Assembly: GCF_035687085.1 (NCBI RefSeq)
Contig: NZ_DASRYS010000014.1
Span: 16,840 to 80,839, forward strand
Reading direction: 5' to 3'
DNA from: Hyphomicrobium sp.
GTDB lineage: Bacteria > Pseudomonadota > Alphaproteobacteria > Rhizobiales > Hyphomicrobiaceae
Length of the DNA: 64,000 nt
Positions within the stretch are counted from its first letter, which is position 1, and every line of letters begins with the position of its first letter. Below, one piece after another: positions 1 to 64,000 of this stretch. Under the pieces are notes generated by a model. That model searched no databases and was not told where the DNA came from. It worked only from the letters and a program-made list of their open reading frames with translations. A program made the translations under genes and the position numbers.

Positions 1-273
1 CGCGGTATCGAAGAAATCACGGTGGGACCTCGCGGCGGGCTATTGAAGTTCCGGAATGCTATCGTGCTGCGCGAGATGCAAAATCGCCTTCCCGGCGCGC
101 GCGTGAAGCAGGGCGCGCTGGTATTGAAGACGCCGCTGCGGAGCCCACAGAACCGGCTTTCGTGGGCGTTGGACACGGTCGCGGCGCTAAGCTCAGGGCC
201 GAAAGCGAAACCTGCCATAGGCCTTCCCCGCATGGAATTGTCCGTGAGCTCTTCAATGCAGCCGGTGGCCTGA
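1..273 (+). CDS. 3' end of a gene entering the window; resembles the C-terminal TRCF domain of Mfd-like helicases
   Basis: Frame 1 is open from base 1 (RGIEEITVGPRGGLLKFR...) to TGA at 271-273. The GIEEITVGPRG..LKF pattern recalls the TRCF domain. Only a fragment is visible. Confidence 0.45.
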   Translation, partial: RGIEEITVGPRGGLLKFRNAIVLREMQNRLPGARVKQGALVLKTPLRSPQNRLSWALDTVAALSSGPKAKPAIGLPRMELSVSSSMQPVA

Positions 274-318
274 CGGCGCTAGTGGCGGGCCGTCAGCCTT
301 AGAAAGGCAGCGCGGATC

Positions 319-343
319 GGAACTCCCGGCGCTGCGGATTATT
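319..343 (+). promoter_or_regulatory. Possible sigma-EcfG-type promoter (weak) for the SDR gene
   Basis: GGAAC-N16-TATT, 48 nt upstream of ATG 392; two mismatches to the CGTT -10. Confidence 0.35.
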
Positions 344-391
344 GAGCCAACTCCACCCCAGCATATTTTTGCAAAGCGGAGACGGCTCTCA

Positions 392-1249
392 ATGTCATCC
401 TATCCCGAACCCCCATTCTCCACGCCGGCTCAAGATCCGCCGGGTCTTACCGAAAAAATGTCTCCAGTGCCGGACCACGGGGAGAAGAGCTACAGGGGTT
501 CTGGGCGGCTCGCCGGCAAACGCGCGATCATTACCGGAGGCGATAGCGGCATCGGCCGCGCCGTCGCCATCGCCTATGCGCGCGAAGGAGCAGACGTTCT
601 CATCTCCTATCTCTCCGAGGACGGCGACGCTCAGTCGACGGCCGCGCTCGTCAAGGATGCCGGCCGCAAGGCCGTGCTCGTGCCTGGTGATGTCAAAGAT
701 CCAGAGCACTGCCGCCGCATTGTCGAACGGGCCGTTTCAGAGCTTGGCGGCGTCGACATTCTTGTCAACAACGCCGCGCATCAGGCGACCTTCAAGGAGC
801 TCGAAGACATTCCGGATGAGGAATGGGAAATGACCTTCAAAACGAACATCCACTCGATGTTCTACCTGACGAAGGCGGCGGTGCCGCACATGAAGGAAGG
901 CGGCGCGGTGATCAACACGGCTTCGATCAACGCCGACACGCCCAATCCGACCCTTCTGGCTTATGCCACGACGAAGGGCGCGATCCAAAACTTCACGGCC
1001 GGGCTTGCGCAGATGCTCAGCAAGAAGGGCATCCGTGCGAATGCCGTGGCGCCGGGTCCGATATGGACTCCGCTCATTCCCTCGACGATGCCGCAGGAGA
1101 CGGTAGAGAAGTTCGGCGGGAATACTCCGATGGGGCGGCCTGGTCAGCCAGCAGAACTCGCGACCGCCTACGTTATGCTTGCTGATCCACTGTCTAGCTA
1201 TGTGTCGGGCGCGACGATCGCGGTGACTGGCGGCAAGCCCTTTATATGA
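392..1249 (+). CDS. SDR family oxidoreductase (YghA/general stress protein 39 type)
   Basis: TGGDSGIG NAD-binding motif, DILVNNAA, YATTK catalytic YxxxK, NAVAPGPIWTP; 285 aa. Confidence 0.92.
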   Translation: MSSYPEPPFSTPAQDPPGLTEKMSPVPDHGEKSYRGSGRLAGKRAIITGGDSGIGRAVAIAYAREGADVLISYLSEDGDAQSTAALVKDAGRKAVLVPGDVKDPEHCRRIVERAVSELGGVDILVNNAAHQATFKELEDIPDEEWEMTFKTNIHSMFYLTKAAVPHMKEGGAVINTASINADTPNPTLLAYATTKGAIQNFTAGLAQMLSKKGIRANAVAPGPIWTPLIPSTMPQETVEKFGGNTPMGRPGQPAELATAYVMLADPLSSYVSGATIAVTGGKPFI

Positions 1250-1280
1250 TCGGAATGCAGCGATCCAATCGCGAAACGAA

Positions 1281-1315
1281 TTTGGCTATCTGAGGGGCAG
1301 TCTCAGATAGCCAAA
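1281..1315. terminator. Bidirectional hairpin between convergent SDR and catalase genes
   Basis: Perfect 14-bp inverted repeat TTTGGCTATCTGAG-7 nt-CTCAGATAGCCAAA. Confidence 0.75.
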
Positions 1316-1341
1316 CTTTATATGCTGTCCAGAACGAGTGA

Positions 1342-2211
1342 TTACTCCGCAGCCATCCGCGTCATCTGTTCGGTTTGAGCAGCCGAGTCGGATCGCGCCG
1401 GCCCGAGAACAGGTTCCTGTCCCAGCGGCTCGAAGTGGCCGGCATGGAATTCGCCGCGGCCGTCGATCGAGACACCGCTTGAGAAGCGACCCGCAGGCGG
1501 CGCCTCGCCATCGCGGTTCGTACCCATGAGGAAGTAGCTGAATTTCTGATCTTCCTGGCGCTGGTCAAAGCTGTTCGGTATCGGCAGCGACTGCGTGCCG
1601 CCCAACTCCTCGATCACGGCCAGCCACTGCTGCTGATGCATGGTATCGCGCGCGATCATGAAGTGGAGCATATCGCGCATGCCCGGATCGGACGTCGAGT
1701 TGAAGAGGCGAACGGCGAGCGTGCGTCCTGTAGCCTCGGCTGCGACGTTGCAATACATGTCGGCGACGACGTTGCCGCTGGCGTAGATGTGCGAGCAATC
1801 GAACGGCACACCGTCGGCGTTGGCCGGGAATGCAGCAAGGCCGGTTGACAGGATATGGCGCTGGATCATGCCCTCCATCACCTGGCGGGCGTTCTGGCCG
1901 CCCATCACCGCGCCCACGACGGAATCGACCGCGCTCTCCTCTTGGAGGCTGACCGGTGCCGTCTCGAGGTTCAATGCAACAGCGGTCGCCAGCATCTCGA
2001 TGTGGCCCATCTCTTCCGTTGCTGTGTTGAGCAGCAAATCGCGGACTTTGTTGTTCGGAGCACGCGCACCCCAGGCCTGGAAAAAGTATTGAAGACAGAC
2101 CCTGATCTCACCCTCGACGCCGCCAATGGCCTGTTGCAATTGGCGGGCAAACAGCGGGTCCGGCGTCTCGACGCGAACAGGGTATTGCAGACGCTTATCG
2201 TGATAGAGCAT
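1342..2211 (-). CDS. Manganese catalase family protein
   Basis: GGVEGE, EEMGHIEML and RDTMHQ dimetal-binding motifs; RBS GGAGGAG upstream; 289 aa. Confidence 0.9.
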   Translation of the reverse strand: MLYHDKRLQYPVRVETPDPLFARQLQQAIGGVEGEIRVCLQYFFQAWGARAPNNKVRDLLLNTATEEMGHIEMLATAVALNLETAPVSLQEESAVDSVVGAVMGGQNARQVMEGMIQRHILSTGLAAFPANADGVPFDCSHIYASGNVVADMYCNVAAEATGRTLAVRLFNSTSDPGMRDMLHFMIARDTMHQQQWLAVIEELGGTQSLPIPNSFDQRQEDQKFSYFLMGTNRDGEAPPAGRFSSGVSIDGRGEFHAGHFEPLGQEPVLGPARSDSAAQTEQMTRMAAE

Positions 2212-2276
2212 CGGTGATGCACTCCTCCTTGGAGATTGTTCGTTAGCGGGGCCCCGCCGTAGGGCCGCTCGCGAGG

Positions 2277-2301
2277 AACGGAACGGTCAACGATAAGTTC
2301 A
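2277..2301 (-). promoter_or_regulatory. Sigma-EcfG-type promoter for Mn-catalase
   Basis: TGAAC-N16-CGTT on the minus strand, 65 nt upstream of ATG 2211. Confidence 0.6.
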
Positions 2302-2441
2302 GAGCAAACTTGGTACGGTTCCGGACGGAGCTGTGCGTTTCTTGCTCCCACCAATGACGCTGGCAGTGCCGCGGCTCACCCGTTGCAACGCAGATGGTCC
2401 GACACCCGATTAGTTGGAGCCTGGGCTCGAGCTAACTGAAT

Positions 2442-2466
2442 GGAACATTTTCAACCCGATTCAATT
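2442..2466 (+). promoter_or_regulatory. Possible sigma-EcfG-type promoter (weak)
   Basis: GGAAC-N16-AATT, upstream of ATG 2496. Confidence 0.4.
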
Positions 2467-2495
2467 TTTCGAATTCATCTGGTTGAGGAGTTCCC

Positions 2496-2702
2496 ATGGT
2501 TGGACAAGTGCCGTCATCATTCGATCTGATCTATGCAGCTGGAAAGCGTCGCGGAAGCGAGGATCGAACAGATCTTAGCGCAGACGATTTTGAGTATCAC
2601 GTGTACACCTACAAGACATTCTTGTGGTGGACTGTTCTCTTCGTCGCTCACGTCTTCGTCATTCTCGCTTTCATGGCGTACTTCCTCGTTCCGAGGTCTT
2701 AA
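2496..2702 (+). CDS. Small membrane protein resembling aa3-type cytochrome c oxidase subunit IV
   Basis: RBS GAGGAG; FEYHVYTYKTF followed by a single TM helix, similar to the H..TY..F pattern of bacterial subunit IV; 68 aa. Confidence 0.55.
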   Translation: MVGQVPSSFDLIYAAGKRRGSEDRTDLSADDFEYHVYTYKTFLWWTVLFVAHVFVILAFMAYFLVPRS

Positions 2703-2810
2703 TGATGCTCGCGGGATAATTTCCCAACTGCGCCGGCATGGTCCGGCCGAGCCGGCAGACGGGTTGGTCCTGCCGGCTTTTTTACATCGGAAATGCGCTG
2801 GTAATGGCGG

Positions 2811-3446
2811 TTATTGCACCGCTTTGAAGCCAGCGGGATGCCAGCTATCGAGCAGGAGCTCTGTCGAAACCGTTTCGACCTGCGCGCCGAACCGATTCAT
2901 GTAGATATTCATCATCGAGTCGTGTGTTTCATCGGTCGAACTACAAAGCGCATCTCTGACGAGAATGACGCGGAAGCCCCAGTCCATTGCACCGAGCACA
3001 GTGCTGAGAACGCAAACGTCCGTCTCGCCGCCCGTGACGATGACGGTATCAATTCCCGCGTCACGCAGTTCAAGGTGGAGATTGGATCCCGTCCAAGGCG
3101 AGTAGACATACTTGTCGTGCGTTCGCGCGGGAGGCACAAGGCGCGAGAGTTCCGGCACCAAATCGATCATTTCTGGCCCAAGCTCTTCCATCGTCATCGA
3201 GGCCCAGCGCTCATAGTAGCGGCGCCACATGCCCACGCCATGACCCGGCGCCGGCGCCGGAAGAAAGCGCGTAAAAATGGTGCGCTCCGGGTGCGCCTCT
3301 GCGATCGCCACGATTTTTGGAAGCACCCGCGCGAGCCAGGGCATGTGCCAATCCGTTTGCTCCGCGAACATGCGCTGCATGTCCACGCACAGATGGACGG
3401 CCGTGTCCCCCGGTGCACCGAATTTGAGGTCGTCCTGCTTACTCAT
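2811..3446 (-). CDS. Cysteine hydrolase (isochorismatase family)
   Basis: VDMQ ... DKYVYS ... ETDVCV, the Asp-Lys-Cys triad; 211 aa. Confidence 0.88.
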   Translation of the reverse strand: MSKQDDLKFGAPGDTAVHLCVDMQRMFAEQTDWHMPWLARVLPKIVAIAEAHPERTIFTRFLPAPAPGHGVGMWRRYYERWASMTMEELGPEMIDLVPELSRLVPPARTHDKYVYSPWTGSNLHLELRDAGIDTVIVTGGETDVCVLSTVLGAMDWGFRVILVRDALCSSTDETHDSMMNIYMNRFGAQVETVSTELLLDSWHPAGFKAVQ

Positions 3447-3454
3447 GGAGCGCC

Positions 3455-3479
3455 AACGCTGGATATCTGAATGCGTTCC
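3455..3479 (-). promoter_or_regulatory. Sigma-EcfG-type promoter (perfect consensus)
   Basis: GGAAC-N16-CGTT; the -10 ends 8 nt before ATG 3446, implying a leaderless or near-leaderless mRNA. Confidence 0.75.
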
Positions 3480-3496
3480 TGCTTGTCGGACGCCGC

Positions 3497-4018
3497 TTAG
3501 ATCCTTACGAATCGCAGCTTCTTATTGGCCCAAATGGGTCCGGCATAATCCACGCCAATCCGCGGGGTGCGTTTGATCTTCGGTTTGTCATTCTGTTCCG
3601 GATAACCGAACCAGAGGCCTGAGGCTGGGGAAGCTGGCATTCCGCGCAATGACGCTTCGATCCCGAGTGCGAGAGCGACGCGACCGGGGCCGCTGATGCC
3701 TTCTACGCCGCGAATGAGGACTGCGGCTGCTTCGCCTAACTTGCCCGTCACAACGTTAAGCATCCAATGCAGCCCGTAGATCCGGTAGATATAGAAATGC
3801 CCCGCGGGACCAAACATGACTTCATTTCGAGCGGTCCGGCCTCGCGACGAATGCGACGCGAGATCATGAACACCCTCATAGGCCTCGGTCTCGGTAATCC
3901 GGAATGAAAGAATCCGCTGATCGAGCCGGCGCACCAATTGCGCTCCGATCAAATCTCGTGCAACGCGTGCGGCAGGCCTTTCGAAGAACTCAGCGCCGAT
4001 TGCCTGCGGCTGTTTCAA
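3497..4018 (-). CDS. mpg: DNA-3-methyladenine glycosylase (MPG/AAG family)
   Basis: RITETEAY, MFGPAGHFYIYRIYGLHWMLNVVT, AVLIRG, TPRIGVDY; probable TTG start at 4018 after RBS GAGGAG. Confidence 0.9.
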   Translation of the reverse strand: MKQPQAIGAEFFERPAARVARDLIGAQLVRRLDQRILSFRITETEAYEGVHDLASHSSRGRTARNEVMFGPAGHFYIYRIYGLHWMLNVVTGKLGEAAAVLIRGVEGISGPGRVALALGIEASLRGMPASPASGLWFGYPEQNDKPKIKRTPRIGVDYAGPIWANKKLRFVRI

Positions 4019-4025
4019 GCTCTCC

Positions 4026-4181
4026 TCAGGATCCCTTGCCGCGCCGCTCAACCAGCCGCGACTTCATTTCAATGGCGATGAGTTCTTCGAGTGCCCGCCG
4101 CGCATGGGCGAGGTGCACGGCGTTCGAGGTCTTCTCGAACTGCCGGAGTTCAGCCTTCACGATCCATAGCGACGATGACAT
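4026..4181 (-). CDS. Small hypothetical protein (51 aa)
   Basis: ATG 4 nt after the stop of the upstream ORF; the stop overlaps the RBS region of mpg; amphipathic helical sequence. Confidence 0.4.
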   Translation of the reverse strand: MSSSLWIVKAELRQFEKTSNAVHLAHARRALEELIAIEMKSRLVERRGKGS

Positions 4182-4185
4182 CGGG

Positions 4186-4455
4186 TTAGAGCCTCCAAAT
4201 TGCGCCGAGTGCAAAACCTATAACGGCCGCCAGACCGAGCGTGGCCTTCGGATCCTCGCGGAGAGATTTCGCGAGCGCTTCCGAGATGTTTTCTGCGACG
4301 CGATAGAAGCCGCCCGCTCCAGGATCGCCGCTGTCGCCTCCCTGCGCATATCGCGGAACCACATCGTAGGGCTCACCGCCCTCCAAATGTTTTTGGACAG
4401 CGGCCAAGCGCGCTTTCGTTTCTTCAAGCTGTTCTTCTGGAGGCCTGTAAACCAT
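4186..4455 (-). CDS. DUF883/ElaB-YqjD-like tail-anchored membrane protein
   Basis: C-terminal REDPKATLGLAAVIGFALGAIWR motif; RBS AAGGA; 89 aa. Confidence 0.65.
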   Translation of the reverse strand: MVYRPPEEQLEETKARLAAVQKHLEGGEPYDVVPRYAQGGDSGDPGAGGFYRVAENISEALAKSLREDPKATLGLAAVIGFALGAIWRL

Positions 4456-4478
4456 TCGGACGTTCCTTCGAGACCAGT

Positions 4479-4503
4479 AACGCAGTCCGGAAAGGAAGTT
4501 TCC
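4479..4503 (-). promoter_or_regulatory. Sigma-EcfG-type promoter for the DUF883-like/mpg unit
   Basis: GGAAA-N16-CGTT, 23 nt upstream of ATG 4455. Confidence 0.55.
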
Positions 4504-4556
4504 CGCTTAGGCGATTATTCCTGCAGGCGATTATGCTGCCAATATGCGCACTATAC

Positions 4557-4582
4557 GGAACAAAGCAAAGCTTCGCTGCGTT
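4557..4582 (+). promoter_or_regulatory. Sigma-EcfG-type promoter (perfect consensus)
   Basis: GGAAC-N17-CGTT, 31 nt upstream of ATG 4614. Confidence 0.75.
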
Positions 4583-4613
4583 CGTCAGGCACGCAACGCA
4601 AGGAACAAAAACA

Positions 4614-5183
4614 ATGGGCCTCTTTACACGAGATCTGAAATCACTTGAGGACCTGTTCAAACACGGCCTTCAGGACATCTATTACGCAGAGCAGCAAATC
4701 GTGAAGACGCTGCCCCAGCTCATCGAGCAGACGACCAGCAGCGAACTCAAGCAGGGTCTGAAAGAGCACCTCGAACAAACTCAGAACCAGATCTGGCGCT
4801 TGGAGACGGTGTTCGCGGCACTTGGCGAAGAGCCGAAGGGCGTGCGCTGCAAGGGCATCGACGGCATTCTGTCGGAAGGCAACGAGCTTATCGGAAATTC
4901 AGACGGGCGCAGCGTGATCGAGGCTGCCGTGATCGCGTCTGCCCAGGCCGTCGAGCACTACGAAATCACGCGCTATGGCGACCTGATCGCCTGGGCTCGT
5001 GAGATGGGCCGGAACGATCTTCTAAAGCCTCTGCGCGCCAACCTGCGCGAGGAGAAGGCCACCGATCGGAAGCTCACCCAAATTGCCGAGGGTAAGATCA
5101 ACAAAAGAGCCGACAAGACGCCGAAGCGTGGCGCCCGCCGCTCGCGCGGTAAGTCTCGGGCATCCGTCTCGGCTGCGGCTTAA
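4614..5183 (+). CDS. Ferritin-like DUF892 (YciF/YciE family) protein
   Basis: LQDIYYAEQQI, HLEQT..QI.RLE, AQAVEHYEITRYG, EEKATD.KLT; start MGLFTRD after RBS AAGGA; basic C-terminal tail. Confidence 0.9.
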   Translation: MGLFTRDLKSLEDLFKHGLQDIYYAEQQIVKTLPQLIEQTTSSELKQGLKEHLEQTQNQIWRLETVFAALGEEPKGVRCKGIDGILSEGNELIGNSDGRSVIEAAVIASAQAVEHYEITRYGDLIAWAREMGRNDLLKPLRANLREEKATDRKLTQIAEGKINKRADKTPKRGARRSRGKSRASVSAAA

Positions 5184-5326
5184 TCTGGCGCCGGGATCAG
5201 CTTCGGACGGTGCGAGCGATCGCAGCCGTCTGCAGCACCCCGATTGCAACTGGGCTGGCAATCACCTGGGATTGCCAGCCTATTTTTTTGGCCTTTTCCG
5301 CATCTTTGGTGGCTCGCGATGGGACT

Positions 5327-6154
5327 TCACGTCTTCTGCGGTTCCTTTCTTCGAGTGAGCGCGTAAGCGCGCGTCAGCTCCGCGCCAAAGAGGACGATCT
5401 GAGAGGCGTAGTAGACCCAGATCAGAAGCACGACCAACGACGCCGCTGCTCCATAGGTGGACTCGAAGCTTTGCGTTCCGATGTACCAGGCAATGGCGAC
5501 TTTCCCGAGTTGGAAGAGAGCGGCTGTCGCCGCGCCGCCGATCCACACGTCGGACCAATTGACGGTGGTGTCGGGGAAGTACTTGAACAGGGCGGCGAAC
5601 AGGACCGTAAGGACAATGAAAGAGACGACCACTTCGGCGAGTTGGCCTAGCGCGCTGCCGCCTGGAAAGAATTGCGACACGGAAGCGAGCACCGTGCTCA
5701 ACACCAGCGATGTCGCCAGTAGAAAGCCGAGCGCCATGATCCCCGCCATGGAAACGACATAGGTGCGAATGAAGGGCCAAACGCCGCTTTCCCTTGTCTC
5801 GTCGACTTCCCAGATCGTGTTCAATGCGTCCTTCAGCTGAGCGACGACGCCAACCGCAGCAATAATCAGAAGAATGATTCCGACGATGGATGCTGCCTTT
5901 CCCGAGGACTGGGAGGAGGCTCCCTGCCTCATGGCCTCCAGAGCGCGAGCGCCGTTCTCGCCAATCAGACCCGAGAGCTGGGTGTTGATAGCGGTTGTCA
6001 CGGTCTCACGGTCGAAAAGGAAAGCCGCGATGGCAATGACAATCAAGAGCAGCGGTCCTAACGAGAAGACGGCGTAATAGGCGAGCGCCGCGCCTAGCCT
6101 CGGGCTGTGGTGCTTCATCCACCCCTGGAATGCCGTAACGAGAAGATTCCACAT
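5327..6154 (-). CDS. YihY/virulence factor BrkB family membrane protein
   Basis: LGAALAYYAVFSLGPLL, YGAAASLVVLLIWVYYASQIVLFGAE; multiple TM segments; start at MWNLLV. Confidence 0.88.
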   Translation of the reverse strand: MWNLLVTAFQGWMKHHSPRLGAALAYYAVFSLGPLLLIVIAIAAFLFDRETVTTAINTQLSGLIGENGARALEAMRQGASSQSSGKAASIVGIILLIIAAVGVVAQLKDALNTIWEVDETRESGVWPFIRTYVVSMAGIMALGFLLATSLVLSTVLASVSQFFPGGSALGQLAEVVVSFIVLTVLFAALFKYFPDTTVNWSDVWIGGAATAALFQLGKVAIAWYIGTQSFESTYGAAASLVVLLIWVYYASQIVLFGAELTRAYALTRRKEPQKT

Positions 6155-6158
6155 AGGT

Positions 6159-6575
6159 TCAGGCTTCGGAGTGCGCGGAAGTTTTGCTCGTGCCGAGGTA
6201 GAGCGCAGTCGCCAACAATACAAAGACCAGCGCAGAAGACAGGACCGCGCCGCTGCCGGCTTGCGCCGAGGGGCTAAAGGCGCTTGAGACGGCCCGCGCG
6301 GCATTCACGGGCCCCTGGGTCGCCGATTTCAGCCGCGTTTCGGCTTCCTTTTCCTTGCTGCCGGAAATCAGCATCATGATCAGCCCGGCGATGCAGAAGA
6401 TCGCCGCAAAGATGAGGCTGGCAATGATCGCGCCGAAGATTTGGGCGACCCAGATGACCGCTGCGGCGAGTGCGAATGCGATGCCTATTCCGAAGAATAG
6501 GCCCATCAGGCCCGCAGCCTCGTAGGACTGCACAAATGCACCGGCGGCTGATTTCAGGTTTGCAATGATGCGCAC
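6159..6575 (-). CDS. Small membrane protein (holin-X/YqjE-like)
   Basis: Two adjacent TM helices plus a C-terminal hydrophobic segment; GTG start; 138 aa; stress-gene context. Confidence 0.55.
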   Translation of the reverse strand: MRIIANLKSAAGAFVQSYEAAGLMGLFFGIGIAFALAAAVIWVAQIFGAIIASLIFAAIFCIAGLIMMLISGSKEKEAETRLKSATQGPVNAARAVSSAFSPSAQAGSGAVLSSALVFVLLATALYLGTSKTSAHSEA

Positions 6576-6610
6576 GTTCCTGGTCCTCGCGTGTAAGATG
6601 GCAGGTGCTC

Positions 6611-6635
6611 AACCCCTTGTTTGTTCAACTGTTCC
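6611..6635 (-). promoter_or_regulatory. Sigma-EcfG-type promoter
   Basis: GGAAC-N16-GGTT, 35 nt upstream of GTG 6575. Confidence 0.6.
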
Positions 6636-6718
6636 CCCCTCTCTGCCGCGGCGGGCGCTAGTTAAGTTTAATCGGCCTGTCCAATCCTTGTGCGGACCGC
6701 CGGGGGGCGGCTGATCGC

Positions 6719-6744
6719 GGAACGGCGTGTGCGGGGCGAGGGTT
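6719..6744 (+). promoter_or_regulatory. Sigma-EcfG-type promoter
   Basis: GGAAC-N17-GGTT, 8 nt before ATG 6753. Confidence 0.6.
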
Positions 6745-6752
6745 GTCGAAGC

Positions 6753-7289
6753 ATGACGACTTCACCTAATCCAACGTATCCGCCGCCCCCAATGGATGGC
6801 CTGGCACCGACGTTGGACCGCAACATCGCGAGCTTGCGGCAGCGCCGGCAACGCGAACAGCAGCGGGCGACCTGGCAGGAACGGCTGGCCGACGCGATCA
6901 CGCTGTTTACGGGCAGCATGACGTTCGTCTTCATTCACCTGATCGTGTTCGGCTTCTGGATTATCGCCAATGCTGGGTTTGTGCCGGGTGTGCGCCCATG
7001 GGATCCCGATTTCGTCATGCTCGCTATGGTCGCCTCCGTCGAAGCGATCTTTCTTTCCACCTTCGTTCTCATCTCGCAAAACCGCATGGCCGCCGTGGCG
7101 GACAAGCGCGCGGATCTCGATCTGCAAATCAGCCTGCTGGCAGAGCACGAATTGACGAAGGTCGCGACATTGCTTGCCGAGATTGCCAAGCATGAGGGCA
7201 TAGGAGCCGCCGCGGACAAGGAACTCGAGGAAGTGCAGCGCGAAATATCTCCAAACGCCGTCCTCGACCGATTGGAGAAGGAGGAGTAG
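6753..7289 (+). CDS. DUF1003 domain membrane protein
   Basis: ERLADAIT.FTGS..FVFIH, two TM segments, SVEAIFLSTFVLISQNR, DLQISLLAEHE. Confidence 0.85.
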   Translation: MTTSPNPTYPPPPMDGLAPTLDRNIASLRQRRQREQQRATWQERLADAITLFTGSMTFVFIHLIVFGFWIIANAGFVPGVRPWDPDFVMLAMVASVEAIFLSTFVLISQNRMAAVADKRADLDLQISLLAEHELTKVATLLAEIAKHEGIGAAADKELEEVQREISPNAVLDRLEKEE

Positions 7290-7357
7290 CGGCTGGGCTT
7301 CTGCTTAGCACCGCTTCTCGTTGTTCAAATCTCCAACACTGATCAACCATCAGCACC

Positions 7358-7382
7358 GGAACTTACTGCAATCCAATCCGTT
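7358..7382 (+). promoter_or_regulatory. Sigma-EcfG-type promoter (perfect consensus)
   Basis: GGAAC-N16-CGTT, 32 nt upstream of ATG 7415. Confidence 0.75.
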
Positions 7383-7414
7383 GAAAGCATGCAATACGAG
7401 AGGAGAAAAAACAA

Positions 7415-7747
7415 ATGAAGCTCAAGTATGCAGCCGCAGTGACAGGACTCATGGTTTTCGCTGGCTCGCCTGTGTTGGCCGCTGAAAACAATGCAGCCGG
7501 CACGCAAAATACGTCCCCTAGCGCGCAGGGCGCCCCAACTTCGGGTCCCGGCATTGCTGGGGCGCCGGGCAACAAGAACGGCCCTGCAGCAAAGGAACCT
7601 TCTAATAACTCCGGAAGCAGCACTGGCACTGCCGGCAGCACGTCCGACAAGCTGAAGATGAACGACACGCAGCCGACACAGGACTCGCAAGGCGTTTCGG
7701 GCGAACAGGGAAATAAGAACGGTCCCGCCGCTCAGCCGAACCAGTAA
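7415..7747 (+). CDS. Secreted low-complexity protein with a duplicated GNKNGPAA motif
   Basis: RBS GAGGAG; signal peptide ending in VLA-A; Gly/Ser/Asn-rich; 110 aa. Confidence 0.75.
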   Translation: MKLKYAAAVTGLMVFAGSPVLAAENNAAGTQNTSPSAQGAPTSGPGIAGAPGNKNGPAAKEPSNNSGSSTGTAGSTSDKLKMNDTQPTQDSQGVSGEQGNKNGPAAQPNQ

Positions 7748-7770
7748 GCCCACGTTCACGTGAAAGCCTA

Positions 7771-7806
7771 AAATTGGGGGCCCACATTATGTGGGCTCCC
7801 CATTTT
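7771..7806. terminator. Hairpin between convergent genes
   Basis: Near-perfect inverted repeat AAATTGGGGGCCCACA-TTA-TGTGGGCTCCCCATTT(T). Confidence 0.65.
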
Positions 7807-7834
7807 CGTTCAGAGCACCGCTGTTCAAGCTGGC

Positions 7835-8608
7835 TTAATCGCGCCGGGCGGCCGTGTGTCCATGCGGCTCCGCACACAAATCCAGCAGCCGTGCAGCGTC
7901 CTTGGGGGCAGCGCTCTTCTGATCATTGTCGAAATAGACGTAGACCGTCTTTTTCGCGCTGCGCCACGATTGGATTTCATCAGCCCATAGGCCGAGCGTC
8001 CGGGTGGGATAACTGCCTTTGTAACGGCCCGTTGGCCCATGCCCGCGCACGTAAACGTGGCTCGCTGTCGAGACCCAAGGAGATGGCGCGTCGTGATGGT
8101 CCGACAGGCAGAGCGATACGTCATGCTTTGCCAGAAGCGCGTAGACGTTGTCGTCGTACCAGCTGGCGTCGCGAAATTCGAAAGCGTAGCGCCGCTTAGG
8201 CGAGAGCATGGCAAGGAAATCGGAAAGCCGGGCGCAATCTGCTCGAAAGCGCGCCGGCAATTGAAACAGAACCGGGCCGCACTTCCTGCCAAGCAGCGAC
8301 AGTCTCGTTTCCATGAGCTCAAGGGAGTTGGCGGAGCTCGGACCCAGCCGCTTCCAATGCGTGATGAATTTGGACGCCTTCCAGGCGAACAGGAAATCCG
8401 CTGGCGTCTGGTTGCGCCAGCTTTCGACCGCCTCTAGCGAAGGGGTTCTGTAGAACGAACCGTTGACTTCGGCTGAACCAAAACGCTCGGCATACCATGG
8501 CAGCCATCGGCTTCGTGGCACGCCTTCCGGATAAAAGCGGAGGCGCCAGTCATCGTAGCTCCACCCGGAAGTACCAATAAAGAGCTTTCCCGACTGCGCC
8601 TTCCTCAA
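7835..8608 (-). CDS. DUF72 domain protein
   Basis: IGTSGWSY..W, EVNGSFY, KASKFITH, LFQLP, FEFRD.SW, YVRGHG, VYFDND; 257 aa. Confidence 0.9.
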   Translation of the reverse strand: MRKAQSGKLFIGTSGWSYDDWRLRFYPEGVPRSRWLPWYAERFGSAEVNGSFYRTPSLEAVESWRNQTPADFLFAWKASKFITHWKRLGPSSANSLELMETRLSLLGRKCGPVLFQLPARFRADCARLSDFLAMLSPKRRYAFEFRDASWYDDNVYALLAKHDVSLCLSDHHDAPSPWVSTASHVYVRGHGPTGRYKGSYPTRTLGLWADEIQSWRSAKKTVYVYFDNDQKSAAPKDAARLLDLCAEPHGHTAARRD

Positions 8609-8688
8609 GGGTAACGCCGCCGCGCGCCGCGTATGCTCGACCTGCTTTGCCTCCAGATTGCGCCTCCCGACTAACCTCGCTGCGCGCC

Positions 8689-9492
8689 TCAGCGCGGCGG
8701 CTGGGCAGACGTTCCCGAGCCCGGCTCCGCAACTTTGCGATGCTGGGACGCGAGCATCTCGGCTGGCGTGATATTGGCGATCGCAGTCTGCAGCTTGTTG
8801 TACCAGCCCGTCACCACATCGCCGTCGCCTTCCATCATGGCGCGGAAGCCAACTTCGGCCACATCGGCGGGATCGTCCTTTTTCATTTGGCCGAGCTTTG
8901 TATCTTTCAGCCCGGCGCGTTCGAAGAACTCCGTTTCGGTAGCGCCCGGCATGAGGCAGGTCACGGAGACGTTGTGATCCTTCAGCTCTTCGCGGATGGC
9001 GAAGGAGAATGAATCGATGAAGGCCTTCGATGCGTTGTAGACGGCGTTGAACGGGCCAGGCGAGAAGCCCGCAATCGATCCCGTGATCAGGATTTTGCCT
9101 TCCTTCCTGCTGCGCATCTGCTGCCCGATGCGCTGGATCATGTAGAGCGTACCGGTAATATTGGTGTCGAGGACGCGCTTTACGGCGCCAAAATCCTGGT
9201 CGAAGAAGCTCCCTCTTTCACCGCGTCCTGCGTTTGCGAGAAGAGCGTCTATCCGGCGGGAAGCGACTTTATCGAGAACCTTGTCGACGCCTTCGCGTTT
9301 GGCGAGATCGGCTTCGATCGCTTCCACACCCGTACCGAACCCCGACAGTTCGGCGGCAGCGTCGTTGATCCTGGGTTCGTCGGCCACGATTATGAGATTG
9401 TATCCGTTCTTCGCACAGCACTTTGCAAGCTCGTAGCCAATGCCGGTTGAGGCTCCGGTGACGAGAGCCGTCGGGCGCGTACTGGTAGCCAT
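8689..9492 (-). CDS. SDR family oxidoreductase
   Basis: TGASTGIG, LANAG, YNASK; start MATSTRPT after RBS GGAGG. Confidence 0.9.
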   Translation of the reverse strand: MATSTRPTALVTGASTGIGYELAKCCAKNGYNLIIVADEPRINDAAAELSGFGTGVEAIEADLAKREGVDKVLDKVASRRIDALLANAGRGERGSFFDQDFGAVKRVLDTNITGTLYMIQRIGQQMRSRKEGKILITGSIAGFSPGPFNAVYNASKAFIDSFSFAIREELKDHNVSVTCLMPGATETEFFERAGLKDTKLGQMKKDDPADVAEVGFRAMMEGDGDVVTGWYNKLQTAIANITPAEMLASQHRKVAEPGSGTSAQPPR

Positions 9493-9638
9493 ATTATCTT
9501 CCTCCAACAAATTTCATGCCCAGACAATGATGCTCCGGCATCGGGTACCTTTGTGCTCTGATAGAAGCGGCGCGCCCGAGGAAGGCGCTATCGAAGCGTC
9601 CTTTCCTGCGAGCGCGGTGCTCATCGCTTCCGTCAGTC

Positions 9639-9947
9639 TTACTTTCCGCTCGCCGGAGGCGACGTCTTATTGCCAGGATCGTTCAACTGGCTCGGCGAAA
9701 GCTCACCGGATTCGCGCGCATCCTGCTTCTCTTGCGGTGCAGTCGGCTCAGAGCTTCCGGATGCTCCACTGCTGGCTCCTGAACCAGGCGAGGTCGGGGC
9801 TTCGACCGGTGAGGACTGGTTCGTCGTCGATTTTTCGGAACCGGAGTTCCCCGGAGATACCGGGCCGCTCGACAATGACGACTGGCACCACGCGGGAGAC
9901 GAGAGCGTCATGCATACTGCAACAGCGAAGGGAAGGAATCTCTTCAT
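9639..9947 (-). CDS. Secreted Ser/Pro/Gly-rich hypothetical protein
   Basis: Signal peptide MKRFLPFAVAVCMTLSSPAWC; low-complexity body; perfect EcfG motif upstream. Confidence 0.65.
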   Translation of the reverse strand: MKRFLPFAVAVCMTLSSPAWCQSSLSSGPVSPGNSGSEKSTTNQSSPVEAPTSPGSGASSGASGSSEPTAPQEKQDARESGELSPSQLNDPGNKTSPPASGK

Positions 9948-9980
9948 GCGGGATCGATCCTTTGAAGTTTGTGCAGAAAA

Positions 9981-10005
9981 AACGGCCTCAAAGATCGCAG
10001 GTTCC
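9981..10005 (-). promoter_or_regulatory. Sigma-EcfG-type promoter (perfect consensus)
   Basis: GGAAC-N16-CGTT, 33 nt upstream of ATG 9947. Confidence 0.75.
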
Positions 10006-10037
10006 CAAACTCATCCGATTAGCAGCGGGGTTCTTCC

Positions 10038-11273
10038 TCACGTTGGAAAGGTGCGAGGCGCTCCTTGCAGTTGGGCACCTCCCCGGACCATAGAGAGGCC
10101 GATGTGCGCGGCGAGCGCGTGGCCCACCTCCGAAAAGCCTAGGCGCTCCAAGGATGCCGGCTCGCATCCTGGCGAGAACATCAGAACCGGAACCTGTTCG
10201 CGCGTGTGATCGGTCCCGTACCAAGTTGGATCGCACCCATGATCGGCTGTCAGAACGAGGAGATCATTGCGATTTAGCAGCGCGAGAAGTTCCGGCAGGC
10301 GGCGGTCGAACCTTTCCAGCGCGGCGGCATATCCGGTGACGTCGCGCCGATGGCCATAGAGCGAGTCGAAGTCGATGAAGTTAGCGACAAGCAGGCCGCC
10401 GTCGGCCAAGCTCTGAGTTGCCTCGAGCGTCCGATCGAATATCTCATCGTTGCCGTGCGCCTTGAAAACCCGCCCAGTGCCCGAATGCGCGAAGATATCG
10501 GCAATCTTACCGATGGTGGCGACATCCCGGTTTTCCTCCGACGCTTGATCCAAAAGCGTCGGCATGGGCGGCGGCAGGGAATAGTCGCGCCGGTTTCCCG
10601 TCCGCGTGAAATCTGCAGGTGTCGCCCCGGTGAACGGACGAGCAATGACGCGGCCTACCCGGTAGGGGTGGAGAAGCTCGCGCGCGAGCGTGCAAAGATC
10701 GTAAAGCCGGTCGAGCCCGAACGCCTCCTCGTGCGCCGCGATTTGGAACACGCTGTCCGCCGACGTGTAACAGATCGGCTGCCCCGTCCTTAAGTGCCTT
10801 TCGCCCAGCTGCGCTATGATCTCCGTTCCCGATGCGTGGCAATTCCCGAGCACACCGGAAATTCCGGCGCGCCGCGAAAATTCCGCAATCAGTTCGTCTG
10901 GAAAGCATGGGATGGTGCGGGGAAAATAACCCCAGTCAAACAGCACAGGTCCGCCTAACAGCTCCCAGTGGCCCGACGGCGTATCCTTGCCATAGGACGA
11001 TTCCGACGCGCAGCCGTAGCGGCCGAAAGCTTCGGGTGCGTCGAGGCCCGTCGGCGTGAACCCGGTGGCGAGCTTGCATGCCTTTCCAAGCCCGAGGCGG
11101 GTGAGGTTTGGAACGTTGAGCTGCCCCCGACGTCCTGCGGCGTCGCAGCGGCCCTCTCGGCAGGCTTCAGCGATGTGCCCGACTGTATTCGCTCCTGCAT
11201 CGCCGTAGCGCTCGGCATCCGGTGCGCCTCCGATGCCGACCGAGTCCAAGACGAGCAGCATAGCGCGCGGCAC
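10038..11273 (-). CDS. deoB: Phosphopentomutase
   Basis: [17 protein letters not shown] (phospho-Thr), [41 protein letters not shown]; 411 aa. Confidence 0.92.
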
Positions 11274-11291
11274 GGAACATATCCTTGCGTC

Positions 11292-12212
11292 TCAAGCGGC
11301 CTGCATCGCAGCTGGCTGCGCGATTGCCGCATTGTAGCGGCGGATCATCGATCCGCAGAACTCCGCGAATTCTTCAGCGACTAAAGGCGGGCTCGTGTGA
11401 TGAGGCGCCAAGCCCCGATGCTCGGGCGTAAAGCAGAAGGTCACAGTCACGTTGAAGTCGCTGAGGGCAGCCATCTGCCGGTCGAACCAAGCAAGCGCAT
11501 TTGGCCGGAAACTGTCAGCCCAGGACAACCCGGTGCGTACGTGTTTCACGCCGAGCCGCTTCATCCATACGACTGCATCTTCGAGACGATGATCTTCGTA
11601 GTGGAACCATTGGCAAAGGCCGAGCTCCGGTGTGAGGCTTGCAAATGTTTCCGCAGCCGGTTTCGGCGCGCCGTCCTCGCGCAAAATCCCCATATGGAAA
11701 TGTCGGTAATAGGAGGAGCCCTCGGCTTCCTTGTGCCGTGTCGTTGCTTCCCAGGTCTTGGGAAGATCGTAAAGGCTGTACCAATGGATGCGCTCGGTCA
11801 TGCCACTGAGCAGCTCAGCCGTTCGCTTCAGGCCCCAGTCTTGGACTTCGTCGGCTCCGAAGGACGATACGCCGACCTCAGTGACCCAAAGCGGCAGCTG
11901 GGTTACTGCGCGTATCTCGGCGAGCTTCGCAGGCCATTCGTCGATCGACCATAGATTCCAGTCGAGGGGGAAGCCATGCACCGCCACGACATCGACAGCA
12001 TCGAGGACGCCATAGCGTTCCATGCGGGTGATGAAGTTCGGATCGATCGGCGAGATCCCTCCGAGAACACGCTTCAAATGCGCGCTTTCCCGACGGATCG
12101 CACGCCCTGCGAGGACCGCCGTCTCACCGAAGCGCTGCCACTCAGGATCGAGCTCAGGGTCCCAGTGCGATTTGTTGTTGGGTTCGTTCCAAATCATAGC
12201 GGCTTCGATCAT
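11292..12212 (-). CDS. Clan GH-A glycoside hydrolase (beta-xylosidase-like), apparently circularly permuted
   Basis: WNEP acid/base motif at residues 8-11, AVHGFP, LWVTEVG nucleophile; LGVKHVRTGLSW and FCFTP lie at the C-terminus. Confidence 0.75.
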   Translation of the reverse strand: MIEAAMIWNEPNNKSHWDPELDPEWQRFGETAVLAGRAIRRESAHLKRVLGGISPIDPNFITRMERYGVLDAVDVVAVHGFPLDWNLWSIDEWPAKLAEIRAVTQLPLWVTEVGVSSFGADEVQDWGLKRTAELLSGMTERIHWYSLYDLPKTWEATTRHKEAEGSSYYRHFHMGILREDGAPKPAAETFASLTPELGLCQWFHYEDHRLEDAVVWMKRLGVKHVRTGLSWADSFRPNALAWFDRQMAALSDFNVTVTFCFTPEHRGLAPHHTSPPLVAEEFAEFCGSMIRRYNAAIAQPAAMQAA

Positions 12213-12967
12213 GTGGCACTCCGAGCGGGATACACGGGGGAATGAGCGGCGGGAGCACGCTGACGCCGGCAGATATAGACCTCCTGCTCAGGGTGTTCGA
12301 TGACGTCAAAGCCGGCGCTTCTCAGCATCGCTTCGCTGCATGCATGGTTCGGCACCCACCAATTGGTGGGATCGTTGGCGTAGCTGTGCTCGACGAAGTG
12401 CAGCTTCGGATATCCGGGTTGATCGAAGTGGTCGCTGCGCCAGAAATCGTAGTTAGCTGCCACGGGTTCGACATCGTCGGAGCCCCGCTGCATGGTTTGG
12501 AAAACAAGAATATCGCCTGCCACGTGCTCACGAATGAGATCGAGTGCGAGCAGCGGGTGCCGCAGGTGATAAAGCACACCCATAAAGAGGACGATTTCGA
12601 ACTGACGGCCGAGCCTGGCCACGTCGTAGACCGACAGTCTCTCGAACTCGATGTCCTCGCCCAATGTACGGGCGGCGAGACGCGCCTGAGCGAGATAGCG
12701 ATCGTCGAAGTCGATGCCAACGACTTCCTTTGCGCCGAGCCGCTTCATCTCAATCGAATAGAAGCCGGCATTACAGCCGATATCCAGCACGCTTCGGCCG
12801 CGCACTTGATCTTCAATGGCCGACTTGAAGCGCCGCCATTTTATCGAAGGATAGTCGCCCAGGGGATGATCCGGCGCTGTCTCCACCGCATCCAACTTCA
12901 TATTATGAAACCAAGGCCGGAGAGCCTCCACCTCGTGGCGCAACGCCTCGGGGGATGCGCCATGCAT
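12209..12967 (-). CDS. Class I SAM methyltransferase (TIGR04290-like, CmoB-related)
   Basis: WFHNM.L, VLDIGCNAGFYS, FEIVLFMGVLYHLRHPLLALD, DPTNWWVPN; start overlaps the upstream stop (TGATG). Confidence 0.85.
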   Translation of the reverse strand: MHGASPEALRHEVEALRPWFHNMKLDAVETAPDHPLGDYPSIKWRRFKSAIEDQVRGRSVLDIGCNAGFYSIEMKRLGAKEVVGIDFDDRYLAQARLAARTLGEDIEFERLSVYDVARLGRQFEIVLFMGVLYHLRHPLLALDLIREHVAGDILVFQTMQRGSDDVEPVAANYDFWRSDHFDQPGYPKLHFVEHSYANDPTNWWVPNHACSEAMLRSAGFDVIEHPEQEVYICRRQRAPAAHSPVYPARSAT

Positions 12968-13773
12968 CAGCATGCGTTATCTCTCCTCTCGATGGTCTCG
13001 CTTCTCGCCACTGGCTCGGGAGTTGGAGTTTCGGCCACCGCCTGATCCGTTCCAAGGTGCTTGAGCGCCTCGGTGGCATCGCGATAGCCGCGCGGCGTTC
13101 CAACATCCGCATACGCAGTGCCGATCCGGAAGCCGCGAGCCGTGCCGCCTTGCGCAAGATAAGCATTGATGAGTGTGCCCAGATACTCGTCCTGCCGGTT
13201 GCGTTGGAGCCAGAGCCGATGCAGTTCTTCAAAGACCTTCGCGGAGAGCTTGATCGCCCCCCAAACCCAGTTGGTCTCGGGCACTTCCTGTTTGACCTGA
13301 ATTTCAAGGACGTGCTGCTCGTCATCAAGGACAACGGCGTCAAAGAACTCCGGGTGTATTGAGGGAAATAATATGAATCCCAGCTCACACGGCGGAATGT
13401 CTAGGTATGCCGTTTCGGGGAACCAGATCGTGTCGGGAAGGCCAATGAGCACGTCTTCATGAGGCGCGATAAGCGGCGATGCCCTAAAGAGTGCATCACA
13501 GAGGCCGTTCGGATCCGCCTGGACGGCATAGACGACATCAGCGCTGCCGTAGTGACCACCGAAATATTCAAGGATGTCGGATTTCCCCGAAGAGATAATA
13601 AAGCAGAGCTTCTCTGCGCCACCGATGAGCATGCGCTGGAGGAGATATTCACTCACCGCTAGCGGCCGCTCGGCTCCGCCAGCCATCGAGCTGCCGAGAG
13701 GCAGAAGCTCCTTCGAAAAGCCCAATGGTTGCATACGCGTGCCGCGGCCGGCTGCTGGAATAATTCCCCACAT
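12967..13773 (-). CDS. Sugar-phosphate nucleotidyltransferase
   Basis: IIPAAGRGTRM, SKELLP, Q..PNGLCDA, GLPD, DVGT; 268 aa. Confidence 0.88.
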   Translation of the reverse strand: MWGIIPAAGRGTRMQPLGFSKELLPLGSSMAGGAERPLAVSEYLLQRMLIGGAEKLCFIISSGKSDILEYFGGHYGSADVVYAVQADPNGLCDALFRASPLIAPHEDVLIGLPDTIWFPETAYLDIPPCELGFILFPSIHPEFFDAVVLDDEQHVLEIQVKQEVPETNWVWGAIKLSAKVFEELHRLWLQRNRQDEYLGTLINAYLAQGGTARGFRIGTAYADVGTPRGYRDATEALKHLGTDQAVAETPTPEPVARSETIERRDNAC

Positions 13774-14864
13774 CAGGCAGACTCCGCGAATGCTTGCCGC
13801 TCAAGCGGCGCCTCCCAAAGAATTCGTAAAAGCTCGTCGGCACGATGATCTGACGTATGCGCTGCAAGTGTGCGTTCACGCGCCGCTTCACCAATTCTCG
13901 CAAGTTGCTGATCGGTGGCATCGAGCGCCTCCAGAACGTCCTGCTCGTTACGCACGAGCAGGACTTCGCGCCCTGGCTCATAAAAAGCGCTTATTCCCTC
14001 CCATGCATCTGACAGGATCGCAGTGCCGCACGCGGCAGCTTCGAAGAGCCGCCCGGATGGACACCAACCCGAACGCGCCATCGCCATGCGCGTAACGTTG
14101 AGCGTCAAACGGGATGACGCAAAGAAAGCGGGATGCTCCGTCGGCGGCAAATGGCGCACGAAATATAGATTTGCAAGCCAGGGGAAATTATCTGGATATT
14201 GCGCGCCGCCGATGAGGAAGCGAAGGTCTGTTCTCGCGGCAGCTGGCTTGAGAAATAGTTCCGTGAGTGCCGCCTGACGATCGTGCGCATAGGTTCCGAG
14301 GTACGAGAGATGCGAGCGATATTGGTACATGGCTGGAACCGGCCGATACTGCTTTGGGTCGACGTGCCCGTAGAGCGGGGCCACTCGCCGCGCTCCGAGT
14401 TCGCGCCGTAGCTCATCAAGCGTCTTGCCGCCGGTATAACTCAACACAAGATCGAATTGGGTTAGACCCTGCGGCCCGATATAGTCAACGTTCCGCCCAC
14501 TGCTGATTGCATCCAACGTCACCGGCGTATCGAGATCATAGAAAACAAGGAGGCCGCGAGCGTCTTCGGCCAGTCGCGCAGCGGCTACGGCGTCGGGGCA
14601 GTAGGAGGTAACGAGAATTGCATCCGCTTCAGCAATCTCCTGCTTTGCTTGCGCAAGGACGGTGTCCCAATCGCTGTAGATGACAAGATCACCGTAATCG
14701 ATGCCGGAGATGTCTCGCGAATCCGAATAATAGGGAACGTCACGCTCGAAAAACGTCACGGCGCAATGCCTTCGGTGCAAGGCATCGATCAGCCCACGCC
14801 AAAGTGTTGCATGGCCATTGCCCCACGATGACGACATCGAGAGGCCAAAGATGACAAGTTTCAA
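13773..14864 (-). CDS. CgeB-family glycosyltransferase
   Basis: SSSWGNGHATLWRGL, YDLDTPVT, YLGTYAHDRQ, PSGRLFEAAACG, SDAWEG; TTG start overlaps the upstream TGA. Confidence 0.85.
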   Translation of the reverse strand: MKLVIFGLSMSSSWGNGHATLWRGLIDALHRRHCAVTFFERDVPYYSDSRDISGIDYGDLVIYSDWDTVLAQAKQEIAEADAILVTSYCPDAVAAARLAEDARGLLVFYDLDTPVTLDAISSGRNVDYIGPQGLTQFDLVLSYTGGKTLDELRRELGARRVAPLYGHVDPKQYRPVPAMYQYRSHLSYLGTYAHDRQAALTELFLKPAAARTDLRFLIGGAQYPDNFPWLANLYFVRHLPPTEHPAFFASSRLTLNVTRMAMARSGWCPSGRLFEAAACGTAILSDAWEGISAFYEPGREVLLVRNEQDVLEALDATDQQLARIGEAARERTLAAHTSDHRADELLRILWEAPLERQAFAESA

Positions 14865-15442
14865 GCCGCAATCCTTTGGTCGAGCTCCATCTGGCCTGAA
14901 GGTTCGACCGCGATGGTCGTGATAGATCCGTAGGGCACATCGACGCGATTCCAATCGTCGAGCGGCAGCGACAAACAATGCAGGATGACCGCTCGAATGA
15001 GCTCAGCGTGCGTGACCATGATGATGGGCGCGGATGGATTGTCCGCTGCCGTCCGCCGGATATGATTCAGGATGCGCTCCTGAACCTCCATCATGGATTC
15101 GCCATCCGGCGCCCGCGCATTGGTGCGCTGCTCGTTCCACAGCCTCCAGGCGGGATCTCGGTCCAGAGACGCGAATGTGCGCCCCTGCCAGACGCCAAAG
15201 TCGACTTCGTCAAGTGCCGTGATTTTTGCGGCGATCCGGCCGGTCGCGAAGACATGAGGCGCAATCGTCTGAAGGCAGCGCCGGCGCGGGCTGGACTGCA
15301 GGATCGCATTGCGGGGCAATAGTCGCGTGAGGCTTGCCGCCTGCTTTTCGCCGCCTGCCGAGAGCGTGCATTCGGACCGGCCCGCCAAGTGGCGCATGCC
15401 GAAGTCAAACGCCGCATGCCGCACGAGGAAGCATACTGCCAT
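14861..15442 (-). CDS. Histidine phosphatase family protein
   Basis: LVRHA, SSPRRRCLQT, LDEVDFGVWQG, GES, VTHAELIR; 193 aa. Confidence 0.85.
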   Translation of the reverse strand: MAVCFLVRHAAFDFGMRHLAGRSECTLSAGGEKQAASLTRLLPRNAILQSSPRRRCLQTIAPHVFATGRIAAKITALDEVDFGVWQGRTFASLDRDPAWRLWNEQRTNARAPDGESMMEVQERILNHIRRTAADNPSAPIIMVTHAELIRAVILHCLSLPLDDWNRVDVPYGSITTIAVEPSGQMELDQRIAA

Positions 15443-15452
15443 GCTTTCTCCT

Positions 15453-16547
15453 TTAGGCGTCGCCCGCGACGAACTGCAAAGTGCGCTCGCGAGCCTCGCA
15501 ATCTTCGAACTGCTGCGGCGGAGACTTCATGAAGTAACTTGAGGGGCCGATGAGAGGACCTCCAATTCCCCGCTCCAGGGCTAGCTTCGCGCAGCGAACA
15601 GCATCAATCACAACCCCCGCAGAATTTGGCGAATCCCATACCTCGAGCTTTACCTCCGCGCTCAAAGGAACGCCGCCGAATGCCGTTCCCTCTAGCCGGA
15701 TGTAGGCAATCTTGCGATCAGTGAGCCATGGTACGTGATCGCTCGGACCGACATGTACATTCTCAGGCGCCGGTGGATCCTCGATCAGAGACGTTACTGC
15801 GCGGGTCTTCGATAGTTTCTTCGACTCAAGGCGCTCGCGCTCGAGCATATTCATGAAATCGGAGTTGCCTCCAAAGTTCAGCTGATACGTACGATCGAGC
15901 TGCACGCCGCGGTCACGAAAGAGGCTCGCGAGCGCCCGGTGGACGATTGTCGCTCCTACTTGGCTTTTGATGTCGTCGCCAATGAGCGGAATCCCGCGCT
16001 CGGTGAATTTCGCGGCCCAGCGGGGGTCTGAAGCAATGAAGACTGGTATGCAGTTGATGAACGCGCATCCGGCCGCCAACGATTGTTCGGCATAATATTC
16101 AGTCGCTCGCTGCGAGCCCACCGGCAAATATGAAACTAGGACATGGGTGCCGGTTTCCTCGAGCACCTCAGCCACCGTCACCGGCTCTTCGCAGGATTCC
16201 GGAATTTGGTCTTTTAGATATTTTCCAAGGCCATCGAATGTCGGGCCTCGCCGAACGCTGCAGCCTAGCTGCGGAACGGCCGCAAACTTCATAGTGTTGT
16301 TCGGCGCGACAGCAATTGCATCGGAAACGTCCTTGCCAACTTTGCCGGCGTGCACATCGAATGCGCTGGAAATTACGATGTCAGCAACGCTAACGCCTCC
16401 AATGTCAGCACTCATCAGACCCGGCATCGGCGTATTCCCGACATTGCTGCCGTAGTAAGTCAGGCCCTGGACGAATGAGGAGGCGCAATTGCCGACGCCG
16501 ACCAAACCGACGCGCACAGATCTTGATGAGGAGCAGTCTTTTGGCAT
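15453..16547 (-). CDS. ino1: Inositol-3-phosphate synthase
   Basis: [59 protein letters not shown]; 364 aa. Confidence 0.93.
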
Positions 16548-16585
16548 CGATCACTCAAGACCAGGCACAGACTTCACAAGGTACA

Positions 16586-16610
16586 AACAATGGCTTTCTG
16601 GGTTGGTTCC
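16586..16610 (-). promoter_or_regulatory. Sigma-EcfG-type promoter for the ino1-to-deoB unit
   Basis: GGAAC-N16-TGTT, 38 nt upstream of ATG 16547. Confidence 0.6.
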
Positions 16611-16625
16611 TCCGCATTGCGATAT

Positions 16626-16650
16626 GGAACTGAGGTTAGGCCGCGAGGTT
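16626..16650 (+). promoter_or_regulatory. Sigma-EcfG-type promoter for the divergent three-gene unit
   Basis: GGAAC-N16-GGTT, 36 nt upstream of ATG 16687. Confidence 0.6.
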
Positions 16651-16686
16651 CATCGCAAGATCCATTCAGTTGGAGGAGCATCGAAC

Positions 16687-16959
16687 ATGAGCGCATCTAG
16701 CGAGAAGACCACCGATCACAAGAAAATCCGGAAATGGATAGAGGAGCGCGATGGTCATCCTGCCGTCGTGAAAAGTACGGAAAGCGACGAGGGCGGCGTC
16801 CTGCGCGTGGATTTTCAAGAGCCTGATGAATCTCTCGAGGAGATCTCTTGGGATCGCTTTTTCGATATTTTCGATTCGAGGAAGCTGGCATTCCTTTACC
16901 AAGACACCTTGTCTGACGGTAAAAAGAGCCGGTTCAATAAATTTGTCTCCCGCGATTGA
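16687..16959 (+). CDS. Small conserved-looking hypothetical protein (90 aa)
   Basis: RBS GGAGGAG; TTDHKKIRKWIEERDGHPA, LRVDF, EEISWDRFF..F, LAFLYQD, SRFNKFVSR. Confidence 0.75.
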   Translation: MSASSEKTTDHKKIRKWIEERDGHPAVVKSTESDEGGVLRVDFQEPDESLEEISWDRFFDIFDSRKLAFLYQDTLSDGKKSRFNKFVSRD

Positions 16960-17022
16960 GAGCGAGTAGGTGCGCTTTGTTGCGCCGTTCGCCTGAAAGA
17001 TCCTCTTACGGATCGTATCTGG

Positions 17023-18702
17023 ATGATCGTTTATGGCGATGGACATGTTCGCCTCACCGTTTCCGATGTCGCGGAAATACTGCATAAGCGGCTGAGCGCA
17101 CCGGCAAAGCCCTCTCTTCATGAGCTGCGGATCCGGTGCGCGATCGCGGGCCAGCTGGAACAGTCGGCGATCGACTCTTCGTCTAACTGGGCACCTGAAG
17201 CCGAAGCGCTCAGCATGCTCTGCGGTCACGCCTTTGCTGCGCGCGTTCTCGGCATTTCTTGGCCCAATAGCTACTCTCCTGAAGGCTGGGACCAAGCAGC
17301 CGGGATCCTCTTTGCAATCTCTTCCCGCGCAAAATCTGAGCGGCCCACCGATCCGATGAAAATTCCGGAGGGCTTTGCCTGGTACGCCGTTTACCCGGAT
17401 GCGTACGTCCAGGCTGCGCTCGCATGGGCTCGCACTGCGCGAACGCCGAGTTCTGTTACCGTCATCGGATTGCGGAGCATCGGCACGACTTTGTCCGGCG
17501 TCGTTGCGGCAGCGCTTCGCTCGCGCGGCTTTGCCGTTAACCGCATCACCGTGAGGCCAAAGGGCGATCCCTATCGCCGCCACGTGAGCCTTCCACCGGA
17601 ACTTCCTATCAACGCTGCTGCTCTCGTCGTCGACGAAGGCCCTGGCCGCTCCGGATCATCGATGGCTGCGACGGCGGATGCGCTTATTCGGCATGGCTTT
17701 GATCGAAACGCCATTGTCTTTTTACCTGCGCACACGAACGGGCCGGGTGGCGAAGTTTCAGCTTCTGTTGAGCAGTGGTGGCGGCAGACTGCAATTCACG
17801 TCGGCGGCTCCATCAGACCCGGCAAGCATCATCATTGCGACTGCATTGAAATGGGCGGCGGTCTTTGGATGCGGCGCGCGGGCGTCTCGGCGGATGACGT
17901 CCATGCTGCAGCTCCGATGCTCGAGGCTCCCAAGTTCATCACGGAAAATGGGACCTGTACGATCCTCTGGAAGTTCTCGGGCTTCACACTCGCGCCAAAT
18001 CGAAATGCCACGCTTAGCGAGGACACATCGCATAAGCTAACGTGGCTCGCTGACCACGGGTTGGTTCCTCGCCCTAAGTCCTGTGAAGATGGGTGGATCG
18101 GAACGCCTTGGGTCGATGGCCCTCGCCTAGCTTTGGGTCGTCTCACCGCCCTCGATGTCTTACAGGCCTGCAATTACATTCGTGCCGCTGCAGATCCTCC
18201 GCTCGAGTTCGCAGAGGCAGAAGCTGATCATAAACGGCTTGCAGATTTGCTTATCGAAAATGCGAAAGAGTTGTGCCCATCGGCAATCACTTCGGCGCAG
18301 CGAGCGGCCGATACACTCCTTTACGATGCGCGCCTTCACGATCTTCCAAGTTACGGCGACGGGCGCCTCGCGCCGCATGAATGGGCGCGAATGCCAACCG
18401 GCGAACTGCTGAAGCTCGACGCCGGCGGACACTCTTGTGATCACACTGCGATCGGTCCCCAAACCATTCTCTGGGACGTCGCCGGCTTGATGGTCGAATG
18501 GAACATGCACTCTCGCATCGCGGGCGATCTGCTTGATGCGTTCAAACTTAGCGCAGATCTCGAAAAAGCACTCGCGTGCTACGTCGCTGCATATGCGGCC
18601 TTTCGGGCTGGCGTCGCCACGCTCTGCGGCGCGCACGAGAGCAAGCAGCGGGCGATCGCTTACTACACCGCGCACCTCAAATCTGCCCTCACCGCGATAT
18701 GA
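17023..18702 (+). CDS. Hypothetical protein: PRTase-like domain fused to an APH/choline-kinase-like C-terminal domain
   Basis: 559-aa ORF. ALVVDEGPGRSGSSM matches the type I PRTase PRPP loop. LWKF, WVDG, DGRLAPHEW, LKLD and DVAG appear in kinase-fold order. Confidence 0.7.
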   Translation: MIVYGDGHVRLTVSDVAEILHKRLSAPAKPSLHELRIRCAIAGQLEQSAIDSSSNWAPEAEALSMLCGHAFAARVLGISWPNSYSPEGWDQAAGILFAISSRAKSERPTDPMKIPEGFAWYAVYPDAYVQAALAWARTARTPSSVTVIGLRSIGTTLSGVVAAALRSRGFAVNRITVRPKGDPYRRHVSLPPELPINAAALVVDEGPGRSGSSMAATADALIRHGFDRNAIVFLPAHTNGPGGEVSASVEQWWRQTAIHVGGSIRPGKHHHCDCIEMGGGLWMRRAGVSADDVHAAAPMLEAPKFITENGTCTILWKFSGFTLAPNRNATLSEDTSHKLTWLADHGLVPRPKSCEDGWIGTPWVDGPRLALGRLTALDVLQACNYIRAAADPPLEFAEAEADHKRLADLLIENAKELCPSAITSAQRAADTLLYDARLHDLPSYGDGRLAPHEWARMPTGELLKLDAGGHSCDHTAIGPQTILWDVAGLMVEWNMHSRIAGDLLDAFKLSADLEKALACYVAAYAAFRAGVATLCGAHESKQRAIAYYTAHLKSALTAI

Positions 18703-18713
18703 GAGGGGCCTCC

Positions 18714-19202
18714 ATGAAGTCGTCCCCGCCGAAGCTCTACATTTTCGATGTAGACGGCACGCTGCGGTGGACTCATACGCCCGGGCATCGCTTCCCTTTA
18801 TCATCCGCAGATTGGAGCTTAATGCCGAACGTCGCCGATACGTTGCGGGCAATTCCCTGGTCGACTCACGGTCCCTGGATTGCGCTGGCCTCCAATCAGC
18901 CGGGGCCTAGCGAAGGGTTGCTTACAGAAGCCAAGGCGCGCGACATGCTAGTTGCCACATTGCACGCAGCCGTCGGATTCCTTCCGCCGAGGGCTTGGAT
19001 TCAAATGTGCACATGTATGCCGGATGCGAGTTGCGCCCGCCACAAACCCAATCCTGGGATGCTGTCCGACGCGCTGCACCACTTCAATGTTTGCGGTTCC
19101 GACGCGCTCTTCGTCGGCGACCAGCCGATCGACGCAGAAGCGGCGCGGCGTGCCCGAATACCATTCTTGAGTGCCGCCGACTACTTTGGCTGGTGCTTAT
19201 AA
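18714..19202 (+). CDS. HAD-superfamily phosphatase (GmhB/HisB-N-like)
   Basis: FDVDGTL, ASNQ, C.C...C.RHKP.PGM, GDQPID; 162 aa. Confidence 0.85.
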   Translation: MKSSPPKLYIFDVDGTLRWTHTPGHRFPLSSADWSLMPNVADTLRAIPWSTHGPWIALASNQPGPSEGLLTEAKARDMLVATLHAAVGFLPPRAWIQMCTCMPDASCARHKPNPGMLSDALHHFNVCGSDALFVGDQPIDAEAARRARIPFLSAADYFGWCL

Positions 19203-20234
19203 AGCCGCCTCCTCGCCCGCACCGTTCAGCCCTCTTAAGGCCATCGCGGGAACCAATGTATTGACGCGATCCCATTCATGCCGCGTGGAGGCGAACCATT
19301 CGATGGTTTTGGTGAGGCCTTTGCGCAGCGGGACTTTCGGCGCCCATTCGAGCAATTCCTTGGCAAGTGCAATGTCAGGCTTGCGCCGGCGCGGATCGTC
19401 CACGGGCAGCGACTTATAAACGATCCGCGACGGCGAACCCGTGAGTTCTAGAACCGTTTGCACAAGCTCGCTCACGGTAATCTCGCTCGGGTTTCCGAGA
19501 TTAACAGGTGTGCGCACCGGGCTTGAATGAAATCCGAGCGCCAACAATCCTGATACGAGATCATCGAGATAGCAGAACGATCGGGTTTGGCTTCCGTCGC
19601 CGTATATCGAAATGTCGCTTCCCGACAGCGCCTGAGTGACCACATTGGAAACGACCCGGCCATCATCGGCGCGCATGCGAGGACCGTATGTGTTGAAAAT
19701 CCTAGCGACGCGGCAATCGACTTTGGCTGCGCGCATATAGTCGAAGGAAAGCGTTTCAGCTGCGCGTTTTCCTTCGTCGTAGCATGCGCGCGGCCCGATT
19801 GGATTGACGTTGCCGCAGTAGTCTTCCTTCTGCGGATGACGCAGCGGGTCACCATAAATCTCACTCGTCGATGCGAGCACGAACCGGGCCCCGAGATCGG
19901 ATGCCAGTGCTAGAAGGTTCCGTGTGCCCACGACGCTGGTCATCATCGTGTGAACCGGATCCGCTTGATAATGTGGAGGAGACGCGGCACAGGCGAGATT
20001 GAAAATCACATCGGCCCGAAGCGCCAAGGGCAATGGATCGATGATGTCCGCGTTGACGAGCCGAAAATTCGCCTCTCCGGCCAAATGTTTGAGATTGTCG
20101 GGCCGCCCACTCTGAAAGTTGTCTACGCCCACCACGTGGAAGCCGCGGCGGATGAGTGCATCGCAGAGATGCGATCCAATGAACCCGGCGGCACCGGCCA
20201 CAATAGCGTTCCGCATTTCGGCCTGTCTTGCCAT
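19197..20234 (-). CDS. UDP-glucuronate decarboxylase (UDP-xylose synthase)
   Basis: GAAGFIGSHL, LACAASPPHYQ, STSEIYGDP, YDEGKR, RIFNTYGPRM, DGRVVSN, QTRSFCY. Confidence 0.88.
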   Translation of the reverse strand: MARQAEMRNAIVAGAAGFIGSHLCDALIRRGFHVVGVDNFQSGRPDNLKHLAGEANFRLVNADIIDPLPLALRADVIFNLACAASPPHYQADPVHTMMTSVVGTRNLLALASDLGARFVLASTSEIYGDPLRHPQKEDYCGNVNPIGPRACYDEGKRAAETLSFDYMRAAKVDCRVARIFNTYGPRMRADDGRVVSNVVTQALSGSDISIYGDGSQTRSFCYLDDLVSGLLALGFHSSPVRTPVNLGNPSEITVSELVQTVLELTGSPSRIVYKSLPVDDPRRRKPDIALAKELLEWAPKVPLRKGLTKTIEWFASTRHEWDRVNTLVPAMALRGLNGAGEEAAL

Positions 20235-20252
20235 TCTCAAATCTCCACAAAC

Positions 20253-21380
20253 TCACGCCTGGTCCACTGAGGTCAGCTTTCCTTTTTGGTCCATCTTGGC
20301 GCGACTTTCATCGCGGCCACCGTCTGCAAACCAGTTTTCCAGTTCTATGGCACGCCAGTCTGAAGTGTGTTCAAGCAGCACCCGCTCTCTTGCCGCTTCG
20401 CCAATGCGGCGGCGATCTTCCGCGGGCATCTGCAGCACCCCCGTCACATGTTCGCTGCTCTCTGCAGTGACGATCTCCTGATCGGGAACGAAGAAGGCTT
20501 CCAGACCCGGCCAGTCGTCCGAGATTATGGGCGTCTCGCATGCGGCGGCCTCGAAGAGGCGGACACTTGGACTGAAGCCCGCTGTCCTCATATCTGCGCG
20601 GGTCAAATTCAGCGCCCATCCAAGGCTCGAATAAAATTCGGCGTGCTTTGACGGAGGCACGTGCTCAATTCGCTCCACGTTTTCCGGCCAGCGGATCGAG
20701 CTTGGATATTGCGCGCCAGCGACCACGAACGTCATTTCCGGCAGCTGGCGCGCAACTTCGTTTATGAAGCGCTCAACTCCGGGCTGACGGTCCGCACTGT
20801 AGGTTCCGATATATCCAAGATCCCAGCGCTTGCGCGTGAGCTGTGGCTTGTAGATTGTCGTATCGACAGAGCAATAGAGAGCGAGCGCCGACCGAGCGCG
20901 CCATTTATCGACCAGAAGCTTGAGCGTTGGTCCACCGGTGAATGAGAAGTAGCAGGCGTATTGCCGAACTTGTGCGGGCGACAAGTACGTGCAGGTGCCC
21001 CGGGCAAGAGCGCTCAAGGTGACAGGCGTGTCGATGTCGTAGAACGCGATCTTGCCGCGGGCGACGCGGAACACCCAATCCGCAACTGCGATCCCGTCCG
21101 GCACGAACGAGCCGATGATCACCAAGTCCGCCGAGGCGATCTCCCTCTTCCAATCCTCTAAGCCCGCCAGGCCATCGTAGAAGTGGAGTTCGCAGCACGC
21201 GGGTCCGATCAGGTCTCGGTTGGCGGCGTACCACGGGACATCGCGCTCCAGGAACATTACACGATGACCGCGATCCGATAGGCTGCGAATGAGCGCGCGA
21301 TAGGTGGTGGCATGGCCATTCCCCCAAGCGGACGAAAGGCTCAATCCCAAGATGACGATGCGCAAAGAACGCCTCTTCAT
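20253..21380 (-). CDS. CgeB-family glycosyltransferase
   Basis: SSAWGNGHATTYRAL, YDIDTPVT, YIGTYSADRQ, PSVRLFEAAAC; 375 aa. Confidence 0.85.
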   Translation of the reverse strand: MKRRSLRIVILGLSLSSAWGNGHATTYRALIRSLSDRGHRVMFLERDVPWYAANRDLIGPACCELHFYDGLAGLEDWKREIASADLVIIGSFVPDGIAVADWVFRVARGKIAFYDIDTPVTLSALARGTCTYLSPAQVRQYACYFSFTGGPTLKLLVDKWRARSALALYCSVDTTIYKPQLTRKRWDLGYIGTYSADRQPGVERFINEVARQLPEMTFVVAGAQYPSSIRWPENVERIEHVPPSKHAEFYSSLGWALNLTRADMRTAGFSPSVRLFEAAACETPIISDDWPGLEAFFVPDQEIVTAESSEHVTGVLQMPAEDRRRIGEAARERVLLEHTSDWRAIELENWFADGGRDESRAKMDQKGKLTSVDQA

Positions 21381-22471
21381 GCCACCGCCTGCTGATCTTT
21401 CGCCGCAACCAATTCGCTCAGGACGCGGTCCACAATCTGTGCCCTCTGATTATACGTATGTTCGCGAAGAACGCGCCTTCTTGCTCCTTCCCCGATCTGC
21501 CGCGCACGTTGCGGCGTGAGCGATGCCAGCGCTCTCGCGACATCGCGAGCGTCATTGATGACGATCACTTCTTCACCTGGCGTCAGAAATTCTGAGATGC
21601 CCTCCCAGCCGTCCGTCATCAGGCATGCACCTGCTCCTGCAGCTTCGAACACGCGCGTTGCAGGAGAGAACCCTGTGGTTGCCATCGATTTGCGTGAAAT
21701 GTTGATCACAGCGAGCGGCGAGCAATTGAACGCGTTGTGATCCCGAGTCGAGAGGTGTCCGATGAATTCGACATTCGGAGGCAGTTGCCATGGCTCCCAG
21801 CCCGATCCTGCTAGAAGGAATTTGCGGTGAGGCAGAAGGCGTGCGGCCTCGAAGAAGAACGCATCGACGCGCGCTTCGCGATCTGGCAGGCGATTGCCAA
21901 GAAATGCGAGATCGGCGGTGAAGCGCGACTGCGGCGCGACTGGAAAGTGCGTCTCAGGGTCGAGCGCGTTATAAATCGGCACACACCGGCGCGCGCCAAC
22001 ACGCCGATAGGCTTCGACGACCGGGGATCCGCCGCCATAGGTCAAGACGCAGTCCAAACGCTTCAACGCGGCGCGAAGCGGGTGCCGCGTGTCGCCATCG
22101 ATCTCCGCCAGGGTTGCCGGTGCGTCGACGTCCCAGAAAATTCCGAGCTTTCCCTTCGCGGCTTCGGCGACCGTGGCTGCAAGGATCTCATTATCAAGTG
22201 CGCCGACGCCGCTTGCTTTGACGATAATGTCGGCGCCGGCTGCGTGCCGGAAGGCTGCCTGCATCGCCTCAACTGTTGGCTCATAGACAACGACCTCGGC
22301 CCAATCCGGCGGGTCCATGTCGCGGTGCTGTTGGCGGTCAAAGGCATCCGGCTCATAGAACGTGATGCGATAGCCTTGCCGTGCAAGGGCGGCGATGATT
22401 CCACGGTAGTACGTCGCGGCGCCGTTCCAATAGCTCGACAGCAGGCTGGAACCGAAGAACGCAATGTGCAT
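21377..22471 (-). CDS. CgeB-family glycosyltransferase
   Basis: SSYWNGAATYYRGI, WDVDAPAT, FLGNRLPDRE, PATRVFEAAGAG; start MHIAFFG coupled to the upstream stop. Confidence 0.85.
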   Translation of the reverse strand: MHIAFFGSSLLSSYWNGAATYYRGIIAALARQGYRITFYEPDAFDRQQHRDMDPPDWAEVVVYEPTVEAMQAAFRHAAGADIIVKASGVGALDNEILAATVAEAAKGKLGIFWDVDAPATLAEIDGDTRHPLRAALKRLDCVLTYGGGSPVVEAYRRVGARRCVPIYNALDPETHFPVAPQSRFTADLAFLGNRLPDREARVDAFFFEAARLLPHRKFLLAGSGWEPWQLPPNVEFIGHLSTRDHNAFNCSPLAVINISRKSMATTGFSPATRVFEAAGAGACLMTDGWEGISEFLTPGEEVIVINDARDVARALASLTPQRARQIGEGARRRVLREHTYNQRAQIVDRVLSELVAAKDQQAVA

Positions 22472-23589
22472 CAGGCTGCTCCCTTCAACCGGGGCCGGAT
22501 CTGCTCCGCGATGGCGAGAAGCTCGCTGGCACGGTGAGCGCACGTGTGCTTATTTCTGATGGTCTCCAGGCCGTTGGCGGCAAGCTCGCGCCGCAGGCCG
22601 GCATCGTTCGCAAGGGCGCGCATGGCGCTCGCCATATCCGTCTCACTTGAAGCCGTAAGGAAGTCCTCGCCCGCGCGGAACAGGTTTTCAGAATCTTCCC
22701 ATGGTGCGCAGACGAGCGGCAAACCGCAGGCCAGCGCTTCGAAGACGCGGATGGTCGGAATGCCAGGAAGAAACTTCACGTAATAGCGTCTTGGCACATG
22801 AACGGTGAAAAGGTGCCGCGCGAATATCTCCGGAACCCGATCGTTCGCACTCCAACCGTGATATTCGGCGCCATGCGCGTGCAGAGCTTCGATGGCCTCA
22901 TCGGGATATCGCACCCCATGCACGTCAAGCTTGACCTGCGCATCGCGTGCCGGCCGCAATAGGTAGGCGCCAAGCTCCTCACTGCGTTCTCCATCGCCCC
23001 AGTTGCCGATCCATACGGCCCCTGAGCGCATCTGGTTCTCGTTTCTATCAGGCGATGTGGCAAGGCGAACGTCGGCTGCTTCATGAAAGACGAAGACGCG
23101 ATTGCCCCAACCCGCGCGTGCATAGACGTCGGCAAGTGATTGCCCGAAGGCGAGCACGCCGTCGTAGCCCGACAAGTCCATCTTGTTGATAGCGCGAGGA
23201 TCGCTTACTGCCCGGTGATGCGTGTCATGAAAAAGAAGCGTGAACGCCGCGCCGCGCTTTTTCTTGTCACCGAGCGCCGTCACTATCTCAGGCGCTGTCC
23301 ACTCGTGCACGATGACGAGATCCGCGTCCGCGATTGCAGGTAGGATGTCCATCGAAGAGTCATAGGTTGCAATCGCACCAGCCAGGTCGGGAAACCGAGC
23401 CGCAAATCGCGAGAGAGTTCCTGGACCCTGCTCCGCTTCGAGATTTTCTCGGCTCCAACTCCTTTCAGGCTCGAGGGCAAGCACATCGTGGCCGCGGCCG
23501 GCGAGTTCGCGGAGCAAACCGCGCAGGAAATGCGCGTTTCCGTGGTTCCAACAAGAAACAAGCGAATGCGTGAGATAGACGATCCTCAT
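22471..23589 (-). CDS. CgeB-family glycosyltransferase
   Basis: VSCWNHGNAHFLRGL, HDTHHRA, WIGNWGDGERS, PTIRVFEALACG; 372 aa. Confidence 0.85.
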   Translation of the reverse strand: MRIVYLTHSLVSCWNHGNAHFLRGLLRELAGRGHDVLALEPERSWSRENLEAEQGPGTLSRFAARFPDLAGAIATYDSSMDILPAIADADLVIVHEWTAPEIVTALGDKKKRGAAFTLLFHDTHHRAVSDPRAINKMDLSGYDGVLAFGQSLADVYARAGWGNRVFVFHEAADVRLATSPDRNENQMRSGAVWIGNWGDGERSEELGAYLLRPARDAQVKLDVHGVRYPDEAIEALHAHGAEYHGWSANDRVPEIFARHLFTVHVPRRYYVKFLPGIPTIRVFEALACGLPLVCAPWEDSENLFRAGEDFLTASSETDMASAMRALANDAGLRRELAANGLETIRNKHTCAHRASELLAIAEQIRPRLKGAA

Positions 23590-24725
23590 GCGCCGGCCTC
23601 CAGCTGAACAAGCGGTGGTGCGCGCGCGGCGAGGACGCGTGAGTAAATGTTCATCGTCTCTGCGCCCATGCGCTCGGCTGAATAGGCTCGCGATCTCTCG
23701 GCAGCGGCTGCCGCGAGCACCGCACGCTCATCCGGCGACGCCATGAGACGTAAAATGGTCTCCGCGAGTTCGGCAGGATCGTCGGGATCTATGAAGAGCG
23801 CAGCGCCATCCCAGAGCTCGCGAAAGGTCGAAATGTCGGACAAAACGAGGGCTACGCCGGCTTGAGCGGCCTCGAGCACCGCGAGGCCAAAGGGCTCATA
23901 TTTCGACATGCTGACGAACACCGCGGCGCGCCGGTACCATTCCTGCATCTCGTCATGAGCTAGCGCGCCAAGCAGGGAAAGATGCGAGAGATCGGCCGTC
24001 TCGCCGTTGGGCCCGTTTTGCGGCCCAGCCGCATAGATCTTTCTTCCGCTGAGCCTTGCGGCTTCACCAACCACCCGAAGGTTTTTTCCGGCATCCCACA
24101 GACGGCCGGCCGTGAACACAACATCCGCTCTGTTGATCGGCGCTGTCGCAGGAGAAAGCGTTCGTCCATTATGGACAGCCGTGATGGGCGTGACCGCACC
24201 GTACAGCGCAGCCAAGTCACGCGCGAATGACGCGCTCGGCGCTATGACCGCATCGGCCAAGGTCAATCCGACTCCAGTTCTTCGCGCGCGCCAGGCGAGA
24301 TCCGGCGGCATCGCACCTTTTCCAGCGTGCGCCCACCACGTTCCAACGCAGGAGTGAGCAGAAATGGTCAAAGGCACATCCCACTCCTTCAATCCGGCTT
24401 GAGCTGGCGCATTGAGGTGAACGATATCGGCGCTCCACTCGCGGGCGCGATCCTGCAGCTCGGCGGCGGTGACATCGAGTTCGCCTTCTGACGCCGCTGT
24501 CCAGTCGAGCGGCAAACGACTGACCTCGAGCGACGCGGCACCCGCGCGTCGTGCCGCCTTCTCTTGCAACCGGCTGGGCGGGGGACCGAGAACGCAAATC
24601 CGCACTTCGACATCGTTGCCGCTCAGATAGTTCGTGAGTTCCAACGCGTAGGTCCAAACTCCGCCCACGGTGTCCGAAGTCATGAAGACGCGTTTCGGCA
24701 ACGGCGTGCGGGAGTTCAGCGGCAC
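23586..24725 (-). CDS. Glycosyltransferase family 4
   Basis: DTVGGVWTY, AGRLWDAGKN, YEPFGLAVLEAA (EX7E), SDISTFRELW; 379 aa. Confidence 0.88.
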   Translation of the reverse strand: MPLNSRTPLPKRVFMTSDTVGGVWTYALELTNYLSGNDVEVRICVLGPPPSRLQEKAARRAGAASLEVSRLPLDWTAASEGELDVTAAELQDRAREWSADIVHLNAPAQAGLKEWDVPLTISAHSCVGTWWAHAGKGAMPPDLAWRARRTGVGLTLADAVIAPSASFARDLAALYGAVTPITAVHNGRTLSPATAPINRADVVFTAGRLWDAGKNLRVVGEAARLSGRKIYAAGPQNGPNGETADLSHLSLLGALAHDEMQEWYRRAAVFVSMSKYEPFGLAVLEAAQAGVALVLSDISTFRELWDGAALFIDPDDPAELAETILRLMASPDERAVLAAAAAERSRAYSAERMGAETMNIYSRVLAARAPPLVQLEAGA

Positions 24726-25999
24726 GTCGCCTCCAGTTCTTCCAGCGGCAACGGATGCGCATCCTGGATGTCACTGAAGCGAGAGAATTGTTCCAGATAA
24801 TAGCTGTGTGCTCGTTCCCAGGCGTTCTCATCTGGCTCGCCGAACAGGCGCCTATAGTCGGGCGAGCTGGGGTATGGATAAAGCGGCACCGGATCATTGG
24901 CCCAGACGCCGGCATTTCGAAGCTGCTCGCGCCAGCGGGTGACCATATCCGCTTCGTCACCAGCCATGTTGATCAGGTTCGCCTGGACGAATGGAATGTG
25001 TTGGCGCGCTTTTATCAGCAGCGTTGCCAATTCATCGGTGGTCAGGCGGCACTTCTTACCTAGCGCGTTACGTCCCTCTTCCGTCAAACTTTCGACACCT
25101 GCTTCGACAGAGACGCAGCCTGCTTGACCAAGAAGCGCGAGCATGTCGGGTTTCCAGAGATCGATGCGCGTTTGAACTCCGAATTCAACATCTCGCTCTA
25201 CGAGTGCTTCGAGAAGCGGACGATTGGGAAGAAAAATCTCGTCGATGAAATAGATGTACGTCACGCCCTGCTGCAGCAGGCCGTCGATCTCATCGAGTAG
25301 GATCGGCAGCTCGCGGCGGCGGTAGCGATCTCGGAAATCAATCTTCGCGCAGAAGGTGCATGCGTATGGGCAGCCGCGCGAGGCTTCCACCTCGGCGCCG
25401 GGACCGTCGGGCGTACGATCGAACCTGTGGTGATGATGGCCGTGCGGGTGGATATAGCAATCGTCCCACCGAAGGGCGGGCGCATCTACAAATTTTGCTG
25501 CTTGGGGCGCACCACGAACTTCGATCGCGTCCCCTGATTTGATTGCGATGCCGGTCACATTCTCGAGCTCGCTTTCTGCGAGCGCGGCGACGGTTTCCTC
25601 GCACTCTCCGCGCACTGCAATGCCGGCGTTGAGTTTCAGAAGCGTGGTTCTCGGCGTCACGGAAGCATGCGGGCCGACCACAACCCGCTTCCCTCCCCGA
25701 GTGCCAAGGAGATCGAGAAATTCGCGCGGAATGGAAAGTTCCGGCGGGGCACAGCGCCAGAAAAGGTACGACGGCGCGGTGGTGACCACGGTCATGTCAG
25801 GAGAAAAGGCGGAAACTTTATCCGCTATTTCGCCGTTCGAGAGGGACAAAAGGGGCCCGTCGACCAGAAGAGTTGCGTGCCCGCTTCGCTCCAGCAGGGA
25901 CTTGCTATAGGCGAGTTCGAGCGGCAGGTGCGGCGCGGTGCAGCCGAAGTAAGTGCTGCCTTCGAAACTCCACGCGGGATTTATCAATGCCACTTTCAT
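24716..25999 (-). CDS. Radical SAM protein with a B12-binding-like N-terminal domain (TIGR04295-like)
   Basis: EASRGCPYACTFC (CxxxCxxC), FIDEIF, QTRIDLW, EAGVES; start ATG overlaps the upstream TGA. Confidence 0.85.
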   Translation of the reverse strand: MKVALINPAWSFEGSTYFGCTAPHLPLELAYSKSLLERSGHATLLVDGPLLSLSNGEIADKVSAFSPDMTVVTTAPSYLFWRCAPPELSIPREFLDLLGTRGGKRVVVGPHASVTPRTTLLKLNAGIAVRGECEETVAALAESELENVTGIAIKSGDAIEVRGAPQAAKFVDAPALRWDDCYIHPHGHHHHRFDRTPDGPGAEVEASRGCPYACTFCAKIDFRDRYRRRELPILLDEIDGLLQQGVTYIYFIDEIFLPNRPLLEALVERDVEFGVQTRIDLWKPDMLALLGQAGCVSVEAGVESLTEEGRNALGKKCRLTTDELATLLIKARQHIPFVQANLINMAGDEADMVTRWREQLRNAGVWANDPVPLYPYPSSPDYRRLFGEPDENAWERAHSYYLEQFSRFSDIQDAHPLPLEELEATCR

Positions 26000-27093
26000 C
26001 GCGCATCTCCCGCGATCATTGCGTCGTCGCGACGTGGTGGGGGGCGCGCCTCCTTCAGCCATTGCGCCAGGAGAGACACACCGGTCTTCCAGGGCGTCGG
26101 CGGCGAAAGCTCGATCTTGCTTCGAAGGCTGCGTGTGTCGGAGACGTAGTAGCGTTGGTCACCGGCTCGCCAGTGGCTGTGACTTATCTCTAAAGGACGG
26201 CCGACGATCCGACCGATATGGTTCAGGACCTGAATCAGGCTCACCGCGTTTTCGGGGCCGCCCCCGACGTTGAAGGCTCTGCCCGCAACAAACGACGGCC
26301 TCTCGATCGCGCGCGCGTAGACCTCCGTGGTGTCCTCGACGAACATCACGTCTCGCACTTGCCGGCCATCGCCATAGATCGTGATCGGCGCCCCTTGCAG
26401 AGCTTTGATGAGAAAATGCGCGACCCAGCCCTGATCTTCAGTTCCCAGTTGCCGTGGACCATAGATGCAGCTCATTCGGAACACCGCTGCGGGTACACCT
26501 AGCGTTCTCGCGTAATCGAGCACGTATTGATCAGCGGCGCCCTTGGAGCAGCCGTATGGGGTGTGGAATGACAGGGGACGCGATTCGCCGATGCCGTGAG
26601 CGCGCAGATGCTCGTCAGCGGGGCGATACGCCAGACGCGTCTGCTCGAGTTCAACCTCGGCCAAATCGCCGTAGACTTTGTTCGTGCTTGCGAACAGGAA
26701 CGTCGGCGGCTTGCAGCAAGAGCGGGCCGCCTCAAGCAAATTCAATGTTCCGCGTACGTTGATGTCGAAGTCTTCTAACGGCCGTTCGATGCTCGTCGTG
26801 ACCGCCACTTGCGCGGCGAAGTGCACAACGGCGGAAGCTTGTGTGACGGCTTCCGCAGCGGCTTCGTTGCGCACGTCCGTTATCAGCACAGAGATGTTGC
26901 GGGGGTGGAGGCGCTTCAGTTCAGCGGCATTTTCCTCGACACCCGGCCGCGCTAACGAGTCAATGACGAGGACTTTTTTCCCGCTCCTTGCCAACCGGTT
27001 CGCGAGATTGGAGCCAATGAAGCCTGCGCCGCCGGTGATCAACACCGGATTTTCTTTTTCTCCGATCACAGCAGGTGCAACGACTGCTTTCAC
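25996..27093 (-). CDS. NAD-dependent epimerase/dehydratase (CDP-tyvelose/paratose 2-epimerase-like)
   Basis: TGGAGFIG, FAAQVAVTTS, STNKVYG, YGCSK, RMSCIYGPRQ.G.EDQGWVAHF. Confidence 0.85.
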   Translation of the reverse strand: MKAVVAPAVIGEKENPVLITGGAGFIGSNLANRLARSGKKVLVIDSLARPGVEENAAELKRLHPRNISVLITDVRNEAAAEAVTQASAVVHFAAQVAVTTSIERPLEDFDINVRGTLNLLEAARSCCKPPTFLFASTNKVYGDLAEVELEQTRLAYRPADEHLRAHGIGESRPLSFHTPYGCSKGAADQYVLDYARTLGVPAAVFRMSCIYGPRQLGTEDQGWVAHFLIKALQGAPITIYGDGRQVRDVMFVEDTTEVYARAIERPSFVAGRAFNVGGGPENAVSLIQVLNHIGRIVGRPLEISHSHWRAGDQRYYVSDTRSLRSKIELSPPTPWKTGVSLLAQWLKEARPPPRRDDAMIAGDAR

Positions 27094-28196
27094 GCCACCA
27101 GCCCCCGTGCTTCGAGTTCGGCTCGCGCTTCATTGACGCGATCGAGTGCGCGTTGCGTCTTCACCCATTCGACGAGTTCGCCAAGCGACTCTTCGAGCCG
27201 GCGTTTGGGCTTGTAGCCTAGAGCTGCCTCGGCATGGGTGATGTCAGCGAAGCAGTGACGGATATCGCCGAACCGCGCCTGATCGAGAACTTCAGGAGCT
27301 ATATCTGCGCGCCCCATCGCTTGGCCGAGTTTCTCCGCCACATCGTAGACTGAGTAACTGAGGCCACTTCCTATGTTGAAGACATCACCGTCGATGCCGG
27401 ACTGCTGCAGGGCGGCGAGAAAGGCAGACGTCACGTCTTCGACGTGAACGAAATCCCGGCGTTGCTGACCGTCTTCGAAGACAAGGGGCGGCTTGCCGTT
27501 GAAAAAGCGCGATGCAAAGATCGCGAGAACGCCGGTGTATGGATTGGAAAGCGCCTGACCTGGTCCAAACACGTTGAAGAGCCGAAGCGCGCATCCTTCC
27601 ATGCCGTGCGCTTTCGCGAGAAGCAGGGTCATTCGCTCCTGCGAATATTTGGTCAGCGCGTAAACCGATGCGAGCGTCGGGCGCTTGCTTTCCGGCGTGG
27701 GGATCGGCTCCAGCGGATAACCATTGCGATCCACTGGATCCCAAGATTTGCCAGCGCCGTAAGCACGCTCCACGTCTTCAACGAGCGATCCGTCGTGAGC
27801 GCGGTAGAGACCTTCGCCATAGATGCTCATCGACGAAGCGACGACGATCCGGCGAACGGGGGAACGCGAGAGTTCCTCCATCAAGACAGCCGTTCCGACG
27901 TCATTAACACTGACGTACTGCTCGACAGCGTACATACTTTGGCCGACGCCAACCTCGGCCGCGAGATGAACTACAGAGTCGACGCCTTTGAGCGCCTTGC
28001 GTACAGAATCGACGTTGCGAACGTCGCCGCGGAGGAATTGTACGTCGTCGGTTAGCGCAATATCTTCATTGCCATGAACTTGCTCGATCATGGAATCGAG
28101 GACGACGACGTCATGTCCTTGGGCCAGGAGAGCTCGGCACATATGCCGCCCGATAAAGCCTGCTCCTCCGGTCACGAGCACCTTTTCTCTCGACAC
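27090..28196 (-). CDS. NAD-dependent epimerase/dehydratase
   Basis: TGGAGFIG, LAAEVGVGQSMY, SSMSIYGEG, YALTK, RDFVHVED; GTG start after RBS AGGAG. Confidence 0.88.
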   Translation of the reverse strand: MSREKVLVTGGAGFIGRHMCRALLAQGHDVVVLDSMIEQVHGNEDIALTDDVQFLRGDVRNVDSVRKALKGVDSVVHLAAEVGVGQSMYAVEQYVSVNDVGTAVLMEELSRSPVRRIVVASSMSIYGEGLYRAHDGSLVEDVERAYGAGKSWDPVDRNGYPLEPIPTPESKRPTLASVYALTKYSQERMTLLLAKAHGMEGCALRLFNVFGPGQALSNPYTGVLAIFASRFFNGKPPLVFEDGQQRRDFVHVEDVTSAFLAALQQSGIDGDVFNIGSGLSYSVYDVAEKLGQAMGRADIAPEVLDQARFGDIRHCFADITHAEAALGYKPKRRLEESLGELVEWVKTQRALDRVNEARAELEARGLVA

Positions 28197-28234
28197 GCAA
28201 TGCTCCTGATGCCGTGGGTTTTGTTCACAAGGGC

Positions 28235-28259
28235 AATCCGGAGCTAGGAGGTAAGTTCC
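28235..28259 (-). promoter_or_regulatory. Possible sigma-EcfG-type promoter for the epimerase-to-UXS unit
   Basis: GGAAC-N16-GATT, 38 nt upstream of GTG 28196. Confidence 0.5.
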
Positions 28260-28740
28260 TTCTCTTTCTAAAAACGCCCTCGGTCAAAGTAGATTGTCGT
28301 TTCACGAGCGATCAGGCTCGATCGCCTTACCAACGGAATAAATCCGTCGACAGACGATCCGTTGCGTGAGCATTGCCGCTTCAGTCGTGCTGTCGTCTCA
28401 CGGCGAGAGGCGCGGAACCGCTAAGAGCAGCAATCACAACATCAATGTTGAAGTTTATTCGAGCTTAGCGGCACGGCGACTTGCAGGCCGCTGCCAAAGG
28501 GCGTGACGCAAACGCGCCGACAAAAGGCACACGCGCGATGTTTAATGGCGCATCGTTTGCGCCTCTAGAATGAAGGCTAAATGCGAAATTCGCCACCAAG
28601 CTGCTTCTGCGAGGCAGCGGCGGAGGTCAGGAATTCATATCGGGAGATTTGAAGAACCGCGCAGACGAAAGGGCGCTCAGCTAGCCTGGATTGCCATCTG
28701 AAGCTTGGCGAGCGCCCTTGTTTCTTCAGTCCGTAAGTGC

Positions 28741-29652
28741 TCAGCCAGCCGCAGAGCGGGGCTGGTTCTGTTCCTTGTGGTTGCGAAGCGCTACGCTCAT
28801 CGTTTCGCCAACGAGATGCGGGCTTTCGGCCATGATGACGCCGGCCCGGCCGAGTGCGGCGATTTTGGCAGCAGCAGTATCGCGGCCATGAACCAGAAGT
28901 GCTCCGGCATTTCCCGCACGACGTTCCGACGGTGCGTGGCTGCCCACGACGAGAGCGACGACTGGCACGCGTGGCTTTTTCTGGCGAAGGAGATCAGCAA
29001 CGTACTGCTCTTCTGTGCCGCCGACCTCACCAATGAGTACGATGCCTTCCGTTTCTTCGTCAGCCAAAAACAGCTCAACACAATCCTTCATCGTCAGGCC
29101 GTGAACAAGATCACCGCCCACTCCTACGCTCGTTGACAGACCGAGTCCCGCTGCGGAAATTTGCGCGATGACTTCGCTCGTCAGTGATGCAGAGCGGGAA
29201 ACGACCCCGATACCGCCTGGCCGCACGTTGCCGGTTGCGATGACGCCGAGCTTGCAGACGCCCGGAGCCAGGATGCCTTCCGAATTCGGTCCGACGAGCC
29301 GCGTCTGCGACCCCTTCAGGGCATGGCAGACGCGCACCATGTCGAGAACTGGAACGTGCTCCGTCAATGTGACCACCAGCGGAACTTCAGCTTCGATTGC
29401 CTCGATCATGGCGGCAGCTGCGTGCATCGGCGGCGCGAAGATCACACTCGCGTTGGCACGCGTCTGCTGAACCGCTTCTGAAACCGTATCGAAAATCGGG
29501 AGATCGAGATGGCGCTGCCCGCCCTTCCCTGGCGTGACGCCGGCGACGACATTGGTTCCATACTTCATCATGGCCGCGGTTTGCTGCGAACCAGCGCGAC
29601 CGGTCATGCCCTGGCAAATGACGCGCGTTTGGCGATTAACAAGAATCGACAT
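28741..29652 (-). CDS. Succinyl-CoA synthetase/malate thiokinase alpha-like protein lacking the catalytic His
   Basis: ICQGMTG, GVTPGKGG and GEVGG are retained; canonical RMGHAGA reads RAGNAGA and SRSGTL reads SRSASL; 303 aa. Confidence 0.8.
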   Translation of the reverse strand: MSILVNRQTRVICQGMTGRAGSQQTAAMMKYGTNVVAGVTPGKGGQRHLDLPIFDTVSEAVQQTRANASVIFAPPMHAAAAMIEAIEAEVPLVVTLTEHVPVLDMVRVCHALKGSQTRLVGPNSEGILAPGVCKLGVIATGNVRPGGIGVVSRSASLTSEVIAQISAAGLGLSTSVGVGGDLVHGLTMKDCVELFLADEETEGIVLIGEVGGTEEQYVADLLRQKKPRVPVVALVVGSHAPSERRAGNAGALLVHGRDTAAAKIAALGRAGVIMAESPHLVGETMSVALRNHKEQNQPRSAAG

Positions 29653-29663
29653 TATTTTCCTTC

Positions 29664-30806
29664 CTAGCGTGCTTCGGCTACGGCGTGCTCGGCGGCGGAC
29701 CGCATGTCCGCGCAGTCGATGATGCGGCAACCAAAATCTTCCAGACGTGCTCTCGCGGCATGAGCATTGTTACCGGCCAGCCGGACCACTGTCGGCAGCG
29801 AGCGGCCGGTGCGGCGCATAGCGATGCCAAGGCCTTCGACGACCTTATCGCAAGGCTGCATGCCGCCTCCGTGGACATTGATGAGAAGAGAACGAACCTT
29901 CGGGTTGTCGAGGATCATTGCGAAACCACGGGCAATGTCCACGCTCGTCGCGCTCGTGCGGATGTCCATGAAGTTCGCCGGCCGGCCTTTGGCTGCGCGT
30001 ATCATGTCGACGGTGGCGAGACCGAGCCCGGCGCCGTTGGCAGCAACGCCGATGTCACCATCGAGGCTGACGTAGTTCAGACGGTAGCTTTGCGCGTTGA
30101 TCTCGAGCTCGTCATCTGCGCGGAGCGCAAAGAGTGACGGGTGGCGGAACATTGCGTTGTCATCGACGGTCAACACCGCGCTTAGCGCAAGCAGCTCACC
30201 TTCCGGCATGATCGCCAACGGATCGATCTCGATGCGGCTGGCATCAAGCTCGACGAAGGCGCGCATCAGGCCGTGCGTCAACGTCGAAAAGGCGTTGCGG
30301 GCATTGTCTGGAATAGCGAGACGCGCTGCAAACAGCATCACGTCGTACTCCGGGAAGGTGTGCCCCGTGCCGAGGGTCAATTGCTGCACGCCAGCCTGGC
30401 CGAACGCGGCTACGTTGCCCGCTGCATCGCAGTTTTGCGCAGACATCACGATGCCCCGCACTGCGGGATCCACGAACAGCGACAAAGAAATTCCGCGCTC
30501 TGCGATGACGGCTGCTTCGACCATGACGCGCTTGATCGATTGCGTCTTCAGGCCGCCGTAGTCGGAAATTTTGCGCTGGAGCAGGTCGCCTGCCGCCTTT
30601 TTCACCTCGGCGGGGGAATAGACGAGATAGGCATCCGATAGTTTCCGGCGGAAGCCGTCGACCTGAGCTTTCACAACGAAGCTTGGAGTGCCGAGTCCTG
30701 TGGCTACCTCTTCTGCTTGGTCGGGTGTGATGGCGACGCCCCACTGCGGGGACTTCAAGCCGAAATCCGACAACAGCTGCTTCGTCTGGAACTCGTGGAG
30801 CTTCAT
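29664..30806 (-). CDS. Succinyl-CoA synthetase/malate thiokinase beta-like protein with a degenerate ATP-grasp domain
   Basis: LHEFQTK, VVKAQV, DDNAMFRHP, NGAGLGLATVD and VVRLAG are retained; the GRGKAGG, EINP and ALDAK motifs are altered; 380 aa. Confidence 0.8.
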   Translation of the reverse strand: MKLHEFQTKQLLSDFGLKSPQWGVAITPDQAEEVATGLGTPSFVVKAQVDGFRRKLSDAYLVYSPAEVKKAAGDLLQRKISDYGGLKTQSIKRVMVEAAVIAERGISLSLFVDPAVRGIVMSAQNCDAAGNVAAFGQAGVQQLTLGTGHTFPEYDVMLFAARLAIPDNARNAFSTLTHGLMRAFVELDASRIEIDPLAIMPEGELLALSAVLTVDDNAMFRHPSLFALRADDELEINAQSYRLNYVSLDGDIGVAANGAGLGLATVDMIRAAKGRPANFMDIRTSATSVDIARGFAMILDNPKVRSLLINVHGGGMQPCDKVVEGLGIAMRRTGRSLPTVVRLAGNNAHAARARLEDFGCRIIDCADMRSAAEHAVAEAR

Positions 30807-30912
30807 GCACTCCTCCTGTTTGGTTTTTTCCTTTTACTACTAGATCATGCGTTCGAAAAAAAGCGGCGAAAGCACGGAGGAAGCACCTTCGCCGCCGAAG
30901 CATTGCGGGTAA

Positions 30913-32187
30913 TCACTCGGCTGCGATTGGAACCTGATCGCCTAGAGCGCCGCTTGCCTCGATTTCTTGAATGTGATCCTCGTCGAGTTGCAGAACCTCG
31001 CGCAGAATTTCTGCGGTGTGCTCACCGAGAAGCGGCGAGCGCTCGACGACGGTTGGACTTTCGGAGAGCTTGATCGGATTGCCAACCGAGAGATACTTGC
31101 CCCGAACGGGATGATCGACCTCTACGATAGTGCCCGTGCGGCGAAGCGAGGGCTCTTCGGCGATTTCTTTCATCGAGAGGATCGGCCCGCATGGAATGTG
31201 ATACTTGTTGAGTATCTCCATGGCCTCGTACTTCGTCTTACTCGAAGTCCACTCCTCGATCGTTGCGAATATGCTTTTCAGACGCGGCAGGCGCGCGGCA
31301 GGCGTCGCGTAATCTGGATCGGTGATCCACTCTTCTTTGCCGATTACTTTGCAGATGTCGGCCCAGACCGGCGCTTGCGTAATGAAGTAGATGTAAGCGT
31401 TGGGATCGGACTCCCAATTCTTGCATTTGAGAATCCATCCGGGCTGACCGCCACCCGACGCGTTTCCTGCGCGCGGAACGGTGTCTCCAAATGCGCCACC
31501 TGGATATTGCGGATATTCGGTAAGCGGACCGCGCTCCAGGCGCTGCTGGTCGCGCAGCTTCACGCGGCAGAGATTCAGCACGCCATCCTGCATGGCGGCA
31601 TCGACTCGCTGCCCGCGCCCGGTGACCGTGCGCTGGTAGAGGGCGGTGACGATGCCGAGCGCAAGATGCAGGCCCGTACCGCTGTCGCCGATCTGCGCTC
31701 CCGTGATGAGCGGAGGACCATCATCGAATCCGGTTGTAGAGGCGGCACCTCCCACACACTGAGCGACATTCTCATAGACCTTACAGTCCTGGTACGGGCC
31801 CGGACCGAAGCCTTTGATCGATGCCACGATCATGCGTGGGTTGAGCTCTTGAATACGCGCCCAGGAGAAACCCATCCTATCAAGGGCACCGGGCGCGAAG
31901 TTCTCGACGAGGACATCGCAAGCTTTGATGAGGTCTTCGAGCACCGCCTTGCCCGTGGCGTTTTTCGTATCGAGCGTGATGGACCGCTTATTGTGGTTCA
32001 GCATCGTGAAATAGAGGCTGTCCGCATTCGGCACGTCGCGTAGCTGCGTCCGCGTTACGTCGCCGACGCCTGGTTTTTCCACCTTGATGACGTCGGCTCC
32101 GAACCAAGCCAATAACTGGGTACATGCCGGACCCGATTGCACGTGTGTGAAGTCGAGAACGCGTACGCCGTCGAGCGCCTTGCCCAT
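30913..32187 (-). CDS. frc: Formyl-CoA transferase (class III CoA-transferase), paralog 2
   Basis: [48 protein letters not shown] (catalytic Asp), [10 protein letters not shown]; 424 aa. Confidence 0.88.
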
Positions 32188-32274
32188 CTGAACTCGCTCC
32201 TGTTGTTGTTTTGTTGGAGCCCTGGCAGGTGCGACCGGATCCTTTAAAGCGCCGATCCCCGCCTAGTTTTAGTC

Positions 32275-32291
32275 TGGCATACTGAATACCA
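32275..32291. promoter_or_regulatory. Candidate GntR operator
   Basis: TGGCAT-N5-ATACCA upstream of frc paralog 2. Confidence 0.7.
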
Positions 32292-32401
32292 CAGCGTCAA
32301 TACGAAGCGCGACGAGATATACCATTCGCGCGCTGCTAAAGCTCGCTCTCATGCAAATCCTGCAATGCCGCAATGCAGCAAAGCCCTACAAACGCGGTAT
32401 A

Positions 32402-32418
32402 TGGCATGCTATATACCA
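32402..32418. promoter_or_regulatory. Candidate GntR operator
   Basis: TGGCAT-N5-ATACCA upstream of the 44-aa ORF; an overlapping degenerate copy lies at 32395-32411. Confidence 0.65.
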
Positions 32419-32476
32419 GACCATGACGAAGCCGGTTTTGACAGCCGCTTCAGTGACATCAGGAAGGAGATTAATC

Positions 32477-32611
32477 ATGACTGCGACAGTCCTGCGCACC
32501 GCTGGCGAGCGGTCCATTGCCACCCGGGTGTGGGCTTGGATCTCGAGCTTCTTGGCTCAGACGGCTGAAATCGACCGCCGGAATGGCTCGGTTGAGCCGT
32601 TCGGCCTCTGA
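32477..32611 (+). CDS. Small protein (44 aa) ending in VEPFGL
   Basis: Strong RBS AAGGAG 7 nt before the ATG; operator upstream. Confidence 0.55.
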   Translation: MTATVLRTAGERSIATRVWAWISSFLAQTAEIDRRNGSVEPFGL

Positions 32612-32906
32612 GAGGAGTTCCCAACCTCACCTAACTCCGAGCCACTCTTTACGTGTTGATGGAGAGCAAGTGCTTACTGAGGCTTGAATAATTGGCCCGG
32701 TATGCAGACTTGCCTCCCCGGGGGCGAAATAAGGCTGGAATATCGCCAAATAAAAATTTTTTAAGGGTTGGCGCTCCCGCCCAGGCTTCTCGAAAAATCT
32801 ATACCGATGAACACTTTGCCTCGTCTGGGATCCCTCGACGAGCGTTTCGTGTTGTGCCATTCCAAGGGCCTAATCTCCGCGACTGCGACAATAGTGTCTT
32901 GCGTTC

Positions 32907-32923
32907 TGGCATTCAATATACCA
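32907..32923. promoter_or_regulatory. Candidate GntR operator
   Basis: TGGCAT-N5-ATACCA upstream of oxlT. Confidence 0.7.
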
Positions 32924-33006
32924 GACTGCCGCTGTGACAATGTTGACGAACTTGTTGCGGACGAAACCCTCGACTACTCCCATCAGCAGAAACAAGGGGG
33001 AAGTAA

Positions 33007-34305
33007 ATGGCAGGAACTCCAGGAGAAATGGCCCCGCAGAAGGTGTCCGACGGTTATCGCTGGTGGCAGCTAACCGTCGGTGTCATCTGTATGGTTATGA
33101 TTGCTAACCTTCAGTACGGTTGGACCTTCTTTGTCCCAGACATCCAACAGAAATTCGGGTGGGATCGATCAGCGATCCAATGGGCCTTCACGCTTTTCGT
33201 GTTGTTTGAAACTTGGCTTGTGCCCGTAGAAGCCTGGTTCGTTGACAAATACGGCCCGCGCCGGGTCGTCGTTTTCAGCGGCATTCTTTGCGGCGTTGGT
33301 TGGGTCATAAACTCATACGCGACCACTCTGGGCGAATTTTACCTCGGCCAGGTCATAGCGGGCATCGGCGCCGGCGGTGTGTACGGCACCTGCGTCGGCA
33401 ACGCCCTCAAATGGTTCCCAGACAAACGCGGTCTTGCGGCAGGTATCACAGCTGCAGGTTTCGGTGCTGGCGCAGCTCTCACGGTCGCCCCCATCCAGTG
33501 GATGATCGGCGAGCACGGCTTCCAGTCTGCCTTCTACTACTTCGGAATCGGGCAAGGCCTGATCGTGGTCATCTTCGCTCTGATGATGGTCGGTCCGAAG
33601 GCCGGTCAGACACCGCAAACGGTCAACGCAAACATCATCCAGACGAAGCGAAACTACGCTCCGACGGAAGTGCTACGTCAGCCCATCTTCTGGCTCATGT
33701 ATCTGATGTTCGTTGTCGTTGGCGCCGGCGGTCTTATGGCTACGGCGAACCTCAAGCCCATCGCGGCTGACTGGGGTATCGACAGCATCCCGGTGACGAT
33801 GTTCGGGCTGACCATGACGGTGATCACGTTCGCAGCAACGATCGATCGCATTCTCAATGGCCTGACCCGCCCGTTCTTCGGCTGGGTTTCGGACCATATC
33901 GGTCGTGAAAACACGATGTGCATCTGCTTCGCGTTGGAAGGCTTGGGCATTTACCTGCTCTACCTGTGGGGCCACGATCCGATCTGGTTCGTGATCCTGA
34001 GCGGTTGCGTGTTCTTCGCCTGGGGTGAGATCTACAGTCTTTTCCCGTCGACGTGCACCGACACCTTCGGCACCAAGTACGCAGCGACCAATGCTGGCCT
34101 GCTTTACACGGCTAAGGGTACAGCCGCGTTGATCGTTCCCTTCGCCAACACGCTCCAGCAGCAGACGGGATCGTGGGACTTGGTTCTGATCATCGCCGCC
34201 GGCGCAAACGTCGGAGCCTCGATCCTCGCAATCGCGGTGTTGAAGCCCTGGCGCGCGGGCGTCGTCCGCCGCAACGCATTGCCCGAAGCACAGGCAATGG
34301 CGTAA
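33007..34305 (+). CDS. oxlT: Oxalate/formate antiporter (MFS, OFA family)
   Basis: MIANLQYGWT, GNALKWFPDKRGLAAG, NGLTRPFFGWVSD, NAGLLYTAKG; about 12 TM segments; context with oxc/frc. Confidence 0.9.
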   Translation: MAGTPGEMAPQKVSDGYRWWQLTVGVICMVMIANLQYGWTFFVPDIQQKFGWDRSAIQWAFTLFVLFETWLVPVEAWFVDKYGPRRVVVFSGILCGVGWVINSYATTLGEFYLGQVIAGIGAGGVYGTCVGNALKWFPDKRGLAAGITAAGFGAGAALTVAPIQWMIGEHGFQSAFYYFGIGQGLIVVIFALMMVGPKAGQTPQTVNANIIQTKRNYAPTEVLRQPIFWLMYLMFVVVGAGGLMATANLKPIAADWGIDSIPVTMFGLTMTVITFAATIDRILNGLTRPFFGWVSDHIGRENTMCICFALEGLGIYLLYLWGHDPIWFVILSGCVFFAWGEIYSLFPSTCTDTFGTKYAATNAGLLYTAKGTAALIVPFANTLQQQTGSWDLVLIIAAGANVGASILAIAVLKPWRAGVVRRNALPEAQAMA

Positions 34306-34320
34306 TCCGGTTACGGAAAC

Positions 34321-34350
34321 AGGGATGGCGGCAATGCCGCCATCCCTTTC
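34321..34350 (+). terminator. Rho-independent terminator after oxlT
   Basis: Perfect 12-bp stem AGGGATGGCGGC-AAT-GCCGCCATCCCT followed by a T-rich run. Confidence 0.8.
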
Positions 34351-34487
34351 AATTTTTTTCGGCCGGCAATCGGGGACGCACAAACAGTGCGGCCGGCACC
34401 GACAACCAGACAAAGCAACTTCGCAAGCACCAGCTCACGCGGGGAAGATGCATTAATTTCATCTGAATAGACGGGGGTCTTAATCAT

Positions 34488-35804
34488 ATGAAAATCGTGA
34501 ATGGAATGGGCCGCGGTTGGCGGCTCTGGGCGGCGGCGCTCTTGGCCAGCACGTGGGCCATGCCGGCAGCTGCAGCGGATCTCGGCGGCGATTGCTGCGC
34601 CGATCTTGAAGAGCGGGTGGCCGAACTTGAGGCTACGACGGCGCGCAAAGGCAATCGCAAGGTCAGCCTGACCGTTTCGGGCTGGGTCAACGAAAGCGTC
34701 ATGTGGTTTGACGACGGTGCGGAGTCGAACGTTTACGTCGGCACCAACCCCGTCGAGCAGAGCCGCGTGCGCTTCGTCGGCGAAGCCAAGGTGACGCCCG
34801 ACGTGTCGGCCGGCTACGTGCTCGAATTCGGCATCTACGGCGCCAGCGCCAACAGCTGGGACCAGGACACGCCGGACGGCAGCACGCCCAACAGCGTCTC
34901 CGTCCGCAAGAGCAGCTGGTTCTTGAAGAGCAAGACCTTCGGCAAGGTGACGGTCGGCCAGGACGGCACGGCGACCTACCATTTGCTCGACGACGCCGAC
35001 ACGACCATGACGCGTAACTTCTACGATGGCGAAGCCTCGGCGATTTACGCCCGGCCGTTCTTCCTGCGTGACTCCTCGGGCGACCGCATCGGCACGCTCA
35101 AGTGGAGCGACGCGCTGCGCGGCTTCTTCAATTCGACGCCCGGCGATAGCGGCCGCCGCAACATCGTGCGCTACGACACGCCGACCTTCGGCGGCTTCAG
35201 CGTCGCTGCGGCCTGGGGTGAGGACGACCTGTGGGACATGGCCGTCATCTATAAGGGCGAGCTCGGCGACTTCAACCTGAACGCGCGTGCCGGCTACGGC
35301 CAGTCGTCCGATGGTTTCTCAACGCCGTGCCACGGCTCGACGGGCACGCCCGACAACGCGATGGACTGCGAGTGGTGGGGTGTTTCGGCCTTCCTGCAGC
35401 ACACGCCGACGGGTCTCTTCGTCTTCGCCGGCTACGGCGACCAGAAGGATGGCTCGAAGGATCCGGCGATCGACGCGGTCATCGAGGATAAGGACTCGCA
35501 GACCTGGTTCGTGCAGGCTGGTGTCGAGAAGAAGTGGTTCCCGCTCGGCAAGACCAACTTCTTCGGCGAATACCGCCGGGATGATGCGGGCTCGAACGTG
35601 ACGGGTACGGGTACCGTCCGCACGCAGGGTGCCGAGATCAACACCTGGGCGATCGGCGCGGCGCAGAACCTCGAGGCGGCGGAAGCAACCCTCTACCTCG
35701 TCTATCAGCACGCCGATGGCGAAGTTCGGGTCGGTCCCGCTGGCACGGAGACCGACCTCTCGGCCCTGCAGCAGGTCATCGGCGGCATGAAGATCAACTT
35801 CTAA
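34488..35804 (+). CDS. Outer-membrane porin (Hyphomicrobium-type)
   Basis: Signal peptide, ADLGGDCCADLEERVAELEATTARKGNRKVSL N-terminus, amphipathic beta-strands, RRNIVRYDTP, C-terminal Phe. Confidence 0.8.
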   Translation: MKIVNGMGRGWRLWAAALLASTWAMPAAAADLGGDCCADLEERVAELEATTARKGNRKVSLTVSGWVNESVMWFDDGAESNVYVGTNPVEQSRVRFVGEAKVTPDVSAGYVLEFGIYGASANSWDQDTPDGSTPNSVSVRKSSWFLKSKTFGKVTVGQDGTATYHLLDDADTTMTRNFYDGEASAIYARPFFLRDSSGDRIGTLKWSDALRGFFNSTPGDSGRRNIVRYDTPTFGGFSVAAAWGEDDLWDMAVIYKGELGDFNLNARAGYGQSSDGFSTPCHGSTGTPDNAMDCEWWGVSAFLQHTPTGLFVFAGYGDQKDGSKDPAIDAVIEDKDSQTWFVQAGVEKKWFPLGKTNFFGEYRRDDAGSNVTGTGTVRTQGAEINTWAIGAAQNLEAAEATLYLVYQHADGEVRVGPAGTETDLSALQQVIGGMKINF

Positions 35805-35866
35805 CGCTCGAACTCCCGGGTCTTCGGGGGTGACACCTATCTGACGTTCCCGTCAGAGAGACTGCG

Positions 35867-35899
35867 AGAAGGAGAGCCGAAGGGCTTTCCTTCTTTTTT
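35867..35899 (+). terminator. Rho-independent terminator after the porin
   Basis: AGAAGGAGAGCC-GAAG-GGCTTTCCTTCT followed by TTTTT. Confidence 0.7.
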
Positions 35900-36076
35900 A
35901 TAGGCTCGGTGATTATAAAGCTGGGTCGCGAGCCGGGCCCCAACGTGGCTTGGTATTCCGGTTTTGGACGTGCGGTACTCAGCCGCTACGGGATCGTGCT
36001 AAGTAATTGGGTAAAGACCCTTTGTTGGGCTATAGTATGCCACAAGAATTTCGCGTCGGTTCGGGAGAAAAACACC

Positions 36077-36817
36077 GTGGCTGATAAAGCCCAAGCTCAA
36101 GCAAGCTGGCCTGTATCTCAATCATTGACGCCAGATCTTGTTCTCAAGCCCTTTGCGCAAGAAGAAACCTTCAAGGCCAAGGCTTACAGGGCGATCAAAA
36201 GCGCCATCATCGAAATGGACATCTACAGCTCGCCCGAGCAGGCGTGGATCGACGAGCGCCAGCTGTCGGAACAGCTCGGCGTCAGCCGCACCCCGGTCCG
36301 CGAAGCCATTCTCATGCTCGAGCAGCAAGGCTTTGTAAAATCGGTGCCGCGCCGCGGGATCATGGTCGTCAAGAAGACCAAACGCGAAGTCATTGAAATG
36401 ATTCAAGTTTGGGCGGCGCTGGAAGGCATGGCAGCGCGCCTCGTAACACAGCGGGCGAGCGATGATGAAATCGCGCGGCTGCGATTGCTCTTCAGAGAGT
36501 TCAATGCCACGCATAAGCCTGAAGACTTCCTCAGCGAATATTCCACGGCCAATATTCGCTTCCACCAGACGATTATCGAGCTGACCGGGTCTTCCTTGCT
36601 GGTCGAAATGACGGAGAACCTGCTGCTTCACGTGCGCGGAATCCGGCAGATTACGATCGGCCGCGACCACCGCGCTGCTCGGTCCATCGAGGATCATCTT
36701 AAGATCATCGAAGCGCTCGAAAGGCGTGAGACCGAGCTTGCAGAGAAGCTGGCGCGCGACCACACGTTGGGTCTTGCTGCCTACGTCGAAGAGCACAGCG
36801 AAGGCATTTTCGACTGA
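36077..36817 (+). CDS. GntR family transcriptional regulator (FCD domain)
   Basis: ERQLSEQLGVSRTPVREA HTH, N..FHQ.I, EDHLKIIEAL; GTG start after RBS GGGAG. Confidence 0.9.
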   Translation: MADKAQAQASWPVSQSLTPDLVLKPFAQEETFKAKAYRAIKSAIIEMDIYSSPEQAWIDERQLSEQLGVSRTPVREAILMLEQQGFVKSVPRRGIMVVKKTKREVIEMIQVWAALEGMAARLVTQRASDDEIARLRLLFREFNATHKPEDFLSEYSTANIRFHQTIIELTGSSLLVEMTENLLLHVRGIRQITIGRDHRAARSIEDHLKIIEALERRETELAEKLARDHTLGLAAYVEEHSEGIFD

Positions 36818-37084
36818 GTGCACTGGCGCTTCGATTGATCCTTAAGGGGCGCGGCGTCTGACGTTCGCGCCTCTACTGTTTTGGCGCCTAATTCATCCGG
36901 CGCTTCCATTCAAAGCGATAAAGCCCCGGCGGCTATTTCGCTGACCGATTCCTTCCATGGGCCGCGATGCGTTTGCTGGCCTCTTCGTCACCGCTAACCG
37001 CGCGCAGACGATCAAGCTCGAACTTCGATCCCGGTGCAATTTTCCCCCAAAAAGAGCGATGCGTGCTTGCTTGTCGCATGCATC

Positions 37085-37101
37085 TGGTATATCGTATGCC
37101 A
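37085..37101. promoter_or_regulatory. Candidate GntR operator
   Basis: TGGTAT-N5-ATGCCA (reverse complement of the other copies), upstream of oxc. Confidence 0.7.
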
Positions 37102-37182
37102 AATACTAAGGATGTGCGGCGACATGCTGCAGTTTAAGCAGCGAGCCGTTGAAGAGCGCGTCCAAAAACAGGGAGGATAGGC

Positions 37183-39105
37183 GTGAATATTATTGCGAAG
37201 ACGGTTTCAAGCAGGCCCGTTTCCGAAAATGCGGAACGATCCCCCCCGGCCCCGCTCTCAGCGGTGCCTTCCACCGTTTTTCCGGCGCCCTCGTATCCTC
37301 TTGGCATTGCGAAGCCCGCCGCCGGTGGTCCCGCCCCGACCTTCATTCCGGCTTCCTATCCGCTCGGTATTGGCCCCAAGGCGCCCGCCGCCGAGAAGTC
37401 CGCCGCAGCAGCCGAGCTTGAGCTGACGGATGGATTTCATCTGGTCATCGACGCGCTCAAGCTCAACGGCATCGAGACAATCTATGGCGTCCCCGGCATT
37501 CCGATCACGGATCTCGGCCGCATGGCGCAGGCTGAGGGGTTGCGTGTCATCTCGTTCCGGCACGAGCAAAACGCCGGTAACGCCGCGGCAATCGCCGGCT
37601 ATTTGACGAAGAAGCCGGGCATCTGCCTCACAGTGTCGGCTCCTGGCTTCCTCAATGGCCTCACGGCTCTGGCCAACGCCACGACCAACTGCTTCCCGAT
37701 GATCCTCATCTCCGGCTCCTCCGAGCGTGAGATCGTCGATCTGCAGCAGGGCGACTACGAGGAGATGGATCAGCTCGCCATCGCCAAGCCGCTCTGCAAG
37801 GCGGCGTTCCGCGTGCTGCACGCAGCCGACATTGGAATCGCTGTTGCCCGCGCGATCCGCGCGGCCGTGTCAGGCCGTCCGGGCGGCGTCTATCTCGATC
37901 TCCCAGCGAAGCTCTTTTCGCAGACCATGGATGCCGTCGCGGGTCAGAAGTCGCTCGTCAAAGTCATCGACGCAGCGCCGGCCCAAATTCCCGGCAAGGA
38001 AGCCGTCCAGCGCGCGCTCGAAGTACTGAAGAGTGCGAAGCGGCCCCTCATCATTTTCGGCAAGGGCGCAGCCTATGCGCAGGCTGATGAAGCCATCCGT
38101 GAGCTGGTGGAACAGAGCGGCATTCCGTTCCTGCCGATGAGCATGGCCAAGGGTCTACTGCCGGACACGCATCCTCAGTGCGCCGGCGCTGCACGCTCGA
38201 CCGCGCTGAAGGACAGCGACGTCGTGATGTTGATTGGTGCGCGTCTCAATTGGCTCTTGTCGCACGGCAAAGGCAAGACCTGGGGTAGCGCGCCGAAGAA
38301 GTTCATTCAGATCGACATCGAGCCGCGCGAGATGGATTCGAACGTCGAGATCGCTGCCCCGCTCGTCGGCGACATTGGTTCCTGCGTCAAAGCCCTGCTC
38401 GAAGGCATCGACGGCAAATGGCAGGCGCCTCCGGCTGAATGGACCAACGCGATCAAGGCGAAGAAAGAAGAAAACATCGCCAAGATGGCGCCGCGGCTCG
38501 CCAACACGAAGTCGCCGATGGATTTCCATGGCGCGCTTGGTGCACTCCGCACCGTCGTCAAGGAGCGGCCGGACATCATCCTCGTCAATGAAGGCGCCAA
38601 CACGCTCGATCTCGCGCGCGGTGTCATCGACATGTATGAGCCGCGCAAGCGTCTCGATGTCGGCACCTGGGGCATCATGGGCATCGGCACGAGCTTCGCC
38701 ATTGCGGCGGCGATCGAGACCGGAAAGCCAGTGCTTGCGGTTGAAGGCGACAGTGCCTTCGGATTCTGCGGCATGGAGGTGGAGACGATTTGCCGGTACC
38801 AGCTTCCAGTCTGCATCGTCATCTTCAACAACGACGGCATCTATCGCGGCACCGATACTGATCCGACCGGCCGCGATCCTGGCACGACGGTGTTCGTCAA
38901 AGGCTCTCGCTACGACAAGATGATGGAAGCTTTCGGTGGCGTTGGCGTCAACGTCGAAACGCCGGCCGAATTGAAGCGCGCCGTCGATGAAGCGCTGAAC
39001 AGCGGCAAGCCGACCCTCATCAACGCCGTGATCGATCCCGCCGCTGGCACCGAGAGCGGACGCATCGGCAATCTCAATCCGCAGAGCGTCCTGAAGAAAA
39101 AATAA
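37183..39105 (+). CDS. oxc: Oxalyl-CoA decarboxylase with a Pro/Ala-rich N-terminal extension
   Basis: [47 protein letters not shown]...NNDG (TPP motif), [10 protein letters not shown]; GTG start after GGAGG. Confidence 0.93.
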
Positions 39106-39157
39106 GCCGGATCAGCCGGCCCATTTCAACAAGCTTCTACCAAGGAGGTACGCACCG

Positions 39158-40408
39158 ATGACGAAAGCCCTTGAAGGCATCAAGATCATTGACTTCACGC
39201 ACGTGCAGGCAGGCCCTGCGTGCACGCAGCTCCTCGCATGGTTCGGCGCCGACGTGATCAAAGTCGAGCGTCCGGGATCGGGCGATGTCACGCGCAGCCA
39301 GCTCCGCGATATTCCCGATGCGGACGCGCTCTACTTCACGATGCTCAATTCCAACAAGCGTTCGCTGACTCTCGACACCAAGACGCCGGAAGGCAAAGAA
39401 GTCCTGGAGAAGCTGATCCGCACGTCTGACGTGATGGTGGAGAACTTCGGTCCTGGCGCACTTGATCGCATGGGCTTCAGCTGGGAGCGAATTCTCGAAC
39501 TTAATCCGAAGATGATCCTCGCCTCGGTCAAGGGCTTCTCCGACGGCCACCACTACGACGATCTCAAAGTTTACGAGAACGTCGCGCAGTGCGCGGGCGG
39601 CGCAGCTTCGACGACCGGCTTCTGGGATGGTCCGCCGACGATCAGCGCCGCGGCACTCGGCGACAGCAACACCGGCATGCATCTCGCAATCGGCATTCTG
39701 ACGGCGCTTCGCCAGCGCGATAAGACGGGCAAAGGTCAGAAGGTTGCAGCATCCATGCAGGACAGTGTGCTGAACCTCTGCCGCGTCAAGTTGCGCGACC
39801 AACAGCGCCTCGACCGCGTCGGCTATCTGGAAGAATACCCGCAGTATCCGCACGGGTCGTTCGGTGACGTGGTTCCCCGCGGCGGCAATGCCGGCGGCGG
39901 CGGTCAGCCGGGCTGGGTCCTGAAGTGCAAGGGCTGGCAGACCGACCCCAACGCCTACATCTACTTCACGATCCAGGGCCATGCCTGGGCGCCGATCTGC
40001 GACGCCATTGGAAAGCCCGAGTGGAAGACGGACCCGAACTATATGACGGCGCTCGCTCGTCAGCCGCACATCGTCGAGATCTTCGAGACGATCGAGGCTT
40101 GGCTCTCGGACAAGACAAAGTTCGAAGCCGTCGACATTCTCCGCAAGTACGACATTCCTTGCGCGCCGGTTCTGTCGATGAAGGAGCTTGCCGAAGATCC
40201 GTCGCTGCGTGCCAGCGGCACGATCGCGGAAGTCGATCACAAGGTTCGCGGCAAGTATCTGACGGTCGGCAGCCCGATCAAGTTCTCGGACATGAAGATC
40301 GAGATCAAGGGCTCACCTCTCCTCGGCGAACATACCGAAGAGGTGCTGACCGAACTCGGCTACACGAAAGACCGGATCCAACAGCTCCACGCTGCGAACG
40401 CCGTATAA
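39158..40408 (+). CDS. frc: Formyl-CoA transferase, paralog 1
   Basis: [24 protein letters not shown] (catalytic Asp), [10 protein letters not shown] tetraglycine loop; 416 aa. Confidence 0.93.
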
Positions 40409-40443
40409 GTACACTACCTCGACCATCCTTCGAGAGCCCACTT

Positions 40444-40470
40444 GCGACGTCCGAAAGGACGTCGCCCTTT
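40444..40470 (+). terminator. Hairpin between frc and the PAS gene
   Basis: GCGACGTCC-GAAA-GGACGTCGC followed by CCTTT. Confidence 0.5.
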
Positions 40471-40493
40471 CTCTCGTAGGCGCGGAGACCAAC

Positions 40494-40946
40494 ATGGAAC
40501 CGATGGTTGATCTGCAGGAACTGATATCACGCGCAGGCGACGCCGTTGTCGTCTGTGACGTACACGGTTCTATAATTTTATGGAACAGGGCTGCGGAGCG
40601 CATGTTCGGCTACACGGAAGCCGAAGCGCTCGGCCAATCGCTCGACCTCATTATTCCCGAGAAGCTGCGCGCGCGGCACTGGGACGGCTACCGCAAAACC
40701 ATGGCGACAGGCGTTACGCGGTATGGCGCCGATGTTCTGCAGGTTCCTGCAATCGACAAGGCCGGCCGCCAATTCTCGATCGCATTCACGGTCTCGCTTC
40801 TCCATTCGGCCGACGGCGCGGTGACAGCCATCGCTTCGATCATTCGCGATGACACGCGCCGCTTCGAGAAAGACCGCGCGCAACGTATGCGCATTTCTGA
40901 ACTCGAGGCCCTCCTTACGCACGCCCAGAAAGTCACCGGCATCTGA
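40494..40946 (+). CDS. Stand-alone PAS domain protein
   Basis: ILWNRAAERMFGYTEAEALGQSLDLIIPE, single domain with a short C-terminal helix; 150 aa. Confidence 0.85.
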   Translation: MEPMVDLQELISRAGDAVVVCDVHGSIILWNRAAERMFGYTEAEALGQSLDLIIPEKLRARHWDGYRKTMATGVTRYGADVLQVPAIDKAGRQFSIAFTVSLLHSADGAVTAIASIIRDDTRRFEKDRAQRMRISELEALLTHAQKVTGI

Positions 40947-40977
40947 CGTCAAATCCATGCTTCAAGAGGTTCGCACT

Positions 40978-41346
40978 ATGGCAACTGAAATTTTCGATAG
41001 TGCTGCACGAACTGCGGGTGATCTCGTCGGGATTTTCGAATGCAATAGCAGCGGCGGCTACTTCTACCTCTTCGATTTGACGCAAGAGCGGGGACAGCAA
41101 GCGCGCGCGGCTATACGCGTGAACTCAGGGGACGCCGGTATCCAAGCGTCCGACGTGTCGGTGAGATGGAACGCAGCTCAGGATACCGTCGGCCTTTACA
41201 TTGGCGATAAGCTCTGGGCCGCCTTCGATCAGCATGGCCGCAAGTACGGCGGCGACTACGACGGCTTCCAATCGCCGGGCGTTCCACGCTCGATCGTCGA
41301 TCGCTTTAGCGACACCCCTACGGCACGAGAATTGAGAGCCTGCTGA
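40978..41346 (+). CDS. Hypothetical protein (DUF2251-like)
   Basis: RBS GAGG; GGYFYLFD, VRWN, GLYIG..LWAAFD; 122 aa. Confidence 0.55.
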   Translation: MATEIFDSAARTAGDLVGIFECNSSGGYFYLFDLTQERGQQARAAIRVNSGDAGIQASDVSVRWNAAQDTVGLYIGDKLWAAFDQHGRKYGGDYDGFQSPGVPRSIVDRFSDTPTARELRAC

Positions 41347-41357
41347 GATCCGACTGC

Positions 41358-43658
41358 TCAGTTCTTCCCGGCCTCGCGCGCGCGGCGGAGCGCTGCAGCA
41401 AGGGCAGACTCTCCTTCTTCGGCCTTCGGCCGTGACGCTTGCATATTCGGGCGGCGAACATCTGGGCCGCGCTCCCGCGTTGGCGCGTGATTTTCGATTG
41501 GACCGGATTTCATCGTCAGCGCGATGCGCTTGCGTTCAACGTCAACGTCCTTCACCCGCACCTTGACGACGTCTCCGGCCTTCACGATCTCGCGGGGATC
41601 TTTGACGAATTTGTCGGCTAGCTCGGACACGTGCACAAGGCCGTCCTGATGCACGCCGATATCGACGAATGCACCAAACGCCGTCACGTTCGTGACGACG
41701 CCCTCGAGCATCATGCCAGGGCGCAGATCGGAGATCTTTTCGACGCCTTCCTTGAATTCCGCCGTCTTGAACTCTGGGCGCGGATCTCGGCCAGGCTTTT
41801 CTAGCTCGGCCAGAATGTCGATCACCGTCGGCGTGCCGAAGCGTTCGTCGGCGAACTCCTTCGGGTTGATCGACTTCAAGAACGCGCTATCACCGATCAT
41901 CGCCTTTACCGGCCGCTTCATCTGCTTGGCGATGCGTTCAACGACTTCATAAGCTTCAGGATGAACGGCTGATGCATCGAGCGGATTCGGGCCGTTCGCG
42001 ATCCGCAAAAACCCCGCTGCCTGCTCAAAGGCCTTCGGCCCGAGGCGAGCGACCTTCTTGATGTCCGTGCGCTTCTTGAAAGCGCCATTCTCATCCCGGT
42101 GCAGAACGATGTTGGCTGCGATGGTCGCGTTGAGGCCTGCCACGCGGGCCAAAAGCGGCACTGAGGCCATATTGACGTCGACGCCCACCGAGTTGACGCA
42201 ATCCTCGACGACGGCATCCAGCGAGCGGGCCAGCTCAGACTGATTGACGTCGTGCTGATATTGGCCGACGCCGATGGCTTTCGGCTCGATCTTCACGAGT
42301 TCTGCCAGCGGATCTTGCAGGCGGCGGGCGATCGACACCGCCCCGCGCAGCGAGACGTCCAGATTGGGAAATTCCTTCGCTGCGATCTCGGACGCGGAAT
42401 AAACCGAAGCGCCGGCCTCGGAGACGATGACTTTCGTCAGCTTGAGGTCGGGCATCTTCTTCATGAGGTCGCCCGCGAGCTTATCGGTTTCGCGACTGGC
42501 CGTGCCGTTGCCGATCGCGATGACGTCGACCTTATGCTTCACGCATAGCGCTGTCAGCGTTGCCAGCGCTCCATTCCAGTCATTCCGCGGCTCATGGGGG
42601 TAGACGGTTGCCGTATCCAGAACCTTGCCGGTTTGATCGACGACGGCCACCTTCACGCCGGTGCGGATGCCCGGATCAAGTCCCATGGTGACGCGTGGAC
42701 CGGCGGGGGCCGCGAGCAGCAGGTCTTTAAGATTGGTCTTGAACACCCCGATCGCTGCGCTGTCCGACTCCTCCTTCACGCGCGTCAGAAGATCGGCGGC
42801 GAGAGAGGTATGCAGCCTCGTCTTCCACGCGAGCTTGACGGTATCTATGAGCCACTTGTCGGCGAGGCGGCCGCGATCGGCGATGTTGAAGGCCGCCATA
42901 ATCTTACCTTCCGCAGGATGCGGCCGGCTCGGATCCACTTCGACGTCGAGGTCGAGATCGAGGAACCCTTCATTTCTTCCGCGCAGCAGCGCCAGTGCGC
43001 GATGCGATGGGATCTGGCGCACCGGCTGACGGAAATCAAAATAATCGGAGAATTTCGCGCCTTCGGTCTGTTTGCCTTTCAGCACTTTCGAGATGATGAG
43101 CCCCGTTGCCCATAGCCACTGGCGCAAGTCGCCGACAAGTTTCGCGTTTTCGCCCATCCGTTCGATGAGGATCGAGCGCGCGCCTTCGAGGGCTGCCTTG
43201 GAATCGCTTACACCCTTGTCGGCCGCGATGTACTTCTCGGCTTCCTTCTGCGGATCGAGTGTGGGATTGGCGAGGAGAACGTCGGCCAGCGGCTCCAGGC
43301 CGGCTTCGCGCGCGATCTGGGCTTTCGTTCGCCGCTTCGGCTTGAACGGCGCGTAGAGGTCCTCGAGTTCGACCTTCGTGTCTGCGGCGCCGATCGCGCG
43401 TTCGATCTCAGGCGTCAGCTTGCCTTGCTCGTTGATGCTCTTCAGTACTGCCGCGCGGCGCGCTTCGAGTTCGGTCAAATATCCCAGCCGCTCTTCGAGC
43501 TTGCGCAGCTGCGTATCGTCGAGCCCGCCCGTTTTCTCTTTGCGGTAGCGGGCGATGAACGGCACGGTCGCGCCTTCCTTGAGAAGGTCAACGGCCGCGG
43601 TGACCTGAGCCGTCTGAACGTTCAGTTCCTTGGCGATGCGAGTGTTGATCAAGTCCAA
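41358..43658 (-). CDS. tex: Tex family RNA-binding transcriptional accessory protein
   Basis: [44 protein letters not shown]1 domain ([18 protein letters not shown]); 766 aa. Confidence 0.95.
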
Positions 43659-43894
43659 GCGGATATCCTCTCCGAGGCGGTTCGAAGATGCCTCGTATGC
43701 GCAGGATACCTCGGAGATTTCGATGGCAATGGCAAGTCAACAGTGGGTCGCAAGAGGCGGCCTTCGGCCCTCACCTTAATGCGCAATAGAGACCCCTTCG
43801 TACCTGCCAACGAGCTTCGGTCGCAGGACCAGCAGAATTCCGATTGCAGTGAGCTGCAATCGGATGCTTCCGGCGATTTGGGAGGGCCGATCTT

Positions 43895-44059
43895 CTAGAT
43901 CAAGCCCGGGAGCCGGGCTGCGGCCCAGATAATGACCACGACCGCAAGGATGCCAAGCCAGATATTTTCACGGCGGACAAAAGCGGCGATGACGAGTGCC
44001 ACACATGCAAGAATCGCGAGCACGTCGATTGCCATCAGGTAGTCGACCAAAAAGTTCAT
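43895..44059 (-). CDS. Small two-TM membrane protein (54 aa)
   Basis: Read by hand: MNFLVDYLMAIDVLAILACVALVIAAFVRRENIWLGILAVVVIIWAAARLPGLI; below the ORF-track cutoff. Confidence 0.5.
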   Translation of the reverse strand: MNFLVDYLMAIDVLAILACVALVIAAFVRRENIWLGILAVVVIIWAAARLPGLI

Positions 44060-44365
44060 GTCTGCTTACCCCGAGTAAGGTTATGTTTTTGTTCTGAAGG
44101 CATTGCCACGCAGGCTTGCGGGGCAAGCCTTCCATGACCGAACGCGCGGATCGCTGCCGCCGCCGGCTAAGTAGGGCTTGTCCCGGTAGCTCTTTGTGGC
44201 CGCCGGCGGAATGCAACGTACCGGTTACGCGCTGCTTTACAGATGAACCGCTGCCCTTGGATGCATACCCTAGTTCGGTCCTAAAGGTAGGGGGTTCTCA
44301 GGCCGCGCAGAAAAATCTTTCGATCGCAGCCGCTTGAACACTCATTTGCGCGGCTCGTTGAGGGG

Positions 44366-44785
44366 TCAGCTGGAGCCTTCGATGCTCTGGAGGGCCAGCA
44401 GCCTGCGAATGTAGTCTTCGACCACGTGCGGCTCATATGGCTTTGCCAGATGAGGTCCTTCTTCGCAAAGTTTTCCAGCAGCGGCCGCGGCGCTTTTTGG
44501 AGCGCCTGCCAGGATGACTTTTATTTGCGGCCGGTTTTTGCGTGTCCACTGACTAAGCGTGAAGGCATCGAGCGCACCCGTCACGTGAACGCCACAAAAC
44601 AGAACGTCGATCGGCTGCGCGGAGTGCTGCAGTACGAGTAGTGCTTCGTCGCTGCTCGCCGCTTCGACGACGCGATAGCCGCAATCACGAAGGTACGCAG
44701 CGATCGCCATACGCACGAGCACGGCGTCTTCGGCGATGAGGACCGTCGGGCGGCCTTGGGTTATGGTCCTTGGTTTGCTCACCAA
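44366..44785 (-). CDS. Single-domain receiver protein lacking the phospho-Asp
   Basis: VLIAEDA, DVLFCGVH (Gly at the Asp position), ILAG, KPY. Confidence 0.75.
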   Translation of the reverse strand: MVSKPRTITQGRPTVLIAEDAVLVRMAIAAYLRDCGYRVVEAASSDEALLVLQHSAQPIDVLFCGVHVTGALDAFTLSQWTRKNRPQIKVILAGAPKSAAAAAGKLCEEGPHLAKPYEPHVVEDYIRRLLALQSIEGSS

Positions 44786-44800
44786 GCATCAACGATTTGG

Positions 44801-45205
44801 CTAATTGCCAAGTTCCGCTTGCGGCAGAAGGCGGCGCACGCAACGCAAAAGATCATCGATGCGGACGGGCTTCGTGAAGCCGGCGTCGAATCCGGCGGAG
44901 GTCTCGGGAATGTATTCAGCCGAGATCAGAACAATTTTTATTTCAGGGAATTTTGCGCGCACCCAGCGCGCCAGATCCATGCCATCTAGTCCGCCCGGCA
45001 TACGAATGTCGGTCAGCATGAGCCTGACCCGGTCGAGGCTCGACAACAACGTCATGGCTTCGTGAGCGTCCGCGGCTTCGCAAACGGTATACCCGGCATC
45101 GCGCAGTTCCTCGGCCAAATGCAGCCGAATGAGAACTTCATCCTCCACGACGAGTACCGAACGCTGTGCCAGGACCTCGCCCTTTTCTGCAGGCGCCCGT
45201 TCGAT
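44801..45205 (-). CDS. Single-domain response regulator; start uncertain (possible ATC)
   Basis: SVLVVEDEVLIR, LTDIRMPG, ISAE, KPV. The first beta-strand lies upstream of the first GTG (45148); ATC at 45205 has AAGGAG 7 nt upstream. Confidence 0.75.
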   Translation of the reverse strand: MERAPAEKGEVLAQRSVLVVEDEVLIRLHLAEELRDAGYTVCEAADAHEAMTLLSSLDRVRLMLTDIRMPGGLDGMDLARWVRAKFPEIKIVLISAEYIPETSAGFDAGFTKPVRIDDLLRCVRRLLPQAELGN

Positions 45206-45404
45206 TGGAGATCTCCTTCTCTCACCTGCGCGCAGCTAATTCCGCCGACCGATTTGAGTTCCCTCTGACCGGTCCTTACCGCGTCTGAGCCGTCCCGCGA
45301 TGCAATATCGAGGCCCCCCGCCAATTCGGCAATAAAATTTACAATCCCGAGTGAAACTTATTCCGAGCAAAGGCGTTATATCACTTGGCCAATTCGGGGC
45401 TCGA

Positions 45405-45713
45405 TCAATGGCCGGGCGCGTTCCACCGGGACAAGACCGCATCTTGATGCCTTAATACAATATAGCTTTCAGGGTATTCGAGGGTGGCGGCGTGATAGGC
45501 GGCAAATCCAATGCTGCTGCTGACCGTCGTCGCCAGCACGAGTTCGACCACCGACTTGGTCGAATCCCACAGCTCGACCCTATATGGAAGGTCTGGCTGC
45601 GGTGAAAGATCGGACGGAGAGCTATTGGATCCGGGTGGTAAGCGTTCCGGATCATCGAATGTCGAAAAACGATACCAGGCTCGCAGGCCAGTCATCAGTG
45701 AAAAATCCGCCAC
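45405..45713 (-). CDS. Hypothetical protein
   Basis: LPYRVELWD...VELVLA...A..EYPE..IVLR pattern typical of small Rhizobiales proteins; 102 aa. Confidence 0.55.
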   Translation of the reverse strand: MADFSLMTGLRAWYRFSTFDDPERLPPGSNSSPSDLSPQPDLPYRVELWDSTKSVVELVLATTVSSSIGFAAYHAATLEYPESYIVLRHQDAVLSRWNAPGH

Positions 45714-45864
45714 TCGATCATGAGATCATTAGGCTCATTACTCATATCACTCGTGCAGCTTGACGCAGTGAGATGCATTCCGGCCCATGCGAGAGTATGG
45801 TATCTTTGTGCCGTCGCGCAAGCCCTGCCTTCAACCACGTAATTTGCGGAAGTCGTGTTCGCCG

Positions 45865-48258
45865 ATGTCCCCCTCTGAAATCGCCAAAGCTCGACATTTC
45901 GATCGGAGCCAACAATTCGAACTTCTGGTTCAGGGGCTCAGCGATTACGCCATTTATATGGTTGATCCGGATGGGTTCATCTCCACTTGGAACGCTGGGG
46001 CTGAACGCATAAAGGGCTATGGCGCCTCCGAGATCATCGGCCAGCACTTCTCCCGTTTTTTTACCGAGGAAGACCAGCGTCAGGGGCTTCCGCAGAAGAC
46101 CATTTCGATCGCCCGCGACGCTGGACGCTATGAGGCCGAAGGGTGGCGCATTCGCAAAGATGGCGGACGTTTCTGGGCCCACTCGATCATTGAAGCTATC
46201 AAGGACGAGACGGGCACGATTATCGGGTTCGGCAAGGTCACGCGCGATATAACCGACCGGCACGAGGGGCAGCTTGCGCTGATCGAGAGCGAACGGCGCT
46301 TTCGTCTTCTGGTCGACAGCGTCGTCGACTATGCCATCTACATGCTCGACCCGAGCGGCGTCATTACCAACTGGAACGCCGGCGCCGCGCGCATCAAAGG
46401 CTTCAGCGCCGACGAGGTCGTCGGCAGCCACTTCAGCAGGTTCTACACGAAAGAGGACCGCTCGCGCGGTCTGCCGGCCATCGCTCTGGAGACGGCGCGG
46501 CGTGAAGGCAAGTTCGAAACCGAAGGCTGGCGGTTGCGCAAGGACGGCGGTCGCTTCTGGGCATCCGTTGTCATCGAGCCCATCCGCAACGAAACGGGGG
46601 AACTCGTTGGCTTTGCGAAGGTCACGCGCGACATAACGGAGAGGCGAAGCGCTCAGGAAGCGTTGCGCGAAAGCGAGCGGCAGTTTCGCATGCTCGTTTC
46701 CGCCGTCATCGACTACGCGCTTTTCATGCTCGATCCCAACGGCGTTGTCGTCAGCTGGAACTCGGGCGCGGCAAAAATCAAGGGCTATCGGTCCGAAGAG
46801 GTTATCGGCAGCCACTTCTCGCGATTTTATACCGAGGAAGACCGGCTCGCGGGCGGCCCCGCCCGGGCACTCTACACGGCCGCGCACGAAGGCCGGTTTG
46901 AAGGCGAAGGCTGGCGCGTACGCAAAGACGGCACGCGCTTCTGGGCCAACGTCGTCCTGGACGCCATACGGGACGAGAACGGGCACCTCGTCGGCTTTGC
47001 CAAGATCACTCGCGATATCAGCGAGCGGCGCGAAGCCCAGATCGCGCTTCAGCGTGCTCAGCAGCAGCTCGCCCACGCACAAAAGATGGAGGCGTTGGGT
47101 CAGCTCACGGGCGGCATCGCCCATGACTTCAACAATTTGCTGACGATCGTCGGCGGCCAAGCGCGCATTCTCAAGTCCCAGGTCACGGATCCGCGTGGAA
47201 GCAAAGCCCTTGCGAGCATCGAGGCAACCGTTCAACGCGGCGCCTCATTGACCCGGCAGCTCCTCGGCTTCTCGCGCATGCAGAGGCTCGAGCCGCAGCC
47301 CGTATCACTCGATGAACGATTGCCTGGTCTGCAGGCCATGCTGTCGACCTCGTTGCCGGTCAATACGCGACTTATCGGCGGCGTGCTTCCCGACACGTGG
47401 CTCATCATGTCGGACCCCAATGAACTCGAACTCGCCCTGATGAACCTGGTCCTCAATGCGCGCGACGCGCTGCAAGGAGGCGGTACCATCACCATAACGG
47501 CCGACAACGTTACGCTCACCCGCGAGGACAACGAAGAAGGGCTTGAGGGAGACTTCGTGGCGCTCAGCGTCTCCGACACCGGCGCCGGCATTCCCAAGGA
47601 CGTCCTCAGCAAAGTCTTCGATCCGTTCTTCACGACCAAGGCGACGGGCAAGGGCACCGGGCTCGGCCTTTCACAAGTCTACGGCTTCGCGCATCAATCG
47701 GGCGGCACGGTCACGATCGACAGCGAAGTCGGAAAGGGCACGCGCGTGACGATGATCCTGCCGCGCGCGGGAGAAGAACCTCAGACGGGCGCCGCCCCGA
47801 AGGATCAGCCGGGCGAGCGCAAGCACGCGCGGATCCTCATTGTTGAAGACAATCCCGACGTCACCGAGGTCACGGCCGCGCTCGTCATGCAGCTTGGCTA
47901 TACGATCCGGCTCGCCAGCAGTGCGGACGCGGCGATGCGCATTCTCGAACAGGAGTCGTTTGATCTCGTCTTCAGCGACATCATGATGCCCGGCGACATC
48001 GATGGGCTGGAATTCGCTAAGCTCGTCCGCCGGACTTGGCCTTCTCTTCCTGTGCTGCTCGCAAGCGGCTCCAACAAGCGCGTTGAAGAGGCTCAAGGCC
48101 AGTTCACGACGCTGCAAAAGCCGTATCAGACGGCCGAACTCGATCGCGCGATGCAAAAGTTGTTGCTCGAACGCAGCGAAAGTTTAAACCGGAAAAACTT
48201 GGTCGATCTTCAAGACGCCAAGCGGCTGCGCGCAGTGAAAACGGACAACGATAAGTGA
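45865..48258 (+). CDS. Hybrid sensor kinase PAS-PAS-PAS-HisKA-HATPase-REC
   Basis: Three internally repeated PAS/PAC units ([26 protein letters not shown]), [12 protein letters not shown]-box, DTGAGI, FTTK, GTGLGL, C-terminal receiver. Confidence 0.93.
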
Positions 48259-48319
48259 GCCGGGCTCCTGCATTCCTGTCGAAGACAGCCCCCGAGCGGG
48301 CGAATGAGAGCAGAACGTT

Positions 48320-48664
48320 TTGGCGCGAATTCTAATCGTTGAAGACGAAGCTCTGATCGCAGAGTTGCTGGCAATGTACATCGAAGAGATAGGGCATGAG
48401 ACCATCGGTCCTGCGGGCACCGTGGCACAGGCTCTGTCGCTCTTGAATGGTGAACGTCCGGCGTGCGCGATCCTCGATTGCGCGCTTGGCCGCGAAGAGA
48501 GCACGCCCATTGCAGAAACGCTCACGAAGGCAGGCATTCCCTTCGCATTCGCGACTGGGCGCGGCGCAGATGCCCTGCCTGAAGGTTTCAAGCAGCGCCC
48601 GATGATCTCGAAGCCATACGTTTTCGAGGATGTTGAGCGCGTGCTGTCAGCCATGATCGGCTAA
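48320..48664 (+). CDS. Single-domain response regulator (FATGUY/SdrG-MrrA-like)
   Basis: IVEDEALI, AILDCAL, PFAFATGRG, SKPY; TTG start; 114 aa. Confidence 0.8.
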   Translation: MARILIVEDEALIAELLAMYIEEIGHETIGPAGTVAQALSLLNGERPACAILDCALGREESTPIAETLTKAGIPFAFATGRGADALPEGFKQRPMISKPYVFEDVERVLSAMIG

Positions 48665-48677
48665 AGCGAAGACAACT

Positions 48678-49712
48678 TCACAGCGGAAATGCGAGTGTCG
48701 CGCGGGTGCCCTGCCCTGCGGCGGAGAGCTTGAGTTCGCCGCCGAGGTTCATCGCCATGGAAGCAATGACCTTGGAACCCAAGCCCGTACCGCCTGCCGG
48801 TTCCTGAGCGTTCACGCCAACGCCGTCGTCTTCGACGGCAAGCAAGCCCTTCCCATCGTCAATCTTCAGGATGACGCGGATCTCGCCCACGCGATCCTCG
48901 GGGTAGGCGTACTTATAGGCATTGGTGACGAGTTCCGTCGTTATGATGCCCAGGGAGACTGCCTTGTCGGTGGGGATAAGGACCTTCGCGCAATCGAGGC
49001 GGATGGGATGGTTTCTACCCTCATCCGTCATCGTGGCTTTGAGTTCTTCAACCAAGCCATCGAGGTAATCGTGGACATCGACGTTACGGACATCTGGCGA
49101 GGTATACAGCCGGCGGTGAACGCTTGCGATGGCAATGATCCGAGCTTGGACGCGGGCGAGCAGTTCCCGGGCCGAGTCATCGCGAATGGAATTGCGCTGA
49201 AGCCCGACAAGGCCGGCCACGATCGCGAGCGAATTGGCAACGCGGTGATTGACCTCTTTCAAGAGCATTTCGGCCCGGTCGCGCGCCAGCCGCACTTCGT
49301 TGTCGGCGGCTTCCTTTTCCCGGCGGAGGCGCTCCTGCTCCAGCGCCGTAGCGATGGCCTTTGCCAGGAGTTCGCGGAAATGGCCCTGGACATCCTTCCA
49401 GACGTAATCCACGGCGCCTGACTTCATGGCCGTGACGGCGATGTGACTGTCTTCCGACCCGGTCACATAAACGACTGGCGGCGCTTCGGGGAGCGCACGG
49501 ATGCTGCGAAGAATATCGAGGCCCGTCTGTCCCGGCAGATGGTGATCCAGCGCGACGATGTCGAAGCGGCTGCTTTGTAGAAGCTCCAAGCCTTGCGTGC
49601 CCGAGGGCGCGATAATGACTTCGAAGCTATGCGCTTCGAGCGTTTTTTGAACTAGCCGGGCGATGCCGGGATCATCGTCGATGTACAGGACCCTGGCGCG
49701 TGACATCGTCAC
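48678..49712 (-). CDS. REC-HisKA_2 (HWE-related) hybrid histidine kinase
   Basis: N-terminal receiver (YIDDD, ALDHHLP), EVNHRVANSL, ELVTNAYKYA, EDDGVG, GLGS; 344 aa. Confidence 0.88.
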   Translation of the reverse strand: MTMSRARVLYIDDDPGIARLVQKTLEAHSFEVIIAPSGTQGLELLQSSRFDIVALDHHLPGQTGLDILRSIRALPEAPPVVYVTGSEDSHIAVTAMKSGAVDYVWKDVQGHFRELLAKAIATALEQERLRREKEAADNEVRLARDRAEMLLKEVNHRVANSLAIVAGLVGLQRNSIRDDSARELLARVQARIIAIASVHRRLYTSPDVRNVDVHDYLDGLVEELKATMTDEGRNHPIRLDCAKVLIPTDKAVSLGIITTELVTNAYKYAYPEDRVGEIRVILKIDDGKGLLAVEDDGVGVNAQEPAGGTGLGSKVIASMAMNLGGELKLSAAGQGTRATLAFPL

Positions 49713-50149
49713 TGAGTTTCCGGGACCTGGATCACGGCGAAGAACAGCCCGAGCTGACGAATGGCATTGGAGAAGTTGTCGTAGTCGACGGGCTTGGTGA
49801 TGTAGACGTTGGCGCCAAGATCGTAGCAGCGTTGAATTTCGCGCTCGTCGTCGGTCGTCGTCAGGACGACTACGGGAATGCGGCGGGTATGTTCGTTGGC
49901 CTTGATCTTTTCAAGGATGCTTACCCCCGTCATATCCGGCAGGTTCAGATCAAGTAGAACCAGCAGATGCCGGCCGATGCTGATTTCGCCACTGCCATCA
50001 GGCCCGAAAAGGAAAGCCAGCGCATCCGTCCCATTGGCGAAGGGGATGATCTCATTATTTACGCCGGCGCGGCGAATATTCCGCTCGATCAGGCGAGCGT
50101 GCCCGGCATCGTCTTCGATCATTACGATCCGTACTGGATTTCCACTCAC
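49709..50149 (-). CDS. Single-domain response regulator (Rcp1-like)
   Basis: MIEDD, LLDLNLPD, VLTTTDD, GANVYITKP; 146 aa. Confidence 0.9.
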   Translation of the reverse strand: MSGNPVRIVMIEDDAGHARLIERNIRRAGVNNEIIPFANGTDALAFLFGPDGSGEISIGRHLLVLLDLNLPDMTGVSILEKIKANEHTRRIPVVVLTTTDDEREIQRCYDLGANVYITKPVDYDNFSNAIRQLGLFFAVIQVPETQ

Positions 50150-50153
50150 GTGA

Positions 50154-51635
50154 TCATTTCCCCCGGATAATCAATTTAATTGGCAGGCTCACCCGGAAGG
50201 TGGTGCCACGGGCCAACGCGGATGTCATCGTTATTTCGCCGCCGAGCCTTCTGACGAGGGTCCGGACATGCGCTAGGCCGATGCCCTCGCCTTGCTGATC
50301 CTGCGGTCCAGCCCGGCGAAATAGATCAAAGACCCTTTCCTGATCCTCAGGTCCGATTCCCCGGCCATTGTCTTCCACGTCGATATCGACCATTCCCCAG
50401 CGGCTCGAAGCTTGCCGGATCGTCACCACAGGCGGCCGGTCCTTCGCCCTATATTTCAGGGCATTGTCGACCAGATTTCCAAATATTTGCTCAAGAGCCA
50501 GCCGGTCGGACTCGATTGTGGAGAGTGGTTTGAGGATACGAACTTCCCCACCGACGGTGGAGACACGGTGCTGAACACCATCGGAGATGGAATCGAAGAA
50601 TTCGTTGAGGTTTATGCGCTCTGGAGCCAGCACCCTTTGGCCTTCGCGGGACAGCTTCAATATCGCTTTGATCAGGCCGTCCATTTTCTGGGTCGAGGTG
50701 CGAATAAACCCGATCGATTCCGGGAGATCGGTCGCGATCGCGGTTTTGGCTGCCTCGCCGTGGGGGAGCGCCTCAATGCCCGGATCGTTCGTCAACTCCC
50801 GCAACGTTTCGAGGCTCGCCTCCAGCTCGCTCGTGTATCCCATGACGTTGACCAACGGCGCACGCAGATCGTGGCTGACGATGTAGGCGAAGCGCTGGAT
50901 CTCCTCGTTTGCCCGTTGCAGATCGGCCGTTCGCTCTTTGACGCGGCTTTCCAGCCCGGCGTTAAGTTCGCCGAGTTCGTTTCGGGCCGCAACCAGTTGC
51001 CGCGTGTATCTAATGATCGTCGCTATTCCGCCTAATGCGGTGAGCAGAATGAAGCTGCCGGCCAGGAGCGCGAATTGACGGGCCATGGCGGTGTCGAGGC
51101 GCTGCTCCTCCACGCCTTCGCTCAGGTTCCTGTCGATCTGGTCCAACACGGCGGAGATCCCACCGCGGATCTGGTCCATCAGTTCCTTGCCGGTGTCACT
51201 CTTGACGATTGCAAGGGCTTCCGACGCCTTTCCAGCGTCATAGGCCTTGATCGTCTCCGCCAACTCGGAAAGCTTCAGATCAATTGCTTTCTCGACTTGC
51301 GCAATTTTGGCAGCTTCCTGCGGATTACCCGTTAGCGACGCGCGGACGACGGCAAGCCGATCGGGCATATTGGAAACCGCGGCTTGGTATGGCTGGAGAT
51401 AGTGGGCCTCACCTGTCAGCAGATAGCCTCTCTGGCCCGTTTCCGCGTCCTGGACGGTCGAGAGAAGGCGCACGAGCGCGGTGCGCTGAGCACGGGTCTG
51501 CAGCACGCCTTCCGTCGTCGTTTGGGTTCTCTGGACGAGCCAGAACGAGGCCCCGATCAGAAGGGCGAGAGCCACGAAGCCGGCAATGGCAAATGCATAC
51601 GTTGTGCGGAGAAGTCGTTGGGGACTGGGGGGCAT
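50154..51635 (-). CDS. CHASE3 sensor histidine kinase
   Basis: TM-CHASE3 (DAETGQRGYLLTG, GKELMDQIR)-TM, SHDLRAPL H-box, NLVDNALKY, DNGRGI, GIGL; 493 aa. Confidence 0.92.
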   Translation of the reverse strand: MPPSPQRLLRTTYAFAIAGFVALALLIGASFWLVQRTQTTTEGVLQTRAQRTALVRLLSTVQDAETGQRGYLLTGEAHYLQPYQAAVSNMPDRLAVVRASLTGNPQEAAKIAQVEKAIDLKLSELAETIKAYDAGKASEALAIVKSDTGKELMDQIRGGISAVLDQIDRNLSEGVEEQRLDTAMARQFALLAGSFILLTALGGIATIIRYTRQLVAARNELGELNAGLESRVKERTADLQRANEEIQRFAYIVSHDLRAPLVNVMGYTSELEASLETLRELTNDPGIEALPHGEAAKTAIATDLPESIGFIRTSTQKMDGLIKAILKLSREGQRVLAPERINLNEFFDSISDGVQHRVSTVGGEVRILKPLSTIESDRLALEQIFGNLVDNALKYRAKDRPPVVTIRQASSRWGMVDIDVEDNGRGIGPEDQERVFDLFRRAGPQDQQGEGIGLAHVRTLVRRLGGEITMTSALARGTTFRVSLPIKLIIRGK

Positions 51636-51845
51636 TTCGCTCTTGGGAAAACTTTTAGCAGAGCCTTATTACCAACCACCTCCCCCTGTGGCCAGCCTTC
51701 TTAGGCCGAATTATCTGCCTCGACCCTGTGCGATAGGCCGGATGCACCAGCGGCTTAGGCTTGCGGTCTACGGCTTTGGGGGCCGCGTCCTTTCACCCGC
51801 CCGAGGCGGGTGGAACCGGCAGTGGCCACACGAATTTAGAGTAGT

Positions 51846-52115
51846 ATGAGCGACCGTATCCTGGATGACGCCAGAGAGGCGTTTTTATTCGTTAATTCCG
51901 ATCGCACCTTGAATGCCGTCTCGCTTCGTCGCGACGGGCGGGATCTTCCGCAAACCGGCGAGAGCCAGTGGCGGTTTGAGCGGGAATTCCCACTTGGTGT
52001 GCATGAAGCCACGCCATTCGGGCTGGACCCAGAACCCATCCTTCGCGGTGTAGCGTCCGATGGATATTTCGTCTGGCCGGTCGAGCATGTGCAGCCGTTT
52101 GGAACGTCTCAGTGA
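51846..52115 (+). CDS. Hypothetical protein
   Basis: ATG preceded by GGAAC-N16-AATT (51812-51836); globular-looking 89 aa ending in RGVASDGYFVWP. Confidence 0.55.
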   Translation: MSDRILDDAREAFLFVNSDRTLNAVSLRRDGRDLPQTGESQWRFEREFPLGVHEATPFGLDPEPILRGVASDGYFVWPVEHVQPFGTSQ

Positions 52116-52390
52116 GTTTGAGTGAGTTGAGTAGCCGGCGTACCAGTCCTGAGCCACCGCGGCCCCCGCCTGAGCCGGCTGGGCCTCAGCGGCATTGGGT
52201 CGAGATTTTTACCGACGGCGTGACAGAGCGGCTGAAGGAAGTTCTCCAGGAAGATATGGATTGGATGACGTCGCGCCCAATCTTGGAGCGCCTCAATCGC
52301 CTGTACGATATCGAACAGACGCGCGGATCGGAAAAGGACGTTTCAGACATCACTCGTCCTTCTGTCCAAAGACCAGGATCCAGCAGATAA
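52112..52390 (+). CDS. Hypothetical protein
   Basis: GTGA overlap with the upstream ORF; Pro-rich N-terminus followed by a helical segment. Confidence 0.35.
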   Translation: MSLSELSSRRTSPEPPRPPPEPAGPQRHWVEIFTDGVTERLKEVLQEDMDWMTSRPILERLNRLYDIEQTRGSEKDVSDITRPSVQRPGSSR

Positions 52391-52626
52391 TCGCTCCCGT
52401 AATCGTCTGCAGCGCCAGAATGATTTCAAGAGGCAACAGGTTAGCGGTCATCTCATCTGTCCTTTCCCATTCGCAGAGAAAACCGCCCCAGAGCGATGCC
52501 AGTTCCGGCTGTGAAGAACGCCGCTGTGGATAAGGAATTCAGGCCCGCTGATACAGATACGGCAAAAAAACGTGCGGAGACGTTTCCGCTCCGCACGCGC
52601 CATATCGAAGGCATATGTCTTTAATT

Positions 52627-52881
52627 TCAGGCCCGCCGCACCATGCCGACGATAAAGAGCAGGATTAAAGATCCGATCACGGCTGCCACGATATTTCCTG
52701 CCGTCGACTCCGTATAAAGACCCATCGCTTGGGCGAGGATTCCGGCGATACCTGCGCCCAGAATGCCAATGACGATGTTGCCGATCAATCCAAAGCCATA
52801 ACCCTTGACGAGAAGCCCCGCGAGCCACCCCGCGATTGCACCAATGATAATCCAGGCTAAAACGGATTCTGGAGCGAGCAT
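52627..52881 (-). CDS. GlsB/YeaQ/YmgE family stress-response membrane protein
   Basis: WIIIGAIAGWLAG, GFGLIGNIVIGILGA, IVAAVIGSLILL; GGAAC-N17-AATT upstream (52926-52951). Confidence 0.9.
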   Translation of the reverse strand: MLAPESVLAWIIIGAIAGWLAGLLVKGYGFGLIGNIVIGILGAGIAGILAQAMGLYTESTAGNIVAAVIGSLILLFIVGMVRRA

Positions 52882-52991
52882 GTGTGACTCTCCTTTGTTT
52901 TGAGGTGTTCCCGTAGGCCTCCTTGAATTCCTCAAAACCAAATAAAGTTCCAAATTGTCACAGAACGTTTTCAGATGTGGCAGGCGCACCA

Positions 52992-53204
52992 CTATCTTTT
53001 ATCAAGCGTCGTCAGCGGATTGTTCGACGGCGCATTGCCGGTTCCGACTTTTTCGGTGGGATTTGGATCCGGCGCAGGGGGCGCTTCGGCGGTTCCATAG
53101 AATTGCCAGCCCGCAATTGCCGCCAGGACAGCAACTGCGACGACGATCGCCGAGCTGCGGAAGACTAGGGTTCGGCGCGCGCTCGCCTGGTTCGGTGTAT
53201 TCAT
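52992..53204 (-). CDS. Small single-TM protein
   Basis: One hydrophobic helix followed by a Pro-rich periplasmic tail; 70 aa. Confidence 0.45.
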   Translation of the reverse strand: MNTPNQASARRTLVFRSSAIVVAVAVLAAIAGWQFYGTAEAPPAPDPNPTEKVGTGNAPSNNPLTTLDKR

Positions 53205-53339
53205 TCGAGTTTGGCCTTGCTGGTTGAGTTCTTTCGCCCGCGAAGGGCATGCGGCTCAACGAGATCGAGGCGCGAAAGGTTGCGCGTGGTCAACCTGAGC
53301 TACATCGGGCGGCGGCCAAAGGGTGCTCGGCCAAGCTCT

Positions 53340-54308
53340 TCAGATCAGTTCGTGAACGCTGAATTGCTCGCCAGCATCGGTCCATAGGCGCTTGGGCTTC
53401 CAGCCGGCCTTGCTTGCCAGCTCACGGAACTCTGAGACCGCATACTTATAGGAGTTCTCAGTGTGGATTGTTTCACCCTGGGAGAAGTGGAAGCGGCTCC
53501 CGGCGGCCATGACGTCCTGAACGCGGTCGCTAACGAGATGCATCTCGATCCGGCCCGCGCGCGGATTGTAGAGAGCCTTATGACGGAAAGCGGCCAGATC
53601 AAATGTGCCAGCGAGTTCGCGATTGATGCGGACGAGGAGGTTCAAATTGAATTCGGCCGTGACCCCTGCGCTGTCATTATAGGCATTCACGAGGACGCGT
53701 GGATCCTTCTTCAGATCGACGCCGATGATCAAGCGCCCCCGATCTCCCAGCACGTTTCTGAAGCTCCTCAGCAGGGCGACCGCCTCATTCGGAGAAAGAT
53801 TTCCGATAGTCGATCCAGGGAAGAAGCCTGTCTTGTTAGAACCGGCAAACTCATCGGGGAGCTCTGGCAGATTGGAGAAGTCCGCCACGAGCGGCCTGAT
53901 GTCGAGCGCTGGATAGCGGCCTTGCAAGCGCGCAGTCGCCTCCGACAACGCAGATTCCGAAACGTCCAACGGCATGTACGTCACGCGACCAGCAATATGG
54001 TCGAGGAGGATTTCGGTTTTCAGGCTCGAGCCGGAGCCGAATTCCACCAGAACATCGCCGCTTGAAATACCATCGACGATTTCGGCTGCGCATTGCTTGA
54101 GGATGCCGATCTCGGTGCGCGTTGGATAATACTCTGGGAGTTCTGTGATTTCCTCAAATAAGCTGCTGCCACGAGCATCGTAGAGGAAGCGGCACGGCAG
54201 CGTCTTCTGCGGGCGAGATAAACCTTCAATGACACTCGCCCCAAAATCATCCGCCAGCGCCGTTGTGCCCGGCAGCGGCAAGGTCTCAAGGTTCGGAACG
54301 TGGCGCAT
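53340..54308 (-). CDS. egtD: L-histidine N-alpha-methyltransferase
   Basis: KTLPCRFLYDARGS.LFEEITELPEYYPTRTE, EFGSGSSLKT, GSTIGN, YNDSAGVTAEFNLN, TENSYKY. Confidence 0.93.
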   Translation of the reverse strand: MRHVPNLETLPLPGTTALADDFGASVIEGLSRPQKTLPCRFLYDARGSSLFEEITELPEYYPTRTEIGILKQCAAEIVDGISSGDVLVEFGSGSSLKTEILLDHIAGRVTYMPLDVSESALSEATARLQGRYPALDIRPLVADFSNLPELPDEFAGSNKTGFFPGSTIGNLSPNEAVALLRSFRNVLGDRGRLIIGVDLKKDPRVLVNAYNDSAGVTAEFNLNLLVRINRELAGTFDLAAFRHKALYNPRAGRIEMHLVSDRVQDVMAAGSRFHFSQGETIHTENSYKYAVSEFRELASKAGWKPKRLWTDAGEQFSVHELI

Positions 54309-55642
54309 CACTCAACCTCCGCCGCGAGACGCAAGCCGAGGAACTGCCAGCGCTGATGGGGATAAAAGAAATTGCGGTAAGTCACGCGGGAATGGCCCGC
54401 CGGCGTTGCGCATGAGGATCCCCGCAGCACGTGTTGCCCGACCATGAACTTGCCGTTGTATTCGCCGATTGCGCCTGCGGGCGGGCGGTAGCCCGGATAT
54501 GGCAGATAGGCGCTCGCCGTCCACTGCCAGACTTGGCCGAAGAGCTGCTTTGGCCCTTTTGAAGCCGATGTTTCACTTCGCTGCGGACGCAACACGCCAG
54601 ATGATTTCGCTGCTTCCTGCCCGTCTGAAAGGGCCGCCGATTCCCATTCGAATTCGGTGGGCAAACGCTTGCCGGCCCAGCGGGCGAAGGCGTCGGCTTC
54701 ATAATAGGATACGTGGGTCACGGGTTCTGCGGGCGCCACCGGCCGAAGACCCTGGAGCGACATCTGCGACCAGCTGCTGTCCGTCTGCTCCCAATACAGC
54801 GGGGCCTCCCAGCCCTCTCGGTTGACGGCCGCCCAACCGTCCGCCAGCCAGTGCGCTGGCGTCGCGTAACCGCCATCTTCCATGAATTCGAGCCATTCGG
54901 CATTCGTGACGAGCCGGTTGGCAAGCTTGAACGGCTGAATGAGCGCGTCATGCGAAGGCAGTTCATTATCCCAGCAATAACCTTCGCCGGAGTGACCGAT
55001 CTTCACGATGCCGCCGGGGTACTCCGTCCATCCAAGCGGCTCGGGTCCGGTGAAATCGACAGCGGAGGGTTTGGCTTGATACGCGGGGCGCAGAGGGTTT
55101 GATGCAAGCAGCGCCAGTATGTCGGTCAACAACAGTTCTTGATGCTGTTGCTCGTGGTTGATGCCGATTTCGAGCAGCCGGGCGACTTCGTCTTGATCAG
55201 TCCCATCGCTTGCGAGAAGACGCCGAAGCGCCTCGTCGACGTGGGCTCGATATTGGAAAACGCGCTCGGATGTTGGCCGCGTCAGCAGGCCTCGTTTTGG
55301 CCGCGGATGACGAGGGCCGAGGCTCTCGTAGTACGAGTTGAAGCAATAATTGAACGCCTCGTCGAAAACTTGATAGCCGGCGAGGTGCGGCTTCAAGACA
55401 AAGTTCTCAAAGAACCAAGTCACGTGTGCGAGGTGCCACTTCGTCGGGCTCGCATCATCGGAGGCTTGCACGACCATATCTTCGGCCGAAAGCGGCTCGG
55501 CCAAGTCCATCGAGTGCTGTCGCGTCTTGAACAGACGCGCAGACAGCGCGTCGCGGACGCTCGTGCTTGCCTCATCAGCCGGCAGCAGTAGGGAGCCGTC
55601 GGTTTGCTCGTGGGGTGCCTTGCCGGCTGCAGGATTTTCCAA
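54308..55642 (-). CDS. egtB: Ergothioneine biosynthesis sulfoxide synthase
   Basis: SPTKWHLAHVTWFFE, NSYYE, HEQQHQEL (Fe ligands), C-terminal FGE-like domain ending RNFFYPHQRWQF.GLRL. Confidence 0.9.
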   Translation of the reverse strand: MENPAAGKAPHEQTDGSLLLPADEASTSVRDALSARLFKTRQHSMDLAEPLSAEDMVVQASDDASPTKWHLAHVTWFFENFVLKPHLAGYQVFDEAFNYCFNSYYESLGPRHPRPKRGLLTRPTSERVFQYRAHVDEALRRLLASDGTDQDEVARLLEIGINHEQQHQELLLTDILALLASNPLRPAYQAKPSAVDFTGPEPLGWTEYPGGIVKIGHSGEGYCWDNELPSHDALIQPFKLANRLVTNAEWLEFMEDGGYATPAHWLADGWAAVNREGWEAPLYWEQTDSSWSQMSLQGLRPVAPAEPVTHVSYYEADAFARWAGKRLPTEFEWESAALSDGQEAAKSSGVLRPQRSETSASKGPKQLFGQVWQWTASAYLPYPGYRPPAGAIGEYNGKFMVGQHVLRGSSCATPAGHSRVTYRNFFYPHQRWQFLGLRLAAEVE

Positions 55643-55703
55643 ACGCTGTTCTCTGGATTTTTCGCCTGCGCCGCCGCGCGCAGCTAAAAGGTCAATTCGC
55701 CTA

Positions 55704-55728
55704 AACTCAGAGCTTCCAAGATAGTTCC
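55704..55728 (-). promoter_or_regulatory. Sigma-EcfG-type promoter for egtBD
   Basis: GGAAC-N16-AGTT, 61 nt upstream of TTG 55642. Confidence 0.55.
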
Positions 55729-55783
55729 CTCAGCGGCTGCCAAAGTCGCCGAGCAAGCGGACCTGAGCCCTTCTTTTGCTTCT

Positions 55784-56212
55784 CTACTTGTTTTGTTTTG
55801 GCTTCGATTTTTCGTGCTTCTCGCCGTATTTCATTCCTTCGAGCTTGATGCCGTCAGGATCTAAGAAGAAGACGGCGTAGTAGTCTTCATAATACTCATC
55901 GGCAGGATCGACAATTTCCACGCTGTTCTTCTTAAGATACTCCTGCAGTTCATCGACGTCTTTTCGGTTGCGAAGCTGGAAGGCGTAATGATGCAGCCCG
56001 ACGTCGCCGGTCCGGTGTTTATGCTTCCGTCCATCCGCGTCGGCCTGCGTAATCCAATAGCGGGTCTTGCCGTTCGTCCAGCCAATCGAGTTCTCGTATT
56101 CATCCAGCACGTCGAAGCCGAGGAACTCGAAGAGGCCGCCGTAGAAGGCCTTTGATTTTGCAAAGTTGCTGACGCGGATCGCTAAATGGTCGATGCCGGC
56201 GACGCGCGACAT
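55784..56212 (-). CDS. VOC (glyoxalase-like) family protein
   Basis: GIDHLAIRV, GLHHYAF, YYAVFFLDPDGIKLE; 142 aa. Confidence 0.85.
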   Translation of the reverse strand: MSRVAGIDHLAIRVSNFAKSKAFYGGLFEFLGFDVLDEYENSIGWTNGKTRYWITQADADGRKHKHRTGDVGLHHYAFQLRNRKDVDELQEYLKKNSVEIVDPADEYYEDYYAVFFLDPDGIKLEGMKYGEKHEKSKPKQNK

Positions 56213-56239
56213 GGCTGCACTCCATTCTGCTCACTCGGT

Positions 56240-58525
56240 TCAGTTCTCGAGAAGGTGTTCCAGGCGGATAGGCAAATGCCGGATGCGCTTACCCGTTGCA
56301 TGGAAGATCGCATTGGCAATTGCCGCGTTCGTCCCGACGTTGCCGAGTTCGCCCAGACCCTTGATGCCCGCCGGATTGACCTCGTCATCGACTTCGGGAA
56401 CGAGGATGACCTCGACATCTGCAATATCCGCATTCACCGGCACGAGGTAGTCCTGAAGCTCGCGATTGACATAGCGCGCATTGCGCGGATCGACCTGCGT
56501 CTCTTCCAGCAGCGCTGAACTCATGCCCCAGATCATGCCGCCCATCAGCTGGCTTCGGGCCGTGCGGGTATTCATAATGCGACCGGCTGCGAACGCGCCG
56601 ACCATGCGAGGCACGCGGATTTCGCGCGTTCGGGCATTGATGCGGACCTCGACAAACTCGGCGCCAAACGCGTACATCAGCTTCTTGCCGTGCGAACCGC
56701 CAACGAACGTGCTTTTGCCGGTATAGAGCGAATGCACCGCATCCGCGGGCGCGCCTTCCGGTACGAACTCGGCATACTCTTCGACCATGCCGGCGCCGAG
56801 AATTTTGAACACGTCCGAGAGCTTCTGCGAGCGTCCGTCCTTGGCGACGACTTCGCCGTTCTTGAGATCGAGATCGGCAATCGGCTTGCCGACGAGCGGG
56901 CCATCGTTCGATCGAACGGCAGCTTCGAAGAGCCTGCGCCGTATTCCCTCGCAGGCCTTGAGCACCGTGGAACAGACACTCGCAGTGCTGTTCGAGCCGC
57001 CTGCGACGGGCGCGGGCGGATGATCGCTGTCTCCCATTTCGCACTGGACCGCCGTGATATCGAGCCCAAGTCTCTCGGCCGCCATTTGGGCTGCAACGGT
57101 CCGGATGCCCGTGCCGATCTCATGGGAGGCGCTTTGAACGTCAGCAGTACCGTCGGCAGACAGGCGGACGCGCGCAGTGGCGGCCCCAACATGGGTTGGA
57201 TATACGGCGGTCGCACAGCCCCACCCGATCATCCAATCGCCATCGCGCATGCTGCCAGGGGCTTTGACTCGGTTTGACCAACCGAATGCTTTGGCCGCCT
57301 CGTCGTAGCATTCCATCAACGAGCGGCTGCTGTATGGCTTGCCTGAGATGGGATCCTTGTGGGTGTCGTTGAGGCGCCGAAGTTCGACGGGGTCCATATC
57401 CAGCTTGTAGGCCAGTTCGTCGATCGCACTTTCGAGCGGGAACATATACGGCGTTTCGGGCGGAGATCGCATGTACCCCGGCGTTTGCCGGTCCGCCTTC
57501 ACAAGTTCGACTTTGCTTGCGACTGCGCCGTATGCGTACATTCGCGATGTCGTATCGACGCCACCGACCACGTAATTATCGATGCGGGACGTCAGCTCGG
57601 TCCCTTCGTGGCTGAATGCCAAAAACTTGCCGTCGCGGGATGCTCCTAGGCGAAGGCGATGCTTCGTCTCCGCGCGGAACGTCGTAGTCGTGAATCCTTG
57701 CATGCGTGTTACGACGCAGCGGACCGGCCGGTTGAGACGGCGCGCGGCGACGGCGACGATCGCCGTCCGCGGCGTCATCGGTCCCTTGGAGCCAAACGCG
57801 CCTCCGACGTACGGGCTCACGACGCGAACGTTCTTTGGATCCAACTGCAGCTGCTTGGCGATTTCCGCTTTGAAGCCGTAAACGTTCTGCGTCGGTTCGT
57901 AGACGGTCAGCTGATCGTGCGTCCAGGCGCAAGTCGTGGAGAAAAGCTCGATCGGGTTGTGTGTCTCGGGGGCGGTCGCATATTCGGCATCGATCTGCAC
58001 AGGGGCGCTTGCGAACGCAGCTTCGAAGTCGCCAGCCTTGAGATCTTCCGGATACATCGGGCTAACGCCCGCTGCAGGGATCGTCTCCGTGCCCGGGGAA
58101 TCCAGCGTCGCGCTCGCGGGCTGCTCCGCGTAGGTCATGCGCACTAGAGATGCCGCTTGAGATGCGGCTTCGAACGTGTCGGCGACGACGAGCGCTACGA
58201 TCTGCCCGTCATGGACGATTGTCTTCTGATGCAGCGGTGCCAACGACGTCGATGTTGAATTGGAATACTTGGGGGCCTTGACGCCACTCATGTCGCCATA
58301 AGTGACGATATCGAGAACGCCCGAAACGGCCTTTGCCTCCGAAAAATCCATCCAGGTGACTTCACCGTGCGAAATGGGGCTAGTCACCAGCACGGCGTGA
58401 GCGAAATTGTTCAGTGGAATGTCGGCAGCGTAAGGTGCTTCGCCCGTTACCTTCAGTCGGCCATCAATGCGCGGCGCGGGCTGACCTTGATTTTGACGCG
58501 GCTCGGGAGCGGCTGGCTGCAGCAT
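56240..58525 (-). CDS. paoC: Xanthine dehydrogenase family Mo-cofactor subunit (PaoC/YagR-like)
   Basis: RIDGRLKVTG, VGGAFGSKG, MRSPPE, HEIGTG, AGGS, KGLGELG; 761 aa. Confidence 0.85.
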   Translation of the reverse strand: MLQPAAPEPRQNQGQPAPRIDGRLKVTGEAPYAADIPLNNFAHAVLVTSPISHGEVTWMDFSEAKAVSGVLDIVTYGDMSGVKAPKYSNSTSTSLAPLHQKTIVHDGQIVALVVADTFEAASQAASLVRMTYAEQPASATLDSPGTETIPAAGVSPMYPEDLKAGDFEAAFASAPVQIDAEYATAPETHNPIELFSTTCAWTHDQLTVYEPTQNVYGFKAEIAKQLQLDPKNVRVVSPYVGGAFGSKGPMTPRTAIVAVAARRLNRPVRCVVTRMQGFTTTTFRAETKHRLRLGASRDGKFLAFSHEGTELTSRIDNYVVGGVDTTSRMYAYGAVASKVELVKADRQTPGYMRSPPETPYMFPLESAIDELAYKLDMDPVELRRLNDTHKDPISGKPYSSRSLMECYDEAAKAFGWSNRVKAPGSMRDGDWMIGWGCATAVYPTHVGAATARVRLSADGTADVQSASHEIGTGIRTVAAQMAAERLGLDITAVQCEMGDSDHPPAPVAGGSNSTASVCSTVLKACEGIRRRLFEAAVRSNDGPLVGKPIADLDLKNGEVVAKDGRSQKLSDVFKILGAGMVEEYAEFVPEGAPADAVHSLYTGKSTFVGGSHGKKLMYAFGAEFVEVRINARTREIRVPRMVGAFAAGRIMNTRTARSQLMGGMIWGMSSALLEETQVDPRNARYVNRELQDYLVPVNADIADVEVILVPEVDDEVNPAGIKGLGELGNVGTNAAIANAIFHATGKRIRHLPIRLEHLLEN

Positions 58526-58528
58526 TTC

Positions 58529-59527
58529 TCAGATCCTCATCGCCTTCGCTTCGAGCAGTGCACGCACAATGGCGGCCTTGCCGGCCGGCACCTTGAATTT
58601 ATTGTATTGGCGGGGCTCGGCTCCGGCAAAGGCCGCTTCGGCCGCCTTTGCCGCCAACCTTTCATCGAGGATGTTGCCTCTGATGACCGCTTCGGCCTCG
58701 CCCGAGCGCCAGGGCACCGTTGCCACGCCGCCGAGCGCGAGCCGCACGTCGCGAACCCTGTCACCATCGAGATCGAGAGCCACCGCAACGGAGGCAACCG
58801 CAAACTGGTAAGACTGGCGGTCGCGGATTTTCAGATAATGAGAGCGGCGCGTGTGCGGTCCGGCGGGGACGTCAATAGACGTGATCAGTTCGCCCGGCTC
58901 TAGGACTGTCTCGACTTCCGGTGTATCGCCCGGAAGCCGGTGCAATTGTCCAAACGGAATCTGACGATTGCCGTTCGGTCCGGCCGTCGAAACAATCGCA
59001 TCGAGCGCGATGAGCGCCTGGGCAAAGTCACCGTGGTATGTCGCGATGCAGGCTGGGCTGGTGCCGAGAACCGCGTGTTCACGGTTGATGCCCTCAAGCG
59101 CAGAGCATCCCGATCCCGGCTGACGCTTGTTACAAGGCCAAGACGTTTCGCGGAAATATTGGCAGCGCGTTTTCTGCAGAATATTGCCGCCTAGGCTCGC
59201 CATATTGCGGATTTGCTGACTGGCAGCCAGCATGAGGCTTTCTGCTATGACCGGATAATCGCGTTTGATATCCGGGTGGTCCTGAGCTTCCGCCATGCGC
59301 ACCAGCGCACCGAGGTGAAGACCTTCGCTCGTCACGTCGATGCGCCCATGCACGTCCTTGGCGAGGACGTTGATGTCGACCAAGCGATCCGGTTGAAGTA
59401 CGTCGAGCTTCATGTAGTCGACGACATTCGTGCCGCCGGCGATGAATTGCGCCCGGGCCGCGTGGGCTGCGGCGGCTGCAACCGCGTCGCCCGTATCGCG
59501 GGCTTTGTAGTATCCAAACCTATTCAT
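58529..59527 (-). CDS. paoB: FAD-binding subunit with a 4Fe-4S insert (PaoB/YagS-like)
   Basis: IAGGTN, ASQQIRNMASLGGN, RCQYFR...CNKR.PGSGC...CIAT, YLKIRDRQSY. Confidence 0.88.
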   Translation of the reverse strand: MNRFGYYKARDTGDAVAAAAAHAARAQFIAGGTNVVDYMKLDVLQPDRLVDINVLAKDVHGRIDVTSEGLHLGALVRMAEAQDHPDIKRDYPVIAESLMLAASQQIRNMASLGGNILQKTRCQYFRETSWPCNKRQPGSGCSALEGINREHAVLGTSPACIATYHGDFAQALIALDAIVSTAGPNGNRQIPFGQLHRLPGDTPEVETVLEPGELITSIDVPAGPHTRRSHYLKIRDRQSYQFAVASVAVALDLDGDRVRDVRLALGGVATVPWRSGEAEAVIRGNILDERLAAKAAEAAFAGAEPRQYNKFKVPAGKAAIVRALLEAKAMRI

Positions 59528-60105
59528 CAGGCCCGCTCCATTTCAGCTTTGGCCTGTCTCACAGCAGCGACGATGTTGGGGTAAGCGGCGCAGCGGCAGA
59601 GATTGCCGCTCATGAACTCGCGGATCTCATCGTCGTCGTTGGCATGGCCTTCGTTGATGCACGCAACGGCCGACATGATTTGGCCCGGCGTGCAGTAGCC
59701 ACATTGGAGGCCATCGTTGTCGATGAAGGCTTGCTGGACCGGATGCAGCTTGCCCTCGGGACTCGCTAGACCTTCAATCGTCGTGACGGCTTCGCCTTGG
59801 GCCATGACGGCGAGAGTCATGCATGAGAGCACACGCTGACCAGCGACGTGGACGGTACATGCGCCACACTGGCCGTGGTCACATCCCTTTTTTGTGCCGG
59901 TCAGTCCGGCATGATCGCGGATGGCATCGAGAAGGCTTGTGCGCGGGTCTAAGGTTAGCCGGTAATTCTCGCCGTTGATGCTTAACTCGACGGCTTCCGT
60001 CTCACTTGCGCCGCCCGCTGGGGCACTGGCAAAGGGAATGAACGGCATCCCGGCGGAGATCTCAGACGCCTCAGAGGACTGCAGATCCGAAACATCTCTT
60101 TGCAT
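59527..60105 (-). CDS. paoA: 2x[2Fe-2S] subunit (PaoA/YagT-like) without a Tat signal
   Basis: GTKKGCDHGQCGACT, QCGYCTPGQ, GNLCRC; RBS GAGGAG; no RR motif in the N-terminus. Confidence 0.88.
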   Translation of the reverse strand: MQRDVSDLQSSEASEISAGMPFIPFASAPAGGASETEAVELSINGENYRLTLDPRTSLLDAIRDHAGLTGTKKGCDHGQCGACTVHVAGQRVLSCMTLAVMAQGEAVTTIEGLASPEGKLHPVQQAFIDNDGLQCGYCTPGQIMSAVACINEGHANDDDEIREFMSGNLCRCAAYPNIVAAVRQAKAEMERA

Positions 60106-60139
60106 TTTTTGGAACTCCTCGCCCGGCAATCGCCATGCA

Positions 60140-60165
60140 AACCCCGGGGGCCGGGGCAGAGTTCC
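60140..60165 (-). promoter_or_regulatory. Sigma-EcfG-type promoter for paoABC-VOC
   Basis: GGAAC-N17-GGTT, 34 nt upstream of ATG 60105. Confidence 0.6.
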
Positions 60166-60202
60166 GTGATAGCTGGGGGTCCGGCAACCCTCCCTCGGAG
60201 GG

Positions 60203-61609
60203 CTAAGGGCTTAGCGCGAAGGCTGGACTTGCGGTTTGATCCGCAGATCCCGAAAGCTTCATGCCGCGCCGATAGACGGCATCGAGTTCGCGCGCCATGT
60301 GATCGAAGGTGCGCTGCGGGTGGATGTTGCTGCGAAGCCTGCGGAGTTCGCAAGGAGCTGCGAGAAGGCGCGCGATCCGCTCGGCCAATTGGCCGGCTTC
60401 GCCGGGCGCGAATAATAGGCCATCAACATTATGGCGAATGCGCTCGGCGATCCCGCCAAGACGGCTTCCTATGACCGGGAGTCCTGCCGCCATAGCTTCA
60501 TAGACCGCCAGCGGCCCCGTCTCGAGCCATACCGATGGCACGAGACAAGCGTCATGCGTGACGAGTTCGTGTAGCATTTCTTCAGCCAGCACCGTGCGAG
60601 GCGGCAGCAGCCGCTTGTCCCTGGCGAAGGGTTTCAACAGCTTCGTTCCGTAGGCGGAGTCCCAGCCCGGGCCCAAAAGCGAAACCGTCAGAGGCGCGCG
60701 CTGATCGATCAGCTTCAGCGCGCCAAGGATCGTCTCGATACCTTTGACGTCACTACACCGTCCAGCGAACACAAGGCGCAGCGGCCGCGTTTCGTTGAAT
60801 TCCTCCGGGACAGAAATATCGGGCGCTATTGGATCTTGCGAGACACCCATTTCAATAAATTCGATTTTTTCATCGGGCACCCCATTCGTGCGCAGCACGC
60901 CGGCGATCCACCGCGATTGGATGTGAAATACGTCGACGAGGCCCACCGCGGTGCGGAAGGCCTCGATGAAGCTTTTCGTCATTGATCGCGATGAGAAGAT
61001 GCGGCCGATCACACTCCCTTCACGCGCTTTCCCAAACTCAGTCCGCGCGAGAAGCTCTGCGAGCTGCGCTGGCATCCCACGATTTGCCAAGCGGCAACGT
61101 GTGCAGCGGGTGGTCTCAAGCCGGCCGTCGCACGGCGAAAATCCGTTTTCAAGCAGCCCGGTCTGCGGGCATGAGATGCCGCCCGTGTGATAGGTGACGA
61201 CGGTCCGAGTACCAGCGGCTTTCGCCGCCTCCAGGTGCAGCAGCCCGGCTGTCATACTCAGCGTGTGAAAGTGCGCGACCTCGGGCTGCAACTCTTCGAA
61301 GAGTTCTTGGAGGCCGGGCGCAGCCTGCGGGCGGCGCGCATAATAGGCCTTCCTGTTTGCGCCGAGGACCGGGGGCAAAATACGGATTTCCAAATCTGGA
61401 GCCCTGGATTGCTCAGCACTGCAATCGGGTTCTTCCGCACGTTCATTGAGAACGATGATTGGCCGCCAGCCGAGGCCAGCTTGCCGCCTGGCCAAAGCGC
61501 GTATGAACGTATTTGAGCCGCCGCCTCCCGTGATGCTTGAGGCTCCGGCGAAATGGAGGCAGATCGGGCGGCTATCGGTTGGCGCCCGTTCCATGTCCAT
61601 CATGTTCAT
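60203..61609 (-). CDS. Glycosyltransferase family 4
   Basis: AHFHT, FAGRCSDVKG, PSVWLETGPLAVYEAMAAGLPVIGSRLGGIAE. Confidence 0.88.
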   Translation of the reverse strand: MNMMDMERAPTDSRPICLHFAGASSITGGGGSNTFIRALARRQAGLGWRPIIVLNERAEEPDCSAEQSRAPDLEIRILPPVLGANRKAYYARRPQAAPGLQELFEELQPEVAHFHTLSMTAGLLHLEAAKAAGTRTVVTYHTGGISCPQTGLLENGFSPCDGRLETTRCTRCRLANRGMPAQLAELLARTEFGKAREGSVIGRIFSSRSMTKSFIEAFRTAVGLVDVFHIQSRWIAGVLRTNGVPDEKIEFIEMGVSQDPIAPDISVPEEFNETRPLRLVFAGRCSDVKGIETILGALKLIDQRAPLTVSLLGPGWDSAYGTKLLKPFARDKRLLPPRTVLAEEMLHELVTHDACLVPSVWLETGPLAVYEAMAAGLPVIGSRLGGIAERIRHNVDGLLFAPGEAGQLAERIARLLAAPCELRRLRSNIHPQRTFDHMARELDAVYRRGMKLSGSADQTASPAFALSP

Positions 61610-61613
61610 GGTG

Positions 61614-62645
61614 CTAGGCTGGGCTTTGCGAAGCGACCCGCCGCAGTACGGGCGGACACGCCTTGGATGGCAAACTCCGAGCGCCGCGGAGCCTCTTCAC
61701 AGTCTCGTAGATTTGCCGCTCGTCGCGTGTCAGCAACGCGGGAGCGCGCAGCGCCGCGAAGAGGGAGAGGCACGATGCGCGGTTCAATCGTCCAAGAAGC
61801 GCATGCTTGATGATGCGAGCACAGCCCACGCCGGCGGCACGCCACGGCTGGTCCATAGCTTCGATAATCTTCGTATACTGGCCGTGCACTGCAAAGCCTG
61901 CGCCGAAGTTTGCAAAGAGACGCTTCGCATAAGAGACCGACAGCCTCCCAGGCGCGATATCGTGCTTGAACCGCAAGCTTTCGCTGAAGATCAGCCTGTA
62001 TCCGGCGGCTGAGAGGCATGCTGAAATCTCCAGGTCTTCCCCCGACAGCAGCTCTGCACCCTTCCTTCCACTGAGCGCGGGAAAGCCCGGGAGCGAGTAC
62101 AGGTGTCTGATGAAGTCCCGCCGCATGACGAGCCCCGCGCCCCATAGTGCGCTGACCAACGTTTCTGTTGCGGGCGGATCGGGCAGATACGCGATCTTCG
62201 AGATGGGAACACCTACGGCGAAGCCCCACGAGAACGTGTAGAACCATGGCGGCAACACTTCCGGGTTGGCCGGCGTGGAGCAGCCACCTGCGGCGCCGAC
62301 ATCGGAGTCGCGCATAATCCTTGCGGCCTGCATGAGATAGTCTTCGGCAAGCCAATTATCGTCATCACAGAAGATGACGATGCCAAACGACGCGGCGCGA
62401 ACTCCGGCGCAACGCGCATAGGCGAGACCCGCCTGTGGCTCTTTGATGATCGAGAACGAGAACCGATCGTTGCCGCAGGAGCTCCACATCTCTTCGGCGC
62501 GTCTCGACGTGCCATCGGTTGAATCGTTATCGACGAGAATGATTTCGACGGGGAAGTCCGCCTCACAGCGCGCGAGAGTCTCGAGCGTCGGGCGAATGCG
62601 GTCGGCGCTGTTGTGCGCACAGATGATGACGCTGATGCCGTTCAT
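61614..62645 (-). CDS. Glycosyltransferase family 2
   Basis: SVIICAHNS, VDNDSTD, GLAYAR, FCDDD (DxD), GEDLE; start MNGISV just after the upstream stop. Confidence 0.88.
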   Translation of the reverse strand: MNGISVIICAHNSADRIRPTLETLARCEADFPVEIILVDNDSTDGTSRRAEEMWSSCGNDRFSFSIIKEPQAGLAYARCAGVRAASFGIVIFCDDDNWLAEDYLMQAARIMRDSDVGAAGGCSTPANPEVLPPWFYTFSWGFAVGVPISKIAYLPDPPATETLVSALWGAGLVMRRDFIRHLYSLPGFPALSGRKGAELLSGEDLEISACLSAAGYRLIFSESLRFKHDIAPGRLSVSYAKRLFANFGAGFAVHGQYTKIIEAMDQPWRAAGVGCARIIKHALLGRLNRASCLSLFAALRAPALLTRDERQIYETVKRLRGARSLPSKACPPVLRRVASQSPA

Positions 62646-62646
62646 A

Positions 62647-63396
62647 TCAGCGCACCGGGAGGCGAACGCCGTACCGCTCTCCAACGGAACGATTGAGCAA
62701 ACGGAGGTAATGCGTGGGGTGATACTTTCCCTGCGAGAGGTCACTGAGCCTTCGCGCAAGCGGCGAGTCTGGAAAATCCATATGCCGTGTCATTTCGGGA
62801 TGGATGAGATGTTGGATGCGCGGCTCTTTGCCAGCGCCTTCGGGGTCGCGGCGTGCTGAGAAAAGATTTTGCCGGTACCAGGGCTCGATCATGCCATCGT
62901 TCCAGATCTCGGACCGCATGTCGTCACGACAAACGTAGCCCTGTGCATTGAACAAGGCTTGCCAGTAGGTTGGCCATTGGCAATTCACGTGGTGTTCGCC
63001 GTGTTGGCCCGGAGCCGCCGCCGAGAAGAATATGAGGTCGCCATGTCTGCAAAGCGTCTCGACAATGGTGCCGGCGAATTCTGCATGCAGGTGCTCGGCG
63101 ACCTCAAGGCATAGGACGACGTCGAAGCGCCTACCCAGAGACACCGGCCGGCGCAGATCGAACGTCGCAATACGATTGGCTTCAACGTGAAGCTCTGCCG
63201 GATCGGCCGCTACGCCATCGAAGCCGAATATGTCATCTATGCCCATCTCGCGTGCGGCGCGAAGCCAGTTTCCGAGGCCTGCGCCAACATCGAGCAAACT
63301 CGCGCATGGCGTGCCCGAGAGGAGATAGGCCAGCGCGTGCCGCGCGCCCGCCAACGAATGGGTGTTACGATTGAAGTGGTAGGAAATCTCGCTCAT
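62647..63396 (-). CDS. Class I SAM-dependent methyltransferase (O-antigen cluster type)
   Basis: LLDVGAGLG.W, FDVVLCLEVAEH, FSAAAPGQ.GEHHVNCQW, WYRQN. Confidence 0.85.
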   Translation of the reverse strand: MSEISYHFNRNTHSLAGARHALAYLLSGTPCASLLDVGAGLGNWLRAAREMGIDDIFGFDGVAADPAELHVEANRIATFDLRRPVSLGRRFDVVLCLEVAEHLHAEFAGTIVETLCRHGDLIFFSAAAPGQHGEHHVNCQWPTYWQALFNAQGYVCRDDMRSEIWNDGMIEPWYRQNLFSARRDPEGAGKEPRIQHLIHPEMTRHMDFPDSPLARRLSDLSQGKYHPTHYLRLLNRSVGERYGVRLPVR

Positions 63397-63453
63397 CGAT
63401 GATCTCTGCCCTGTGGGTGTCGTTGACGGCATCTGAGTTCTTCGCAGGCGCGC

Positions 63454-64000
63454 TCATAGGATCGCGCGGCAGGGCTCAGGCAAGTGGAAAGCTTCGGACG
63501 TCGCAGTGCCCCATTCAGCGGGCCAATCGAGATGACCAACGGCCGAGGCTGGTGGCAGCAGGCGGTGAGCGTCGTCCTCGCCTATGGCAAAGTTCAAAAC
63601 ATCAATTCTTGCATCATAGTCTTCATGCCAATCGCCCAGCCACGCTGACAGCGAATACCTGCCCGGGCGGATCGGCAAGCGGCGCACCTCGCATCTCAGG
63701 ACGCCGTGGGACATGCCGTTCACGCGACTCCGGCTCGGATGAAACCGGCTATTCGATCCCCAGACCGGTTCACCGGTATCGGCGCGCAGGACAATTCCAC
63801 CAACTGCCGTGGACAGCGGCCTCGGCGAAGCAAATTGAATATCGACGATCAAGTCACGGTTGACGAGCGCTTCGCCGTTTACGGCGATTGCGGTTATCGC
63901 GGGGCGCGTCGCCGTTGCCACGAACGAAATCGAATGCGCGGCATCGCTCGTATTCAGGTACTGCTTGACGACGGCATCAACGGAGCCATCGAGCACTACA
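63454..64000 (-). CDS. 3' end of a polysaccharide ABC exporter ATPase (Wzt) with C-terminal carbohydrate-binding domain
   Basis: Frame is open to the window edge; G....VVKQY linker followed by an Ig-like Wzt_C pattern (VGGIVLR..G..VWG.NS, LPIRPGRYSLSAWL). Confidence 0.7.
   Translation of the reverse strand, partial: VVLDGSVDAVVKQYLNTSDAAHSISFVATATRPAITAIAVNGEALVNRDLIVDIQFASPRPLSTAVGGIVLRADTGEPVWGSNSRFHPSRSRVNGMSHGVLRCEVRRLPIRPGRYSLSAWLGDWHEDYDARIDVLNFAIGEDDAHRLLPPASAVGHLDWPAEWGTATSEAFHLPEPCRAIL

Follow-up and report, generated by a model that had tools for sequence, protein, structure and literature searches.

A succinyl-CoA synthetase-like subunit pair in a Hyphomicrobium oxalate locus that lacks the nucleotide and phosphohistidine sites and is very probably maintained by selection

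The beta-alpha gene pair behind frc2

The window analyzed here, a stretch of 64,000 nucleotides from a Hyphomicrobium genome (G000), carries an oxalate locus with a transcription unit on the minus strand. The first gene of this unit is frc2 (30913-32187, minus strand), encoding a formyl-CoA transferase (TIGR03253, 707 bits vs. a cut-off of 504). Directly downstream lies the gene for a beta subunit of 380 amino acids (29664-30806, minus strand), with a degenerate ATP-grasp domain and a conserved C-terminal CoA-ligase domain, followed by the gene for an alpha subunit of 303 amino acids (28741-29652, minus strand) with a CoA-binding domain and a ligase-CoA domain devoid of the phosphohistidine. 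The alpha gene is located within an intact ORF (28741-29730) and its true start is most likely the ATG at 29650-29652 (MSILVNR), which leaves a gap of 11 nt to the beta stop codon. Given this close spacing the two subunits are probably translated jointly; a strong Shine-Dalgarno sequence is found upstream of beta. As the first-pass annotation of this DNA had described, both frames are intact, co-oriented and placed directly behind the second frc, and the order frc2-beta-alpha is conserved in the loci L001, L003, L007, L029, and L114.

A GC-rich hairpin with a T-run (30862-30896, minus strand) separates the stop of frc2 from the start of beta. Every orthologous locus conserves it, with compensatory changes, and it also occurs behind frc2 in G189, G187, and G116, three of the four species without the pair. 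This hairpin may keep expression of the pair low. Two exact copies of the palindrome TGGCAT-N5-ATACCA are located upstream of frc2 (32275-32418, plus strand). In total the window contains four exact sites, also in front of oxlT and oxc, where 0.17 would be expected. Remnants of thiS/thiG were searched for downstream of alpha in the window and none were found.

Both subunits are recognized by Pfam above the gathering cut-offs (beta: ATP-grasp_2, 4e-24, and Ligase_CoA, 5e-13; alpha: CoA_binding, 7e-26, and Ligase_CoA, 6e-17), and thus have the domain composition of succinyl-CoA synthetase (SCS), where alpha consists of CoA_binding and Ligase_CoA and beta of ATP-grasp_2 and Ligase_CoA. The two-subunit architecture and the folds are the same as in SucCD (E. 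coli, PDB 2SCU/1JKJ; pig and human GTP-/ATP-specific SCS), and SCS chains are the best PDB matches of the pair in sequence and fold. The AlphaFold2 models (pLDDT 85.5 for beta; 86.9 for alpha, where only residues 246-254 are low) together with the Foldseek results, with SCS beta chains as best matches of beta at an E value of 1e-39, indicate that the SCS-type folds are kept.

Unlike SCS, however, the pair has no phosphohistidine, no P-loop and no GGxDIE loop, and both Mg-ligand positions are changed. In beta, the former nucleotide P-loop (30633-30662, minus strand) reads VDGFRRKLSD where the alignments predict HAGGRGxAGG (HAGGRGKAGG in its canonical form), and residues 54-56 within it are modeled with a pLDDT below 50. 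The same holds for residues 134-137 at the site of the missing GGxDIE loop, where the alignments place SAQNCDAAGNVAA (30405-30443, minus strand). At 30174-30230 (minus strand) EINP is changed to EIDP (N195D) and ALDxK to ALSAV (D209S, K211V); N195D and D209S affect the positions of the Mg ligands of the E. coli enzyme, Asn199 and Asp213. The alignment also shows that beta Lys46, Arg53, Glu97, and the Glu193 equivalent are retained, and so is the Glu corresponding to E197 of E. coli SCS. The losses in the ATP-grasp domain and the preservation of the C-terminal ligase domain, both pointed out in the first-pass annotation, are therefore borne out by the alignments.

The site-I half of beta (29847-30038, minus strand) is conserved and includes NGAGLGLAT, FMDIRTSAT and HGGGMQPCD; ANFMD and VVRLAGNNA are retained as well, and T285S is the sole lineage-specific change within the C-terminal domain. 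As this domain is conserved together with NGAGLGLAT and the alpha motif SRSASL, the site-I half of the enzyme is kept. The motifs of the carboxylate site differ from those of SCS, as IRTSAT and HGGGMQPCD stand in place of the GGGA and FGGIxRCD of SucC/MtkA.

In alpha, the former phosphohistidine loop (28900-28923, minus strand) reads RRAGNAGA instead of RRMGHAGA, with the changes M246A (GCG) and H248N (AAT, 28909-28911). Asn248 aligns on the phosphohistidine of the solved SCS alpha chains of pig and E. coli, which confirms the reported exchange of His for Asn. RMGH is found in all of 120 database homologues and in 81 of 83 genome loci. The remaining two are L056, which ends at a contig end, and L029 of the sister species G156, which also has Asn and uses the same codons GCG-GGA-AAT as the window. 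Seven further changes are located at 29017-29436 (minus strand): V73A, R99H (TEHVP), Q125E (GPNSEG), M138I, Q172L, T175S, and I210V (GEVGG). These positions are at least 97% conserved in the family, and the changes are common to G000 and G156. With that the lineage of these two species has nine changes at conserved alpha positions, whereas other lineages of equal overall divergence have at most three.

The assumption of a retained CoA site holds in part. GVTPGKGG is kept and the Glu of GE[IV]GG is present, although GEVGG itself is an I-to-V change at a family-invariant position. Three of the nine changes lie within motifs that contact CoA in SCS, so CoA binding itself may be altered. In GLG[LI]STS the window resembles MtkB at two positions. 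In contrast, the reading of SRSASL as a lost phosphate loop was mistaken, as SRSASL, and likewise GPNSQG, occurs in 120 of the 121 closest homologues, in all of which the His is intact.

A third SucCD-like family and the order of inactivation

The pair is a member of a third, so far uncharacterized SucCD-like family, apart from SucCD and MtkAB, that is confined to oxalate loci of Hyphomicrobiales. In a tree rooted with SucC and MtkA it is nested within this oxalate-locus family, whose branch has an SH-aLRT support of 100, and it falls into a clade of 12 rows, again with support 100. The family hallmarks, SRSASL and GPNSxG in alpha and FMDIRTxAT and HGGGMQ[PA]CD in beta, are all present in the window, with GPNSEG and IRTSAT as single-residue variants. 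Window and family thus share SRSASL, GPNS[QE]G, FMDIRT[TS]AT, HGGGMQPCD and the place directly after frc. An identity as SucCD was rejected, since the NCBIfam scores are below the cut-offs (beta, SucC, NF001913, 281.9 vs. 370; alpha, SucD, NF004230, 329.6 vs. 336), the tree separates the two and the genome has its own SucCD with canonical motifs on contig C6. MtkAB, the SucCD-like paralogue of serine-cycle methylotrophs, occurs in the same organisms. It was rejected by the tree, by the MtkA score of beta (NF010647, 243.8 bits vs. 604) and by the genome's own MtkAB beside the malyl-CoA lyase gene mcl on contig C21, whose catalytic motifs are complete and whose beta shares only 36% identity with that of the pair. 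The label MtkAB-like of the first-pass annotation is consequently not appropriate in the strict sense.

Members of the family occur in Afipia, Bosea, Labrys, Mesorhizobium, Phyllobacterium, Methylopila and others. In almost all 83 loci the neighborhood consists of frc/oxc or of oxalyl-CoA-reductase-like and glyoxylate genes; the neighbors are Frc, Oxc-Frc, PanE-like or IclR-Gcl-Hyi-GlxR-PanE. An oxalyl-CoA reductase gene beside the pair is absent in the window and in G156. Elsewhere in the G000 and G156 genomes a 47%-identical ApbA/PanE homologue is found, which may be PanE or PanE2. The other family members have kept RMGH, and outside one Hyphomicrobium clade their ATP-grasp motifs are complete, so that by sequence these intact members are presumably active thiokinases. 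Judging from the gene neighborhood they are probably ADP-forming and make or prime oxalyl-CoA. In current annotation the family appears as succinate--CoA ligase or ATP-grasp protein. A literature search yielded no description of the family, of an ADP-forming oxalyl-CoA synthetase or of an SCS pseudoenzyme, and no biochemical report of thiokinase activity on oxalate or formate for the family was found in the searchable literature.

The first-pass annotation had assumed one coordinated loss of all phosphoryl-transfer residues. Instead the losses were sequential: alpha followed beta, whose loss extends to a wider clade. In the first step the ATP site of beta was lost in one Hyphomicrobium clade while alpha was still canonical. 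In the tree the degenerate betas form one monophyletic clade (SH-aLRT 100) that branches from within the intact, frc2-linked orthologues, and its alphas retain the His with at most two changes at conserved columns. The second step, in the ancestor shared by the window species and its sister, affected alpha: the phosphohistidine disappeared together with eight more invariant residues, which surround site I and the CoA pocket. All nine alpha changes, with the identical AAT codon, recur in G156 (92% amino acid identity), so the loss of His is of shared ancestry. The His-less state is known only from the two species and one 99%-identical metagenomic cluster.

In four close relatives (G189, G187, G116, and G172) the pair is gone without a trace, with frc1-oxc-gntR-oxlT-frc2 retained. 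This clean deletion implies that the pair is dispensable for the locus in near kin, and hence no general component of oxalotrophy.

Selection on the ligase-dead pair

Between G000 and G156 dN/dS is 0.043 for beta and 0.040 for alpha at a dS of about 1.1, with similar values for the ATP-grasp (0.041) and the C-terminal domain (0.038) of beta. These values are in the range of control genes compared between the same two species (frc2 0.047, frc1 0.037, oxc 0.074, oxlT 0.092, and gntR 0.035). The high dS excludes a very recent transfer of the genes between the two genomes, and as the dead state is common to both species, all divergence between them postdates the loss. No stop codon or frameshift is present in the 2 x 683 codons of the pair in G000 and G156. 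The stem branch that leads to the two species is 0.33 for beta and 0.18 for alpha vs. 0.025 for the neighboring genes, which is 7-13 times longer, whereas the summed tips are 0.088 and 0.087 vs. 0.061. The rate thus fell five- to nine-fold after the stem. The stem could also be long, without any acceleration, because the genes came from a donor lineage that was not sampled.

One might still suspect decay towards deletion, with intact frames by chance or a very recent loss of function. The trajectory within the genus, from the lost beta site over the lost alpha His to the deleted pair in four relatives, would fit, as would the ATP-grasp domain of the His-retaining degenerate clade, which is relaxed (dN/dS 0.13-0.20 vs. 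0.05 for the C-terminal domain). However, in the two species that share the dead state dN/dS is 0.04 at a dS of about 1.1 in both subunits and both beta domains, no frame is broken and the rate dropped after the stem. We therefore rejected a pseudogene on the basis of dN/dS and the intact frames in two species, and regard decay as scarcely credible. The first-pass annotation had named close orthologues with His and a dN/dS near 1 as signs of an incipient pseudogene. Orthologues with His do exist, but all of them have at most 73% identity, and a dN/dS near 1 is not seen. Among the 83 genome loci, the exchange of His for Asn is found beyond the window only in G156; dN/dS between the two species is below 1 for both subunits.

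A dN/dS of about 0.04 at this dS, like that of frc and oxc, indicates a selected pseudoenzyme rather than decay. The proposal of repurposing is thereby upheld, since G156 has the same exchange with the same codon. Residues essential for the ancestral reaction were lost and purifying selection followed, so the pair is no ligase but functional, and has another job now. From sequence comparison we regard it as highly probable that the pair is ligase-dead and yet selected.

Possible roles of the pair and of its intact relatives

In PatZ, a known system that the pair may resemble in function, a regulatory domain homologous to the NDP-forming acyl-CoA synthetases offers an allosteric site for acetyl-CoA (PMC12184503). 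The PatZ module is built of CoA-binding, ligase-CoA and ATP-grasp domains but has given up the synthesis of CoA esters and controls the activity of its partner allosterically; PatZ chains are among the PDB matches for alpha. Module and GNAT partner form a single chain in PatZ, whereas the window has two separate subunits encoded after a CoA-transferase gene.

We propose, as suggested by the gene neighborhood, that the ancestor most probably worked as an ADP-forming thiokinase and supplied or primed the oxalyl-CoA or formyl-CoA needed in the Frc/Oxc cycle and in oxalyl-CoA reduction. Its beta nucleotide site was destroyed first, with alpha still canonical, then the alpha His and eight further residues were lost on a long branch, and purifying selection has since kept both genes as strictly as frc and oxc. 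Today alpha and beta would form a complex that works without nucleotide and is still able to bind CoA or a CoA thioester and, at the former site I, an anion or carboxylate. Presumably expressed from the oxalate-regulated frc2 operon, it might serve as a ligand-binding partner or regulator of the handling of oxalyl-/formyl-CoA by Frc2, as the PatZ regulatory domain does for the GNAT domain. As a whole, this explanation of a third-family pair that lost its sites stepwise, is under selection and acts as a partner of Frc2 has in our estimate a probability of about 0.5. The present role taken for itself, a nucleotide-independent CoA- or acyl-CoA-binding partner or regulator of Frc2, is drawn by analogy and is put forward tentatively.

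The main rival, which we consider possible but rather unlikely, is a new nucleotide-independent catalysis at the remodeled site I, where the new Glu125 and His99 would cleave or transfer thioesters without phosphohistidine. From their position near the old thioester site, these residues would suit new chemistry as well as binding. Two phosphate-binding helix N-termini and the carboxylate site are kept, and hydrolysis of oxalyl-/formyl-CoA, phosphorolysis to the acyl phosphate or CoA exchange could be imagined. The nine changes at invariant positions are concerted, are concentrated in the active-site and CoA motifs and have been frozen by selection since, and the C-terminal domain of beta, SRSASL and NGAGLGLAT are conserved like in active ligases. 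SCS itself starts with phosphorolysis of the thioester, a half-reaction for which the His is not required. However, we know of no superfamily member with such a nucleotide-independent activity, a thioesterase beside Frc would waste the CoA donor of the cycle, and the strong constraint on the ATP-grasp domain (0.041) would be left unexplained.

That the pair is still a ligase, with another phosphoryl carrier such as the new His99 or with a nucleotide-binding partner in trans, is very improbable. The related MAG locus L001 does encode a separate ATP-grasp protein of 249 amino acids with all motifs intact inside the oxalate locus, and the residues Lys46, Arg53, Glu97, and the Glu193 equivalent are kept in beta. 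But the search for a stand-alone ATP-grasp gene in G000, G156, and G123 found none, by which a trans-acting partner of the L001 type was rejected, and beta no longer has the P-loop glycines, the GGxDIE loop or either Mg-ligand position. In the predicted fold His99 would moreover lie off the mobile loop that, by the SCS mechanism, must reach the nucleotide site. It also seems improbable, if slightly less so, that upon oxalate induction the dead subunits are exchanged with those of MtkAB or SucCD and damp these thiokinases. Both canonical pairs are present in the genome, mitochondrial SCS provides a precedent in that alpha subunits are shared between different betas, and the interface-forming C-terminal domain of beta is highly conserved. 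On the other hand, beta is only 32-36% identical to its counterparts in MtkAB and SucCD, the closely spaced beta and alpha genes are probably co-translated, and co-variation with the canonical pairs is not seen.

Tentatively, the pair could be the first SCS-type pseudoenzyme with a new job of its own, either an oxalyl-/formyl-CoA enzyme at site I, for example by phosphorolysis to the acyl phosphate, or an acyl-CoA sensor that tunes Frc2, while its intact relatives would be an undescribed ADP-forming oxalyl-CoA (or formyl-CoA) synthetase by which bacterial oxalate metabolism is primed throughout Hyphomicrobiales. At a single locus three states of the enzyme can be compared, intact, dead in beta with the alpha His present, and dead in both, with the end state under selection. 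Such natural inactivation series are rare and suited to ask what a thiokinase scaffold does without phosphoryl transfer.

For the family, the label succinate--CoA ligase is wrong throughout, and doubly so for the dead members. This SucCD-like family is large, and in many Hyphomicrobiales associated with soil and plants it is linked to frc, oxc and oxalyl-CoA-reductase-like genes. The start of the Frc/Oxc cycle requires a CoA ester, and routing oxalate carbon to glyoxylate requires activation without a formyl-CoA donor. The acetyl-CoA:oxalate CoA-transferase YfdE/UctC, the 'priming' enzyme of the cycle, has an unrelated fold (class III CoA-transferase) and does not use ATP; the window pair is no longer able to perform an ATP-driven version of its reaction. 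If the intact members are ATP-driven oxalyl-CoA synthetases, this would answer both where the starter ester of the Frc/Oxc cycle comes from and how oxalate bound for glyoxylate is activated.

A third SucCD-like family at oxalate loci

The window's genome carries three SucC-like genes. An MtkAB pair on contig C21, adjoining malyl-CoA lyase, and a SucCD pair on contig C6 have every canonical motif. Both types are found in 64/64 species of the genus, whereas the third type, that of the oxalate locus, is present in three species only. Here frc2 (30913-32187; TIGR03253, 707 bits against a cut-off of 504) is followed consecutively on the minus strand by the SucC-like beta gene (29664-30806, 380 aa) and the SucD-like alpha gene (ORF 28741-29730), which begins 11 nt past the beta stop, most likely at the ATG at 29650-29652 (303 aa). 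An unrelated glycosyltransferase/epimerase cluster lies 545 nt 3' of alpha. The plus strand encodes an oxlT-like MFS transporter, a porin, a GntR/FCD regulator, oxc and frc1. The Porin_4 gene (34488-35804, plus strand), between oxlT and gntR, is missing there in the sister species G156 and in the other genus members, in which gntR directly follows oxlT, and looks like an insertion specific to the window's lineage.

Four copies of the palindrome TGGCAT-N5-ATACCA are present in the window (0.17 expected), two 5' of frc2 and one each 5' of oxlT and oxc; exact copies of TGGYAT-N5-ATRCCA are located at 32275, 32402, 32907 and 37085. The local GntR/FCD regulator presumably uses this palindrome as its operator, and as it is common to these genes, the frc2-beta-alpha unit belongs to the regulon of the core oxalate genes. 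The frc2 stop is separated from the beta start by a GC-rich 14-bp hairpin with a T-run (30862-30896, minus strand), which is kept with compensatory changes in 6/6 orthologous loci and likely serves as a partial terminator or mRNA-stabilising 3' end for frc2.

In NCBIfam, the window beta and alpha score under the cut-offs set for SucC, SucD and MtkA. The relatives nearest to them in the databases share 62-73% identity in alpha and 48-67% in beta; they belong to Hyphomicrobium, Afipia, Bosea, Labrys, Methylopila, Mesorhizobium and Phyllobacterium, among others. The family has FMDIRTTAT and HGGGMQPCD where SucCD and MtkAB have GGGA and FGGIxRCD, respectively. Almost all of 83 surveyed loci fit one of three contexts: directly 3' of Frc (often Oxc-Frc-beta-alpha or OxlT / Frc-beta-alpha), adjoining an ApbA/PanE-type reductase, the kind to which the M. 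extorquens oxalyl-CoA reductase belongs, or adjoining IclR-Gcl-Hyi-GlxR-PanE. Intact members in Hyphomicrobiales (80 genome loci, L032-L110) are nearly always found in such neighbourhoods. These neighbourhoods lead us to infer that the intact members act in oxalate metabolism as ADP-forming thiokinases, the simplest candidate being an ADP-forming oxalyl-CoA synthetase. Its product would either serve to prime the Frc/Oxc cycle or be reduced to glyoxylate. A need for priming was argued for YfdE, which is unrelated to this family; the half-life of formyl-CoA is 1.9 h (PMC3720670). The family is uncharacterised, with no paper found in a literature search, and is misannotated as succinate--CoA ligase. 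In the window's genome and G156 the sole ApbA/PanE homologue of the oxalyl-CoA-reductase-like gene (G000:C1:22548-23492 and G156:C1:24218-25168, respectively; 46-47% identical) is far from the oxalate locus, and species with the inactivated pair may be without the reductive (assimilatory) branch.

Loss of the nucleotide site and the phosphohistidine

In alignments to solved chains of succinyl-CoA synthetase (SCS), Asn248 of alpha (AAT, 28909-28911) falls on the phosphohistidine, and the loop reads RRAGNAGA instead of the canonical RRMGHAGA. The beta subunit has VDGFRRKLSD where a Gly-rich P-loop is expected, is without the GGxDIE loop and carries EIDP for EINP and ALSAV for ALDxK, while its C-terminal domain is intact (NGAGLGLAT, ANFMD, VVRLAGNNA). 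The alignments thus bear out the motif changes and the kept C-terminal ligase domain reported in the first-pass annotation. Its reading of SRSASL as a lost phosphate loop was wrong, as this is the normal state in 120/121 homologues, all of them His-bearing; GPNSQG is likewise normal for the family. Judged from these residues, the pair is incapable of phosphoryl transfer. Both subunits are predicted to retain their folds: pLDDT of the AF2 models is 85.5 for beta and 86.9 for alpha, with low confidence only in the old P-loop, the old GGxDIE region, the interdomain linker, the old phosphohistidine loop and the extreme alpha C-terminus, and the closest matches by fold are SCS beta chains.

In a beta tree with SucC and MtkA of the same genome as the root, all betas with a ruined ATP-grasp domain fall into one clade (12 rows, SH-aLRT 100, stem 0.35), nested among intact orthologues at the same frc2-beta-alpha position. 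All are changed at G22, G51/G57, T81, Q83, G88, E130, L191, N195, D209 and K211, all within the ATP-grasp domain. Alphas paired with such betas keep RMGH, with no more than two changes at conserved columns. Among 120 homologues from databases and 83 loci from genomes, one of which (L056) ends at a contig edge, the His is missing only in the window and G156. These two alphas have nine common changes at columns conserved to at least 97% in the family (V73A, R99H, Q125E, M138I, Q172L/I, T175S, I210V, M246A, H248N), compared to at most three in any other lineage, even at equal overall divergence. As the codons GCG-GGA-AAT are the same in both species, the His-less state was inherited. The ATP site of beta was therefore lost before the His of alpha.

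Members of the degenerate clade beyond the window and G156, namely Hyphomicrobium sp. CS1GBMeth3 and relatives (L003, L114, L001, L030), combine a fully canonical alpha (phosphohistidine, all invariant residues) with a beta without nucleotide site. One of these oxalate loci, from a Hyphomicrobium MAG (L001; JGI 3300037810), also contains a stand-alone ATP-grasp protein of 249 aa (L001:5384-6133, minus strand), 56% identical to the SucC N-terminal domain and with all nucleotide motifs intact, which may supply in trans the nucleotide site that is dead in this genome's own beta. Proteins of this type are absent from G000 (the window's genome), G156 and G123.

Selection on the inactivated pair

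G156 is a separate species of the genus, 92% identical to the window at the amino acid level in both subunits, and the sister of the window's species in the locus tree (support 97/99). Since the dead state is common to both, all their divergence postdates the loss. Between them, dN/dS (Nei-Gojobori) is 0.043 for the whole beta (ATP-grasp domain 0.041, C-terminal domain 0.038) and 0.040 for alpha, with 0.047 for frc2, 0.037 for frc1, 0.074 for oxc, 0.092 for oxlT and 0.035 for gntR; with dS of the pair ~1.1 absolute values are rough, whereas the comparison with neighbour genes is internal and robust. Under neutral evolution at this dS the 683 codons would be expected to be full of stops in both species, and none was found in either. 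The pair is under strong selection. Where the degenerate clade retains the His, dN/dS is 0.13-0.20 in the more relaxed ATP-grasp domain, compared to ~0.05 in the C-terminal domain; set against 0.041, this means that the window lineage re-tightened the constraint on the ATP-grasp domain.

The stem of the two species measures 0.33 for beta, 0.18 for alpha and 0.025 for Frc2+Frc1+Oxc, with summed tips of 0.088, 0.087 and 0.061, respectively. Relative to its neighbours, beta evolved 13x and alpha 7x faster on the stem, and the pair only ~1.4x faster afterwards. A burst that then gives way to stabilisation is consistent with a change of function, although an unsampled donor lineage could produce the same picture. 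The His-less state has so far been seen in two species only.

Four species of the genus (G189, G187, G116, G172; L116-L119) have the same locus, frc1-oxc-gntR-oxlT / frc2, with frc2 86-91% identical, but lack third-type beta and alpha genes throughout the genome and show no remnant 3' of frc2. In three of the four, frc2 and its hairpin are followed directly by thiS-thiG, where G156 has frc2-beta-alpha-thiS-thiG. This junction and the missing remnant indicate that the pair was cleanly deleted in these near relatives; as they keep the locus, it has no need of the pair there. The hairpin 3' of frc2 persists in G189, G187 and G116. Oxc needs thiamine diphosphate, and in several oxalate loci of Hyphomicrobium thiC, thiS and thiG lie directly 3' of frc2-beta-alpha (L003:12247-15054, L007:12258-15068, L029:12900-13880, L114:8103-8300); at this place in the window no thiamine genes were found.

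Possible roles of the pair

The site-I half of beta (site I being the old CoA/carboxylate/phosphoryl site of SCS) is kept, and the pair is closely spaced and co-regulated. It would act without nucleotides via the remnants of this site, namely the alpha CoA pocket, the two helix N-termini that once held the phosphoryl group and the beta carboxylate pocket. We favour, with a probability of about 40-45%, that the pair binds a ligand and serves as partner or regulator where oxalyl-/formyl-CoA is handled by way of Frc2. This would explain why the protein is constrained throughout, ATP-grasp domain included. The regulatory domain of PatZ, which resembles a synthetase, binds acetyl-CoA and allosterically controls a GNAT domain, and ATP binding by its ATP-grasp part is functionally irrelevant (PMC12184503). 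This domain is a precedent within the superfamily for such a regulator.

The main rival is new chemistry at site I, which is possible but somewhat less probable; the residues that suggest it are the new Glu125 and His99, whose motifs presumably adjoin the CoA thiol, as in established SCS structures. It is improbable that the subunits poison MtkAB or SucCD, slightly more so that a residual ligase activity persists, and most improbable of all is decay. As far as we could find, the literature holds no earlier description of an SCS-type pseudoenzyme. The genus shows three fates of a thiokinase without ATP site: beta dead with the His kept (G188), both subunits dead and conserved (G000, G156), or deletion. 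The pair is a member of the NDP-forming acyl-CoA synthetase superfamily that is maintained although it lacks two of the catalytic features by which this superfamily is defined.
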